Assembly (NCBI GenBank): GCA_020891255.1
Contig: BQFW01000002.1
Location: 3,534,001 to 3,598,000 of the forward strand
DNA: 64,000 nucleotides
DNA from: Entomortierella parvispora E1425
Lineage: Eukaryota > Fungi > Mortierellomycota
Direction: 5' to 3'
In this document: positions 1 to 64,000 of the stretch, one piece after another
Numbering within the stretch: the stretch's first letter is position 1
How the letters are laid out: each line of letters begins with the position of its first letter
The notes under the pieces: generated by a model
What the model was told of the DNA's origin: nothing
What the model saw: the letters and a program-made list of their open reading frames with translations, nothing else
The model's database searches: none
Made by a program: the position numbers and the translations under genes

Positions 1-3000
1 AACCATCTAGCCTTCTTGAGAGTCTGTCGACATTGGTATGAGGTCGGGGAACCCTTGATCTGGAGAGATGTCAAGTGGTCAGATTCCCAGTCGAGGCAGG
101 TTCATGAGCAGATCTGGCGTCAATGGCCTCGCGTGCGCCGGCTTGAATTCGAATATGGGAAACGGACCACGGACATGGAAACACGGGCTTCTCCTCCTCA
201 ACTCCATCTCGCCCTTCCTCTTCCTCCTCTTCCTCCTCCTCCTCCTGCTCTTGGCGGTGGCGGTGGTCTCGGGGCTGGGGCTGGGGCTGGAGCCGCTGCT
301 ACGTCTCTTCCTCTGAATGCACCAGTTACTGCCACACCGAATGCTGCTGCTGTTGTTGCTATTGTTGCTGGAGGTGGTGGAGGCGGAGTAGCTGCGTCTA
401 GAGCTCCGTCTCCTGCTCCAGGAAGGCCTTCTGGTGGGTCGTCTAGAATGAGAAATCTCCTCGCGGGCAACACCAACAATAACGGATCAGGATTTGGAGG
501 TGGTTCTTCAGGGGCGACCGCAGCAGGATCCACTTCAGTATCAGGAGCGGGAGCAGAATCACTCTTGCCCGCCTCGACGTGGAGTACAGGCCTCCTGTCT
601 ATAGAGCCAGGGCGGCCAAATATAGCTCTCAGAGACGCATTGAATGATTTGGCGACGGCGTTGTCCAAACCACCACTGGAATCAAGGTCAAAGGAGCAGG
701 AGAGACAAGTACATGGACAACGACAGGAACAGCAACAAAATCGACACATAATACCACATGGCCAAAACAACTCGTCGTCGTCTTCACGTTTTAATATGTC
801 TATTCCACTACGATTGCAGGAACCGAGGTCAGAGGCAGGACAGCCGATTCGTCCTCTCCCCCGCCTAGGAGCTCCACTATTGTTCCTGCCCGTATGTCCT
901 CAACTGACTAGTCTAACATTGACAGGATTCTTTCGACTGGAGACATTTCTGGAATCGATTTTACCTTTCGTACCAGAACTACGGTCCTTGGATATATCGC
1001 TACGCAGCTATGAAATGAGGGACGAAATTCGACTGGACAAGGTACTGATGACGTGTCCGAAACTCCAATACTTGTCTGTGGACAAAAATATGATTGGGCG
1101 AGTTGGATTTGCAGGAGATCAACTTCCCTTGACCATCTTTGAGGAAGAATCCGAGTCATGGTCGATCGACGACAGCTGGAAGGCGCAAAAGGGGACCTCG
1201 TCAGGTGACGGATTAGAGGGGAAGGATGAGGAGGAGGAAGAGAGTGATGACGAAGTGGACGACGAAATATACGCAGGAACAGAGTGGCACCGACGTTTTG
1301 CGAAGGAGATTGTCAACCCTCGGAACGTGGATCCAACCCTGAATTCCGACTCAGACACTAATACTGCTAGAAAAGATGGTAATTCTCAGGCGATTCCTGG
1401 AGTCAAGGGCGACCTTCAACCTCAAGCATCTGCCAAGGCTAATTATCGTCGACTGCTAAAACAACAGAGGCAACTGAGACGACAGCGACCGTTGGCTTTG
1501 AAGACACTGAAGCTCAAAAAACTGCGGATGTCAGAACAGGATTTCCTTTCGCTAGTGCACCGCTGTCCGTTACTGGAGGAGATGGGCGTGTGCACCACAA
1601 CCGCTTGGAGCTGGTCACCTAGGTTCCTGGAGAGTGTCTCTAGGTCCTGCCCCAGGATCAGACATTTGCATTTGGCCACCAGCCACACCATCCCTCTGGA
1701 GACCGCGGATAATGGTGCAGTAACACAACACGGGATCGTCATTTTGAACAACAATAATGTTGAAGCAACAGCGGCACTTACGAATGTAACCCAGGAATCA
1801 GTATTGGGAGGTCTCAACAACCCTGGGCATCTTCCATTTCTTCACCCTCATCTGGCACAGGATCACCAGTATCAAAGCACATCTCAGACTGCGATAGCAG
1901 CGGCGGCAGCTCTGGAAGAACAGCACCAGCAACGACTTCGAGAAGTCTACGACCCTATCATTGGTTTGATTAAACTCTACCCGGATCTAATTTCTTATGA
2001 CGCGCGCTTTGTCAAGTTCCAAGATCATACCTTGCGGGCGCTTCAGCAGCACTGTCGATTCTTGGAGAGACTGGACTTGACAGATTGTCGAGAAGTGAGC
2101 TCGAACGCCCTCGATGAGTTTCTGAGATGGGCACCCACCCTCCGACATTTGTCAGCGAACCTCGTCATGTTCAGGATGGAGCGACTCATCCAGGTCTCGG
2201 AGCAACATCAGAAGCACGCTTCTTTCTTGGCAAAGAAGACAAGGGTGATGCGGGATTGGGGGATACCCGGCGGAAGCGATCTAGAAAGCGGCATCGAGGA
2301 TGGATTTGATGTTGATCTAGAGTATATGGAAGATGAAGAGGAGAAGGAGGAGCTAGTGCCTCAGTGGTGGGCCTGCCAGTGGCTGGAAACGCTGATCCTG
2401 GGCGTCCAAAATCCGAGTCTGAACCCAAACAAGGAACGGAGGTTCTATCAGCCCGTGGAAGTCACTGCCGAGTCGCTGTTCTACAACCGTGATCTGCAAG
2501 GCAGCAGCAGTGGCAGTGGCAGTAGCGCATACGCTGGATCTGCCTCGTATTCGCCTTTGTCTTCCTCCTCGGCAGGAAATCCCCAGTTGCCCCGAGGAGG
2601 GATCACGACCGAGCAAGACCATATCCGACAATGCACCTTTGCCTTTTTTTGAACAGTTGGGAAGATTGACAAAGCTGAGACGACTCGAGTTGACGGGCGG
2701 TCAGTTTGATCTCGGAGTAGGGTCTCTACCACCCTGTTCCACCTCGCCGTCTCCATTACAACTTCAGCCGTCCTCACCATCCTCGTCAACGTCCTCATCG
2801 CCGTCACCTTACCATAATAATGGGAGCGATGGCAGATATGGAGACAGCCAGAGTCCTGATCATGGCTCACATCACCTCAGGACTCTTACCGAACAGGATC
2901 ATCTGATCATGGAGAAGCGATTGGATTTGTCAAAATCGAGAAGCCTACCAGAGTCAACGACGAGTACGTGGCGCGGGGGTTTGAACCGGGTTCGAAGTTT

Positions 3001-3691
3001 TATCAGTTTGAAACCACGAAAGCAGAGTACCCGAGGCGGAGGTGCCTCGTCACCTACCTCGGGTGATCAGACTTCCTTGTCTGGCGGCGGACCAAATCCT
3101 GCCTTGGCTGAGAGACATCGATCGTCTTCTGAATCGCGTCTGGCCTCTATTACGAGGAGTCCACTCGATGAAGATGGAAGGGAGAAAGACAAGGCCAAGA
3201 ACAAGGACAAAGGCAAAGGAAAAGCAAAGGGCGAGAGCAAGAGCCGATTCTTTAGCAGGGACAAGGGAAAGCAGACAGTCCTGCGACCTGGCTTGGACGC
3301 GTCTACTACACCACCCCTGCCACCACTACCACCCTCTTTGCCGCCGCCACCGCCGCCCACCACTCTTTCAGCCACCGTCAGAAATGGAAAGGCGCCAGTC
3401 CGAGGGATCCTCAACGACGACACGTACCTCTCTGACCAGAACCATCGCCCTTACCGTGACCCTACCCTGGCCGGACTTCGACCCTTGGCGAATCTGACCT
3501 TGCTGGAGCATTTTAGCATGACCTGGGCCAACTTTCCGAGATTACACGAGCCTGATATTGAGTGGATCTGTACTCAATGGCCAGCCCTTAGGTGGATGTC
3601 ACTCGGATTGATTCATGTAGATGAATGGGGCCTGATCCGGTATTGGGTCCATAAACGACGACGCAATATCGTTGTCGTCTTTGAAAAGTAG
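1..3691 (+). CDS. F-box/RNI-like leucine-rich-repeat protein, 5'-truncated by the window edge; interrupted by a 1-nt frameshift at a T7 run (2644-2650)
   Basis: Frame open from base 1 (NHLAFLRVCRHWYEVGEPLIWRDV, resembling an F-box tail). LRR-like segments CPQLTSLTL, CPKLQYLSV, CPLLEEMGV, WACQWLETLILG. Frame 16..2652 continues in frame 2489..3691 as ...CTFAFF|EQLGRLTKLRRLEL if one T is removed. Confidence 0.75.
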
Positions 3692-3789
3692 TTTTTTTTT
3701 CCTTTCTAAAAAAAGCCCCTTTAATATAATTGTTTGGATGTCTGGAAGGGGGAGTAACAAGGCTTTTTTTTCTTTTTCTGGAAACATGT

Positions 3790-4757
3790 CTACAGTTGCA
3801 AGAACAATGGATCCTCCTTGAAAATGGCGTAGTCAGGTCTCTCCAAGGAACGGTGAGCGACCTCGATATCAATGTTGATGTCCTCAATCAATGCCTCTGT
3901 TAAAATGAAGTTTAAAAAAGTGTGGTTAGAGATCGATCATACCGATCCATAGAGATCTCTGGCGATAGAGCGAAAGATCCGCAGGAGCAACAAGTCAAGA
4001 CGTAGTTTCCTAAGCATCTATTTTCCTTTCCTCTCCTTTGGCGTTGCCATCCTGACATCATTCCTTCAATCCTATAGTCCAGTAATCCTCGATCTTCCGG
4101 AAAGTGTATTCAGAGGTGAAGGAATATTTAAAAAAAAATTGAGTTTTTTTTTCTGCTTACCAAGAGTCGTGTAGTCCAGTTCGGGACGAATATAACCGAG
4201 GACGACCACTCGGAGTTCGTCACCATAGAAATCCCGATGGAAGTTGTGCATGATGTGAACCTCGGCCGACTTTTTCTCATTCTTGTAAAAAGGGTTCCAG
4301 CCAAGGGACATGACCATGGGGTATACGGTGGCAGGGCATGAAGTCGCCAATGACGAAGTCGAGGAAGCTGCTGATGTCGCTGACTCTTCTGATTTGTTCC
4401 TGACTACCACCTGTGCCCATCCATAGTAGATTCCAGTGATCATGTGCTCATGCTGTGCTTCGATCGCATCTTCGGGCAAGTTGGCTAACGATGAAATGGA
4501 AGAATGTTAGTTTAGAACCATTCTTCTTTTGTTCTTTGGCTCTCCCCAACAGCGGCATTGTAGGAAGCGAGGAACAGAAAGGCAAAAAAAAAAAAAAAAA
4601 GTTTACCAGTGGGGATGCCAAGGTCTTTGCTTCCACGTCCAAAGCCCTTGATGACGGTGCCGGACATCTTGATGGGGAATGGTGACTCTGGTACGGGCCC
4701 ACCCGCAATCTTGGCGCGGGTTGATGTGCTGGAGGCAACTGCTGCGCTTGTGGTCAT
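3790..4757 (-). CDS. FMN1: Riboflavin kinase (3 exons)
   Basis: Motifs [54 protein letters not shown]; GT-AG introns join the pieces; stop TAG at 3790-3792. Confidence 0.95.
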
Positions 4758-4954
4758 GGTCGTGTTTAGGAGAGCGTAGAGAGAGAGAGAGAGGAGAAAA
4801 GAAGACGAGAAGCTGCAAGTGCGGACGTTGAAAAAAAGAACAAAAGGGACGAGCGCAAGGGTGAGTCAAGGCAAAGAGGGAGTATAGAAGGAGAGAGAGA
4901 GAGAAGAGAGAGAAAGAGCTGAGAGGAGGGGGGTTCTATTCGGGAGCGAGGGAT

Positions 4955-4986
4955 TGAATGAATGAATGAATGAATGAATGAATGAA
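4955..4986. repeat. (TGAA)8 microsatellite in the divergent FMN1/WD40 intergenic region
   Basis: Eight perfect TGAA units read directly. Confidence 0.95.
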
Positions 4987-5248
4987 TTAAAAAGAAGGAA
5001 GCAAGGCGATGGCGATGAGAACGAGATAAGAACGAGAACGACGCAAAGCGACGGAAGGAAGACCAAAGAACACACCCTTCGATCCGCTCTGTCCCTGCAG
5101 GCACACAGAGCCCCTCCGTCCCGTCCAAGTGCCCAAAAGCCACCTTCTCTTTCTTTGTCCGCTCATTCGCCCTCGGCCAGTTTTACCAATCAACCCAATT
5201 CACCTCTCGACGCGAGAGACCTTCTTACAAAGCAGCATCACCTGTCCA

Positions 5249-7886
5249 ATGCCGCCACGGAAACGCATGATCGTCAGCTCGTCCGACGGCGACCATTCCT
5301 CTGAGGACGAGAACGAATCCAGCCCAGCCCGATCCCGCAAAAAGACATCCATCGAGACTTTGCGACCTTCCACTCCCACCAAACAGCAATCTGCTCGATC
5401 CCGATCTTCAAGTGTCAATGCTACTACCCCAGCCCGTGTCAGTCGAAGGTTGCTGGAAGAGGCAAACAAACCACCCCCTCTCAGGATCACAAAAGCGTCC
5501 TTGAGATCAAGAGGCCCGCCCAAGAACCCACCGCCGCCAAAGAGTGCCAGACCTGCCACCACCACAAAAAGGGCTGCTCCCACAAAGTCAAAGCCCGTTG
5601 CGCCACCAAAATCTAAAAAGAGATCTCGAAAGATCTCAACGGCGACAGTGGAGGATGGGATGGCCAGCGGAGAGGATCTCCCAGAGGGAGAAGAGTCGGA
5701 CGAAGACGACAAGGAGAAGGCGGAACAGCAAAACGGTGCAGGACTCACCCGCTCGTTGGAGGTGGATGAGGACTACAGGAGTTCAGTAAAGAACACATGG
5801 GTTTACCCTGATCTACTCGCCAGAGATGAGGACAAGGATGAATCTGAACGCGTCGTCTTGGAGCATGTCATCCGCGCTCATTCCAGGAGCACTCACGAGG
5901 GTCAAGACGAGACCGAGACTGACACTTGGGCCGTCGAATTTCAACCGACGCTGCCTGTCATTCGATCGCATGGACCTCACGCTGCCACGGATCGCAACAT
6001 CAAGGCGAAAAAGAACAAGGGCGAAAACAAGTCAAAGGATGAGGATGAAAAGAGCAATAAGGAATCGCGACCCAAGAGCAGTAGTCTAGTCGCGACTTGC
6101 GGTGGAAACACTGTCTGCCTGGTCGATTGTCGCTTGGGAAAAGTCGTGGTCAAGTACAGTCACGTAGAAGAAGAGCAGTTTATGAGCTTGGCTTGGACAA
6201 CACTGGATCATTACGCGGATGATGTCCTGAAGGAGGAGGCTGGTAGTTCTGATGACGATCAAGAGACAACAAAGGCCGCTGCCAAGAAGGCTCCAGCAAA
6301 GAAGGCAGCCAAGGGAGGAAAAGGCGCCGCTACAACTGCCTCGGCGCAAGAAGACAGTTCCAGTATGACATTCGAGGGAGGACATAGTCAAGCTAATATC
6401 TTGGCGGCTGGAGGTAATGAATATTGCCAATTATTGTCGCGTAAGCAAGAATCACTTGTGCCAGCCAATTGACAGAGCCTTTTTTTCAAAATGTGTTTTT
6501 AGGGCGACTCGGAAGCATCAAACTGATCAACCCCACGCAAAATACTTGCTACAAATATCTTCATGGACATACTGACGCTGTATTGCGACTCCGATTTTCA
6601 TTGACAAATCCTCGATGGCTGTTCAGTAAGGATGTTTTTCGTCGTGTTTTCCACACGCTGAGCAGACGATCGAGTAAATCAGCTCTTTGCTATTGGTTTT
6701 CATACTGACCGTGACCCTCTGTTTGCTCTCTTGTAGGTGGTTCGGCCGATGGAACCGTTCGTCTCTGGGATATTGGTTCATTAACAGGATATGAGACAGA
6801 AGCTTGGTAACGAGAGACAAAAGGGCCTTTGCTTTCACTGGATGGTCCCATGAGACGATGTTTTCATTGACTAAACACATGTCTTCCTTACATAGCTGCC
6901 TGGCGAAATTCGGAGGCCTTGCAGACGACTCTGTTACAGCTATTGGGGTCTGTGAAAAGTATTTAATTGCGGGAACAGAGAAGGGCATCATGGCTCGATA
7001 CAACTTATTCAAGCTGGCAAAGATTTTGGAGGCACGGAATGCTACAACCAGTGCTGTGAACGTCCAGCCCGATCGGATCTTCCCAAATTCACAGGAATGG
7101 CACGAGTCCTCGGTGGATGACATCCTGTATATACCCTTCTTTTCAGAACAGTCATACGCTGCCCAGATGGCCAGCGGAGCAAACACAAAAACGAAAAAGA
7201 GCAAGCCTGCGACCAAAAAGACGGTCAAGAAGACGGTCAAGAAGACAGTCAAGAAGACGGCCAAGGCGTCAAAGAAAGCAACTCCGGCGGCAAGCCGTGG
7301 TCGTGGTCGGCCAAAGAAACTAAAGACTCCCGATTCAGAAAGTGAAGAGGATGATGAGGACGAGGAAGAAAGCGATGACGATAGCGATGAGAGCGACGAC
7401 GACGAAGATGATGATGAGGAGGATGGTGAATTCGTTTTTGCGTCGCGTGAAAACAGTCAAGGCGAGATCATTGTCTGGGATGCATCCAAGAGTACAGCCA
7501 CGGATGCGGCAATCAAAACGATTCTGGAATGGTCCATCGCAGAGAGCTGGTCAAAGTTCACCCTGGCGGAGAACATGTCGAGTCCCACTTTAGCACTGAC
7601 TAAGGGGCGTGCGAAGAAGGGGTCATCTTGGGTAAATTGGGCTGCCAAAAGACAAAACGCGCTCGTGGCTGGATCAACAGATGGAAAGATTGTCGTGTAT
7701 GATCTGGGCGTTGAACCAAAACGCGCCCAGGATGGCAATATCGTGGCCCAAAAGCCGTCCAAAGTGATTGCTCATCCTGACTCCACAGAGCTGTTCCGAG
7801 ATGTGGCCGTGTCTCAAGACTTGAGTACAGTCGTGGCTGGTGACTGGAGCAATCGCGTTCTAGTTTGGAACAGATCGCTTACTTGA
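5249..7886 (+). CDS. LRWD1(ORCA)/EED-like WD40-repeat protein with basic N-terminus and AT-hook
   Basis: ATG 5249 (MPPRKR). Spliced segments TWAVEFQP, VATCGGNTVCLVDC..G.VVVKY..EEEQFMSLAWTTL, ILAAGG-RLGSIKLINP..TCYKYLHGH, LFSGSADGTVRLWDIG, LVAGSTDGKIVVYDL follow the order of the LRWD1/EED propeller as recalled; AT-hook RGRGRPKK near 7292-7320. Confidence 0.8.
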
Positions 7887-7964
7887 AATTCTCCCCTGGC
7901 GACTTATTCTAAACATGGGGAGCCTCTCCTTTTGCATTGTAAAATAATCAAATAAACCGTGGAC

Positions 7965-8200
7965 TTGGTGTGGTAGAGCAAGAGGCTTCAATGGTCGTCT
8001 GAGTCTTTGAGGTACTCTCCTCTTTGCTTCCATCCTGCTCTTCATCCGAGCTATTAGATTTATCGCCGCTTTCCTCGTCTGAATTACTTGAATTGCCGTT
8101 ATTGCCATCCTCACTTATCATTGCCCTGATCCTCCACACTCTCTAAATTCCTGGGCTAGAAGGCTGAATGCATCGACGTAGATATCCTTGTAATTCTTGT
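7965..8200 (-). pseudogene. Decayed inverted copy (fragment A) of CHY-gene coding sequence about 62808-63050
   Basis: Reverse complement aligns by eye with the donor (e.g. TATCTACGTCGATGCA, GCCCAGGAATTT, GGAGGATCAGGG, ATTCAGACGAGGAAAGCG, CTCGGATGAAGA, CCTCAAAGAC); about 80% identity with small indels. Confidence 0.9.
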
Positions 8201-9376
8201 GATTGCGACGAGTGTATGATACTCACAAGGATGAAGTACAGCGATACCTTTTTGCAATGGAACATCTCGGGGGGGGGGTTTTTTGGTGTACACCCTTAAT
8301 TTAGGCGCAGCACTCTTTCTCCAATGTTGAAATCGCGCGGTCCAACACTTTCATTCATTCCGCCCCTCCCTTCCATTCTTCCACTTGTCCTCTCCCATAT
8401 CCTGGTCCTTCCCCTTGCCTTATCCTGATCCCTTTCCCTTTCCCCAAACTTGCAATATGCTGCCAGGTAAGGCTGGGTGTGGACATGACTCGTTCTGCTG
8501 CGCCATCCTGAGAATCAACGGACTTCCCGGGTGTACGTCTTGTTACGGCACCTGGAACGTGGGTGCAGCCTCCATAACGGGGGGTCCGTTGGGTGTTGAC
8601 CGTATAAGAAGATTGTGTGCCAGCACCATCGCAATCTTCTACAGCCGTCTTTTCTTCAACCCTCTTGGACAAGTAGATAAAGTCGCGGTCTACGTTCGAG
8701 AGGGGAAGGGCAAATGTCCACTACAAAGTCGAGAAGGTGATCCGCTCGCATCTTTGTTTTCTCACTGGGATGAGACGGGAATCGCGGCCCTCTGGTTCCT
8801 ATCCCCCCTTTTCACTGTGCAATCACTGGAGGTGTTTATGAAGAAGGTGTTTATAGGTGCTCTGCTCAGGCAACATCATGGTCCAACAGAGTCCTTGGGT
8901 TGGTTTCCGAACCGGTCTTTGGCAAAAAAAAAACTCGTGGTTTTCGTGGGGTTGTCCATACAAACCAAAAAAGACGTGTCCTTTATGGTACATGCAAACT
9001 ATTATTGGGGTGCGATGGCCTGCCGCCTGCTCGTTGGCGCGCCCTGCACGGCTTGTTTCGCTCTTGCTTGTCAAAGAGAAGGAGGAAAGCAGGTTGACTG
9101 AGAGCAGGCCAGATGTCGAGAGTAGTTGAGAGTGAAAGAAAGTAATAATAAACAACAGTGAAGACGCAAACAATCAGCCTTGTCTCCATTCCCAAAAGCA
9201 TTGACCATGGCACCATGAACGTTGACCTCGGTGGCAGTGAGCTGAGCCCAAAAAAAGTCGCGCCACTAAAATTGCGTGTGGCACGCGATTGATTGATTGT
9301 GGACATGAGAGTTCTGGCGACATCAGGGATGCCATGGAGACATGGGAGTGGGAGCCATGAGCCATGTGGTGAAAAG

Positions 9377-9640
9377 AAAAGGAGAAGAAAGTACTAGGCC
9401 CCGGGAACAAGAGTTCAAGCGGCCCCGAATGGGACCGCTCGACTCCCCCCAGTGATAGGCACCACACCCTTTACTCTGCTGGCCAGCGCAGGGGTGAAGG
9501 CTCACCGCCCCCCTCGAGGATAGGCCTACAGCGGGAGGGGCGTCATACTGCATAACCTGACATAAGGAGTCTACACCGGGTGTCGAACCCGGGTTGCAAA
9601 GTGTAATGGAGCGGCAACACCCCCACAGAGCAGCGTGGAC
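9377..9640 (-). ncRNA. Candidate Pol III transcript with tRNA-like head (unidentified ncRNA or tRNA-derived SINE)
   Basis: A-box-like CTGCTCTGTGG at nt 8-18, T-arm CCGGG-TTCGACA-CCCGG at nt 49-65, 6/7-bp acceptor-like pairing, GC-rich body with hairpins, first TTTT at about nt 260. D and anticodon stems do not pair, so it is not a functional tRNA. Confidence 0.35.
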
Positions 9641-9888
9641 CCTTATTGTGATATATGTTCTTTTGGCTTGGACCATGTACCATCCGTTTTTGAAATTTCA
9701 AGTCACTTTCCAAATTTTGGTGGCGCTCGACCCAAAAAAATCGAAAAAAAAAAAAAAAAAATGGTCGATCAAAGAGCCAGGGCTCCATCTGCTCGCTTTT
9801 GACAACCATCCCTGCTTCTCTTCCTGCGAATGAAAGACTCCGCGATCTTATCCCATCTGTATTTAGGCGTTCTGAAAGCTTTTTTTTT

Positions 9889-9996
9889 TAATTTCACCGC
9901 CTTCTTGAGTGACAGGATCGGGGATCTCGAACAATCCTTTGCACCGATTTCAGCGGACTAGGAGGTTGAGCGATCGACAGTAGAGTAACGAAATGT
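9889..9996 (-). pseudogene. Inverted copy (fragment B) of CHY-gene coding sequence 63090-63197, followed by A10
   Basis: 108-nt ungapped alignment with about 8 mismatches (roughly 92%); a TGT->TGA change creates a stop; ten A's follow on the minus strand (T run 9880-9889). Confidence 0.92.
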
Positions 9997-10156
9997 TGGT
10001 CGCCTTTCATGACTAAGAGGCCGATCTGAGAAACATTGAATATCTTCTTGAAGGGTAAAAAGTTGTCTCCATGAAAAAGGCAACGCCGGCAAAAATTATA
10101 TTTATCAGGTATTTTAGAGGAAGAGGAAAGAAACCATTCCATCTTATCCCTTTTTT

Positions 10157-12449
10157 CTACTTCTGTTCATCGGTGATGGCGTCGAGGGCTTCTTGGAAAC
10201 CACCAAGTAGGACATCTCTGTCCTCAAGTCCAACGGCAACGCGGATCAAATTCTTTTCGATACCATATTGGGCAGCCCAATCCAGCTCATAGTAGTGGGC
10301 CAAGATAGTGTAAGGACACGCCAAGGTGAAGTTTGTGCCCAGGGATGGACCCTTGTAGAATGGCAAGGCGTCAAAGAATTGAACGGCACCATTAGGTGCA
10401 TGAAATATGACGGAGAACAGACCACCGAATCCTGCCTTGCCCTCGACCTTGTGCGTCAGATAGTTGGCCGTGGTCACATATTTAGGATAGTAGACCTCTT
10501 TGACTGAGAATGAGAAAAAGATAAAAAAGAGATGTTCAGATGTCAGATTGAGTCACTGTTGCACGGAAAAACAAACCAGCCCCCCCCCCCCCAAAAAAAA
10601 AACTCTCCCTGATACACAAAAACAAGCCAGCTCATGTTTTTCTGTCATACCTTTAGGATGAGCCTTCAAGAATTCGCAAAGGGCTTCCGTGTTCTCATCA
10701 ATCCTGGCAATACGCTGCTGGAATGTCCTGGAGTTGCGCTCCATGAAGATGGCGTCTTCGACCCACATCAAATCCTCGTATTCGGTTTCCATGGCCGCCT
10801 TCAATCCCTTGTAGAACTTTCTCTGGGGGTTCAAGACCAAACTATCAGAATGTAAGAAAACCAAGCCAACCAATATCGGGTTAGTAAATAAACGCGCGAA
10901 GACCATGTGCGTATACTTTATCGCGTCAAGAAACAACAAGATCGGCAAACTCTCTGTGGTTCTTACCTTCCACCCATGACGTTGCTGTCACCGCTAAAGA
11001 TCTTGGAAAGGGACGAAACGACAATATCCGCATACTCCAAGATCCGCACGTTCACAAAGTTGCCCAATGTCTCGTCCACAATGATCATGAAGCCATACTT
11101 GTCGGCCAATTCGCCCAACCGAACCAGATTCGCAGACTTCAGCAATGGGTTCGAGGGGAACTCGCACAAGAGCGCCACGATCTTGTCTTCCTCCTTCACG
11201 TCCTCGCCCAGTGTTTTTTCCAAAATCTCCTTCTCTAGGATCTCAATATCGGCATCTTCACCGTGTCCATAGAAATAACATCCAGGTCCAAACTTTTGCA
11301 ACACCTTGAGCGAGTCTGTGTAAGGGAATCCAAAGCAGATGCTCTTGCGCTCTGGGAACAAGGTTAGAGCGATGCGATGAGCATTGTAGATGGCTGACAT
11401 GCCAGTTGGGTACAAGTACACGTCGTCCTCTGTCACGTACTCGCTCGCGCCGTTCCAGTTGGAGCGCACATGATGGGCTACCTGAGAAGCAATTCGTCGA
11501 CGCAATGCCACCTTGGCCTTGGGAGCAAAGGACAAATCCAAGTTGCGTCCATAGCGCTCTTCCACATAGACTTCATAGTCACAGTTATCCATCCCGTCCA
11601 CAGCTTCCTCCACAGGGCGATCTTCGTCATCCTCTTCCTTGTCATTCAATCCCAAGGATGAAACAGCTCCGGTAAGATCTGCTCCTGCAGGCGTCTTTGC
11701 GGAGGTGGTAGTAGTGGCTGCAGAAGCTGAGGATGAGTAGTGGCGGTTTCCTCTTGGCATACGGATTGAGGCGGGGGCGGCAGTTGCGGCAGCGGCGGCG
11801 GTGTCCTCCTCCGCTTTCAAAGACAACCAGCGAAGACAATGAGTTGCGAGACGAGAACTGACAATGTCGCCAGCGTGTTGCCAAAACTGTTTTGCGATTC
11901 CATGGGCTTCCTTGACGAAAAAGGTTGCAAAGACCTTGACCTGCTTTGGCGCGCCAGGTCGGATTTCGGATGCTGGGGCGTAGATGGTGAATTCAACAAT
12001 GCGGACGGCAGGTCCCTCAGTGTAGTATCGCTCCAGGAAGCTCCGACACCGCTCGGCGACGCGGCGGGAAGGCCAGAGGAAACAAGCCTCGGATGGCTTG
12101 CCGAACTTTTTCTCACAGATCGCGATGAGCTGGTGGATTCCATTGGCGGAGAGCGTGGTGTAACGGGATCATCGATTATCAGTCAGTCTGCAGGGAAACT
12201 AAATCAAAAACGAAGGCGGCTGGCTGGCGGGATCGATCTTACCTCCTTGACCTTGAGGGCGACAAAGAAGCGTGGGTATCCAGAGACCATGGCCTGGACG
12301 ACGCGAGGAGCGGCTTCTTCGTAGTCGACATTGTCCTTGAACGTGGGCAGAGAGACAGAGATGGCGTGGGGCACGCTGGGGACCGGGGTGCCGAGGGGTG
12401 CCTGCTCCGGACGCACGCCGGAAGCAGGGGTGATGTGACTGGTGGTCAT
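10157..12449 (-). CDS. STR2: Cystathionine gamma-synthase (PLP-dependent, Cys/Met metabolism family), multi-exon
   Basis: LGTPVPSVPHAISVSLPT, GYPRFF, VYLYPTGMSAIY, FGFPYTDSLK, CEFPSNPLL, VDETLGNF, VSSLSKIFSG (PLP lysine), KGPSLGTNFTLACPY, LIRVAVGLE. Confidence 0.93.
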
Positions 12450-12532
12450 GAAGTGGAATGTAAGTAGGAATGGAATGAATGAAAAGATGAGAACAAAGAG
12501 GTGAGCCGAGCAAGGAATGAGAACGAGAAAAG

Positions 12533-12586
12533 AGAAGAGAGTGAAGAGAGTGAAGAGAGTGAAGAGAGCGAAGAGAGCGAAGAGAG
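12533..12586. repeat. 9-bp minisatellite (GAAGAGAGT/C)n in the STR2 5' region
   Basis: Tandem GAAGAGAGT and GAAGAGAGC units read directly. Confidence 0.8.
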
Positions 12587-12915
12587 AGAGGAAAAGGAAA
12601 GAAGGAAGCGAGCGGGCAAAGGACCAAAGTGAAAGAGAACTTCGCCCAAGAGAGTTTCTGATTTTGAGTCACTCTCACTCCGCACAAATCGCGTGATTGC
12701 CGTGCGATGGAGTGATTTAATGTGACTTGGCTGCCCTCCCTTGCCAGGGTAGCGTTGCCACCAATTCTGTCTTTTGTTCTTACCTGGGTTTCGCTTGGTT
12801 CTCCTTCCTTGCTTCCTTGCTTCCTTGCTTGGCATGTATGCATGCATGCATGCATCTTTGTTTCTGCTCTGATCTGCTCTCTTAATCCTTCTGCTGTCGC
12901 ATTCTCCTCGACCCG

Positions 12916-15900
12916 ATGACGCCCATCATCCCCTCCAGGGAAGCCAGTCTCGGTCACTTCCATCGCTTGCCCGACATCCTCACATTGGATTGCATCTTTG
13001 TCCACCTCGAGCCAAAGGTACCTGTCGAACAGCTTCGCCTCCCTGGTCCAGCCGTACATCCATACTCTCTACTCACCTCTTGCTTTTTTTCTCCTGTCTT
13101 TGTCTTGCAGGAACTCTGTGTTTTATCTGAAGTGTCTCGCTATTTGCACGTTTTTGCCCGCAATGACCGACTCTGGCGCCGACTCTTTTTTGCTTCTCGG
13201 GACCCCTCAGCATTGAGGCTTGTATTCAGAGGCACCTGGCTCTTGACCTTTCTATTTTCCCAGCCCAAGGACGATGCAGCATTTTCCTCTCATCCACTAG
13301 CGACTCATCCAATTCAAGTGCACGGTATGAGATCAATTGGCCCTTGACTGCTTACCTTGCCTCTGTTACTTTATTTTTCTTTTGGACCTGACTGAGAGTC
13401 GAGACAAACCTTTTCTTTTGATATCCCAACAGGCGTCGTATCGGAATATCTCCATCAGCAATGGATAAAGAGCAACATGTATTTTGGTCAATTCTATCCC
13501 CCGCCCGCCCTCCCGCCTAAGCCAACAAACAATTTTCATCAACTACAGCTGCGACCTATTCCGGTTGAAGATTACCAGCTACTGGATCGGGAAACCTTTT
13601 ATAGACGATATGGATACCCTAATCAACCAGTCATGCTCCGAAACTCTGGGGTTGAATCGTGGCCTGCATGGGAACAATGGTCCTTGGATGCACTGCTGGC
13701 AAAGGTAAGGATAAATGGTGCTCGTGTAGTAGATTGCATCAGGCAGGAAAAATAGTGGTTGTACTGATTGTAAAAATTGGCCGAAATAGCACGGAAATAC
13801 ACCATTCAGGGTCTCAAACATTGACAGCAATACGGAACCAACTTTTCTTTTGGAATTCCAAGACTTTGTTCATTATGTGCGCCATAACAAGGATCTGGAT
13901 CCTCTATACCTTTTTGATCCCCGGTTTGCAGACACTGTTCCAGAAATGGAGACTGCGTACGAGGTATGTTGCTAATCACAGACGATGTCCGTTGTCCAAA
14001 GAGCGTGCTCTCTTCAATTACTTTTCCAGAACTGACAAATGACATTACTTTTATCGAATGTAGGTACCCAAGTACTTTGATCTGGATTATTTTTCACTTT
14101 TGTCGCCAGAAGCCAGACCGCCCTATCGTTGGATGTTGATTGGGCCACAGAGGACAGGTGCACCATGGCACACAGATCCGTCCGGAACTTCAGGTAAGAA
14201 GCTTGCTAGGACAAGGAGTTTGTATGGGGGGTTTATTTTCAAAATCAAAAGGGACCTCTTGTCACTAAAATACTTATTCTCTCCAGCCTGGAATACCCTT
14301 CTCTCTGGACACAAGCGCTGGGCATTGTAAGAAAGACTCTGCTCCTGGAAACACCGTGCCTCTGTGTTTCTCGAAATACTAACCAACATAAAACCCACAC
14401 TTGTGGATATAGATACCCTCCTCATATTATCCCACCTGGCCATGATCCAACTTCTCCAGATCGACTCACCTCTGTATCGTGGTACCTGGATGTATACCCC
14501 TATCTTGCTCCAGAATTGCGGCCGCTGGAGATTGTACAATACCCCGGGTATGAACAGATCTTACAGAAATTGGATATGACCCATTCTTTGGACAGGGTAT
14601 TTATTTGTAAACCTGGCTAATATCTCCCCGCCATCATCACCCTCTTTTATTTAGACAAACCATTTTTGTCCCTTCAGGATGGTGGCATATGGTGATAAAC
14701 ATGGATGACACGGTGGCCGTTACCCAAAACTTTGCAGATGAAGCCAACATTTTACAAGTACGACGATCGATGCTTTCAGACCCCAGTGAACTCACACATG
14801 TACAAAGGAGAAATGAACTATTCCATGCTTCCGTCCTTGAGCACTTTTTTTTCGATCCTAATATCTTTCTCTTGCATGTCATCCCATTGATTAGATTCGA
14901 AGATGGGAGATATTGCGGGAGAAACTGGCTGAAATACGGCCAGATCTCGCTCCTGCTGTTGGCATTCATCCTGAAGAGTCGATTCTGGAGACCTTGAAGA
15001 AAGAAGCATCCTGGGTAGACCCATTGGGTCCAGATTCAATATTGACATGGAAAGGACGTGTCCAGGATGTGATAAAAAGCACTCTGGGATCCGCTTATGA
15101 AGGACCTATTTCGTCTATTCATGGCGGACAGAATGTGGTATGGCCACAACCTAGTGCGGTCGAGGACGTTGTTCTCATCGCTCTTGAGTATAGAAAACTA
15201 ATGGTTCATCTCTCACACGGCTATTCTTTTCTGGCATTTATTCTTTAGTGTTTTCTGACTGACCGTGGGTTTATCAAGTTCTTCACTCCAATGCACGAGG
15301 GCTTGGAAAGCTATAAAGCTGAAGTCGTGTCGAATGAGATTATTCTACATTCTTCCATTGCATCAACGGATCCAATTCTCCTTTCGCCAAAAGTTCTCGG
15401 GTATGGGTATCTCTTGGACGAGAAGGATGCACTAGAGCAATGGCGATGGCCATTTATTGTCACCGAGATTGCACGATCATCCAAAAACGAGAGCCTTGAA
15501 ATTGTGCCTGCAGAAGACTATCTTCCGCTCGATGAATCTGGTTACAGGAATCTTTTAGAACCACTGATGCGGACTCTACATCGTAAGGCGACAGTATCTT
15601 TCGATTTTTCCGTCATGTTTGTGGTGTGCTTGTCAACAGGAAACTGACCAAGGCTCTCCCTCGCCCTTTTGCGATGTAGACTATCACAGGCATCCACTTC
15701 CATCAAGCGTGGGCGGAGATCAATCAACAGATCAGTTTGAGCAGCGCTTACGGTCCGCGGTTATGAATCACATGCGCTGGCGCGTCTTTCCTAAACATTT
15801 ACTCACGTCTCTACCAGAATTCCTCCCAAATGACTCCAAGGCCGTGTTTGATCCTTTGCAGGGCCACAAGGTAGCAAGCCTTGTCCATGGAGACATCAGT

Positions 15901-16308
15901 CCAAGCAACATTCTAGGTTCTCTCTCGTCCCTATCCTCGACCTCTTCCTTTTCTTCCTTTTCCTCCCCTCTTGACTCGAGGCCACATTTCACTCCAGAGA
16001 TGTTGATTGATTTCGGAGATGCGTCTCTACAGACGGATCCGCTTCTCGATTACATCTCTGTGTTTGTCACTGTGATGAACTGTCGGCAAGAAAAAACTCT
16101 GATAGACCTACTGCTGAAGCACTGGGAGGATCTGCCCTCTGGAAACGGAACGCAAGAAAAAGCAAGTCTTCGCCGCCGGTGCATGTGGCACGTCCTGATG
16201 TGGCCAAGTGCCGGTCTGAGCATGCATCTGGTTCGTTGTATCCCCAACATTGGCGAGATGGAGACATGGGACGACGTTGAGCAAGCTGTCTTTGGTTGGT
16301 GGAATTGA
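12916..16308 (+). CDS. F-box + JmjC (JMJD6-like) + aminoglycoside-phosphotransferase/kinase-like protein, multi-exon
   Basis: F-box-like [17 protein letters not shown]|[20 protein letters not shown]; Jmj[65 protein letters not shown] (HxD...H); C-terminal [12 protein letters not shown] and LIDFGDA. Confidence 0.88.
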
Positions 16309-16574
16309 TCTCGCCTCTCTTGCATCGTCCCTTTTTTTTTTTTTTTTTTTTGCATTTCTTTCATCCTTATTGTCATCCGTGAAATAGCCATGGAAAATAA
16401 ACGCAACAGAACAGAAGGAAAGGTTGTAGAAATAACGTGTCAATTTTTATGCATCGGTGATATCGAAAAAAAAGTGAATCCTGGTATTTTTTTTCCTATC
16501 ATCCTCTCCCTCGCCCGCCCTCGTTCGGTCCATGGCGCCCTCCAATAAATCCGCCTGTTTATCTTCCTGATAAC

Positions 16575-17680
16575 TTAAGCGACTCTTCCGCTCTGCGAAT
16601 AAAAGAAAAACAAAAGAGCAACATTGTTAGAAAGAAAGAAAACAACAGAGATCCATTGCCCCGCTTCATCATCGTCTTTTGGTCCAAAACAGCCACTTGA
16701 ACCTACCACGAGCAATCCAACGATCAGCCCGAAAAGTCCGACTATACTGCCGAAAATCTCAATGACCAAGACCTTGACAAAGAGCTGTCCATCCTGAGCA
16801 TCCGCCAAAGCAGCACTGCTTCCAGTGATACCAACGGAAACACCGCAGACCAAGTTGCACATTCCTGTTGTCAATCCAGCCCAGAAGAGAGCGAATCCTG
16901 AAACAAGCAAATCCCACATGTTGAAAAATAAGAAAAGAAATTAGATTAGATATTGGTCGAATCGCTGCTGGACGCGTGAGGTGCATGCACTCTGTCTTCT
17001 TATTTTTTTTGACATCTCTTACCCTTGTAGTACATCTCTGAGGATGTAATATCGGAATTCTGGACATTGTTCAACTTTGCAGTGAAGACAATGGCCATGA
17101 TCAGTCCATAAATGGCGACGACCTCGCAGAAAATAATACTAGTCAAGGGTAAGGATGCAAAAAAAAAAAGGGTCAGCGACAAAGTCCTCAAGAGGGGTGC
17201 AGGGGAGCGACAGGAGGTGTCCATGACCGTTCTTCCTTTGTCCGACGTAGGGGAAGCGAGAGTGGAATGATGATGATATATACCTGATCAAGTTCTTGGT
17301 AACGATTCTGGGTGCACGCACACCACCTCCGACCAAACTCGCTCCAGTGATGAAGATTCCCCTATGGACAAACAAAACAAGAAACAGGTTAGCATGCCGT
17401 ACCTTTCCATGCAAAGTCGAAGCAACAGAGACAACGAAAGGGGAGAGGGGAGAAATACTCACCAGGCAGCACCTCCAACACTGAGACCGACACAGAGGGC
17501 GATGCCGAGAAGGGACCACATGTGAGGACTGATGGACATCAAGAACTCGCCAGGGTTGAATTGTTCACCAGAACCCGTCAGCAGCATGTAAAGACCGACG
17601 AGACCCAGGCCCGAGATGGATAGGTATGGGAACAATGAGGACACGCTGGTGCCGCCCCCCTGAGAAGAGTACACGCCCAT
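16575..17680 (-). CDS. VMA16: V-type ATPase proteolipid subunit c'' (5 exons)
   Basis: [19 protein letters not shown]|[25 protein letters not shown]|[54 protein letters not shown]. Confidence 0.96.
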
Positions 17681-18096
17681 GGCTTATTTTGTGTTGGTGG
17701 AAAGGAAGAACGTAATGTGTTGGTCGTTCGAGTGGCTCAAGGTGAACGAATAAAAGAGAAGAGAGCTTGTTCCTGAAGGTGTGTTTCCTGAAGAGTCGCG
17801 CTTGATTGAAGGAGTCAATAGAGCAAGGAATGAGAACACGAGGATGGAAGGGTGACAATTTTAAATGTCGACAATGGGATGGCCCAGCATGCAGTCGACT
17901 TGGTGACGCTGAATTTGAGATTGGCCCCTTAACATAATCAGATAACGTGATTCTTCCTCTCTTCGCGAATCGCGTTCTTTTTTTTTTTTTTTTTTTTTTT
18001 TTTGGGCGGCGCAAGGTCGGAAAGAAGAACGTTTCTGTTTTGCAACTTTTATTGTGGCCCCAAGAAAGAGGCGGGAATATATTGTTTAGGAAAGTC

Positions 18097-21000
18097 TCAT
18101 ACAAATATCATCGAAGCCACGAAGGTAGCCAGGATCGTGAACAACAGTGTATGACCCTAAAAATGGGATCAAAGAAAGGAAATAAAAACATAGAAAGAAT
18201 TAGGCCTTCTACTTCAACCTCTTGCTTTTGAGCAACATAGGAGAAACCCCCGTTAAAGGATGTTATAACTTACCCCTGGAACAGTCGTAGAAACTGCATC
18301 ATTTGTTCCAACGGACCCATTTCCGGGGAAGGACCCGTTTGTCGTTCCGTCACCACCTGGTCCTGGTTGGTTTGAAAGGTTGGGCAGCAAAGTGATATTG
18401 GATAGGGTATTGTACACATTTGAGGGCTGAGCAAACCCGACTGCCAACGAACGGTAGTCAAAGACGCTATAAACATTCTTCATAAACGACATTCCAAGGA
18501 TCCAATCCTATTCCAGAGAGAAGATAGAGAGCACATGCTTCGGTTAGTGCTCAAAGGACAAAAAAAAAAGGTTCGGCCCAAGCAAACATCCACAGTTCAT
18601 CCCTCCACCCTCTCTTACCGTATCTGAAGACGTAGACACGTCGACGGCGCTTTTGCAGTATTCTGCATAGCCTGGAATCCTGAACAAAATCACCAATTCT
18701 TCAGCGGGTACCCGGAACTGTGAACCAGCGATCGTAAAGTTCAGATCGCCTGCACTGGTATTACAGGGCAAGATCCACCCCACTCCTGGAGCATCAATCG
18801 AGCCTGGGATGTTATCATGGAAGATCGATGCCACTTTAGTCGGGACAACAATCAGCGAGGTACCTACAAATGAAGAAACGCGATAGAGTGTTAGAGGCTT
18901 CAGTTGCTGGGGAGACTCAAATCAGGGCCAGATTTCATCGAAAGAAAACTCTCCCTTCATACCAGAGTCAATCAGAGCGTTGCCAGAGAGGCCTAAATCC
19001 TTGCCGCCGATCGATACACCTTGGAACTTAATCATCCACGCGTTCTTGTCGACAATTGGTGACCATGTAAAGTTCCCTACATATTTAGTCGTGTCCACAC
19101 CGCCAAAGATCACAGCTCCACCGGATCCTGCATTGGAACCGCCGACACGCTGACGACCCAACCATATAGAAAAGATCGGCTGTGTCAACACGCTCTTGGC
19201 CAACATTGTCTCGAAAATGGTCACGTAATCTAATGAAAGAGAGAAATAGTCAGTGAAAGAGCGAAAGGAAAGAAGAAAAAAAAAGAGGCACTTTTTCATT
19301 GTTCACACAGAAAGTACAAGCTCCAGAGCACTGGAGAATTAGAAACGGACGGAAAGTGGGTATTACCTTTCACATAAGCAACTCGACCAAAGCTAAGACC
19401 GAGCACACCTTCGACACCCTTCTTGGCAATCGTCGAGTTGTCGACAGAGGCCATACCAAAGGACTGGTTGGCCACTGTGATGTCCGAGAGAAGGATGCTA
19501 TCCTATATTTCCAGAACGGAAAAACACAGCAATAGATGTCAGAGAGGCAAATGGCATGTATCATGAGACGCGTTTGGTTTTGACCGTCGAGAGGGAAGGA
19601 GGACGCGGGGCATTAACTTACCAGGCCTGTAACTCCACTGACATGAGAACCATCGCCATAGTTGACATCCAAAGTCTTTCCCTCAACATGATAAGTTCTA
19701 GAGGAGAAAAGAGAAACAAATGTGGCGTTAATGTGTGGGTGACACTTTAGGTTGTTTCGGAAAAGGCATGTCTTGTCATGGCATCAGGTTTGGCTTTGGC
19801 AAAGGAGGGTCCACATTCTAGATATAAAAAAACATACTTGGACGCGGTACTGTTGTATCGGACCAAAGTCAAACACGTCGGCGTGTTGCAAGCAACTGAT
19901 GGCACCCAGAGGTCACTGCTACCCGTATCAAAGATCATGGAGAAGTTCTGAGGTGGAGTGCCAATGGCAATTGTGCCTGTAAGGAAGCGAGGGGAGGAAA
20001 AAAATGAACGTTATTATGTTGGTCATAAAAATAGAGACAGCGTTCAAACAAGTAGTTTGGACGAAGACTGGGGTTTCAACGCTAGATACCCCCCAGAAGA
20101 GCATCCACGATGAACACGTTGATAAAAAACGTTGCCCTTGCGACGCGTCTCAAAGCATGGAAAACACGCGACTGGGCGCAATCCAGCCGAACCATGGTGG
20201 TCTGTTTGTCTTACCAATGTACTGATGATGGTGGTCAGTGGGCGCATGAGGTGCGAGCAAACGGTGAGCATTTACACGACGGAGAAAAGAGCATTGAAAG
20301 CGGCAGGGCAGGAACCGACCGCCAGCAGAGGGAGCGGAGACGTAAAAAAAGAGAAATGAAACAATAATAGTCAGCTTTGTGAGCAGGTCCAACAACAAGG
20401 TACTTTTTTAGTTCTCATCCATGAATTTCTTATTCCTCCAAAGTAGATAGATAGGCTGCCGTGGCACCATCACCTTTTCCACCTCTTCCCTGGTGAAGGT
20501 CTCGGGAGAGAACAATTGCGAAAGACATGGAAATAAAAGAAAAAACTGAGGAGGAGGAGGAGGAGGAGAGGCATTGGAGAGGAAAAGGAAAAGACATACC
20601 ACTGTATCGGCGAGAAGATCTTGAAGGGGGATGCTGATAATCTTTGGCTTTGGGGTACTAGAAGTGCCGTTCTTGGCATGGCTTGAACCACCCTTTGCCT
20701 TGGACGTGATTGTCAACAGTTTCCCCTCGTCTTCCTGAATGCTGTCGTTTTTTTGGGGAGTCGATAGAGAGGAGGATGACCCAGAGTGGGAGTCTTGTTG
20801 GGTACTTTTCTCTGGGAGTTGATAGAGGGTGGCTCCCTCTGGTGGTTCATAGATTCTCGAGCGCCGCACAAGCTTTGTGCTCGAAGGATGTGGCGATGAT
20901 CCTTCGAGGGCAATTGGCTCAGAGGCGGCTGCAGTGGCAACACGTTCCGTCAAAGAGACGAAGGAAGGCGCCTCCACTAGTGCCGCGGCTTGATTTAGGC

Positions 21001-21223
21001 CAGAAGCAGATGCGCCAGAAGAAAGGAGCAGGGACGAGACCAGAAATAGAACGCCCAGACGAACGGGGCCCCACCCCCTACTAACAGAGGATGTATGTTG
21101 CGAGAAAGAGGACGAGGAAGCGGTGGAGGAGGTGGTGGAGAAAGTGGAGGGGCTGTTGGAAGATCTATTCCTGTGAGACGAATGGCAACGCGCCTTCCTC
21201 GTGTGCGCCCGTGGACTTGACAT
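18097..21223 (-). CDS. Pepsin-family (A1) aspartic protease, probably GPI-anchored, multi-exon
   Basis: Catalytic motifs [13 protein letters not shown] and ALIDSG|TSLI; [28 protein letters not shown]; hydrophobic N-terminal segment; last exon [19 protein letters not shown] forms a hydrophobic tail. Confidence 0.9.
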
Positions 21224-21455
21224 GGGTGATCACTGTGTCTTTGTGAATGAACCTGCTCCCTGGTTTAGATTCTGTGCCTGTAGGGGAGAGTAAGGTGGAG
21301 AAGAAGAGTTTCGTTCGTTGTGGCAATTGTCGATTGTCGATGAACGGCGGTCCTCGCTTGGGGTTGTACAGAAGAGTGGACGACCAGTGGAGGAGAATGA
21401 ATGGGGCAAGTGCAAATGAAGGGCAGAGAGAATGAATGCACTCTGAGATGGAAGT

Positions 21456-21608
21456 CAAGATGCGAGGTGGTCAAAGATGCATGCGAGGATGAAGCAAGGG
21501 ATGGATGGATGGCCGTCTGGTTGAATGACCAAGATGCGAGGTGGTCAAAGATGCATGCGAGGATGAAGCAAGGGATGGATGGATGGCCGTCTGGTTGAAT
21601 GACCAAGA
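21456..21608. repeat. Perfect 74-bp tandem duplication (2 copies plus 5 nt)
   Basis: 21456-21529 is identical to 21530-21603 (CAAGATGCGAGGTGGTC...GGTTGAATGAC). Confidence 0.95.
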
Positions 21609-21995
21609 GTAGATGGATGCAACTATGATAGATGTCGATTGTGTGGAGAAAAAGAACGGCGAGAGGGACGAACGGGATGTTTCGTCGGCTGTTTCGTTCG
21701 TCGGTTGGACAGACAGACGGGCAGCCAGGCACACAACACCCATGCCTCCCAACGGTCGGCAGCTCCTTTCTTTGCCTTCCATGCCTTCCTCGACGCCAGA
21801 CCATAAAAATTAATTCAATGGTTTCTTCTTTACTGGACGCTGCCAAAGGTTTAAACTGTACAAAAGGGGGGAAACGAAGGAACCATTGGGAACAGACAGG
21901 ATATATAGATATGTACAGCCACGACCTCCACTCTGAGAGAACACATGTGACAACAAACCAACAAAAAAAAAAAAATGAACAAACAGTGTGGACTT

Positions 21996-24900
21996 TTAAC
22001 ATCTCTCGACTTCCTCAGAGCTCAGACAAAGGTGGTTGATGGCCATCAACTCGCGGACAGATCCTCGACGCATCGCAAGGTATGAATCTGGATTGGGAGG
22101 TGACAGTGGTCGTGCCTGATAGGCCATGTGCTGCGGCGTTGGCTCCAACTCCATGTCCTCGGTCAGATCACGGTCAGAACCAGCCTCCGAATTGGAATAA
22201 TCGACGGACGATCTCTCGGATCGGAAAAACGTTCCTCGAGACGTTGGTGAGGTCGTGAGCGAACGACCACCCTGTCCAGGACGACCTTGATTGTTGGGAG
22301 CAGCTCTTTGATCAACGTGGTACGAGTGCTGGTAGTTGTTGTTGTGGGCATATCCATTCTCCTCTGGATGCTCCTCCTCCTTGAGATGACTGAGAGGAGT
22401 CGAGAATCGACGTGTCATCATGGGCGCTTTGGAAACTGCTGTCATTTGCACTGCATCTTCAACTGGACTGGTACGACCCCCTGAATAAACACCACCTGTC
22501 ACCTCGATAGGGCCTGCACTTCTAGACTGCTCCTGCCCGTCGGTGTTCTGGGCCGGTCGCTCTGATCCAGGCATATCTCGGTACTGTTCAGCCAAATCTG
22601 CAAGCTCAGCAAGTGCGGAAAAGGGATCGGCATCCGGAGATCGGTCGTGCTCAGGAGTGTATCGGCCAGCCTGGCCTCCTGCAGACTCGTGTCGCGACGC
22701 ATAGGGTCGTGGGAGCGATTGATGCAACTGCTGTTCCTGATGATGGTAGCTATAGGTTCGATCGTCCGCATGATCGCCTTGAGTCATACCCTCCACCGTA
22801 GTCGAGGAGCCAGAACGCGACATCTTGTTGGAGGGGAAGCTCGACTTCAGGCTGGCGGGGACAGAGATCGAATTGGCCAAGGAGGATGGGATGGGGCCAT
22901 AGTACGAATGACTGGCTTTGTGGAGAGATGGATTTCCCGGAAGATTGGGTCGCATCGTACCTCTTCCTTGACTACCACTAATTCCTGGATGTCGGTGTCC
23001 AGATCCCATAGAAGCTGATCTTGACATACCAGGAGAGAACTGGACTTTGCCCTTCAGGTCAGGTGTTTTTGGTGGCGTGAGAATGTTGCGAGGATGGCCA
23101 TTGTCTTGACTGTAATCCGCCTGGTGTTGCTGTTGCTGCTGCTGGTGCGCTTGATTGTGTGCCTGCACTTGAGCTTGAACTGCAGCTTGGACTTTGGCCG
23201 GTACCTCCAGAGACGGCATGGAATGTCGTCGCTCTATAAAAGACATGTTGACTCTGTTACTGCTTGCCTTGACCCTCCAGAGGGCTTCGAAAGTTCTTTG
23301 CAGATTGTCACCAGACTTACCATAGGGGTCGAATCGATTGCCTCGGAGCAGTGATGGTGAGACTGCGCTAGTTGGAGATGCCAAGGGCGAGGTGGTCGAA
23401 GTCGACTGGCCTGAGCTATGATCGCTGAATTTGAGTTGCAGTTCTACAGTAGATCATTGACCGATAGATGAAGAGATGATCGACAATACCATCAGTAATC
23501 GCTCTTGTTTCGTCACCTTTTTTTTTTCGTTCCACCATTTAAATGTATTGATGTATTACCTGATGGGTCCTGAAGGCTCAGACGTCTTCGCTTGCGCTGC
23601 ATGGAGGTGTTGAAGTGGTTCTTGATGGCATTGTCGGGTCGACCAGGCATGAGCTTGGACATCTCTGCCCACTTTGAGCCGAGTTGTGCAAAGAGCTTAA
23701 AGATGAGCTCGTCCTCTTTGGGCGTGAAGGGAGACTTGTCGACTAGAAGAGGGCACAATGGGGAAGAAACGATTGATGAGGTCACATGCATGGAAGAATC
23801 GGTGGCAATAACGGCTTTTTCCAGACAACAGTGGCCACTTACTCGTTGGATCCAGGTGGTTGTGCCATCGCTCGCGGCACTGCTTTCCTGTGCGCGATCC
23901 CAGGCGACTGGCAATGAGTACCCACTTTTCAGCGCCGAGCTCGTTCACAAGGTTGCGAAGCTGGCGGTCCTCCTATTATGAGACGGTCGATCGATTGAAT
24001 GGATAAAGCGAAAAGAGTCAGTGAAATGTAGAACGACTGATTGAACTCGGCCACATTGATGAAACAGGTGGGCAAGGTTGCAGCACCGAAAGAATGACAA
24101 AGACAGACAGGGTGCAGGGTGCAGGGTGCAGGGTGCAGGGTGCAGGGTGTCTGTTGGGCTCAAGCTATTTATGGTGTGGAGAGTCTGACTGCATGCGAAG
24201 CAGGGCTTTGATTTACCTCAGGGGTCCATGGACCTTTGATGGACCTGGGCTTGGAAATCATTCTCCACCGCTGTAGACACTGATCCTTGTCTCTGGAGCC
24301 GTCTGGGAAACAATACTCGGCGATGCGCTTCCAGGCCTTGCCACTGAACTTTGCAACGGCTTCTCGAAGTAACTTGTCCTGAAGAGAGGCGACGAGGCAA
24401 TGACAATGACAATGTCGTCGAAGAGAGAGAAATGGAAGGAGACGGTGAAGGAGAGAAGGAGCGACAAAGAGAGGGAGGAAGTGGAAGAGTAAAGAAGTGA
24501 GGAGAGAGTGAGGTTAGATGATATATCGACTGATCGACAAGGGTTTGGAGATGTGCTGGGCCCTTTGCGTTGGGTGGAAGAGGAGAAGAGAGATATAAAA
24601 AAAACCGTTGGAGGAAAATTGAAACGGGGTGGTTGCGCAGAGGGGCGGAAGGAGGGGGCGAGACTGTGATGGGTGGACGAACGGATGGACGGTTGTGTTC
24701 AAGGGATGAGGAAAATAGCAAGAGAATGGAAAGAGATAGAAAGAGAGAGAGAGATAGGTGGAGCCAATAGCGAGGGACAAGAAAGAAAAAAGAGGAAAGG
24801 TCGAGGAGTGAAGCAAAAGGAGAGAGAGATGCAAAGGAAAGAAGAGATTTGCCCAACGGAAACCGGATTATGAGACCATGTCAAGACCCAACCACCACAG

Positions 24901-26615
24901 GCTGCACCGTCAGGGGCGAAGTCAAAAGAGACAAAGAGATGTTGAATGGAGATTGCACCACAGGGAGGAGATGCACTAAGGAATTGCGCCGAGGTGGAGG
25001 ATGACGGGAGGAGCAGTGAAGGGGTGGGCCACCTCCCCTCCTGACGGCTGCCTTCCGTCCTTTCTTTCTTTCCTTCCCTACCTACTTTTCCCTTCCCTTA
25101 TGTTTTCTGACCACCGCAGACAACACAAACGCACGCACGCAGCAAGGGGAAAGGGAGAGGTGGCCGAAAGAAAAAAGAAAAGGGGACGGACTTGGCAACA
25201 GACAGGCAAAAGAGACAGATGTCCCGCGATTGCGTGCGCGTGTTCTGCCCCCCAGCAGGGGCCACGGCCCACGACCACGGACCATGGCGCTGGGCCGCTG
25301 ATGCCTCGAGCGCGGCTTTTTTTTTTTTGACTCGCTTTGTGTCCGCTGCCATGTCTACTTCATGAAAGCGATCCCAGATCGGGACAAGAGCGATCGGGCT
25401 CGACCACCAACTCTCTATCTGTGGGCAGGATGATCGCCTGCACCAACCTTGCCATAAACACACACAGACGGCGCTCGGTGCTTCTTGATCATTGTTTTTT
25501 CCACACGCTGCTTTTTTTCTCTCCTTCCCTTTATCAGTTGCATCGACCGCGGCAACCATTTCCACATTGTCCCAATCCATTCCTTGATATTTCCACACTC
25601 TGTCACCTGCATACAGACCACACAGACAGACAAAATGAAAAAGAAAAAAAGCACTGTTTTGTACCTGTTGACGCGTCCATTGGACGTCTCCGTCGCACGA
25701 TTCGGCATCTGACCCAGACCCATCCGAATCCATGTTCACTTCGTTCAAAAGATGGTCCTCGCCTCCCATCCTGTATTGTGGATGATGTAGTGGCTGGGGG
25801 GGAGGCCTCATCATGTGGGAGGAAGGTGGGGGAGGTGGTGGCAAAGGTGGGGACGCGCCACCAGAACTCTGATGAACGCTCGGAAGCGAATAGGAATGTG
25901 GCATTTGGTGACCCGGGAAGGAAGGTCGTCGTTGCTCGTTCTGATGATGGTCATAATAGCCACCTCCAGGGACTTTGTGGTGGCCCTTGTGTTGTTCATA
26001 GTGATGATGTGGGTGCTGCGGGTGATCGTACTTGATGTGACCGAGTCCAGCCTGTGAAGGTGGCGGTGGGGGCGATGCGTAGTTGCTGTACTGCTGCTGA
26101 GTGGTGGTTGTCGCCGTTGTGGCCGATAATCTCAGGTGAGGATGACTTTGAGAATGAGAATGCGATCGAGCCAAAGGCCCTCCTCCTACTCGTGACCCTT
26201 GTGGAGCACCACCGCCTCCCAATGACTGTTGCTGCCCTGAAGAAGAAGAGGGTCCGTCCGAAAAAGTAGGTTTGGGAGGATAGGGTGGAGTGTACAGTTG
26301 TTGTTTAAGTTGGTGGGTGTGTGGTTGTGTTTGCTGATGAGCATGATGTTGCTGTTGTTGCTGGGAGGGCGATTGCTGTTGTGGGTGAGATGGATACTGA
26401 ACATGCCCTGGGTGGACCATGGGCGGGGTTGTTTGTTCTTGTTGCTTTTGATATGAATGCTCTTGGCCTCCTTGTTTGCTCTGGGAGGAATGGGATACAT
26501 ATCGCTCTTCTGGTGGGGACGGTGGCGATGCGCTGCCTTGTGTGCGACTGCTGCCGTTGTTGAACTGGCCAGAAGCAGGAGGAAGATGACTGGTATGGGT
26601 AATATGATGAATCAT
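21996..26615 (-). CDS. Three-repeat (R1R2R3) Myb transcription factor with Q/H/P-rich N-terminus
   Basis: Splicing gives R1 VQWTRQQ|[22 protein letters not shown]...QCLQRW, R2 KGPWTPE|EDRQL...[28 protein letters not shown]3 [12 protein letters not shown]...[22 protein letters not shown]; first ATG at 26615; intron 24379-25664. Confidence 0.9.
24108..24149. repeat. (CAGGGTG)6 heptamer repeat inside a Myb intron
   Basis: Six perfect units read directly. Confidence 0.92.
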
Positions 26616-28271
26616 TTTTTGGAAGGATATCAGGGCTAGAGGAGATTGATCGTCGAGTGTTGATGTTGAGCTGCTAGGAGAGATGAAGAGCCTTTTCTGT
26701 GATACCAAAGAAGTATAACGAAAACGTTTTTTGAACTATATGAAGAGCGTGAGGAACAAAGGGGGGGGGGGGTATAAATGCTGCAGTAATGGAAAGAGAA
26801 TGATAAATTGAGAGGACTGGACGTTGAAAATGAAGCGAAAACGAACAGAACAATAAAAAAAAGAGATGCCAATGTAGGAGTGGGGGGGGGGGGGTTCAAA
26901 ACTGAAGGAACTTGCAGAAAAAGACTGAGATTGAGTGTTGAATATGAAAAAGAGGGGGCAAAGAGAAGAAGAGAAGAAAGGAAGAAAGGAAGGGAAAAAA
27001 GAAAAGGAAGAAGGAAAACAGCGCCCCAAGTGGTCGCAAGGGTGTGAATTGCAATTGGGAAAGAGGAAATCCTTCAACTCCTTCCCCCCCGACCGAACTG
27101 CTGCTACTTCTACCACTCCCACCCCAAACCACTCCCAAAAGAATCCTACTCTTTTGTGAAAGGGGAGCGATGATGCCAATTGCAAAACAGGGATGATCAA
27201 TCGATAGTGGACTGTGCCATTGCTCGGCCAGCATGCCATGTCATGGTGCGTGGTGTTGTCTTTTCAAACAAGTTTTTTTTCTTTCTCTTTCTCCTTCGGG
27301 TTGGGGCTCTTGATCCCTCCCCTTCTTCAATCCTTCTATCCTTTGAACGGTTTGTTTTTTTCGATTTTCTCTTTGCCCTTTGTCATTCTTTTTCTATGTC
27401 TTTTACGCTATTCAATCGGCTACATCATTGATAATGCATGCAAAGCACAAACGAAAACCGACAATCGCCCGTTCACTTCTCAAGAGCTCCTCGCCGCGGA
27501 ATGGGGGGTAACGATACACAAGAACAAAGGAGCAGGCTGTATGCAAACATGAGGGAGGGTAACGCGGCGAGAGCGAAAAAAAAAAAAAAAAAGGTCTTGT
27601 CTCCCAGGGAGAACTGCGACCTCTGTGGGTCAAAGCAAATCCTGCTTACATGTGCCACCCACCCTCTCTCCCAAAAAAAGGAAAACGAGCAACGAGCGAG
27701 AAAGAGAGAGAGGAGGAGGGGGATCAATCCGGTGTTGTTGAACAGGGGGTTGGGCGAAAGAGGACACAACAGACAGCTTATTCCAATCCTCCCAGAAACG
27801 ACAAAAGAGCAAAACGCTTTTTTTTCTTGGTCTTTAGATCCGCAACTGCGATTTATCTCCTACGAAGGTGCTCAAGCACAGCTGTAATTCTCACTAGGGC
27901 TACTTGAATGACCACTACCCCCTGGACTGGCTCGAGGATGATTCGTCGCCTCGAAGTGCAGGGTTATGACAGAGTGGGCTTGCTTTACAAGACAAGGCAA
28001 GGGCAAAAGATATTTTTTTCGTCTCATGCTTGTCAGTTGCTTGCATGGGATTCTTTGGTGCTGACGTCCGTGAGCCTTAAATGTGGTTTTTTTTTCCTCT
28101 TCCTCTTTTTTTCTCCCTGTGTCCTGCATCTTTTTTAGTTGAACAGACGTTCAGCTCCTATTTCTCCCTTCACCCCCCAAAATGCAGACCATCGCAGCTG
28201 TGGCGTTCTTTCTTTCTTTCTTTCTTTTTTGGTTTCCATCTTTCTTCTTTTTTGTGTTCAGTATGAGAGCG

Positions 28272-28301
28272 ACAACAACAACAACAATAACAACAACAAC
28301 A
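28272..28301. repeat. (ACA)n microsatellite in a long intergenic region
   Basis: ACAACAACA... run with one AAT interruption. Confidence 0.85.
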
Positions 28302-30022
28302 AAAGCAGCAGAAAAGGGAAGTAAAAAAACCGTCAGAAAGAGTTCAACCGAGATTGTTCATTGGCAACCACACATCATTATTTTATGGTCTTTTTTTTAT
28401 GGATCGGCAAAAAAACAAACAAGAGAGCTTCCAAAGACGCGTCGGGATCGCGAAATCCACGCGTTTGATAAGCAGACGAAATCGCTCTTTTTGCAACAAA
28501 CAGCACATTCAAACACACGGGAATCACCATGCAACTCGCCCTCAGGGTTGCTCAACCGCATCCAAAAAAAAATATATCCGTATAAAGAAAAAGAGAGAGA
28601 GAGGGGGGGGGGGACAAGGGAGAGAGACTGAGGGAGGAAGGGTCTCTTTTTCATTTTTGTTGTTGTGCGCTGGCGGACTTGTCGCACAGCGATGGAATGG
28701 AGTCCTGCATTGTTGTCCTGTCCAACACGCACCGAATCGACAACCCAAAGCCCCCAAAAACGATCCCTGCATATTGGACGTGTTCATCATTGTCTATCCA
28801 TTGTCCTCATCTCTTTGCCCTGTGCCCGTCCCCAGTTTTTTTTTACCCGTTACAATGCAAGAGAAGAGAGAGACGGGCCGACATTTGGAAGAGAGAGAGT
28901 GAGAGAGAGAGAGAAACGCAGGGGCCAGTTTCTGTGCATTATGACATGATCAGTGCGTTGGTGCAGCTCACAGAGAGCGGATGACTGTGCACCGTGTTCA
29001 GTTTTCTTTTAGTTCTGTTTCCCACTCGTTCTGTCTCCCGGTCGTTTCTTCCCCTGCCCCCTCTTTTCCTCCTCTTTTCGCGTTTCAATGGCTGCCCTGA
29101 AGTTGTTCTTCTAGGTGCTTTAGGTGACCAGTCACTCTCTGTCCCATGTTTTTCACGCAAATAGCCTCTCTGTCTCTCATGCACTCACGTTCTTGCTATC
29201 CTATCCAATTTCTTGCAAAAAGAACAGACGCCACTTTGCTTCGAAATGGTGGTTGACAACCAACGCTCGTAGGGTAAGGAAAGACCCGTTCCACTGACCT
29301 CATTATCTGTTAGACCTGACATTCATGGTCAAACGCTAACGCCCATTCTTTCTAGTCTAGAACTAACGTCAACCCCCCTCTCCTCTCCACCCTCACCCCC
29401 CCGCGCGCGCGCCATTTTCTGTGTCTCCTTAACTTCCTAACTCCATTTCTTTTTTTCTCCCCTATTCGTTTATGTTCATTGGCACTGGCGTAGTAACATT
29501 CGAGTTTTTTCGAGGTTTCGTTTTTTTGTAAACGTCTCGCACTAGTAGGGCGGGAACGAATGATTATAGAAACTCTTGGAAAATAGGGTCCGGTAGAAAG
29601 TGAAGGAAGGGGGACGGTGCGAGGGAATGGAAGGCGAAATAGAAAGAGAGAGAGACATGCAAAGAACTCTTGATGTTGTGAGGGAGGACCAAAACAAAAA
29701 AAAAAAGTTTTGACAATGATTCCCACCGAAAAGGGTTTTCCTAGTCGGACCACTAGCTTGAGGAGGGCAAGGGAAGCGGATGTGTCGAAAAAATCCCATG
29801 GCCTTTTGAAAGGCCGACTTGTAGGCAACAGAAAAGGGAGCAAAACCATTCTGAAAAATAGATCAAGGTCCATGAACGAGGTAAGTTTTGAAATGATAGA
29901 AAGAGGTGAAGGTGCAAAGTCAAAAGAGTGAAAATGAAATGATAGTGAATGTTTTTTTTTTATCAAAAGCTATGAAGAGAGGAAAGGATTATGACTGAGG
30001 GAAAAAAATCTATCTGGCAGGT

Positions 30023-31634
30023 TTACTTCTTCTTCTGGGACTTGCCGCCTTTGCGCTTGCGAGCCTTGCTCTTGTTCTCTGATTCTGAATCATCAGCAGA
30101 CGAGGACTTCTCGATCTTGACAGGCTCATCCTCCTTCTTCACAGGGGAAGCCTCAGTCTTCTTGTCATCCTTCTTCTTCTCAGCCTTCTTCTTCTCCTCG
30201 GCCTTCTTCTTCTCCTCGGCCTCCTTGGCCTTGGCAGCCTCAATGCCCTCCTCGGAAGTGTAGGAAAAGACCTTCTTGATCTCGCCACGGGCAAGGCCAG
30301 TGAAAATCACACTCAAGATGCAGGCAGGAGACAAGTACAAGAGAGCGGGCTGGGCAGCCTTGAACGTGTGCATGACGTAGATGGTAGTACCCAATCCTAA
30401 AGCATACGCGATGAAGCAAGCAGTGAAGTAGGGCTTGGGGAACTTGGTGGAGCGTCCAAGGCTAGGGTTCTTGTTACCGGCCAAGTACTGATCGAAACGG
30501 AGGCAGAGGGCCACAAAGACACCAGGAATCACAATATCACCCAGGCCGAGCATAGCGAATTGGTAAGGCTCTCCGGCAGGCAAGCCAAAGAAAAGGCGGG
30601 GGAAGATGACCTTGACGGGAGCATCAAAGTTCTTGGCAACTGAGACCATGACTTCGGTACCAAAGACCCAAAAGATATCATAAAGGAAGAGACCGCTCAA
30701 GAGGATCATACCAGTCTTGAAAGAGTCCAAAGAAAGAAGCTGGATCGCGTTCAAGGCGAAACAGATACCAAAGAGGTTGGATGCGATCCAGTTCTTGGTC
30801 GCGACATAGTATCCAGAGAGGAAGACGGAAAGGACAGCCAAGATCAAGTGAAGGATGGTGAACTTGGCGGCGTAGAGTTCTAAGATTAGTCGAGAGGGGG
30901 GCAAGTAAAAAGTGGGTTAATTTCAGGGCCTAATTTTGATTTGTGTGAGGACCAGACGACAAAGAGCAGAGTATGTGGGAGAGAGCCTGATCTGCGCTTC
31001 CGAGGTTGGTAAGGCCATCATCAAGAATATATGGCTTTCTCTTTTACTTACCCTTCTTGTTCTTGGTGAGAGTCAGGTTCCACTTGTCGACGTTGATACC
31101 GGCCAGCTTGACAATGGGCGCCACACAGTTGACACCGACCTGGGTCGTGGCCATCACTCCAAGCAATCCAAAGTAGGCAGTCAAGAGGTAATTGACATAG
31201 GTCTTGTCCACGTAACGGAACACCAGGTACAGACCGAACAGGGTCATTGACCCAAAGATAGGGAACATGTAGGCATCCTCCAAAGACATGGATTCCGTTG
31301 TCTCATCCTCGTCGTCAGAGTCGTCGTCAGACTTTTTCGCCTTGGGGTTCTAGAAAGTGGACGATAAACGCATTGACGTTAATGACTCCTGGAGACAAGA
31401 ATACGGTAGCGAAAGGCTTCACGACAAAGGGCAGGATGTCTGCAAGTCCGCATTCACTGAGGCAGACATGCATGCGTCCTGGGCGACCATGGTCCTCCAT
31501 TGTACCTTCCACTTCTTGAGCGAGCCAAACGATCCAAAGTAGATGGGCAAAACAGCCATAGTGCTGAGGGCCGCGTATGCGACGTAGAGGCCCCTCTCTG
31601 CCATTTCGGGAGAAGGCACAAACTTTTCGGTCAT
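30023..31634 (-). CDS. SPP: Signal peptide peptidase (GxGD intramembrane aspartic protease, A22B), 3 exons
   Basis: FLYDIFWVFGT (YD), MLGLGDIVIPG (GLGD), AAQPALLYL (QPALLY); KKK at the C-terminus (ER-retrieval-like). Confidence 0.96.
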
Positions 31635-31785
31635 GGTGAGGATGGGGGGTAGGGAGAGTGAGGAGGGAAGGAATGAAGAGAGAAGAGGGAATGGGACCCC
31701 AGATGGCGACTTGAGCGTTGAGGTCCGTTCCACCAAGCCCACAGACTCGCCCCTTGCAAGAGGGGGGGCAAGCGGTGGGACTCGC

Positions 31786-31795
31786 TGATTGGCTG
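31786..31795. promoter_or_regulatory. CCAAT box (TGATTGGCTG) in the 387-bp divergent SPP/MRPS8 promoter
   Basis: Reverse complement CAGCCAATCA matches the NF-Y/HAP consensus; the identical 10-mer recurs at 39818 and 60687, also upstream of genes. Confidence 0.5.
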
Positions 31796-32021
31796 GCGCC
31801 GTGCGAACCTCGCCAGTTGCAAATGAGCGCAGTCTACGGAGGTTGTTACCTCGCTGGACGCAAATTTCATCTAGAGAGGGCACACTCCGGAACCCGAGCT
31901 GGCCTTGACTGCTGATTCAAACAAACAAAGCAGATCAGCATTTGAATGCGTCCATTCTCTCCATTGCAGTCATCCTTGCTCTCTTCCCTCCCCTTCCCCC
32001 TCACATCAACCCACATCCACT

Positions 32022-32483
32022 ATGCCTCGCCATTACGATCTCTGCGCCCGTGTGCAGAACGGATTCCGTGCCAAGCTTCGCCGCATCGCAGTTCCCGACA
32101 CTAAGCTCAATCTCGCCATCTCCAATGTTTTGTACAAGGAGGGATTCATCGCCTCGGTCAGCAGAGGCAACCATGTCGAGCCCGATACCTCCTTTGTTGC
32201 CACAACACCCGACAACATCGCCACCCGCCGTCTTTGGCTCGAGCTCAAGTACAACAATGACGAGCCCGTCTTGAAGAAGATGTCAGCCATCTCCAAGCCC
32301 TCCAAGAAGGTTGTCATGAAGGTTGAGGAGCTCCAGAACTTGGCCGCTGGCAACCGTTCCCAGTTCGTCAAGGGTCTCCAGCCAGGAGAGATCGCTATTT
32401 TGACCACAAACTACGGTGTCTTGGAGCTGAGAGAGGCTTTGGAGAAGGGCGCCGGAGGCGAGGTCTTGTGCAGAGCCATCTAA
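32022..32483 (+). CDS. MRPS8: Mitochondrial ribosomal protein uS8m, intronless
   Basis: DLCARVQNG, ISNVLYKEGFI, LWLELKY, ISKPSKKV, ILTTNYGVLELREALEKGAGGEVLCR. Confidence 0.93.
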   Translation: MPRHYDLCARVQNGFRAKLRRIAVPDTKLNLAISNVLYKEGFIASVSRGNHVEPDTSFVATTPDNIATRRLWLELKYNNDEPVLKKMSAISKPSKKVVMKVEELQNLAAGNRSQFVKGLQPGEIAILTTNYGVLELREALEKGAGGEVLCRAI

Positions 32484-32767
32484 ACAGATTCAAGAGACTC
32501 TCAGGAACCAACATCATTCAAAGAACAGGCAGGAACCAGGATATAGAATGTCATTCCCTTACGACGATCTCGAATGCAGGAGCTGTAGAGAAAGTCATTA
32601 TTGGTGGCCGCCACTGGACATTCACCCCAACATTGTACAATAATAAATCAAAACCAATGCCGACAAGGCAATCATCATTTATCTTTCTCCGTTGCCCGAA
32701 GGATTTATTTACAAGATGTTGTTACGTATGTACAAACGAGTCGATTGACGGTTTCTGGCGCTGGTTC

Positions 32768-34825
32768 TTACCAAGCCTGAGCTTCTTCCTCTTCCTCCTC
32801 TTCGACTCTGTCACTGACCATATCCCAAAGTGACTCGACATCCTTGTCCACATTCTCATCGTCCTCGATATCAAACGAGGACAAATCGTCGTACCAGGAC
32901 GTAATATCCTCCACAACAGAATCCAATCCGACGTTTCCGAGATCCCAGATAGTCTCCCAGGCAGAGCACTCTGTGGGTGTCATCTTTTCGCAGCCCTTGC
33001 TGCGGGGCGGGATCAACACCTTGTCGACAACGTGAATCACACCGTTACCTGCGATCCAGTTCTCGTATCCATGGAGTACACGCGCCTTCTTGTTGATAAA
33101 AATCTCATCTCGACGAGGAGTGTAGGAACGAGGAAGCTCGTGGACCCCACCATCGCCACAGTGAGGGTGGTGAGGGCGATGAGGGTGATGAGGGTGGTGA
33201 GGGTGATGAGGGAGGTGAGGGAGGTGATGATGGTGATGATGATGGTGGTGGTGGTGATGCCTTCCTCCTTTATGAGGATGATGATGAGGATGGTTGGGGT
33301 CGTGGTGAGGGTGATGGTGACCAGGATCCGTCTTGTTCTCACCGCCATCAGGCTGGGTCAATGTGGCAGTTGGCTCATCCCAGACAATGATGTCGGTGGA
33401 TCTAAAGCGATCCTTGAAGGCCTCAATCAGATCGGTCAAGCCCTTGGGCTTGTAGTCAATCTTGGAATGAGAAGCCGTTTCCGAAGGTGTTGGCTTGCGC
33501 GCCTTGGCAAGCACATGCAGCTCGTACTTTGGCGAGTGAAGCAAAGTCTGGAGGACGATTTCGCGATACTTCTCTCCGGTCTTGCCGTCATCCAAGGTCT
33601 TGTTAAAGATCTCGGGAGTGTAGACCACTTTGTTGGCGATCTGATACATCGTAAAGATCTTGAGGTGCTCGCGCCCCTGGTTGGAGAAGAGCCACTTCAA
33701 AAGCTTCTTAGGAAGGGCTAATAGAAGGATGGTGAGATAGGATGAGTATCCGCTCTTTCATTTTTTGGTGAAAACTTCTGTCAAAGTCTTGCACTGATTG
33801 ATGTACATACCTTTCCAGGCCTTGTCATGAGCAGCAAAGAGTGTCAGGCTCTTGCCATCTCGGACATGGCCATCCGTTCCGGTCTTGGCCCAAGCCTTGG
33901 TCAGATACGTAAAGTGCATACCACGTCTCATAATCTCATCCAAGATGGTCTCGCCTGGAGGACGAATGATTCTATTGACGCCATGGACAATGGCGCCTGA
34001 TTGCGCAACCAAATCTCGGACAACGATCTTGGCCCTGTTGACAAAGATATCACCACCCTCTTTGGGAGGCTCCTCCTCGAACCCTTGGTTCGAATCCGCG
34101 ATCCAGACCTCAGGCTCATCTCTCCAGAAAGAGTTACGAACTGTTGCTGCAGCTGAGGTGGATGGAATCCCAGGCTGCTCGAGTGAAATACGCAAGAGTT
34201 GGGCCGAATAGTCAAGACCAGGTGACTCGTAGAGCGAACGGATAACGTGCTCGTCATGGAGACGAGAAGAGTTGTAGACCTGCGATGAGATGTGGTACAT
34301 GAGTACATCCCTTGTAGGATAGTCGATGTCGGAGATCGAGTCAAAGGCGTCGTTCGTGGGTGCGAAGAGAGTTGGCTATGGACCATTGCGTCGTTTCGGC
34401 AAAGAAGAGTTAGCTAGTATTCTCTGGTTCTCTCAACGTTCATTTTCCCGATCCCATGTAGAACTCGCTCTCTTTCTCTCAGAACTCAACTCACCTGGGA
34501 AGCGGGGTCAGCCAAGAGCTGAGTGAGTTCTGGTGACAAAGAATAAGCGGTTAGTGTCTTGTTACAAACAATAAGTTCTATATGGGTGGAAGACCCTAGA
34601 CCAGCCCTCACCCTTGTCCTTCTGAATCATCTCCAAGAGCTTCGAGAACTCAGGTCGCTGAGCAAGAACATCAAGGATAGTTACTGCATTGGTGTATATC
34701 AAGGGCTGCTGATGCTGTTGAGCATGGTGCGTGTCGCGAAACGTGTACTGCGAGATAGGGGTGGCGACGGCACAGCTGCTGATTAAGGCGAGAGCCAAGC
34801 CCAGAGAGAGTGCGGCGGTGTGCAT
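32768..34825 (-). CDS. Secreted fasciclin (FAS1) domain protein with a long His-rich insert
   Basis: Signal peptide MHTAALSLGLALALISSCAVA; FAS1 motifs TLFAPTNDAF, AIVHGVNRII, LTLFAAHDKAW, NGVIHVVDKVLIPP; His-rich block about 33165-33320. Confidence 0.88.
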
Positions 34826-35187
34826 GGTGACTGCAAAGTTGTTTTTAAAGAAGAGAAGTTTGTTCAAATGCGACTGTGGATGGGAAACGTAGATGAAAAA
34901 AAAGGTAGAAAAAAAGAGTGTAGAGATGAACAAAGAAATCTTTTTTTGGGGGTTTCATTCTTCGCGCGTTGCAGGTGACGGCCTGGCAACCAGAGTGGCT
35001 GGTTTTGGGACCCTGCCACTCAGCCCCCTCGACCACTCTCCTTCTCGCTATCAGTCGCATGAGGATACATCTTTTTTTGAGTTTCTAGTTGTATTGGTGA
35101 TGAAAAAAGCTATGGTACAATATGGTGGCGTTCTCTCCATGGATGACGGGTCTCCTCCGCGAGTTCTTTATGGCGAGCGCTGTTATT

Positions 35188-35653
35188 TTACTTTCCGAGG
35201 GCTGAGATACCATCCAGAGCACTCATCATATCGCTTTGAAGGGACTCGTGCTTAGCCTGAGCTTCTTCCAATGCCTTCTCTGACGCCGAAGCTCCAGTTG
35301 CGACGCCACCCTGTGATTACAGAAAAAAACCACGGTTAGTTCAGTTGTTGATGATACCCAAGTTTTTAAAACAACAATATTCTTACAATGCTGGATCGGA
35401 CATCACGCTTGGTCTTTTTCCGGTGCAGTTGACTGTTGAGATCACCCAGCAATGAGTCCAGCTCCGAGGTGAGGTTGACATTCAGATGTTTATTCCTGGC
35501 CTGACTAGGTCGACTGACATTCAACTGAGCTTTCTTGGCAGTAGTCAAGTTGTTGGCCTTGTCGTTCTTCGCATTCTTGTTGTATGGGCTGGCTTTGGCT
35601 TTTGCGTTGCCGTTCCTTGGAGGGGCCTTCTTTGACTGCTTTGATGGTGGCAT
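35188..35653 (-). CDS. Small basic hypothetical protein (2 exons), possibly nucleolar
   Basis: ATG 35653 MPPSKQSKKAPPRNGNAKAKASPY...KRDVRSSI|GGVATG...DGISALGK*; clean GTAAGA...CAG intron; Lys-rich. Confidence 0.7.
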
Positions 35654-36624
35654 GGTACAGCTGTGTTGGGGGATGAATGGGCTGAAAGCAGCTGAAGGCA
35701 TGGACCACAAGGTTGACTGAAAAACAAGCAACAGAAATGTGGCAGTCACTATGACTTTGGCTCTGAGCCACCCATTCGGTGAAGTCGCGATCTCGACAGT
35801 TGCCAGTGCACAGAGATACCCTCCAGGGGCCTTACAAAGCGTTCCTCAGAAGATGTTGCAAGTGAAACAGCCTGCTCCGAATTTGACTTGAATCCCCTAT
35901 TACATGCACCCGCCTCTGATCTGCCAACATCATAGCTGTGGACCAAGGATAAGTAGGACAGGCCAGCATCACAACAGGTTGGTTCGAAGATATGAAGGTC
36001 AATACAGGAGGTGAAGCACGGATTGGGACTCATATTCTTCTCGAGATTGAGAGCCATCTCGATCTGTCAGACGCTGAACCTCCAGCCTGTGGCGTTGGAT
36101 GCAACCTGCCTGTTGGAAGGCCACCAAATAGAATCATTGCGTTCATCGATCGCATTTGCTGCTCCTGCCCATGAACCACACTTGGACGGGTTGGAGGCCA
36201 ATGCCAAACACGCTGGACACAATGTTCTAATTACAGAGCTTGGTGCGACCACTCTCCACGTTGGACGTCTCTTGCTCAGCCTGCTCTCCCGCGGTGCGCC
36301 TTTCTGTCTTTGCTGCTCAGTGCAGTACAGTAGGCCATTCTCGCCTACTTGTTTGTTCCACACCGCTCCTCTTTCCTCCCCTTCCTGTCCTCCTCTCCAT
36401 CCCCATTACCTCCATTCCCCTTTCTCCTTTCTCACTGTTCAACAGAGTTGGGTTGGTCTCCTCCTCTTCTTGTATTCAGGTCACACACCTTATTTTGACA
36501 TTCTCAACCCTTGACTGAACTCTGGCACTCTTCATTCCAATCGTCATCATCCTACCCTGCAATTCAGGAACAATTGAACGCCACTTTCGGATCCCAACAT
36601 TCAGACCCACCGCTGCAAGTGGAC

Positions 36625-39385
36625 ATGTCATCCACCGACACAGCAAAGACGTCATCTTCAGGAGGACATCCATCCAATGACGCCCAGTCCTCTTCCACTG
36701 CAAGGCAGCCAGACTCTGAGGCTTCGCCCTTTGCTGACACAACTGTAGGGAATGCTGCCAACGAGCCCATTGCTGCTGGAGCCGCCAACATAACCGCTGG
36801 TGGGTCGCCTGGCCAGCAAGGAGCAGATGACAGCGATGGGGATGATCAGCCCTGCCAAGCGTGTGGGGTCTTCCCAGCTCGTTTTCAATGCTCAGCGTGC
36901 CAAAGTGTTCGGTATTGCTCCCAAGAATGTCAAGCCTCTGACTGGAGGATTCATTATCGCGAATGTGCAGAGATTGTTGCGGCTATGAAGGAAGAGCAAG
37001 AACAGGAAAATGGAGACGGCACAGCTGCTGCAGTCGGTCAGAGCCAACCTCGATCTAGAACCAGTGTCCCCAGACTGCAACAGGGTCAAAGCGGCGACGC
37101 AGGTCATGAATCTCTGCAGGGTAAGGAGAGAGAACTGAGAGAAGGTGGTGTATGTTATTAAAAAAAAAGGGCGAGCCATCAGGGCAAGAGGAAATCTGAC
37201 TCGTCGATCTGGGCATGTCATTTACTGACTAGGGGCTAAAACGCACTCTTTCTTTTGCCATTTTTAGACGGACAGAATGATAGACCAGCATCGGACGACC
37301 CATTGGGTGCAGAGGCAGCCAATGTCAGGGCAACAGCAAATCGACCCAGGAGACGACCACGGGAACCTAGAAGGCGGCCGCGATTGACTGCAGAGCAAAT
37401 TGCTGCGTTCGAGGAAGCAGAGCGGATAGCAGATATGAAGTTTTACATGCTGCAAGTTTACAAGATTATCAAGCCTGTGGTGATTTGTATCTGCCTCAGT
37501 ATTCTCTGGGTCAAAATTTCGATGGCTGGAAGCGACTATAGGTAGGCACCGTTGATGAAGTCGGCTCAGATCGATAGCTCTACAATGATGGTAGGAAAAA
37601 CGCTCGGAGATTTGCTGACGAACGGTCTCTTTCGTTGAATTTAGACCAACACAATCATCCTACACAGTGTACACGGAGACACCAACGTCAACAGTGTCAC
37701 AGAATATCCTTGGATCATTGGCAAACGCCGGAATTATTATTGCACAGATTGTCATCGTCACGATCATCATCGTGGTGCTGTTCAAACGAGGTCACATCAA
37801 GGTATGACAAGAAAAATTGCCAAGACGTGCTACGGAAACACTCTTTATCAAAACTCACAGATATTGCACCTCTATCCCCTGATAGGTCCTCATTGGTTTC
37901 TTTATGGTTGTGGTGGCGATGTTATTGGGCTTTATGGGTTACATCCTGCTTCTCAACTTGATCCAGGTTCTACGAATCCCGCTCGACTATGTGACAATGT
38001 CTTTTGCTCTATGGAATTTCGCGGCCACAGGTCTAGTATCTGTATTCTGGAAAGGACCTATGTGGCTTCAGCAAGTGTATCTCACTGTCATGAGTAGTTT
38101 GATGGTAAGGGATTCTGATCTGGATATATCGGTTGGTATTGACCATGACCACGTATTATCCACCTCAAGAATTGCTTTCTGAACGTCCCTCTCCTACTAG
38201 GCATTCTCGCTGACCGGTCTTGCAGAATGGACAACTTGGATGCTCCTGGCGCTTTTAGTTGTTTGGGGTATGATCAATATCATGAACCACGAAGAATTGG
38301 ATATCTTGAACGCGCTTTGCTAACTAGCGTTATTATTATATCATTTCGTTTCTAGATTTGATTGCGGTTCTTTGCCCGTTTGGACCACTCAAAATCTTGG
38401 TCGAGAGCTCCAGAAATCAGAACCAAGAGGTGCCAGCATTGTTATATACCGTCAATGCCGTGTGGTTCATGGCCTCACCGCCAAACTCTATCCTGGATAG
38501 GGAAGCGGATAAGGCAAACGAAGCGATTGAATTTGAGAATCTGACCTCAGGTCAAAGCAATAGCCATGCCTTTACCCAGGGTCACGCGCGAGCAACTGGA
38601 AGAGACGGTGGTAGTATCAGCAGCGCTGGCGCAAGCAGTCGAAACAGCGGCTTGGATTCAACCTTTGCAGCCAGTGGCATTTCCAGGACGTCTTCTTCAA
38701 TGGCACTCGTACCAAATTCCAATCGGGACGACTTTACACCAATCGAATCTCGCGAAAACATTGAGCTCCGAGAACGCCAGAGGTCAGGACCCTCTCCCGG
38801 CAGAAGTTATGGACCGGAAGATGGCAACAGACAACAGTCGGGCCCACCTCGTCGAAGCGAAGATAGAGAGGAACGCGGAGAGGATCCTACCGGAGATGAC
38901 GATGACGATGATGATGGCGGCGGACTAAAACTCGGTTTGGGTGACTTTGTGTTTTACAGTGTATTGATCGCCAGAGCAGGTACGGTTCCAGCTTTGTTTC
39001 TGTGGATCTGATGCTGTTTAAAAAATGTCACTCGAGACGAACTACTGAAATGGGACTAATTGCTCTTTTGTCTTTTACACAGCCATGTTTGACTGGGTCA
39101 CGACCATGTGCTGTACAGTAGCAGTCCTTACCGTAAGTCTTCTCCGAAAACTTTTTTTTTATTATAACTGATCGACGGGAGATCCAAAAATACTCATAGG
39201 ACCTTTACCTCTATTCGTGTGTCTTCTAGGGTATGAACGCGACCATCTTCTTGTTGGCCATTTATCAAAAGGCCTTGCCGGCACTCCCCATCTCAATCTG
39301 CTTTGGAATGCTCTTCTACTTTGCCACTCGTTTTGCTTTGGTTCCATTCTTGGCAGTCCTTGGGCCTAGCCAGATCTTTATTTGA
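36625..39385 (+). CDS. PSEN: Presenilin (A22A, gamma-secretase catalytic subunit type) with N-terminal MYND zinc finger, 8 exons
   Basis: MYND CQAC-x8-CSAC-x5-CSQEC-x7-HYREC in exon 1, joined in frame by a GT-AG intron to KIIKPVVICICLSILWV; catalytic W|DLIAVLCPFGPLKILVE and KLGLGDFVFYSVL; KALPALPIS; stop TGA 39383-39385. Confidence 0.93.
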
Positions 39386-39817
39386 GGGCACGATGTGCAA
39401 CGCGAGACATCGTTACACACCAAGGGAAAGTGGCCTCCTCATCTGCCATTTCTCCCATTAGAACTTTCCATGATACCCCGTCTCGCCCTCCTCAAATAAA
39501 AGTTGAATTAAGTTGAGAGTGAAGTTGTTCGTTTCGTTTCAAAGGAGGTTCCATTGACAATGTCAATGCTAGTAACGGATCGCGGTCAAGTTGCTACTGG
39601 CGCCTTTCAAAGAAAGGATCTAGTCAAGTGCATTTGATAGGGACGAATCAAAAACCCCACATAGTGGTTCAAGCGGACCTCACACGCACTTCAAATGAAG
39701 CAAGGCCAAGTCGCGTGCCTTGCCTCAGAACGTGGCTGCACAAGTCCCAGCACTGGAGTGATCGGAGCTGGAGGGACCAGGACGAACAGGTCTCCGCACG
39801 TGCCTTCAATTCAGTCA

Positions 39818-39827
39818 TGATTGGCTG
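39818..39827. promoter_or_regulatory. CCAAT box about 220 bp upstream of the 67-aa membrane ORF
   Basis: TGATTGGCTG, identical to the motif in two other promoters. Confidence 0.45.
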
Positions 39828-40045
39828 CAATTTGGTGGCAAAAAAAAATCAGAACAAAAAAGAGCAGTTGGTTGGTGTGGGCAATGGACCAAGCAGACAG
39901 GGATGGATGAATGCAGTTCATCCCTTCCTCTTCATCTTTTTTTCATTTCTTTTCTCTCTTCTTTCTACTTCTCTTCATTCCCTTCTTCGACCTCACTCGC
40001 CGCTTTATAGGACCACTTTTACTTCCACCAACCAACAAGACAACA

Positions 40046-40249
40046 ATGGACGCATCCACCGAGAATTTTGTAGTCCAGGCTGAGCCTGACGTCCCACTTG
40101 GCAAGGTCCTAGGCATCATGGCGCTCTGTTTCTCGCTTCTCGGACTAGCTCTCTTTGTCGGTGTCGGATGGATCATTCGCGTTGGCAAGGCAGAACATGA
40201 GGAGAAGAAACAAAGACTCAGAGATGAAATTAACAAGAAAGAGGACTAG
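40046..40249 (+). CDS. 67-aa single-pass membrane microprotein
   Basis: MDASTENFVVQAEPDVPLGKVLGIMALCFSLLGLALFVGVGWIIRVGKAEHEEKKQRLRDEINKKED*; ACAATGG start context, CT-rich leader, upstream CCAAT box. Confidence 0.65.
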   Translation: MDASTENFVVQAEPDVPLGKVLGIMALCFSLLGLALFVGVGWIIRVGKAEHEEKKQRLRDEINKKED

Positions 40250-40661
40250 GCGGCCTATGTGTCTGACTTCGACCTCATCCTTCGAAAGACGTTCCTCCTC
40301 TCTCCAGGCACTGTTGCCTTCATTCACGTCTTCCGAACTACCGGGCCAATTTCTCGATCTGGGACATCAACTGTCGATCTTCAATTAGCCCTCTTTTGTT
40401 CTCTGGAAACCATAATATCAAGCCTTCATCCTGTGCCAGGACTATACCATATCTTTTCATATCAATAGACACTCATTACTTGATCATTGCACATTACAAT
40501 GTAATGTCCTAGAATGAACGCATTGAGGACGGCAAACGGGATTTCTTGTTTTATTTTGTCAAGGGAAGGGCCCGCGTTCCTGCGTGGACCATGGACTATC
40601 TACAAGACACGTGTCTGCCTTTTTTTTAATGAAGGCGTCCAGGTCCTGGTGGGAGCTCCGG

Positions 40662-41360
40662 CTACTTGCGAGGGACATTGACAGTAATGGCCTTTCGCGT
40701 CGCAAACGCCTCGTGCATATCGGGGCTCGAGGGCAATGGGAACTCGGGGATATACAATGACCCAGCACCATAGTTGGCAATCAGAGGCACCAACCCAGAA
40801 ATCGAACCACCATTGCCTCCTCCTTGAATCTCAATGTCGGCACAGTTTGAATACAACTCTCGGTCACCCTGGGCATTGTTCCAAAGCCACATGAAGACTG
40901 CATTGCCGTTCGGGGCATTCTTGGGGATAGGCACCGACACCGAGTACGATGACCCACTGGTGGTTCCCTTGAGACAGTCGCGAATTAGGGTCTTGAGAAC
41001 GACCCAGGTCTTTCCAGAATCGTAGGAGACTGCCCATTGACAATGTCCACCGCCGTGAGAGACTCCGATAGAGTACTCGGTCTTGATGGATTGGCCGGCT
41101 TTGTAGACGGTGCGGGTCTTTGAAGGGACAGTGTTTTTGCAAATGGGCGAGGTCTTGCTGCTGAAGGTACCGATAGGAGAGTTGAGATCATAATCGATGA
41201 TTTGCCCGGCCGAGGGCTTTGGACAACCAGCCCGGGGACTGGATCGAGCGCAGGGATGAAGAAGTCCAACGTGAGCTTCGACGACATTGGATCCTGGGAG
41301 GATCAAGATCATTGCCAGGAGAGTGAAGAGAGCCGAAAGGGCAAGAGCGTAAATATTCAT
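40662..41360 (-). CDS. Secreted AA11-like lytic polysaccharide monooxygenase, intronless
   Basis: Signal peptide ending VEA|H (mature His1), SHGGGHCQ (second His), WLWNNAQGDRELYSNCADI (axial Tyr; cf. the AA11 NREMYMNCA motif). Confidence 0.8.
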   Translation of the reverse strand: MNIYALALSALFTLLAMILILPGSNVVEAHVGLLHPCARSSPRAGCPKPSAGQIIDYDLNSPIGTFSSKTSPICKNTVPSKTRTVYKAGQSIKTEYSIGVSHGGGHCQWAVSYDSGKTWVVLKTLIRDCLKGTTSGSSYSVSVPIPKNAPNGNAVFMWLWNNAQGDRELYSNCADIEIQGGGNGGSISGLVPLIANYGAGSLYIPEFPLPSSPDMHEAFATRKAITVNVPRK

Positions 41361-43085
41361 GGTTTTTCAGAGGGGTTGGGTAGAAGAAGAAGAGGAGTGT
41401 GTATGTGTGATGCCAAAAGGTAAGAAAGAGAACTCGTCGAGATACTGAACAGATGAAAGAGACAGCGAAAGAGAGGGAGGATAGGGTATTTATACTGAAA
41501 ACACAATTCCCCGATTGCTGTGGCCATGGTAACCCTGCCACCCACAGATGAACAATGAAGCAAACCTGGCGATGATAGCAGCAGTATTATCGATGACAAT
41601 TAAGCATTCGCAGCAAAGGTACCTGCTGCAGGAAAGCCGTTTCCAATTTCATCTCCTGAAATGTCGCACAACTATTTTTTTTTTGCCTCGGTTTTCGTCA
41701 GTTTTCAGCCCATGCCTGCACCATGGTTTTATTGTCAGCCTTTTTTCGAATGGGCATGAGAAGCAGAGGACCGTGGATGAGGAGGAAGTGGGGAGAGTTT
41801 GTCAGAACAAGATCAATCCATTTTTATCTCTGTTCTCCATCTGTTTTGCAAACTCTCCATGTCCTCACAAAGAGGTCCACTCCTATCCCACAACGAGGCT
41901 GCGAGCGTTGGGGACGGCGGATCCTGCACACGTTTCACAAGAACGTCCATGCAACCAGAGGATGTAAGGGAGGCGGGAGGGAAAGGGTCCGCGACCCATG
42001 TCATTTTGTAACGAGAAGGTCATTATGGCTCTCTATTCCAGAGATAGCTCATGATCTATTGATAAAGAGGGGACAGAGTTCGGCCCTGGTCTATCATCAT
42101 GAAAGACAAGACGTAGAGAGGGTGAATGGCTACTTCTGATGAGCGTCGATCAAACTAGGAATGGCGAAAGGTGTCTCTGGTGTGCTCCAAACGCGACCCC
42201 CCTCCCGATTCACGTACCTTGTTCGGCTGAAACAAGCAGAAACTGCAGGGTGTCTCACAGGTACCTGTGTGGTGAGATTGTTTTGATGCTCCATATTGCC
42301 GACAATGGGGAATGGGACATGGTATATCTTGAGCCTTTGTCTTTACCGTAGTTAATAGGGCTAACTAACCAAATCGGTCATCTTCAGGGATGGATGGAGA
42401 AAGCAATAATACATGATTGCTTGCGCCGGGAACAGTAGACATGGTATGCAATGTCGATTAACGCAAGATGGGAAGGTGGTTGGATCGTCAAGTACAATCG
42501 ATTGGCAATTTGATGGAGAGACTCCAGGGAGAAAATAATTCTTCCTACTTTTTTTCGGTATTCTCCAGGTCTACATTATATTGCAGTCTCCGAATTCGAA
42601 GAACGGAAGAAGACGAGCAAAGGTCGCAGAAGCTGACCCGACCGAGGAGTATCCCGGGATGAGTATGAATCACGTAAAAGCGAGCAGCAGTGGCGGAAGC
42701 GTCAGGCCTTTCCAGGCAGTATGCAACTGAATCAACATAAAAAGTAAGGAGCGGCGCGAGATGGAGAAAAGTGAAAGAAAGAAAAGGTAGAGGTCATCTT
42801 TCCGAGATGTTCCTTTCTTGCGGTGTGGGGTGGGTGAGTTTCTTTTCTCTTTTGAATAGAGTTGAGTTGAGGAAGGGAGAGGAAAGAGAAAAGAAGAGAG
42901 TGAATAGTGAGCGCGAGTCCAATGGCGCTCTTCTGCCCGCTCGCGGACGATCCAGGCGAATGAAAGGGAGGACAAGGAGGCGGACAGACGCAGGCAGACA
43001 GGCAGGGACACGAACGAACGAACACACAGGCACAGAGCCGCCCAACAGAACAGACCGACCAGCAGGCGGACCTTTTTGTCCTCCA

Positions 43086-43124
43086 CCAGTCCAGTCCAGT
43101 CCAGTCCAGTCCAGTCCAGTCCAG
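43086..43124. repeat. (CCAGT)7 pentamer repeat upstream of alanine aminotransferase
   Basis: Seven perfect units plus CCAG. Confidence 0.93.
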
Positions 43125-43278
43125 ACAAGAAACAATCAATCATCCCACGTTTCCCCCATTCCATTTGCTCCTTCCTCTTCCTCTCCATCCCGGACCCTGT
43201 CTCTTCCTGCCGTCTTCGTTCGGTCTAGTCCCCAGTCTCGCTCGTCTCGCATCCAGTCTCGCATCCCGTATAAATACG

Positions 43279-45995
<2,717 letters not shown>

Positions 45996-46324
45996 AACTT
46001 TTTTCCAACCATTTTTCTAGCAGCTTTCTTTTGAACCTCTCCACTTCTTTCCCATTCTTTTTTGCTTCTTTTTTATCCATTCAACTCGTGTACATTTAGT
46101 TAGACTAGTGTGTCATACTCAATTATCATTGACAACCTCTTCACCATACCTATTGATCTGCATGGTCTAGTGACTGCTCTTCCCCAGCCACATAAACAAG
46201 CCTCCAGGCGCGTGTGCGGGCGGCCCCAGGGGTGGACTCGACCCTTTTCTGCATGCATTCACCTTGCGTTCTGTCCTGACATCTCGCAATCATCTTTTAA
46301 TCGACGCTCTCCTCTCAGATTCAC

Positions 46325-47154
46325 ATGACACCGCCAGCCATCATGAGCAACAACAGCACCGAGGACAAACCAAAGAATGCCGCTTTCCGCGTCGGACTCG
46401 GCGACATCACCCCCAACAACCTCGGACAGCTCAAGCGTCTGAACACGGTCCTCTTCCCTGTCGTGTACACAGCTAGCTTCTACAAGAACGTGCTCGACGT
46501 CGGCGAGTTTGCCAAGATTAGTATGTTCCTTAATTTTTTCTGTTGGGAGCAAGAATTTTACCAACACCTTCAAAAGGGCAAAGGTGGACAAGGAGTACTC
46601 CGACCTAACCAGCTTTATTTGCTTTTTCCACCCTCTTCTCTGTTCATAGTCTACTTTAACGATGTCTGTGTCGGTGCCGTATGCTGTCGTACCGAGGTCG
46701 TGGAGAAGTCGTCCGCCCAAAATCTTTATATCGCCACCCTCGGAGTTCTTGCACCCTACCGTCGTCTCGGATTGGGTATGTACAGGGATCAATTGCTTTT
46801 TTTCAGCGCTCTAGACTGATGTCCGAGGGATATATGAAGGATCAACCAGACGATCTGGACCGAACGAACCATACTTATTGTCGTCATAATCGGTCCGTTG
46901 CAGTTTGAGATTACTGATACCTCGTTCCTTTTTTTTTTTTTTTAGGATCAAAAATGTTGAAGCACATTGTGGATCACGCAGAGTTGTCGACGACACCCTC
47001 TATTGCCAAGATTTACTTGCATGTTCAGGAGGATAACGAGGAGGCATTGGAGTTTTACAAGAAGCATGGATTCGAGGTGACGGAAAAGTGCGAGAACTAT
47101 TACCCACAGTTTGATGTCAAGGATGCATTCAAGCTGGAGAAGATCATTTCTTGA
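46325..47154 (+). CDS. NAA50: N-alpha-acetyltransferase 50 (NatE), 3 exons
   Basis: LGDITPNNLGQLKRLNTVLFPVVY, LYIATLGVLAPYRRLGL|G, IYLHVQEDNEEALEFYKKHGF, NYY...DAF.L.K. Confidence 0.92.
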
Positions 47155-47668
47155 ACAGCAAATATCGCCAGGCGTCCCCAACTAGCGACAGATTAAAGAC
47201 AATTTTAAAGAAACAGCGTAGTTGGAGACAATGGAGGATGACTTTGTTGGGAGGCAAGCATTCTGGGATTGTGAATGGCGAGTAGTCGCTGGTTTTCTGT
47301 TAGGAACACCTGATATTGAGGCCGTGTGGTTGGATATACGGACGCGTCCTTTGGAGAGAGGAGGGGTGAGAAAGAAGGAAAAGATTGAAACCGATGGAGT
47401 ATCTCGATCTGTGGTGCATGATACACACTGCGCCAAAAGAAAGCCCAAGCCGGCCTTCTCCCGCTTATGGCCATGGCATCATTGCAGCGAATTTTTCCTG
47501 CTGCTCTTTTTTTTTTTTTTTTTTTTTTTCCCTCTGCTCTCTCACAAGACCAACCTCCGTTTCCTTTTTTTTCCACTCACATTCCTTCCGCTCTACGATT
47601 CATCCATCCTCCTCCATTGACCTGCTCGACCGGAAGACAGAGCTTTGGCTGCATTACCTTCTCCCGCA

Positions 47669-50600
47669 ATGGAAGACCACCACCTCCAGTTCTTACTCAG
47701 GTATAAGCAAGGCTACTCTATGCCCCTGAAAAAAAAAGTTGTTTCCAACGGCCCCATTAGTTGCTAACCGTCTGTCCGTTCCTCTCGGAATGTATATAGG
47801 GAGCAGACATTCAACAGCTTTCCTAATGCGAATGGCACATTGGTGAACACAACTAGTGCTGGTAAAACGAATACTGCAAGACAACGCGGTACGATAGACT
47901 TGCAAGCCGATGGAACTAACACCCACTTTCTTCCCTCTTTTTGACAGGCGACGCCAATGCTGCCAAGAACGTGTCGGGTCTCACGACCCAGTTAGTTATC
48001 TCCATTTCTCTCGGCCTGGCCGCGTTTCTGGCCTTTTGTTTCCTGCGTACGCGATGGGTCGTCATGTTTGCACCCCGCTCCAAGCTTCGCAGGTAAGAAA
48101 ACAGTCTTGTTTAACTCGCCTGCATATTATCATACTTTTGGAAGCAACCTGAGGCGAAAGCGATGGTCAAGCAAAAGTATCATCCAGGGCTGGCAAAAAA
48201 AAAGAGAAAGTGATGGCCACGGGAGAACAAAGAGGTGCTGAAGGTTAGAATGGCGCAAGAAGGACTTGAACTAACTCGAGCCTTTTCTTTTTGCATGAAA
48301 ATAGACATACTCCCCCAATTCTGTCGTCAACATTCTTTGGATGGATCCCACAGCTGTTGCGCATCCCCGAAGCCGAAGTCTTGGATTGCGTTGGACTCGA
48401 TGCCGTGATGGTAAGAACAACTCACTGGATTTGAAGCTTTTGTTGGGAAAAATCTCCAGCTGCACAAACGTGGAGCGGGAAAGGAGGGATGCACAGACCG
48501 AATGTGGCCAGCAAAACCTGTTTTTGTTGAGCATTTGTTGATATCGTGCACCAGTATGGGTTCCTTCCTAGAAACATGACATAAGCTAACATAGCGAAAA
48601 CTCCATATCGTTGTTCTTTTCAGCTGTTGCGGTTTTGCTCCATGGCCCTGAAGCTCTTCTCGTGCTGCTTGATCCCAGGACTGCTGATCATTATGCCCGT
48701 CAACAATTACTCGGCCAAGGTAGATCCGGTCAATGGTGGCAACAGCACCACAGGAGCACCCAATTCTCCTGACGCCCTCAAGCAGTCGTTACTCTATCTC
48801 TTCACTCAGTTCACCTTCACCTGGGTGTTCTCGCTCGTGGCTTTGTACTCAATTTGGCAGACTTATGAAGGCTACATTACAATCCGTCGCAAGTACATGT
48901 TGTCGCGTGCTAAATCCATCACAAACCGCACCGTGATGGTGATTGGACTACCCACCCACTTGCAGACGGACCGGTCCCTGGCGACATTTTACGAGTCCTT
49001 GGGTACAGGACAAGTTGAGAGTGCACACGTCGTTCGCCATGTCAGAGCTTTGAAGCGTTTGGTTCAGCAGCGTGCCCATGCACTTCGACAGCTGGAGTTG
49101 GTCTACACACGTTATTACGGCAACCCTTCAGGAGTTCCTGGATATGATCCAGAAAAGATCGAGGCCGAGTTCAGTCGTACTGCTCCGCCTTCTCGACAAG
49201 CCACCATGAATGAGAACTCGAACGAATCGACCTCGCTTCTCGGCTCTCCCGCCCACTTCGGATACACTATTCCAGGCAAGCCGAGACCAACGATGCGACT
49301 TGGACTGTGGGGTATCTTTGGCAAAAAGGTGGACAAGATTGATCAATGCAGCGAAATCTTTGCAACTTTGGACAAGGCCGTTCAAAAGATGCGCCTCTCG
49401 CGCATCTTTGCCTCGACCTCTGTGGGCTTCGTCACCTTTGAAGATATGAACTCTGCTGTAAGTCGCAAGGAATGTTATGACTAAGTATCTCGCGCCCCAT
49501 TCCACATTGTTGAATTTTACTAATGTTTTTTCCTTCTTTCTTTCATAGCAAATCTTGGCTCAAACTGTCAATACTCAGGAAACACTCTCTTGCGAAACCA
49601 CTCTTGCACCAGAGCCTCGCGATGTGTTTTGGGATAATCTGAATCTGCCTCCTAGCGAGCTCGGAGTTCGTTCCGTGGTCGTCAATACGACAGTATTCTT
49701 CCTCATCTTCTTCTGGGCTGGACCTGTGGGTGTATTTTCCTCGTTCCTGAACTTGGATTCTTTGGAGAAGCTTATCCCTGGAGTTTCGGTGATTGCAGAG
49801 GCCAGCCCTATTCTCAAGCAGGTGATCCAGGGGTTCCTTCCTACATTGGGAGTGGTTGTCTTTTTGGCAGTTGTACCCAAGATCTTGGAGGCTCTGTGTG
49901 AACAACAGGGAATTCAGTCTCACTCGGCCGTGGCACGATCCATCTACAACAAGTACTTTACATTCATCCTCTTCAACGTCGTCCTGGTCTTCACTATTGT
50001 CGGCACTTGGGCTCAAGCTGTGGATAAGGTCTATCACAACATTGGGGAGTTGACTCTCATTCTCGCAACATCCCTGCCTCGCGTCGCTCCCTTCTTTATC
50101 AACTATATTATCCTGAAGGGCATCGGTATGTTCCCATTGCAACTCCTGCAGATCGGCGATGTGTTTGTCCAGACCTTTCACGGGATCCTCTCCCGAACCC
50201 CTCGTGATTACGCTGAAGCTCGTGCGCCCCCAGAGTTGAATCACGGTGTCGTGTATTCGAACGCAACACTGGTCTTCGTGATCATTTTGATCTACTCTTG
50301 CCTTCGTCCTCTGATCCTGTTCTTTGGACTCATTTATTTTGCACTGGCGTATTTGGTCCTCAAGTACCAGTTGCTTTATGTCTTCTTCCACCCGTACGAA
50401 TCCAACGGCCAGACCTGGCCCATGGTCTACAACAGGATTACACTTGGATTGCTGATCTTCCAATTGACGGCTTTGGGACTTTTCGTATTGCAACAGTCTT
50501 ACCTGTTGGCAGCCTTGATGATCCCCTTGCCAGTCGGTACAATTTGGTTCTGGGTCTGGACTACGAGGGCTTACAGGAACTCTGCGGAATTCGTCCCGTT

Positions 50601-51648
50601 AGAGCTGCTTCGACCGGAGGATGTGGACGCTCATTTGCAACCTTATAACGCGAACACTTCCCAGGAGAATGGCGCCTCCAACAACCCGGCTGTAGCTACA
50701 TCGACCACACCCGTACCAGGGCATGTTCTCATTCAGGTGGATCCTGCCAGTGGCAAGTCTAACGGCAAATCAGCTGCGGCAGCTTCCTCAGGAGGTAACT
50801 TAGGAGGACATGCCTCGGTGGCATCTACGACGTCTGTTATTACCCCTGGAGGCACCCAACGTCTGATCCCCAAGAGTGCTGTGGAGGAGGATGACTATCA
50901 AGCAATCCCAGATCGATACACGGATTATCGTCAGCCACCCATGACCCTTTACGACGGAATCTTGAACTCGGGAATGCGTCATTACAATCACCCCGCTGTT
51001 GCTGGTCCACTGCCTACTTTGTGGTTGCCTCTGAAGAAAGGAACACCTAGTAACGTAAAGCCTGACTTCGAGGTGGGTGCTGGCCGCGATCACGATTCGG
51101 ATTCAGACGATGAGCATCATTTGCATGAGCATGTTGAGTCGGCCTTGGCTCGTCCTCCCTTGATGTTGCCGTCGCAGACTTCGGATGAGCCACAGAGTTA
51201 TGATGAGGGTGACAACTTGGTCGGTGGCGGCCAGGACGAGGATTTATCGAGCCCTACGGACGGCCGAGAGAACAGCCAGGTTGCTGCCGCAGCTGCTTCT
51301 GCTTCTACTGCTACGACAACCAGTACACCTCACAGCAGGGGACCCCAGCGGATCCCGTCCAAGGCATCCGCTACCCCTTCTACCGCCACCACTTCAACTG
51401 CGACCCCTGCTGCTGAATCAGAAACTGTGACGAATCGAGCAATTACAGGAGTTAATGAGATTTATTACCACCACCCTGAGCGTCAAGGATCAGGCTCTAC
51501 CAACAATACCTCCAATGTCCAAGACGCTGCGACCTTGCCCTCAGGAGAGCCAACACAACGGCTTAGAACTGTGCAGGGACAAGGATCTGTGGCTAGTCTG
51601 GACAAGAACCGTGGATCGGCCATGTCGACTACCACGGACCACAATTAG
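47669..51648 (+). CDS. CSC1/OSCA/TMEM63-family cation channel, multi-exon, with disordered C-tail
   Basis: Spliced N-terminus MEDHH...VSGLTTQLVISISLG...FAPR, FFGWIP, VGLDAVM|LLRF, RTVMVIGLP, GFVTF, LAPEPRDVFWDNL, KYFTFILFNV, FFINYI, KYQLLYV. Confidence 0.93.
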
Positions 51649-52049
51649 AAGTGTCCCTCTCTCACGCCCACCCTTCCTTCTCGTTTGTATCATGAAACTA
51701 AAAAGAAACTTGTTTAACTTGGCATGCTTCTATTAACTGGGGACATCATGAAGACTTGTAAGGCGGCTGGAAGTTTGCTCTATCACTGAGAATCCCCGGT
51801 ATGATGCGAAAACTCAACCTGATCGAGCAATTAATAATATGAAATACGTTGTACGACCGTTCCGGAAATTGAGGGCAAGGTGACCATTGCTTCGCCAACA
51901 CAGCGCATGAGCGGGCATGGTACGTTAATATTGGGTGATGAGTGATTGAGAGGCCATCCCGTTCGCTCGGCATTCGGCTTCTCCTTCGCCATGCCTTTAA
52001 AAAAAGAGGACCGCTGTGAACCGCTGTGTTTTCCCTATTTCTTGCCTTT

Positions 52050-53505
52050 CTCCAACTCATTCATTCAGTACAAACCATTCAACATGAATCTTGCGTTCAA
52101 GGAAGGTCTCCAGCACGATCCACCACAATTCGTTCAACCTCTTCCCTTGGATCAGCCTTGCCTTCTCCTGTCACAGAAAAGCCACAACGCTGTAGAACCA
52201 ACTTCTTTGCCAGGAAGCTCAATCTTCTAATTTTCTTGCGTCTGGGCGTTGCTTCTAAGCGAAATTGGCATGGTGCGGCTGTCTGTATTTTCAATTTCTT
52301 GGCCATCCTCCCTCTCTCTGAACGTACGAACTCTTGCAAATTGCCTATCTTTACCTGACATGCATTTGTAAGCTGGTTGTTCGTATGCATGCTGACACCA
52401 CCTTCCTTCCGCAGTTCATGACTCTATTGCCGAGGATATCTGCCTACGTCTTGGAGAGGTACATACCATCCCCTCTTTGCTAGAACGCCTAAATTTCTCA
52501 CTCGGCTGACAACCTTCCCCCTTTTGGCCATCGCCCATCTCCTTGTCAGACTCTTGGATGTCTTCTTGCTTCAACGCTGGGGAATATCGTGGATTTTATT
52601 CCTACCATTATTTTCCTAAAGAGTGGCGAACATTGACGTTGTTCAAGCTTCAATCGTCGGTTCAGTTCTTTTCAACTTGCTTTTGGTAAGACTTTGTGTG
52701 TTCGTGCACTTTTTTTTTTAACAAAAACTGGTGCATTCGGTTCTGACGGCCCACCGTTTTCATCCAGGCCCTCTGAGGCAGCTTCCTGTGTGGAGGGTTC
52801 AAGTGTACTTGTCAAACCTTTGACATGCTCGCTGCTCAGACAGACGCTGCGCTCTTGAGTCTGTCGTGCAGTTCGCCCTTGATCCTGGCTGCGTTCAGTG
52901 GTACCTCGCCGTTTTTCGACCCCGTGAGTACACAACGCATCTCGTACGGAGCGTCCATCATCCTGCCGGGCTTGTACATTTTCTATACCATTTTCCAATT
53001 CAAGACGCGCCCTCTTACTTATCAGGTTGAGGTCGGTGGCAGGGTGCTTCTGTTCAGACTTTGGCAGAGTAGCATTCTCTTGCTCTTGTTCACCGTGGCT
53101 CTCGCATTCTGCGGCGACTATCTGGTGGACTCGATGGACGGACTTTCGACAGACTGGGGCCTCAGCTTCTCCTTCATCGGTATGATCGTGTTGCCCTTTG
53201 TCGCCAACATCACGGATCTATTCGAGTTACTCGCCGCAGCAAGGCGAGACGAGATGGACTATGTTCTTTTGAATATCTTCGGGCCCTCTCTCCAAACCAC
53301 ACTGTTGATGGCTCCTCTGCTCGTCTTTATCGGTTGGATCATCGGCTCGCCGATGGACTTGGACTTTGGTTTTTTCAGCACCTGTCTTCTGTTGTTCCCC
53401 ATCATCATTGTCCACTATGTGATCAAGGATGGAGAGTCCAATTGGCTGAAAGGAGTGACGTTGATAGCCGCCTACACGATCATCGCCATTGCCATGTACA
53501 CCTAA
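52050..53505 (+). pseudogene. Ca2+/H+ antiporter (CAX/VCX1-like) pseudogene
   Basis: CAX-like text (NFLAILPLS, TLG.LLAST.GNIV, VVQASIVGSVLFNLLL, FIGMIVLPFVAN, GESNWLKG), but a 1-nt frameshift near 52628, in-frame TGA at 52774-52776, and no in-frame ATG; the 5' boundary is approximate. Confidence 0.8.
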
Positions 53506-53591
53506 TTTAAGCCTCATACATTTTCGATCAGAATATATTAAAGCAGAAAAAAAAGGATGCTGATGATCTATGCTAAAAAAAAACGACGCTC

Positions 53592-56500
53592 CTACTTCAT
53601 GCTGAGTTCAATGGTCAAGTTCATGTTCTTCTCGAGCATGATTTGAACCTCATCCTCCAGTTTCCTCAACTGCTCCTTCAATGCTTTCCTCTCGGCCTCC
53701 CAAGCGGCTGCCGCCTCCTTTGCAGCAGCTCCACCGCTTCCACTGCTTCCACTGCTTCCACTGCTTCCGCCCGACTTCTTCATCTTTGACAGTTCTTTGC
53801 GGAGATCGTTCCGATCACTCTCGAGCTCATCTCGGATCTTGTTCAGCTCCTCGACATCCTCCCGAGCCATACCCAACTTGCGCTCCAGGTTCTTCTTTGA
53901 TCGCTCCAATTCCTGGAGATCCTGTCCAAACTTGGCCTTGGATTGGTCCATTTGGGCCTGGAGGGATTCAAGAGTCTCCTCCAGCTCCTTATGGCGACGG
54001 TCATGGCCTGCCATTCTCCGTTCCAAAAACGTGCGATCCTTCAGCGCTGTCTCCTTTTCTGTCTTCTCCTGTTCTGCCTGCATCTGGATCGTGGCCAATT
54101 GCTCTTCCAAGGCTCTAGACTTCTCCTCGAGCGCCCTTGTCTGTTGATTCAATTGATCTTCCATAGCCTTGGACTGTTGCTGCACTTGGGCGCCTGCTTG
54201 CTGCAACGCAGCCTCGTGCTGCTGACGAACGGTACGCATCTGTTGCTCATGTTTGGCAGCCAATTCTTGTTGAGCAACTGTGAGCTCTTGACGAACAGCC
54301 CGGATTTGCTGATCATGCTTGGCGAGAAGATCCTGTTGGACCATGGCCAATTCCTGCTGATGGATAGAATCCAATTGCTGCTGCAGACGCGTCTCCCTGT
54401 CGTTGGAATCGTCCTGGAATCGTTGAGAGAGGTCCTGATGCAATTGATCGGCATGGGCCCTCTTTTCTTCCTCAAAGGCCAATTCCATAGCCTTCATCTG
54501 TGCCATCAACTTGGCCTTCTCTTCTTCATGGTTCTGCTCGAGGGCCTTGGTCTTGGCCAGCATGTTGGCTTCGGCCTTCTTGGACGAGCTGGCCGCATCA
54601 CGCTCCATGCTCTGCAAGAGGTTGTTTTGGATCTTCATGGTTTCGTCGGCTTCTTGCTCAAGCTTGCGGACTTGGGCTTCCTTGGTCTTCAAAGCCGCCT
54701 CGGCCTGATCCAACCTGTTACGCCACATGAATTGCTCCTGCTGCATGTCCTTGGCATTCTTGGCGCGGTCCTCGTCCAAAGAAGCCTGAAGCTCTGTGAG
54801 GGCCAGCGTCCTGGAGGTCAACTCTTGCTCTGTCTCCTTCAGTCGTTCCTCGAGCTCCTTCTGGATCAACATCATGGCCTCGTCTCCGTCTTTTTGTTGA
54901 GCCTCGAGCTGACGCTGCATGGTCTCCAGGGATCGCTCAAGTTCTGATCGCTTCGACTCGTGCATCTCATGGCCTTGATGGGCTTCCTCCAGTTGTCTAG
55001 AGAAATCCTCGATTTGCCTGGACAGCTGCTCCTGAGATTCGCGCTCCTTCTCCAAAAGAGTATGGCTCTCCTCGATCTCCTTCTTGTTCTTGGAGGCCTC
55101 TCTCAAGAGTCCCTTGACGATACCCTGGAACTGAGAATCGGCTTGGTGCTTCGCTTCAGTCAAAGCCTGGATCTGCTCGTACATCTCTTGCATGCGGGCG
55201 GCGTTGCCTTCGCTATCGTTTTCACTCGCCTGAAGGACAGATCGCTCATGAGTCCAAGCATCCTCGCGACGCTGCATCTCCTCGACAATCTGAACGTTGT
55301 CCTGCACCAACTCTTGAAGCTCGGTCTCGAGCTCAGCCACACGGTCCTCTAATCGCTTGGACTTTGCCTCCAGATCCTGAACCAATCGTGCACTGGATTG
55401 CTTGTCCTCGGCCAAGACTACCTCGAGTTTGTCCAAAGCTTGTTCAGTCTCTTTCTTATGGTGCTCCAGATCCTTCATGGCCTGCTCCTGTCGAGCATTA
55501 GCTTCTTGCAGAGACTTTTCCATCTCGGATCGCTCCTGAGCCCAGGCCTCCACCTGCTCTGAATGAATCGATTTGAGGGCATTGATTTCTTGTGCGAAAC
55601 GAGATTCCCATTCTTCTTGAGTCTTCAGAACAGTCTCTTCATGCTTGGATCGGGTCTCGTCCAACTGCTTGGCGTGCTCATCATGGGCTTCTTCGAGCTG
55701 AAGCAGGATGCGATCCAAGGCCTCCTTGTGTCCCTGTTCCAAACGATGGGTCAGTTCCTCGGCTTCTCTCCGAGTCTGGGCTTGGTGATCCTCCAGTGCC
55801 ATGGCATGGTCCGAAGTCAGCTGCTCTACTTGATCCTTGTGTTCATCGCGGATGCGTCGTTCAGTGTCCTCAAGATCATCCCGGTGATCCTCACGAAGAC
55901 GTTCCAGGTCTTCCAAAAGGCGACCTCGCTCACGATCCCACTCCTCTTCCTTCAGCTTTTGATCTTCGCTAGAGATTCCAGCAGCTGCTCCTTCGGCAGG
56001 GCGGTTGGCCAAGGCATCCTCAAGCTCTGTTTCCAGATCATGAACCTTATCTCTGAGATCGGAGGCATCCTCCAAGCTGGCGTCCAGATCTTGGTGCGCA
56101 AACTCGAGTTCCTTCTCCAGCTGGGCGACTCTGTTGTTGAGTCGGGTCAAGGTGCGTTCATCGCTCTCGACTGTGATAGCACCCAGCTGAGACTTGCTCT
56201 TGTCCTCATCTGCCAAGATCTGCATCTGGATCGCAGACGAAGTGGAGGGTCCTGCTGCGGTGGCCGCTGTCGCAGTGACAGTGGTCATGGACGCGATGCT
56301 GGGTGTAGGCATCCCCGAACCGTTCTCCTTTGTGGGGCTCATGAACGATGATGGGATGGGTGGGGGGATCATGCCATATGACGTTTTTCCAGCAGCAGCA
56401 GCTTCCAAACCAGATGTAGCCAGAGCTGGAGGAGGACCTGGAGGTGGTGGAGGAGCAGTTGGAGGGGGTAGGATCTGCTTGCTGAGGCCAGATCGTACGC

Positions 56501-59500
56501 CTCGAGCACTTCCACCACTGCCCGATCTTTTCGCTCCTGCCAAGAGTCCCATGCCAACTCCAATGATGGATCCATTGGCACCAATCTCAGACGCTGGGAT
56601 TGGTGGGGGCGCCCGCTGAGGAGGTGGCGAAGAGGAAAGAATGGATGAGACAGAGTGGGTCGAGGGGCTTCCCGGTCTAGGACCTCTCATATCCAGGGAT
56701 ACAATCTTTGATATCAAAGAAGGCAATATTAGTTTACATTCACAGCAAGCTTGTCTTGATATCCCCCTTGAACCCATGACTTACCGAACTACTGGAAGAC
56801 TCCTTCCTTGAGAGCGAGTTGTTGCTGTTGTTATTCCCATAAGGACTACGCCCAGGGGTCGAAGGTGCAGAATCGAATGGCCCTGAGCGACCCGAGGGTC
56901 GACGCTCTGGTCTGTGGTTCACAGATTCGTTGTCTGTCTCAAAATCGGTATCCAAATCCGTGTCCAGGCCTCTACGTTGCTGTGGTCCACCATTTGCGTT
57001 TCCTGGTACGTTCTTGAAACTGTCAACGGAAACTCTGGAGCTCGAGATCATGGCTGTAGCAGCCTCGATCGAGACTGTCGTAACCGCAGCCTGACTCTGC
57101 ATTGATGAAGCATCCTTTGTTTTGGTGGGGGAGGTGGGAATTGGAGGAGGAGCCATAGGTTTGTAGTTGAGGAGCTCTCGAGAGGTATCAACCACAGGTC
57201 CTTTGTTGGCACCAGCATATGGATAGGCGGTAGGCGCAGGCATAGGAGGCGGAACAGGGGGAGGGGAAAGAGATTCCCCCGCGGGGGGGAGACTAAAAGT
57301 CGAAATGATGGAGGCTGGATGCTTTGACGAGATCTTTTCGTCGTCGTCGTCCATGTTTCTCCTTGCATACTGGACCTTCAAAGGGGGCGAGTCCAGATCT
57401 GAATCTGAGTCGTGCCGACTAATGTTTCTCTTGATCTCCTGTGAATGAGCGGCTCCGCTCAATGTACTTTCAGAGGTTGCCATGCTGGGGATATCCTTCT
57501 TTGTCTCCCTATAATCCTCGTCATAGTCGGAAAGATCCTCAGTTGCCAAAGAGTAGCGACTGGTGCCAACGTCCTTGATCTTGCTCTCAAGACCGTTGCT
57601 CTTCTTCTCGACAGGCTTGACCGTCGATTCCCAAGAGTGACGATTGGTATCCGTTGCAGAGTGCCACGAGAACCTGGAGGAGTCACGTTCATGTCCAACC
57701 GCAGGTGCCTTCTTTGCATCCTTGTCACTGTACTTGTCTCTTGATCGTGATCTGGACCGAGAAAGGGAGCTCGATCGTGAATGGGTCAAAGAGTTGGCTC
57801 GATGAGGGCGATTAGAGTTAGAACGGGATGGCAATCGAGTCTCTGAGTGAAGTGAGTTGGACCTCGAACGAGAATAGGAGCGGTGAGAGTCCAGAGAGTG
57901 GCGGTTTCCTGCGTTTCTGGACCTTGGTCGCGGGGATCGCGAGCGGGAGTGAGAGTGAGACCGAGATCTTGATCTGCTCAGGGAATGGCTGCGTGAATGC
58001 GATCGAGAACTTGTCCTGGATCTGGATCTGGCCCTGACCGGTGATCTGGAGCGAGACCGAGAAATGGTCGAGGACAGAGAGTTCTTTCGGGCGCCATTGG
58101 CTACGGGATCCTTGGCCGAAGAGCCATTGCGAGCCAGCGCCGGGCTAGGTGACCAAGACCGGGATCGACGGCGTTCTTCTGAATCACGCTTAGAGTCGAT
58201 AGGAGGGATGGGTTTAGACACTGGCTTATCGCCAAGGAGAGCCTTCTTGGCTGCAGCAGTTTGACTCATCCAGTCTGCACGAGTATCTTTTGAAGTAGCG
58301 CCATCATCACCGTTGGACGCAGTCCAAGAAGGTCGCCGTTGGCTGATACTGTTTCTCCAGCTCTGTGCGTTCTCATTCCAGTTCGGCACAAACTTTTCGG
58401 GCAAACTGCTTCGACGCTTGCTCTTGAGGTCCTTGAAAGCAGCATCCTTGGATGCTGTCAAGGGAGGAGAGGTTCGCCAACTATCCATGGCGGCTTTTTG
58501 TCGAGTATCCTTGCTGCTGTTGTTGTTATTGGCCAGTGTGGGCGATAGCATGTCGTCGAGACTAATTCTCTGCCCACCCCAGTCACCCGAGGTACGTCTT
58601 GCTGCTGGAGGTTGTGGAGGCTTGGCTACTTCCTGTCGATGGGTCTCTGCGGGTGTGGCAACGGTCGCTGATCTCAGAGAAGTTGCCATTCCGCTTAGAC
58701 TGGGAGCCTGCTGATTGGTGTTGTACCTTGATAACGGGGGTGGGGGAGAAGAGCTTGGCACATTCTTCACAAAGTTAACTCCAGAGCCTTCATCCGTAGG
58801 AATAAACGATGTCGCACCACCCACTTCGACCTTGATCATGTCTGACTCCATTTTCCGTCCTTTCCGCTCTGGCTCAGTCCTAGTACCGTTGCTGATGTTT
58901 GGATATGCAAGAGCATTCGTCGTCGAAGGTGCAGGTTGGTTGTTATGACCTGGAATAGGAGGTAGATGCTTTTCGTTGGAATAGCCCGTTGGAGGAGAAC
59001 GAACAGCCTTGGCCACAATGGCCTCATCATCGCTCCAAGGGAGAATCTCTGTCTCAAGCTCTGTCCCCGTTGGGGAAGTGAGCCACTCATCCGCGTTTGG
59101 TTTTTGGCGCTGATTCCGCTCATTGCGCTCATTCCTCTCATTGCGCTCGTTGCGCTCGTTCCTCTCTCGACGGGCTGCCAACACGGAGGAGGTGTTGGAG
59201 GCAATGGAAGTAGAATAGCTCAATGCCCTTCCACTATTTTCATAACGACCTGATCCTGGACCCTGATTCTGACCATACACTGGTCCGTTGTTGTTCTGGC
59301 GATTGTAATAGTCGTCCGAATCAGACTCGTACCGGTGGTTTCTGGGCTGGCCGTGAACGCTGTGATCATCGTTTGATACTACCGAGGAGGCATAAGGAGG
59401 CTGGTGCCCTTGCTGGCGGTAGCTAGAGGATGGCATATACTGTTGGTTTTGCTGAGGGTATCCTCTTGGACCAGGGGGGGAGCGCCAGCCTTCGGCACTC

Positions 59501-60225
59501 TGAGGCGACATCATAGGACTTTGATCGTACCCATGGTGTCCATATCCATTGGGACCACCTCGGGGACCAGGCTGATAAGGCGGGTATTGACCAGGTCCTG
59601 GTGCGGGAGATGAAGAGCTGGACCCATAACCGCGTGGCGGTAACTGCTGCTGTCTCTGATTGGGCGGCGGCGAGCCGTATGGATGGGGTTGTTGCTGTGG
59701 GTATCCATGTGCTGGAGCTCTATGGTCACCCGCGAAAAAGTATGAACTCTGAGATGAAGGGGACGAAGACATGGGTGGTGGCGAGACTGGCGATCCTGTG
59801 GAAGCACCCATATATGGTGAGCGAGTGTTGTTGCCATTGTTGTTGTATGAGTATCCATTGGGAGGTGGAGGCCCTTGCTGGTAGGGATTTCCCTGCAAGG
59901 ACGATGCATCACTCCACTGACGCTGGTGCGATGGTGCATAAGGACGTGGGCTCGCCACGTCCGGAAGATCCTTCGGGGTACCTGGTTGTGGTTTGTTGTC
60001 CAAAGGGGGGCGAGATCTCTCTGATGGTGAAGTCTGCTGATTGATGGTGGTGCGATTAAAGAGGAAACAAGTCAGACAAAGAACCAGGGCAAAGAAAAGG
60101 AAACGAACTGAAGGACTTACGCTCGACGATCCATCTGTTTCGTCCCTTGCGCGCGACTGTCGACGGGCGCGCGGTTGACCCCGAAGTGCAGCTCCAGGGC
60201 CGTTGTATCTGGCAGATCCTGCCAT
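53592..60225 (-). CDS. Large hypothetical protein: disordered P/S/Q/R-rich N-half with RS-rich tract, long C-terminal coiled coil (3 exons)
   Basis: ORFs 56740-60225 and 53592-56777 joined by a GTAAGT intron near 56710-56785; a second GTAAGT intron near 60040-60119; heptad-like E/Q/L/K-rich C-terminal region. Confidence 0.8.
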
Positions 60226-60686
60226 TGGATTAAAGGTTGAATACGAAGGAAGTTGATGTGCTTTTCTGCTTGAAGTAGAGTCGCCGATCCCTGAGAAAGT
60301 GCTGTTGTTGTGCGAGTCGAGTTATGACACTCCTACTGAGGAATCAAGGAAGGTCAAACTGAGGTTAGTCTTGGAACCGGGGAATAGAGGTGACACCAAT
60401 CGTCGCGTGTTGCGAAGGGCTTGGTTCTGTTACCAGGCAAGAGGGGAGAGGGAAAGGAAGGCGGCGATGCAGAAGATGATGCGAGATGAAGAGTAAAGGA
60501 GGAAGGAGGATGAATGAAGATGATGATGAACACAAAAAAAAAAGAAAAGAGAGAGCAGAGAGCATCGTCCGACTGGGAAGAACCCAAACGAAAAAAGTTC
60601 AACCGTGCAACAGACCCATCGAAAGTGAGAGCACCTTGCCTTGCCACAGGTCCCGAGAAGGGCCAATTTCATTTCAGAACGCGCGC

Positions 60687-60696
60687 TGATTGGCTG
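60687..60696. promoter_or_regulatory. CCAAT box in the divergent coiled-coil/CHY promoter
   Basis: TGATTGGCTG, third identical copy. Confidence 0.45.
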
Positions 60697-61254
60697 TCCT
60701 CCATTGGATCTTGTCTGTTGCTTGCCACGCTGCTGTTGCTGCCACCGTTCGTCGCCCGGCTCGAGGAGATGGACCTCCCCCCTTCTCGTGGTGTGCGTGT
60801 GTGGGGGGTGAACAGGCACACATAGTAAAACGTTCAATTACACCGCTGTACTCTATTTGTGAAGGTACATGCTAAATGCCAGATGAAATTGCTCAAACAA
60901 GCGCCCACTCTTCTTGGCTTGAAGATCTACTACAAAACTCCAATTGCAATTGTGTGCCCAGCCCGTTCTCGGCTATCGTGCTGTAGTTTTGGTGTGGATC
61001 TAAGTGGCCTTCAGGGATCAAGTCTACGCCAAACGAACTTTAGACTACCTTCCAACTTGCTTGCCGTTACAAATTGGTGGCGCGTGGTCATGTGATTTGC
61101 GCCCGCAGTTTTCCCAAAAAAAAAAAAAAAGAGAACTCCATTCACTTTCACGTCGCAACGGCATCCGCATCCGATCCTTCTTCCCTCCCCTCCTTCTCCG
61201 TAAAATATAAACACCTCTACCCTTTGCCGACCGTCTATCGTTATACCCGCGGAA

Positions 61255-64000
61255 ATGTCGTCAAATTCTAATTCGCCATGCCAATTCTTTACCACAAAGA
61301 AGGGATGTCGCAATGGTGCCTCTTGTCCTTTCCTTCACATCAACATGCCTGGTCCAGCAGCACCAACCACCCCAAAGAACAATCGCAAGCCTCGGTCCTC
61401 CACTGCACCAAAGACTTCCACAGTAACACCTGCATCTGAGCCAACTGCATCGTCGTCGTCTCCAGCCCCGGCTCTAGCAACGGCTTCCACTCCTAGAAGA
61501 GCTCCCCCTGCCTCTCGCGCTCCGGTTCGGAAACCTGTGCCCAAGTCTCTACAGAACTTGGCTGCAGATCAGGCGCAAGCCAGGGCTCAATTACGTCAGT
61601 TTGAGATCTCCCAAGTTCAAAGTCGATTCGCCTCGAGCATCAAGGGTATCTCTGGCGTTTCTTCTGAATCGAGCGTTTCTGCGAACAATGATCAAAACAC
61701 GGTATTTGAACTCAAGATCGTTCCCAGTGATCCGGACTTTCCTTATGAGATCGATGCCCTTCATGTTCGTTTGGTGGTCCCCCTGAACTATCCAGAGGCC
61801 CCACCTTCGCTCACAGTATTGAACTCGACCATCCCTAAAGGATTCTCGACAAACTTGGAGCGTGGATTTGACGCAGCAGCCAGACAACACAAATCACTGC
61901 TCCAGCACCTCAATTGGCTGGACGTGAACATGGAGCAACTGCTGCAAAAACCTCCTGCACCAACTATTCGCTTCGTTGGAAATGCGAACAACGCCAATGG
62001 AACGACAACAGCATCCGGCAGCAACGGCAGCAACGTGAGCACTAACTCGAAAAACTCGCCTGCTCTCCCACCTGCCCTGCCTACTCCCGCGTCTCCACCA
62101 ACTGCGGAGAAAATACCAGCGAATCCTCCAATTCCTGCTACTCCTCCGAAGCCTACCACGCCCGTTGCACAAAAGCCGGCATTCACCTCTGTTCAGCTGG
62201 AACAGGCAAGCCTTCAGCGTCAGCAGCAAATGGCTCAAATCCAAGCGCGATTTAGATCTTCGATCCAGACTATCTCGCCAACAGAAATCCAGATCGCGCT
62301 TGAGTCAGCCAACAAATCCCAGATGCCTGTTATCTGGGAAGGACCTCTATGGATCAACTTCTTAATCCCCAAGATTTACCCGTTGGAGCCATGTGAGATC
62401 AGATTGAAGGAGGATGGACACAATCCAGAACTGGAACTTTGGAGAGCAAGGTAAGGAACTATCTTATCTGTGTAACATATACATTGCAGATGTGGGAAAT
62501 GCTATTTCTGACTTTTTTGTGTGTTCGTGTATGTAAAGAAATGTGGAGGCAGGATTCCGAAAATTCGTCGCAGCTATGCCGCAGCACTCCCTATTCCAAC
62601 TTTTGAACCAACTTAACCGGGACCTCAAGGACTTGATGTCGCTGCCGAAGCCCGAAGCCCCGATATCCGTTGTAACGGAAGCATTGTCATCGTTGATTCT
62701 TGAGTCTTCACCGTCTTCTTCCGAAAGTCCTCAGTCAGAGTCGACAAAGTCTACCGAAGCTCAGAGCAAGCTGCCACCGTCATCTTCAACAAGGATCCTA
62801 GAAAATGACAAGAATTCCAAGCTTATCTACGTCGATGCAGTTCAGTCGTCTCGGCCCAGGAATTTTGAGCATGCGGAGGATCAGGGTGTAATGACAAGTG
62901 AGGATGACGAAGACGACTATTCAGACGATTCAGACGAGGAAAGCGACGATGAATCTAATAACTCGGATGAAGAACAGGATGGAAGTGAAGAGGAAAGTGC
63001 CTCAAAGACCCAGGCGACCACTGAAACCTCTTCTTCTGCACCACCAAAGCGTGGTATTGAAATCCGAATGCCTGATTTGAAGCTGGAGCACATTTCGTTA
63101 CTCTACTGTCGATCTCTCAATCTCCTAGTCCGCTGTAATCGTTGCAAAGGATTGTTCGAGATCCCCGATCTTGTTCCTCAAGAAGGCGGTGGAATTACAG
63201 GCGGGAGCGGCGCTGCCAACAAAGGAGACACTCGAAAATGGAAGACTTGCGAGAACTGTCAGTCGCTACTTGGGGCTCATTTCAGGACAGAATATATCCA
63301 CATCCAATCCAGAACGCTTGGATATATCGATCTGGCGGGATGTACGGCGTTTGATCTATTGCCTTCAGCATTCGTTCCGACCTGCGAGGACTGTGATCAG
63401 GTTTTGGGAGCTGCCGACCAGCACTCTGATGCTAATGCCGTAACGTCTTCGTCATCGACTCATCAGGCAGCACCAGTCGGATTCCGGCAACGTGTCGGCC
63501 GAGGAATGTCTGCGACGGCCAACTGTCGCAAGTGTCACGTCCGTATGACTCTGACTCTTGAGGGCGAAATCAAATTCGTCAAGCTCAGTCCTGGAGATCT
63601 CATGAAGGCCTCTGCTGAGACGCTTGAGCAACTTCCGCTGAAAAAGAAATTGCTCCGCAACCACGCCAAGAATGGAGGATTGGATTTCGAGCTCAAAGTT
63701 GGAGAACCTCTGCCGAGAAAAGGTGCCTGCGACCATTACAAGAAATCACGTCGTTGGTTCCGGTTCCCCTGCTGTTCCAAGATTTACCCCTGTCATCTCT
63801 GTCACGACGAGAAGGAGGCCGATCATGAGTCCGAGTTTGCAAAGAGGATGGTGTGTGGTCATTGTTCTCGGGAGCAGACCGTGAGCGACAAGCCATGTGT
63901 CTGTGGTGAGAGTCCTGTCAAGAGCACTCACGGATCTGGCGCCTTTTGGGAAGGTGGAGAAGGAATGAGAGACAAGACCCGGATGAGCAACAAAGACAGC
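61255..64000 (+). CDS. CCCH zinc finger + RWD/UBC-like + CHY zinc finger protein, 3'-truncated by the window edge
   Basis: CQFFTTKKGCRNGASCPFLH (CCCH); VPSDPDFPYE...VPLNYPEAPP (RWD-like); after the intron near 62452-62538: CxxC pairs and CDHYKKSRRWFRFPCCSKIYPCHLCHDE...MVCGHC (CHY). Confidence 0.88.

What the first reader, a model, noticed from the sequence alone, without database searches (positions are those of the whole stretch)
36625..39385. MYND zinc finger fused to an intact presenilin: a candidate new form of regulated intramembrane proteolysis
Seen: all eight MYND ligands in exon 1, joined in frame by a canonical phase-1 intron to a complete presenilin with both catalytic aspartates (WD, GLGD) and PALP. 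Established: yeasts and most Dikarya lack presenilin/gamma-secretase; animal and plant presenilins have a plain disordered N-terminus; MYND fingers bind PxLxP-type motifs in partner proteins. Inference: a cytosolic adaptor hard-wired to the protease could recruit substrates or regulators, or be released as a signal. I know of no description of this fusion.
Basis: partly seen in the sequence, partly recalled or inferred. Interest (0 to 1): 0.85.

Follow-up and report, generated by a model that had tools for sequence, protein, structure and literature searches.

The report
Fungal presenilin with built-in MYND finger
This is an intact gene for presenilin, the cutting subunit of the gamma-secretase membrane protease. 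Its cytosolic front end carries a MYND zinc finger. The fusion is real and is the standard form of presenilin in all non-Dikarya fungi, yet no paper I could find discusses it.

Summary
An 8-exon gene on the + strand (36625-39385, all introns GT..AG) encodes a 680-aa protein. Exon 1 carries a canonical zf-MYND (aa 77-114, all eight ligands). A 147-nt phase-1 intron joins it to a complete presenilin (WD405, GLGD598-601, PALP646-649).

No RNA run of this organism was listed, so the junction is not shown by cDNA here. Comparative evidence settles the fusion:
- 54 of 54 full-length relatives, from every non-Dikarya fungal phylum plus an aphelid, carry both Pfam domains.
- The MYND zinc ligands and its Gln/Trp peptide-binding residues are as invariant as the catalytic GLGD.
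- In Piromyces genomic DNA MYND and TM1 share one open frame; transcript-like contigs of two other relatives carry the whole fusion as one uninterrupted ORF.
- 27 non-fungal presenilins, including Fonticula, have no MYND.

The window's gene is therefore an ordinary Mortierellomycota ortholog of a fungus-wide architecture. That architecture is already in automatic annotations and in one supplementary table, but no text I searched discusses it.

The most likely mechanism, inferred and untested, is a cytosolic docking site for a proline-motif partner of a fungal gamma-secretase.

The parts
36625..39385 (+). Whole MYND-presenilin coding region, ATG to TGA, 8 exons, 680 aa
   Evidence: Model built. 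Pfam on the exon pieces. Orthologs with the same architecture.
36625..37120 (+). Exon 1: low-complexity N-terminus, MYND finger and the start of the linker (aa 1-165 plus 1 base)
   Evidence: Of the 40 differences listed against diverged strains X4/X9, 27 fall on codon position 3.
36853..36966 (+). MYND zinc finger, aa 77-114, C4-C2HC. It also has S99, Q103 and W107, which match columns invariant across the family.
   Evidence: Pfam PF01753 E=3.2e-10. Closest solved chains are ETO/CBFA2T1 2od1 and DEAF-1 2jw6. 12 of 13 listed strain differences fall on third codon positions. Invariant columns.
37121..37267 (+). Intron 1: 147 nt, phase 1, GTAAGG...CTGAC(37225-37229)...TAG. It would introduce an in-frame stop if retained.
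   Evidence: Diverged strains replace it with unalignable sequence of other lengths, while the flanking exons stay alignable. The annotated Gamsiella ortholog has an intron at the homologous place.
37268..37541 (+). Exon 2: linker and TM1. It holds the NVRATAN motif (37321-37341), an Arg-rich cluster ending in PRLTA (37342-37392), an acidic helix, a possible internal Met (37435-37437) and KFYMLQVYKIIKP leading into TM1.
   Evidence: The linker upstream of the internal Met is conserved across Mortierellomycota.
37645..37801 (+). Exon 3: lumenal loop 1 and TM2
   Evidence: Pfam Presenilin positions 39-87
37886..38104 (+). Exon 4: TM3-TM5, including WNF (38012-38020)
   Evidence: Pfam Presenilin positions 89-161, E=2.8e-20. 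Asn invariant and Trp at least 90% conserved.
38201..38267 (+). Exon 5: TM6. The codon of the first catalytic Asp (D405) is split by intron 5: G at 38267, AT at 38356-38357.
   Evidence: This Asp is invariant in 54 fungal and 27 non-fungal sequences.
38356..38979 (+). Exon 6: end of TM6, PALL, a long disordered cytosolic loop (38448-38918), an acidic run and GLGD (38934-38945, second catalytic Asp D601)
   Evidence: Pfam Presenilin positions 186-349, E=1e-25. The loop has pLDDT below 50 in the ortholog model.
39083..39132 (+). Exon 7: TM8
   Evidence: Aligned with orthologs.
39230..39385 (+). Exon 8: TM9 with PALP (39278-39289), C-terminus and the TGA stop
   Evidence: Pfam Presenilin positions 368-407, E=6.4e-15

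Best explanation
Shown: the locus is the Mortierellomycota ortholog of the fungal presenilin. This is a nine-helix GxGD aspartyl intramembrane protease with both catalytic aspartates, PAL(P) and the TM4 WNF motif. Its N-terminal extension carries a canonical, well-folded MYND zinc finger. A roughly 100-residue flexible linker and a long helix that runs into TM1 tether the finger to the protease core. The fusion dates to the base of Fungi, including aphelids, after the split from Fonticula, and has been kept ever since.

Inferred:
(1) The protein is the catalytic subunit of a gamma-secretase complex. Nicastrin, APH-1 and PEN-2 families have the same phyletic pattern in non-Dikarya fungi.
(2) The N-terminus, and hence the MYND, faces the cytosol, as in human PS1.
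(3) The MYND works as a built-in docking site. It would bind a short proline/leucine motif (PPPLI or PxLxP type) in a partner by beta-strand addition. The most likely partner is the cytosolic tail of a membrane substrate, or a regulator or trafficking factor. The flexible tether would hold that partner within reach of the active site on the cytosolic face.

The partner is unknown.
For: Gene and motifs.

The fusion is real:
- 54 of 54 diverse fungal relatives carry PF01080+PF01753.
- The annotated Gamsiella ortholog has an intron at the place homologous to the window's intron 1.
- Uninterrupted MYND-presenilin ORFs occur in contigs L001-L004, whereas the related Mucor lusitanicus gene spans about 377 nt more than its CDS, consistent with introns.
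- The same holds for L005-L008, drawn from 13 contigs carrying this ORF; the four fetched share one 3' end and have variable 5' ends.
- The Piromyces finnis genome has no stop between MYND and TM1.

Selection:
- All zinc ligands plus Ser, Gln and Trp of the MYND are invariant across 54 sequences, on a par with D and GLGD.
- 12 of 13 listed differences from diverged strains inside the MYND are at third codon positions.

Fold (models are of the Gamsiella and Rhizophagus orthologs, not the window protein):
- The ortholog models give the MYND pLDDT 91-94 and the core 84-93.
- Foldseek matches the core to human PS1 in gamma-secretase (TM 0.70-0.79 by target).
- It matches the MYND to ETO MYND at 1.3 A.

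Peptide-binding type:
- The closest solved MYNDs are ETO NHR4 and DEAF-1.
- Their corepressor-binding Thr/Ser, Gln and Trp (PMC3555993) align with S90, Q103 and W107 of the window protein.

Fungal specificity: 0 of 27 non-fungal presenilins have a MYND. Fonticula has none within 4 kb on either side of its gene.
Against: - No transcript evidence from this organism.
- An internal Met (37435-37437) just before TM1 could in principle start a MYND-less isoform.
- No partner, substrate or activity is known for any fungal presenilin.
- The AlphaFold models give no confident placement of the MYND or linker motifs relative to the core.
- Only this 64-kb window was available, so the presence of nicastrin, APH-1 and PEN-2 in this genome is not shown.
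- MYND fingers also serve chaperone or assembly roles, which the data do not exclude.
- Neocallimastigomycota also keep a MYND-less paralog, so the protease core can evidently exist without the finger.
Confidence: 0.6

Rival explanations
1. Assembly or trafficking module. The MYND does not select substrates. It docks a chaperone, co-chaperone or ER-quality-control factor needed to fold, assemble or retain the fungal gamma-secretase. The Arg-rich cluster after the linker motif would act as an ER-retrieval signal.
For: - The MYND is invariant in all lineages regardless of ecology, as expected for a housekeeping assembly role.
- In about half of the family a conserved linker motif (RGN[IV]AQ[IL]IN, or NVRATAN in Mortierellomycota) precedes a basic cluster.
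- From my own knowledge, not tested here: some MYND proteins (PHD2, ZMYND10) bind HSP90 co-chaperones.
Against: - The closest solved relatives are the corepressor-peptide-binding ETO and DEAF-1 fingers, not the chaperone-linked ones. ZMYND10 does appear lower in that list.
- Animal, plant and amoebozoan gamma-secretases assemble without such a module (0 of 27 with MYND).
Confidence: 0.22
2. Cis-regulation. The MYND binds a motif in the protein's own linker or loop and so gates access to the active site (autoinhibition or self-assembly).
For: Twelve of 15 Mortierellomycota sequences examined have a PxLxP motif (PRLTP or PQLTP) 21 residues before the KFYML helix, about 100 residues after the MYND.
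Against: - The motif is confined to Mortierellomycota.
- The window itself has PRLTA.
- No PxLxP is conserved in the linker or loop of other phyla.
- AlphaFold shows no strand addition or confident docking of linker segments.
Confidence: 0.07
3. Non-proteolytic scaffold. The protein acts mainly as a membrane scaffold or ion-leak protein, independent of gamma-secretase catalysis, and the MYND anchors cytosolic signalling proteins.
For: From my own knowledge, not tested here: proteolysis-independent roles of presenilins are reported in Dictyostelium, moss and animals. Nothing in the present data requires catalysis.
Against: Both catalytic Asp, GLGD, PAL and WNF are invariant or nearly so across a very deep divergence. 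That argues that catalysis and complex formation are under selection.
Confidence: 0.07
4. Gene-model artefact in this genome. The MYND exon belongs to a separate small gene ending at the stop inside 'intron 1' (37161), and presenilin starts at the Met at 37435.
For: - No RNA from this organism.
- One M. alpina annotation (L011) splits the locus into a 104-aa gene and a 508-aa presenilin.
- Several database models lack the MYND.
Against: - The M. alpina split coincides with a frame break inside the MYND exon of that assembly. Other M. alpina assemblies give the fused protein.
- MYND-less models of Powellomyces and Bifiguratus have an intact MYND ORF just upstream of, or overlapping, the annotated start.
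- The linker encoded between the intron and the internal Met is conserved in Mortierellomycota.
- The Met position is Leu or Phe in other phyla.
- Single-ORF fusions exist in relatives.
- Only 274 nt would remain for a 3' UTR, a promoter and a 5' UTR.
Confidence: 0.04

Closest known systems
Annotated fungal orthologs, for example the Gamsiella multidivaricata 'Presenilin-domain-containing protein' (P0003), Mortierella alpina 'Presenilin-1' (P0157) and Phycomyces blakesleeanus PHYBLDRAFT_185773, named 'MYND-type domain-containing protein' in UniRef (P0205)
   Same: Identical architecture (PF01753 then PF01080). The presenilin core is 91% identical to Gamsiella. The MYND is near-identical, intron 1 sits at the homologous place, and the Mortierellomycota share the same linker motifs.
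   Different: Nothing essential. The window has PRLTA where most Mortierellomycota have PRLTP or PQLTP. None of these proteins has been studied experimentally as far as the searched literature shows.
Human presenilin-1/2, catalytic subunit of gamma-secretase (for example PDB 6IYC, 5A63, 6IDF chain B)
   Same: Nine-TM fold (TM-score 0.70-0.79 by target for the ortholog model). Catalytic Asp in TM6 and GLGD in TM7, PALP, WNF in TM4, and a long disordered TM6-TM7 loop.
   Different: Human, other animal and the protist presenilins sampled here have no folded N-terminal domain (0 of 27 with MYND). The fungal protein adds a MYND plus a conserved linker motif ahead of TM1, and has WD rather than YD at the first Asp.
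MYND fingers of ETO/CBFA2T1 (NHR4; PDB 2OD1, 2ODD) and DEAF-1 (2JW6, 4A24)
   Same: C4-C2HC cross-brace finger with the same spacing. These are the best PDB sequence matches. The ortholog model superposes on ETO MYND at 1.3 A. The Ser/Thr, Gln and Trp that contact the SMRT/N-CoR PPPLI peptide are present (PMC3555993).
   Different: ETO and DEAF-1 are soluble nuclear co-repressor adaptors. Here the finger is tethered to a polytopic membrane protease, and its ligand is unknown.
Fonticula alba presenilin (P0107, XP_009496662.1)
   Same: Together with an unnamed ENA metagenome sequence (P0015), it is sister to the fungal presenilin clade in my tree. It has a long acidic N-terminal extension.
   Different: No MYND in the protein or within 4 kb on either side of the gene. 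This dates the fusion to the fungal stem, or implies a loss in Fonticula.
Other intramembrane proteases with built-in cytosolic or peripheral adaptor domains (for example rhomboid RHBDL4 with ubiquitin- and p97-binding motifs, site-2 proteases with PDZ domains). This comparison is from my own knowledge and was not tested here.
   Same: The same logic: a recognition module hard-wired to an intramembrane protease.
   Different: Unrelated protease families and unrelated modules. I know of no such module described for presenilins.

Membership tests
Presenilin (Peptidase A22A, Pfam PF01080) | Full-length match to the family profile | tested here: met
   Exons 2-8 cover profile positions 1-408 in order. 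Three single exons alone exceed the 34.3-bit cut-off (72.9, 90.8 and 55.3 bits).
Presenilin (Peptidase A22A, Pfam PF01080) | Two catalytic aspartates: [YW]D in TM6 and GxGD in TM7 | tested here: met
   WD at aa 404-405 and GLGD at aa 598-601. Both Asp are invariant in 54 fungal and 27 non-fungal sequences.
Presenilin (Peptidase A22A, Pfam PF01080) | PAL motif in TM9 | tested here: met
   PALP at aa 646-649, at least 90% conserved in the family.
Presenilin (Peptidase A22A, Pfam PF01080) | Nine-TM presenilin fold | tested here: met
   Tested on the Gamsiella ortholog, which is 91% identical in the core. AlphaFold core pLDDT is 84-93. The top 19 Foldseek hits are PS1 or PS2 chains of human gamma-secretase, E down to 5e-12. 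The spliced window protein has no reference, so it was not folded itself.
Gamma-secretase complex (presenilin + nicastrin + APH-1 + PEN-2) | Partner subunits encoded in the same genome | not testable with these tools
   Only this 64-kb window is available. The supplementary table of PMC10406608 shows nicastrin, Aph-1 and PEN-2 orthogroups with the same occupancy in non-Dikarya fungi.
Gamma-secretase complex (presenilin + nicastrin + APH-1 + PEN-2) | TM4 WNF motif, which from my own knowledge is needed for PEN-2 binding | tested here: met
   WNF at aa 352-354. Asn is invariant and Trp at least 90% conserved in the family. The functional meaning of the motif rests on my own knowledge of PS1.
Gamma-secretase complex (presenilin + nicastrin + APH-1 + PEN-2) | Intramembrane cleavage of type-I membrane stubs, and endoproteolysis into NTF and CTF | not testable with these tools
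   Needs biochemistry.
zf-MYND (Pfam PF01753) | C4-C2HC ligand set with canonical spacing, scoring above the family cut-off | tested here: met
   C77, C80, C89, C92, C98, C102, H110 and C114. 40.3 bits against a cut-off of 22.7, profile positions 1-39 of 39.
zf-MYND (Pfam PF01753) | MYND fold | tested here: met
   Ortholog models give pLDDT 91-94 over the finger. Superposition on ETO MYND 2od1 is 1.3 A over 38 columns, and on DEAF-1 1.9 A.
zf-MYND (Pfam PF01753) | Peptide-binding residues of the ETO/DEAF-1 type (Thr/Ser on strand 2, Gln and Trp on the helix) | tested here: met
   The alignment to DEAF-1 and ETO places S90, Q103 and W107 opposite T516, Q529 and W533 of DEAF-1, which PMC3555993 lists as binding residues. 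Gln and Trp are invariant in 54 of 54 sequences. The Ser is replaced in Glomeromycota.
zf-MYND (Pfam PF01753) | Zinc binding and binding of a proline-rich peptide | not testable with these tools
   Needs recombinant protein.
MYND-presenilin fusion (fungal architecture PF01753+PF01080) | Both domains on one mRNA | tested here: inconclusive
   For this organism no RNA run was listed, and the laid runs were DNA. For relatives the feature is met: uninterrupted ORFs in L001-L008 and in Piromyces genomic DNA.
MYND-presenilin fusion (fungal architecture PF01753+PF01080) | Orthology with the fused fungal clade | tested here: met
   In the tree, the window groups with the Mortierellomycota sequences (support 100) inside a fungal clade (98). 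That tree was built on presenilin columns only.

The most novel reading that the evidence does not exclude
Fungal gamma-secretase chooses what it cuts, or when, from the cytosolic side. The invariant MYND finger would be an obligatory exosite that captures a short proline/leucine motif in the cytosolic tails of specific membrane proteins or of a regulator. This would be a fungus-wide, Dikarya-lost signalling route with a substrate-selection logic unlike the ectodomain-shedding rule of animal gamma-secretase. The motif could be used to predict the still unknown fungal substrates.
Probability: 0.25. Interest if true: 0.8.

Novelty: new variant of a known kind. Interest (0 to 1): 0.6.

Why it matters
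Presenilin and gamma-secretase are among the most studied membrane proteases, yet their fungal branch is essentially unexplored. In the searched library a single paper notes that the complex survives outside Dikarya. No substrate, phenotype or partner is known.

A folded, invariant peptide-binding finger fused to the catalytic subunit across the non-Dikarya fungi gives a concrete experimental handle. MYND pull-downs, peptide arrays and MYND point mutants in tractable Mucor, Rhizopus or Mortierella strains could find partners and substrates.

The fusion is also a clean molecular marker. It is shared by fungi and aphelids and absent from Fonticula and the other non-fungal eukaryotes sampled.

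It also flags systematic annotation errors, because the MYND exon is dropped or split off in many database models.

Tried and rejected
1. RNA evidence for the exon 1-2 junction. An RNA-run search listed none. A search of any kind listed only DNA holders plus runs of unknown kind. Laying X4, X5, X9 and X10 showed genomic contigs of strains less than 90% identical, with divergent sequence in place of the window's introns, so they gave no splice evidence. They did show exon-only conservation and third-position substitutions.

2. Cis-ligand idea. A PxLxP motif (PRLTP) in the linker is confined to Mortierellomycota, and the window has PRLTA. I rejected it as a general mechanism.

3. AlphaFold of two orthologs, to see whether the MYND or the linker motif docks on the core. 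The linker stayed at low confidence (pLDDT 35-57) and no extra strand formed. This was uninformative. The tool returns no coordinates or PAE.

4. Literature. 'MYND' plus 'presenilin' gave 23 papers; of the 20 listed, none is about the fusion by title or abstract. 'Presenilin' plus 'early-diverging fungi' gave only PMC10406608. A presenilin-evolution preprint (10.1101/394270) does not mention MYND.

5. The full spliced window protein could not be submitted to the search or fold tools. It has no reference, and read-through of stops is not accepted. I therefore used single exons and the orthologs P0003 and P0196.

6. Non-fungal MYND-presenilins were tested only on the 27 non-fungal representatives among the best 150 hits of one exon-6 search. 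An exhaustive architecture search of all eukaryotes was not possible.

7. My regex for MYND undercounts. It missed Nowakowskiella, Sorochytrium and a model truncated inside the finger, which Pfam or the alignment caught.
Full report
**1. What is in the sequence**

Reading 36000-40000 and assembling the exons gives an 8-exon gene on the + strand. The exons are 36625-37120, 37268-37541, 37645-37801, 37886-38104, 38201-38267, 38356-38979, 39083-39132 and 39230-39385. The CDS is 2043 nt and encodes 680 aa. All seven introns are GT..AG and 84-147 nt long.

It has GTAAGG, a CTGAC branch-like site at 37225-37229, and TAG.

Pfam on the separate exons gives:
- zf-MYND in exon 1 (aa 77-114, E=3.2e-10, 40.3 bits against a cut-off of 22.7, full profile);
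- Presenilin profile positions 1-408 tiled in order over exons 2-8.

The eight MYND ligands are present (C77, C80, C89, C92, C98, C102, H110, C114). So are WD (404-405), GLGD (598-601), PALP (646-649) and WNF (352-354).

**2. Is the junction real?**

No RNA run of this organism was listed. A second search listed DNA holders and four runs of unknown kind. Laid on 36400-39600, those four proved to be genomic contigs of strains less than 90% identical:
- Exons align, but each intron is replaced by unalignable sequence of a different length. Intron 1, for example, is replaced by 103 letters in X4.
- 27 of the 40 listed substitutions in exon 1 fall on codon position 3.
- Inside the MYND codons the figure is 12 of 13.

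This is comparative support for the exon structure and for purifying selection on the MYND frame. It is not a cDNA.

**3. Relatives**

A HMMER search of 1.84 billion cluster representatives with exon 6 returned presenilins. Thirteen of the best 150 have an N-terminal MYND by pattern.

A search with the 675-aa Gamsiella protein P0003 listed over 120 clusters. PF01753+PF01080 occurs in:
- Mortierellomycota (Mortierella, Linnemannia, Podila, Lobosporangium, Actinomortierella and others);
- Mucoromycota (Mucor, Rhizopus, Phycomyces, Lichtheimia, Umbelopsis, Absidia, Calcarisporiella);
- Glomeromycota (Rhizophagus, Gigaspora, Acaulospora, Paraglomus);
- Zoopagomycota (Basidiobolus; the Syncephalis model starts inside the finger);
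- Chytridiomycota (Phlyctochytrium, Geranomyces, Cladochytrium, Irineochytrium, Nowakowskiella, and Rhizoclosmatium and Blyttiomyces);
- Neocallimastigomycota (Neocallimastix, Piromyces);
- Blastocladiomycota (Sorochytrium);
- the aphelid Amoeboaphelidium.

In an alignment of 54 such proteins (A1) all 54 carry both Pfam domains. The invariant columns are seven of the eight MYND ligands (the last Cys is at least 90% conserved), the Ser, Gln and Trp of the finger, the TM6 Asp and GLGDFVFYSVL.

By contrast, 27 presenilins outside the fungal clade all have PF01080 and none has PF01753. Only three of these were named (Trichuris, Dermamoeba, Fonticula alba); the rest are unnamed representatives.

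A maximum-likelihood tree on presenilin columns only (quick search, LG+G4, SH-aLRT support) shows:
- the window groups with the Mortierellomycota sequences (support 100), next to M. alpina and Gamsiella;
- that group sits inside a fungal clade (98);
- Fonticula plus an unnamed ENA metagenome sequence (P0015) form the sister group.

**4. Independent proof of the fusion without splice models**

- P0198, a Mucorales-like protein, is encoded by an uninterrupted 1674-nt ORF on four contigs from four consecutive runs (L001-L004). The Mucor lusitanicus ortholog spans about 377 nt more than its CDS, consistent with introns.
- P0086, which falls in the Neocallimastigomycota clade, is an uninterrupted 1119-codon ORF on 13 contigs. 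The four fetched (L005-L008) share one 3' end and have variable 5' ends, which is how transcripts behave.
- In the Piromyces finnis genome there is no stop codon between the MYND and the TM1 motif.
- The annotated Gamsiella gene has an intron at the place homologous to the window's intron 1.

**5. Models without MYND are mostly annotation misses**

- Powellomyces hirtus has a complete MYND ORF at L015:3878-3994, 7 nt before the annotated start.
- Bifiguratus has one at L016:3928-4047, overlapping the annotated start.
- One M. alpina assembly splits the locus into a 104-aa gene and a 508-aa presenilin. This coincides with a frame break inside the MYND exon. Other M. alpina assemblies give the fused protein.
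- Fonticula has no MYND anywhere in 10.3 kb around its gene.
- A probably genuine MYND-less presenilin is the second Neocallimastigomycota paralog (P0248 group). The Gonapodya models also lack a MYND, but I did not check their upstream DNA.

The internal Met at 37435 is Leu or Phe in other phyla. The linker upstream of it is conserved in Mortierellomycota. A separate downstream start is therefore unlikely as the main form.

**6. Anatomy of the N-terminal module**

AlphaFold models of two orthologs (Gamsiella; Rhizophagus) show:
- a confident MYND (pLDDT 91-94);
- a disordered linker;
- a long helix running into TM1 (pLDDT 84-89);
- a confident nine-helix core;
- a disordered TM6-TM7 loop.

Foldseek matches the core to PS1 of human gamma-secretase (TM 0.70-0.79 by target) and the finger to ETO MYND (1.3 A) and DEAF-1 (1.9 A).

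By sequence, the closest solved MYNDs are ETO/CBFA2T1 NHR4 and DEAF-1. PMC3555993 lists T516, Q529 and W533 of DEAF-1 as the conserved corepressor-binding residues. These align with S90, Q103 and W107 here.

The linker holds a second fungal-specific motif, RGN[IV]AQ[IL]IN followed by basic residues. It occurs in Glomeromycota, several chytrids, Neocallimastigomycota, Umbelopsis and Calcarisporiella. Mortierellomycota have a variant, N[IV]RA[TV]AN followed by RRRPREPRRRPR. Its role is unknown.

A PxLxP (PRLTP) motif after the basic cluster is Mortierellomycota-specific, and the window has PRLTA.

**7. Context in the literature**

[quoted passage not shown] Its supplementary table lists presenilin, nicastrin, Aph-1 and PEN-2 orthogroups with matching occupancy. 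It records IPR002893 (MYND) in 17 of 58 members of the presenilin group. MYND is not mentioned in the main text.

Searches for MYND with presenilin, for presenilin with fungal phyla and for presenilin with 'early-diverging fungi' found no description of the fusion and no functional study of a fungal presenilin.

**8. Mechanism**

Shown: an intact presenilin with all catalytic and complex-related motifs, permanently fused to a canonical, strongly constrained MYND finger on the side of TM1 that is cytosolic in solved gamma-secretases.

Inferred: the finger is a docking site that binds a proline/leucine motif of a partner and holds it on a flexible tether of about 100 residues at the cytosolic face of the protease. 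The partner could be a substrate tail or a regulator.

Rivals, each with my estimate in the rival list:
- a role in chaperoned assembly or trafficking;
- cis-regulation through the linker;
- a non-proteolytic scaffold;
- a gene-model artefact.

**9. Verdict**

The finding is real, but it is not unique to this genome. The window holds an ordinary Mortierellomycota copy of the fungal-type presenilin. The architecture is visible in automatic annotation and in one supplementary table, yet it is undescribed and unstudied.

I rate it a new variant of a known kind, with moderate to high interest.

Noticed in passing
window 30023-30904 (-): A signal peptide peptidase gene (Pfam Peptidase_A22B, E=1.5e-66, with GLGD and PAL) lies about 6 kb upstream of the presenilin. 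This is the other eukaryotic GxGD intramembrane protease family. The proximity is probably coincidental.
   Followed up: partly
L015:3878-3994 (Powellomyces hirtus), L016:3928-4047 (Bifiguratus adelaidae), L011:2485-3001 (Mortierella alpina GCA_977091265.1): Public gene models of presenilin in these genomes omit or split off the MYND exon. In Powellomyces and Bifiguratus an intact MYND ORF lies at or just before the annotated start. In that M. alpina assembly a frame break inside the MYND exon coincides with a split into a 104-aa and a 508-aa gene.
   Followed up: yes
Relatives P0043, P0051, P0086, P0254 versus P0248, P0238, P0244, P0246: Neocallimastigomycota have two presenilin paralogs. One is very long (980-1258 aa) with the MYND at about aa 200-280 and Asn/Lys-rich inserts. 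The other is a 620-aa form without a MYND.
   Followed up: partly
window 37321-37392 (aa 184-207); relatives in alignment A1: A second fungal-specific linker motif lies between the MYND and TM1: RGN[IV]AQ[IL]IN plus a basic cluster. The Mortierellomycota variant is NVRATAN plus RRRPREPRRRPR. It is present in about half of the family and matched by pattern in 1 of the 27 non-fungal presenilins checked. Its function is unknown.
   Followed up: partly
window 40662-41360 (-): A 232-aa ORF with a hydrophobic N-terminus and a weak LPMO_10 match (E=2.8e-4, just under the cut-off). It may be a secreted copper mono-oxygenase-like protein.
   Followed up: no
window 32768-33700 (-) and 33758-34300 (-): ORFs with fasciclin-domain matches, probably exons of one gene. 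The first carries a long His/Pro repeat (HHPHH...).
   Followed up: no
window 44427-45107 (+) and L011:6184-8295: A class I/II aminotransferase gene lies downstream of the presenilin both in the window and in M. alpina, which suggests local synteny within Mortierellomycota.
   Followed up: no
window 31905-32483 (+): An ORF with a Ribosomal_S8 domain (E=1.5e-19) and an N-terminal extension.
   Followed up: no
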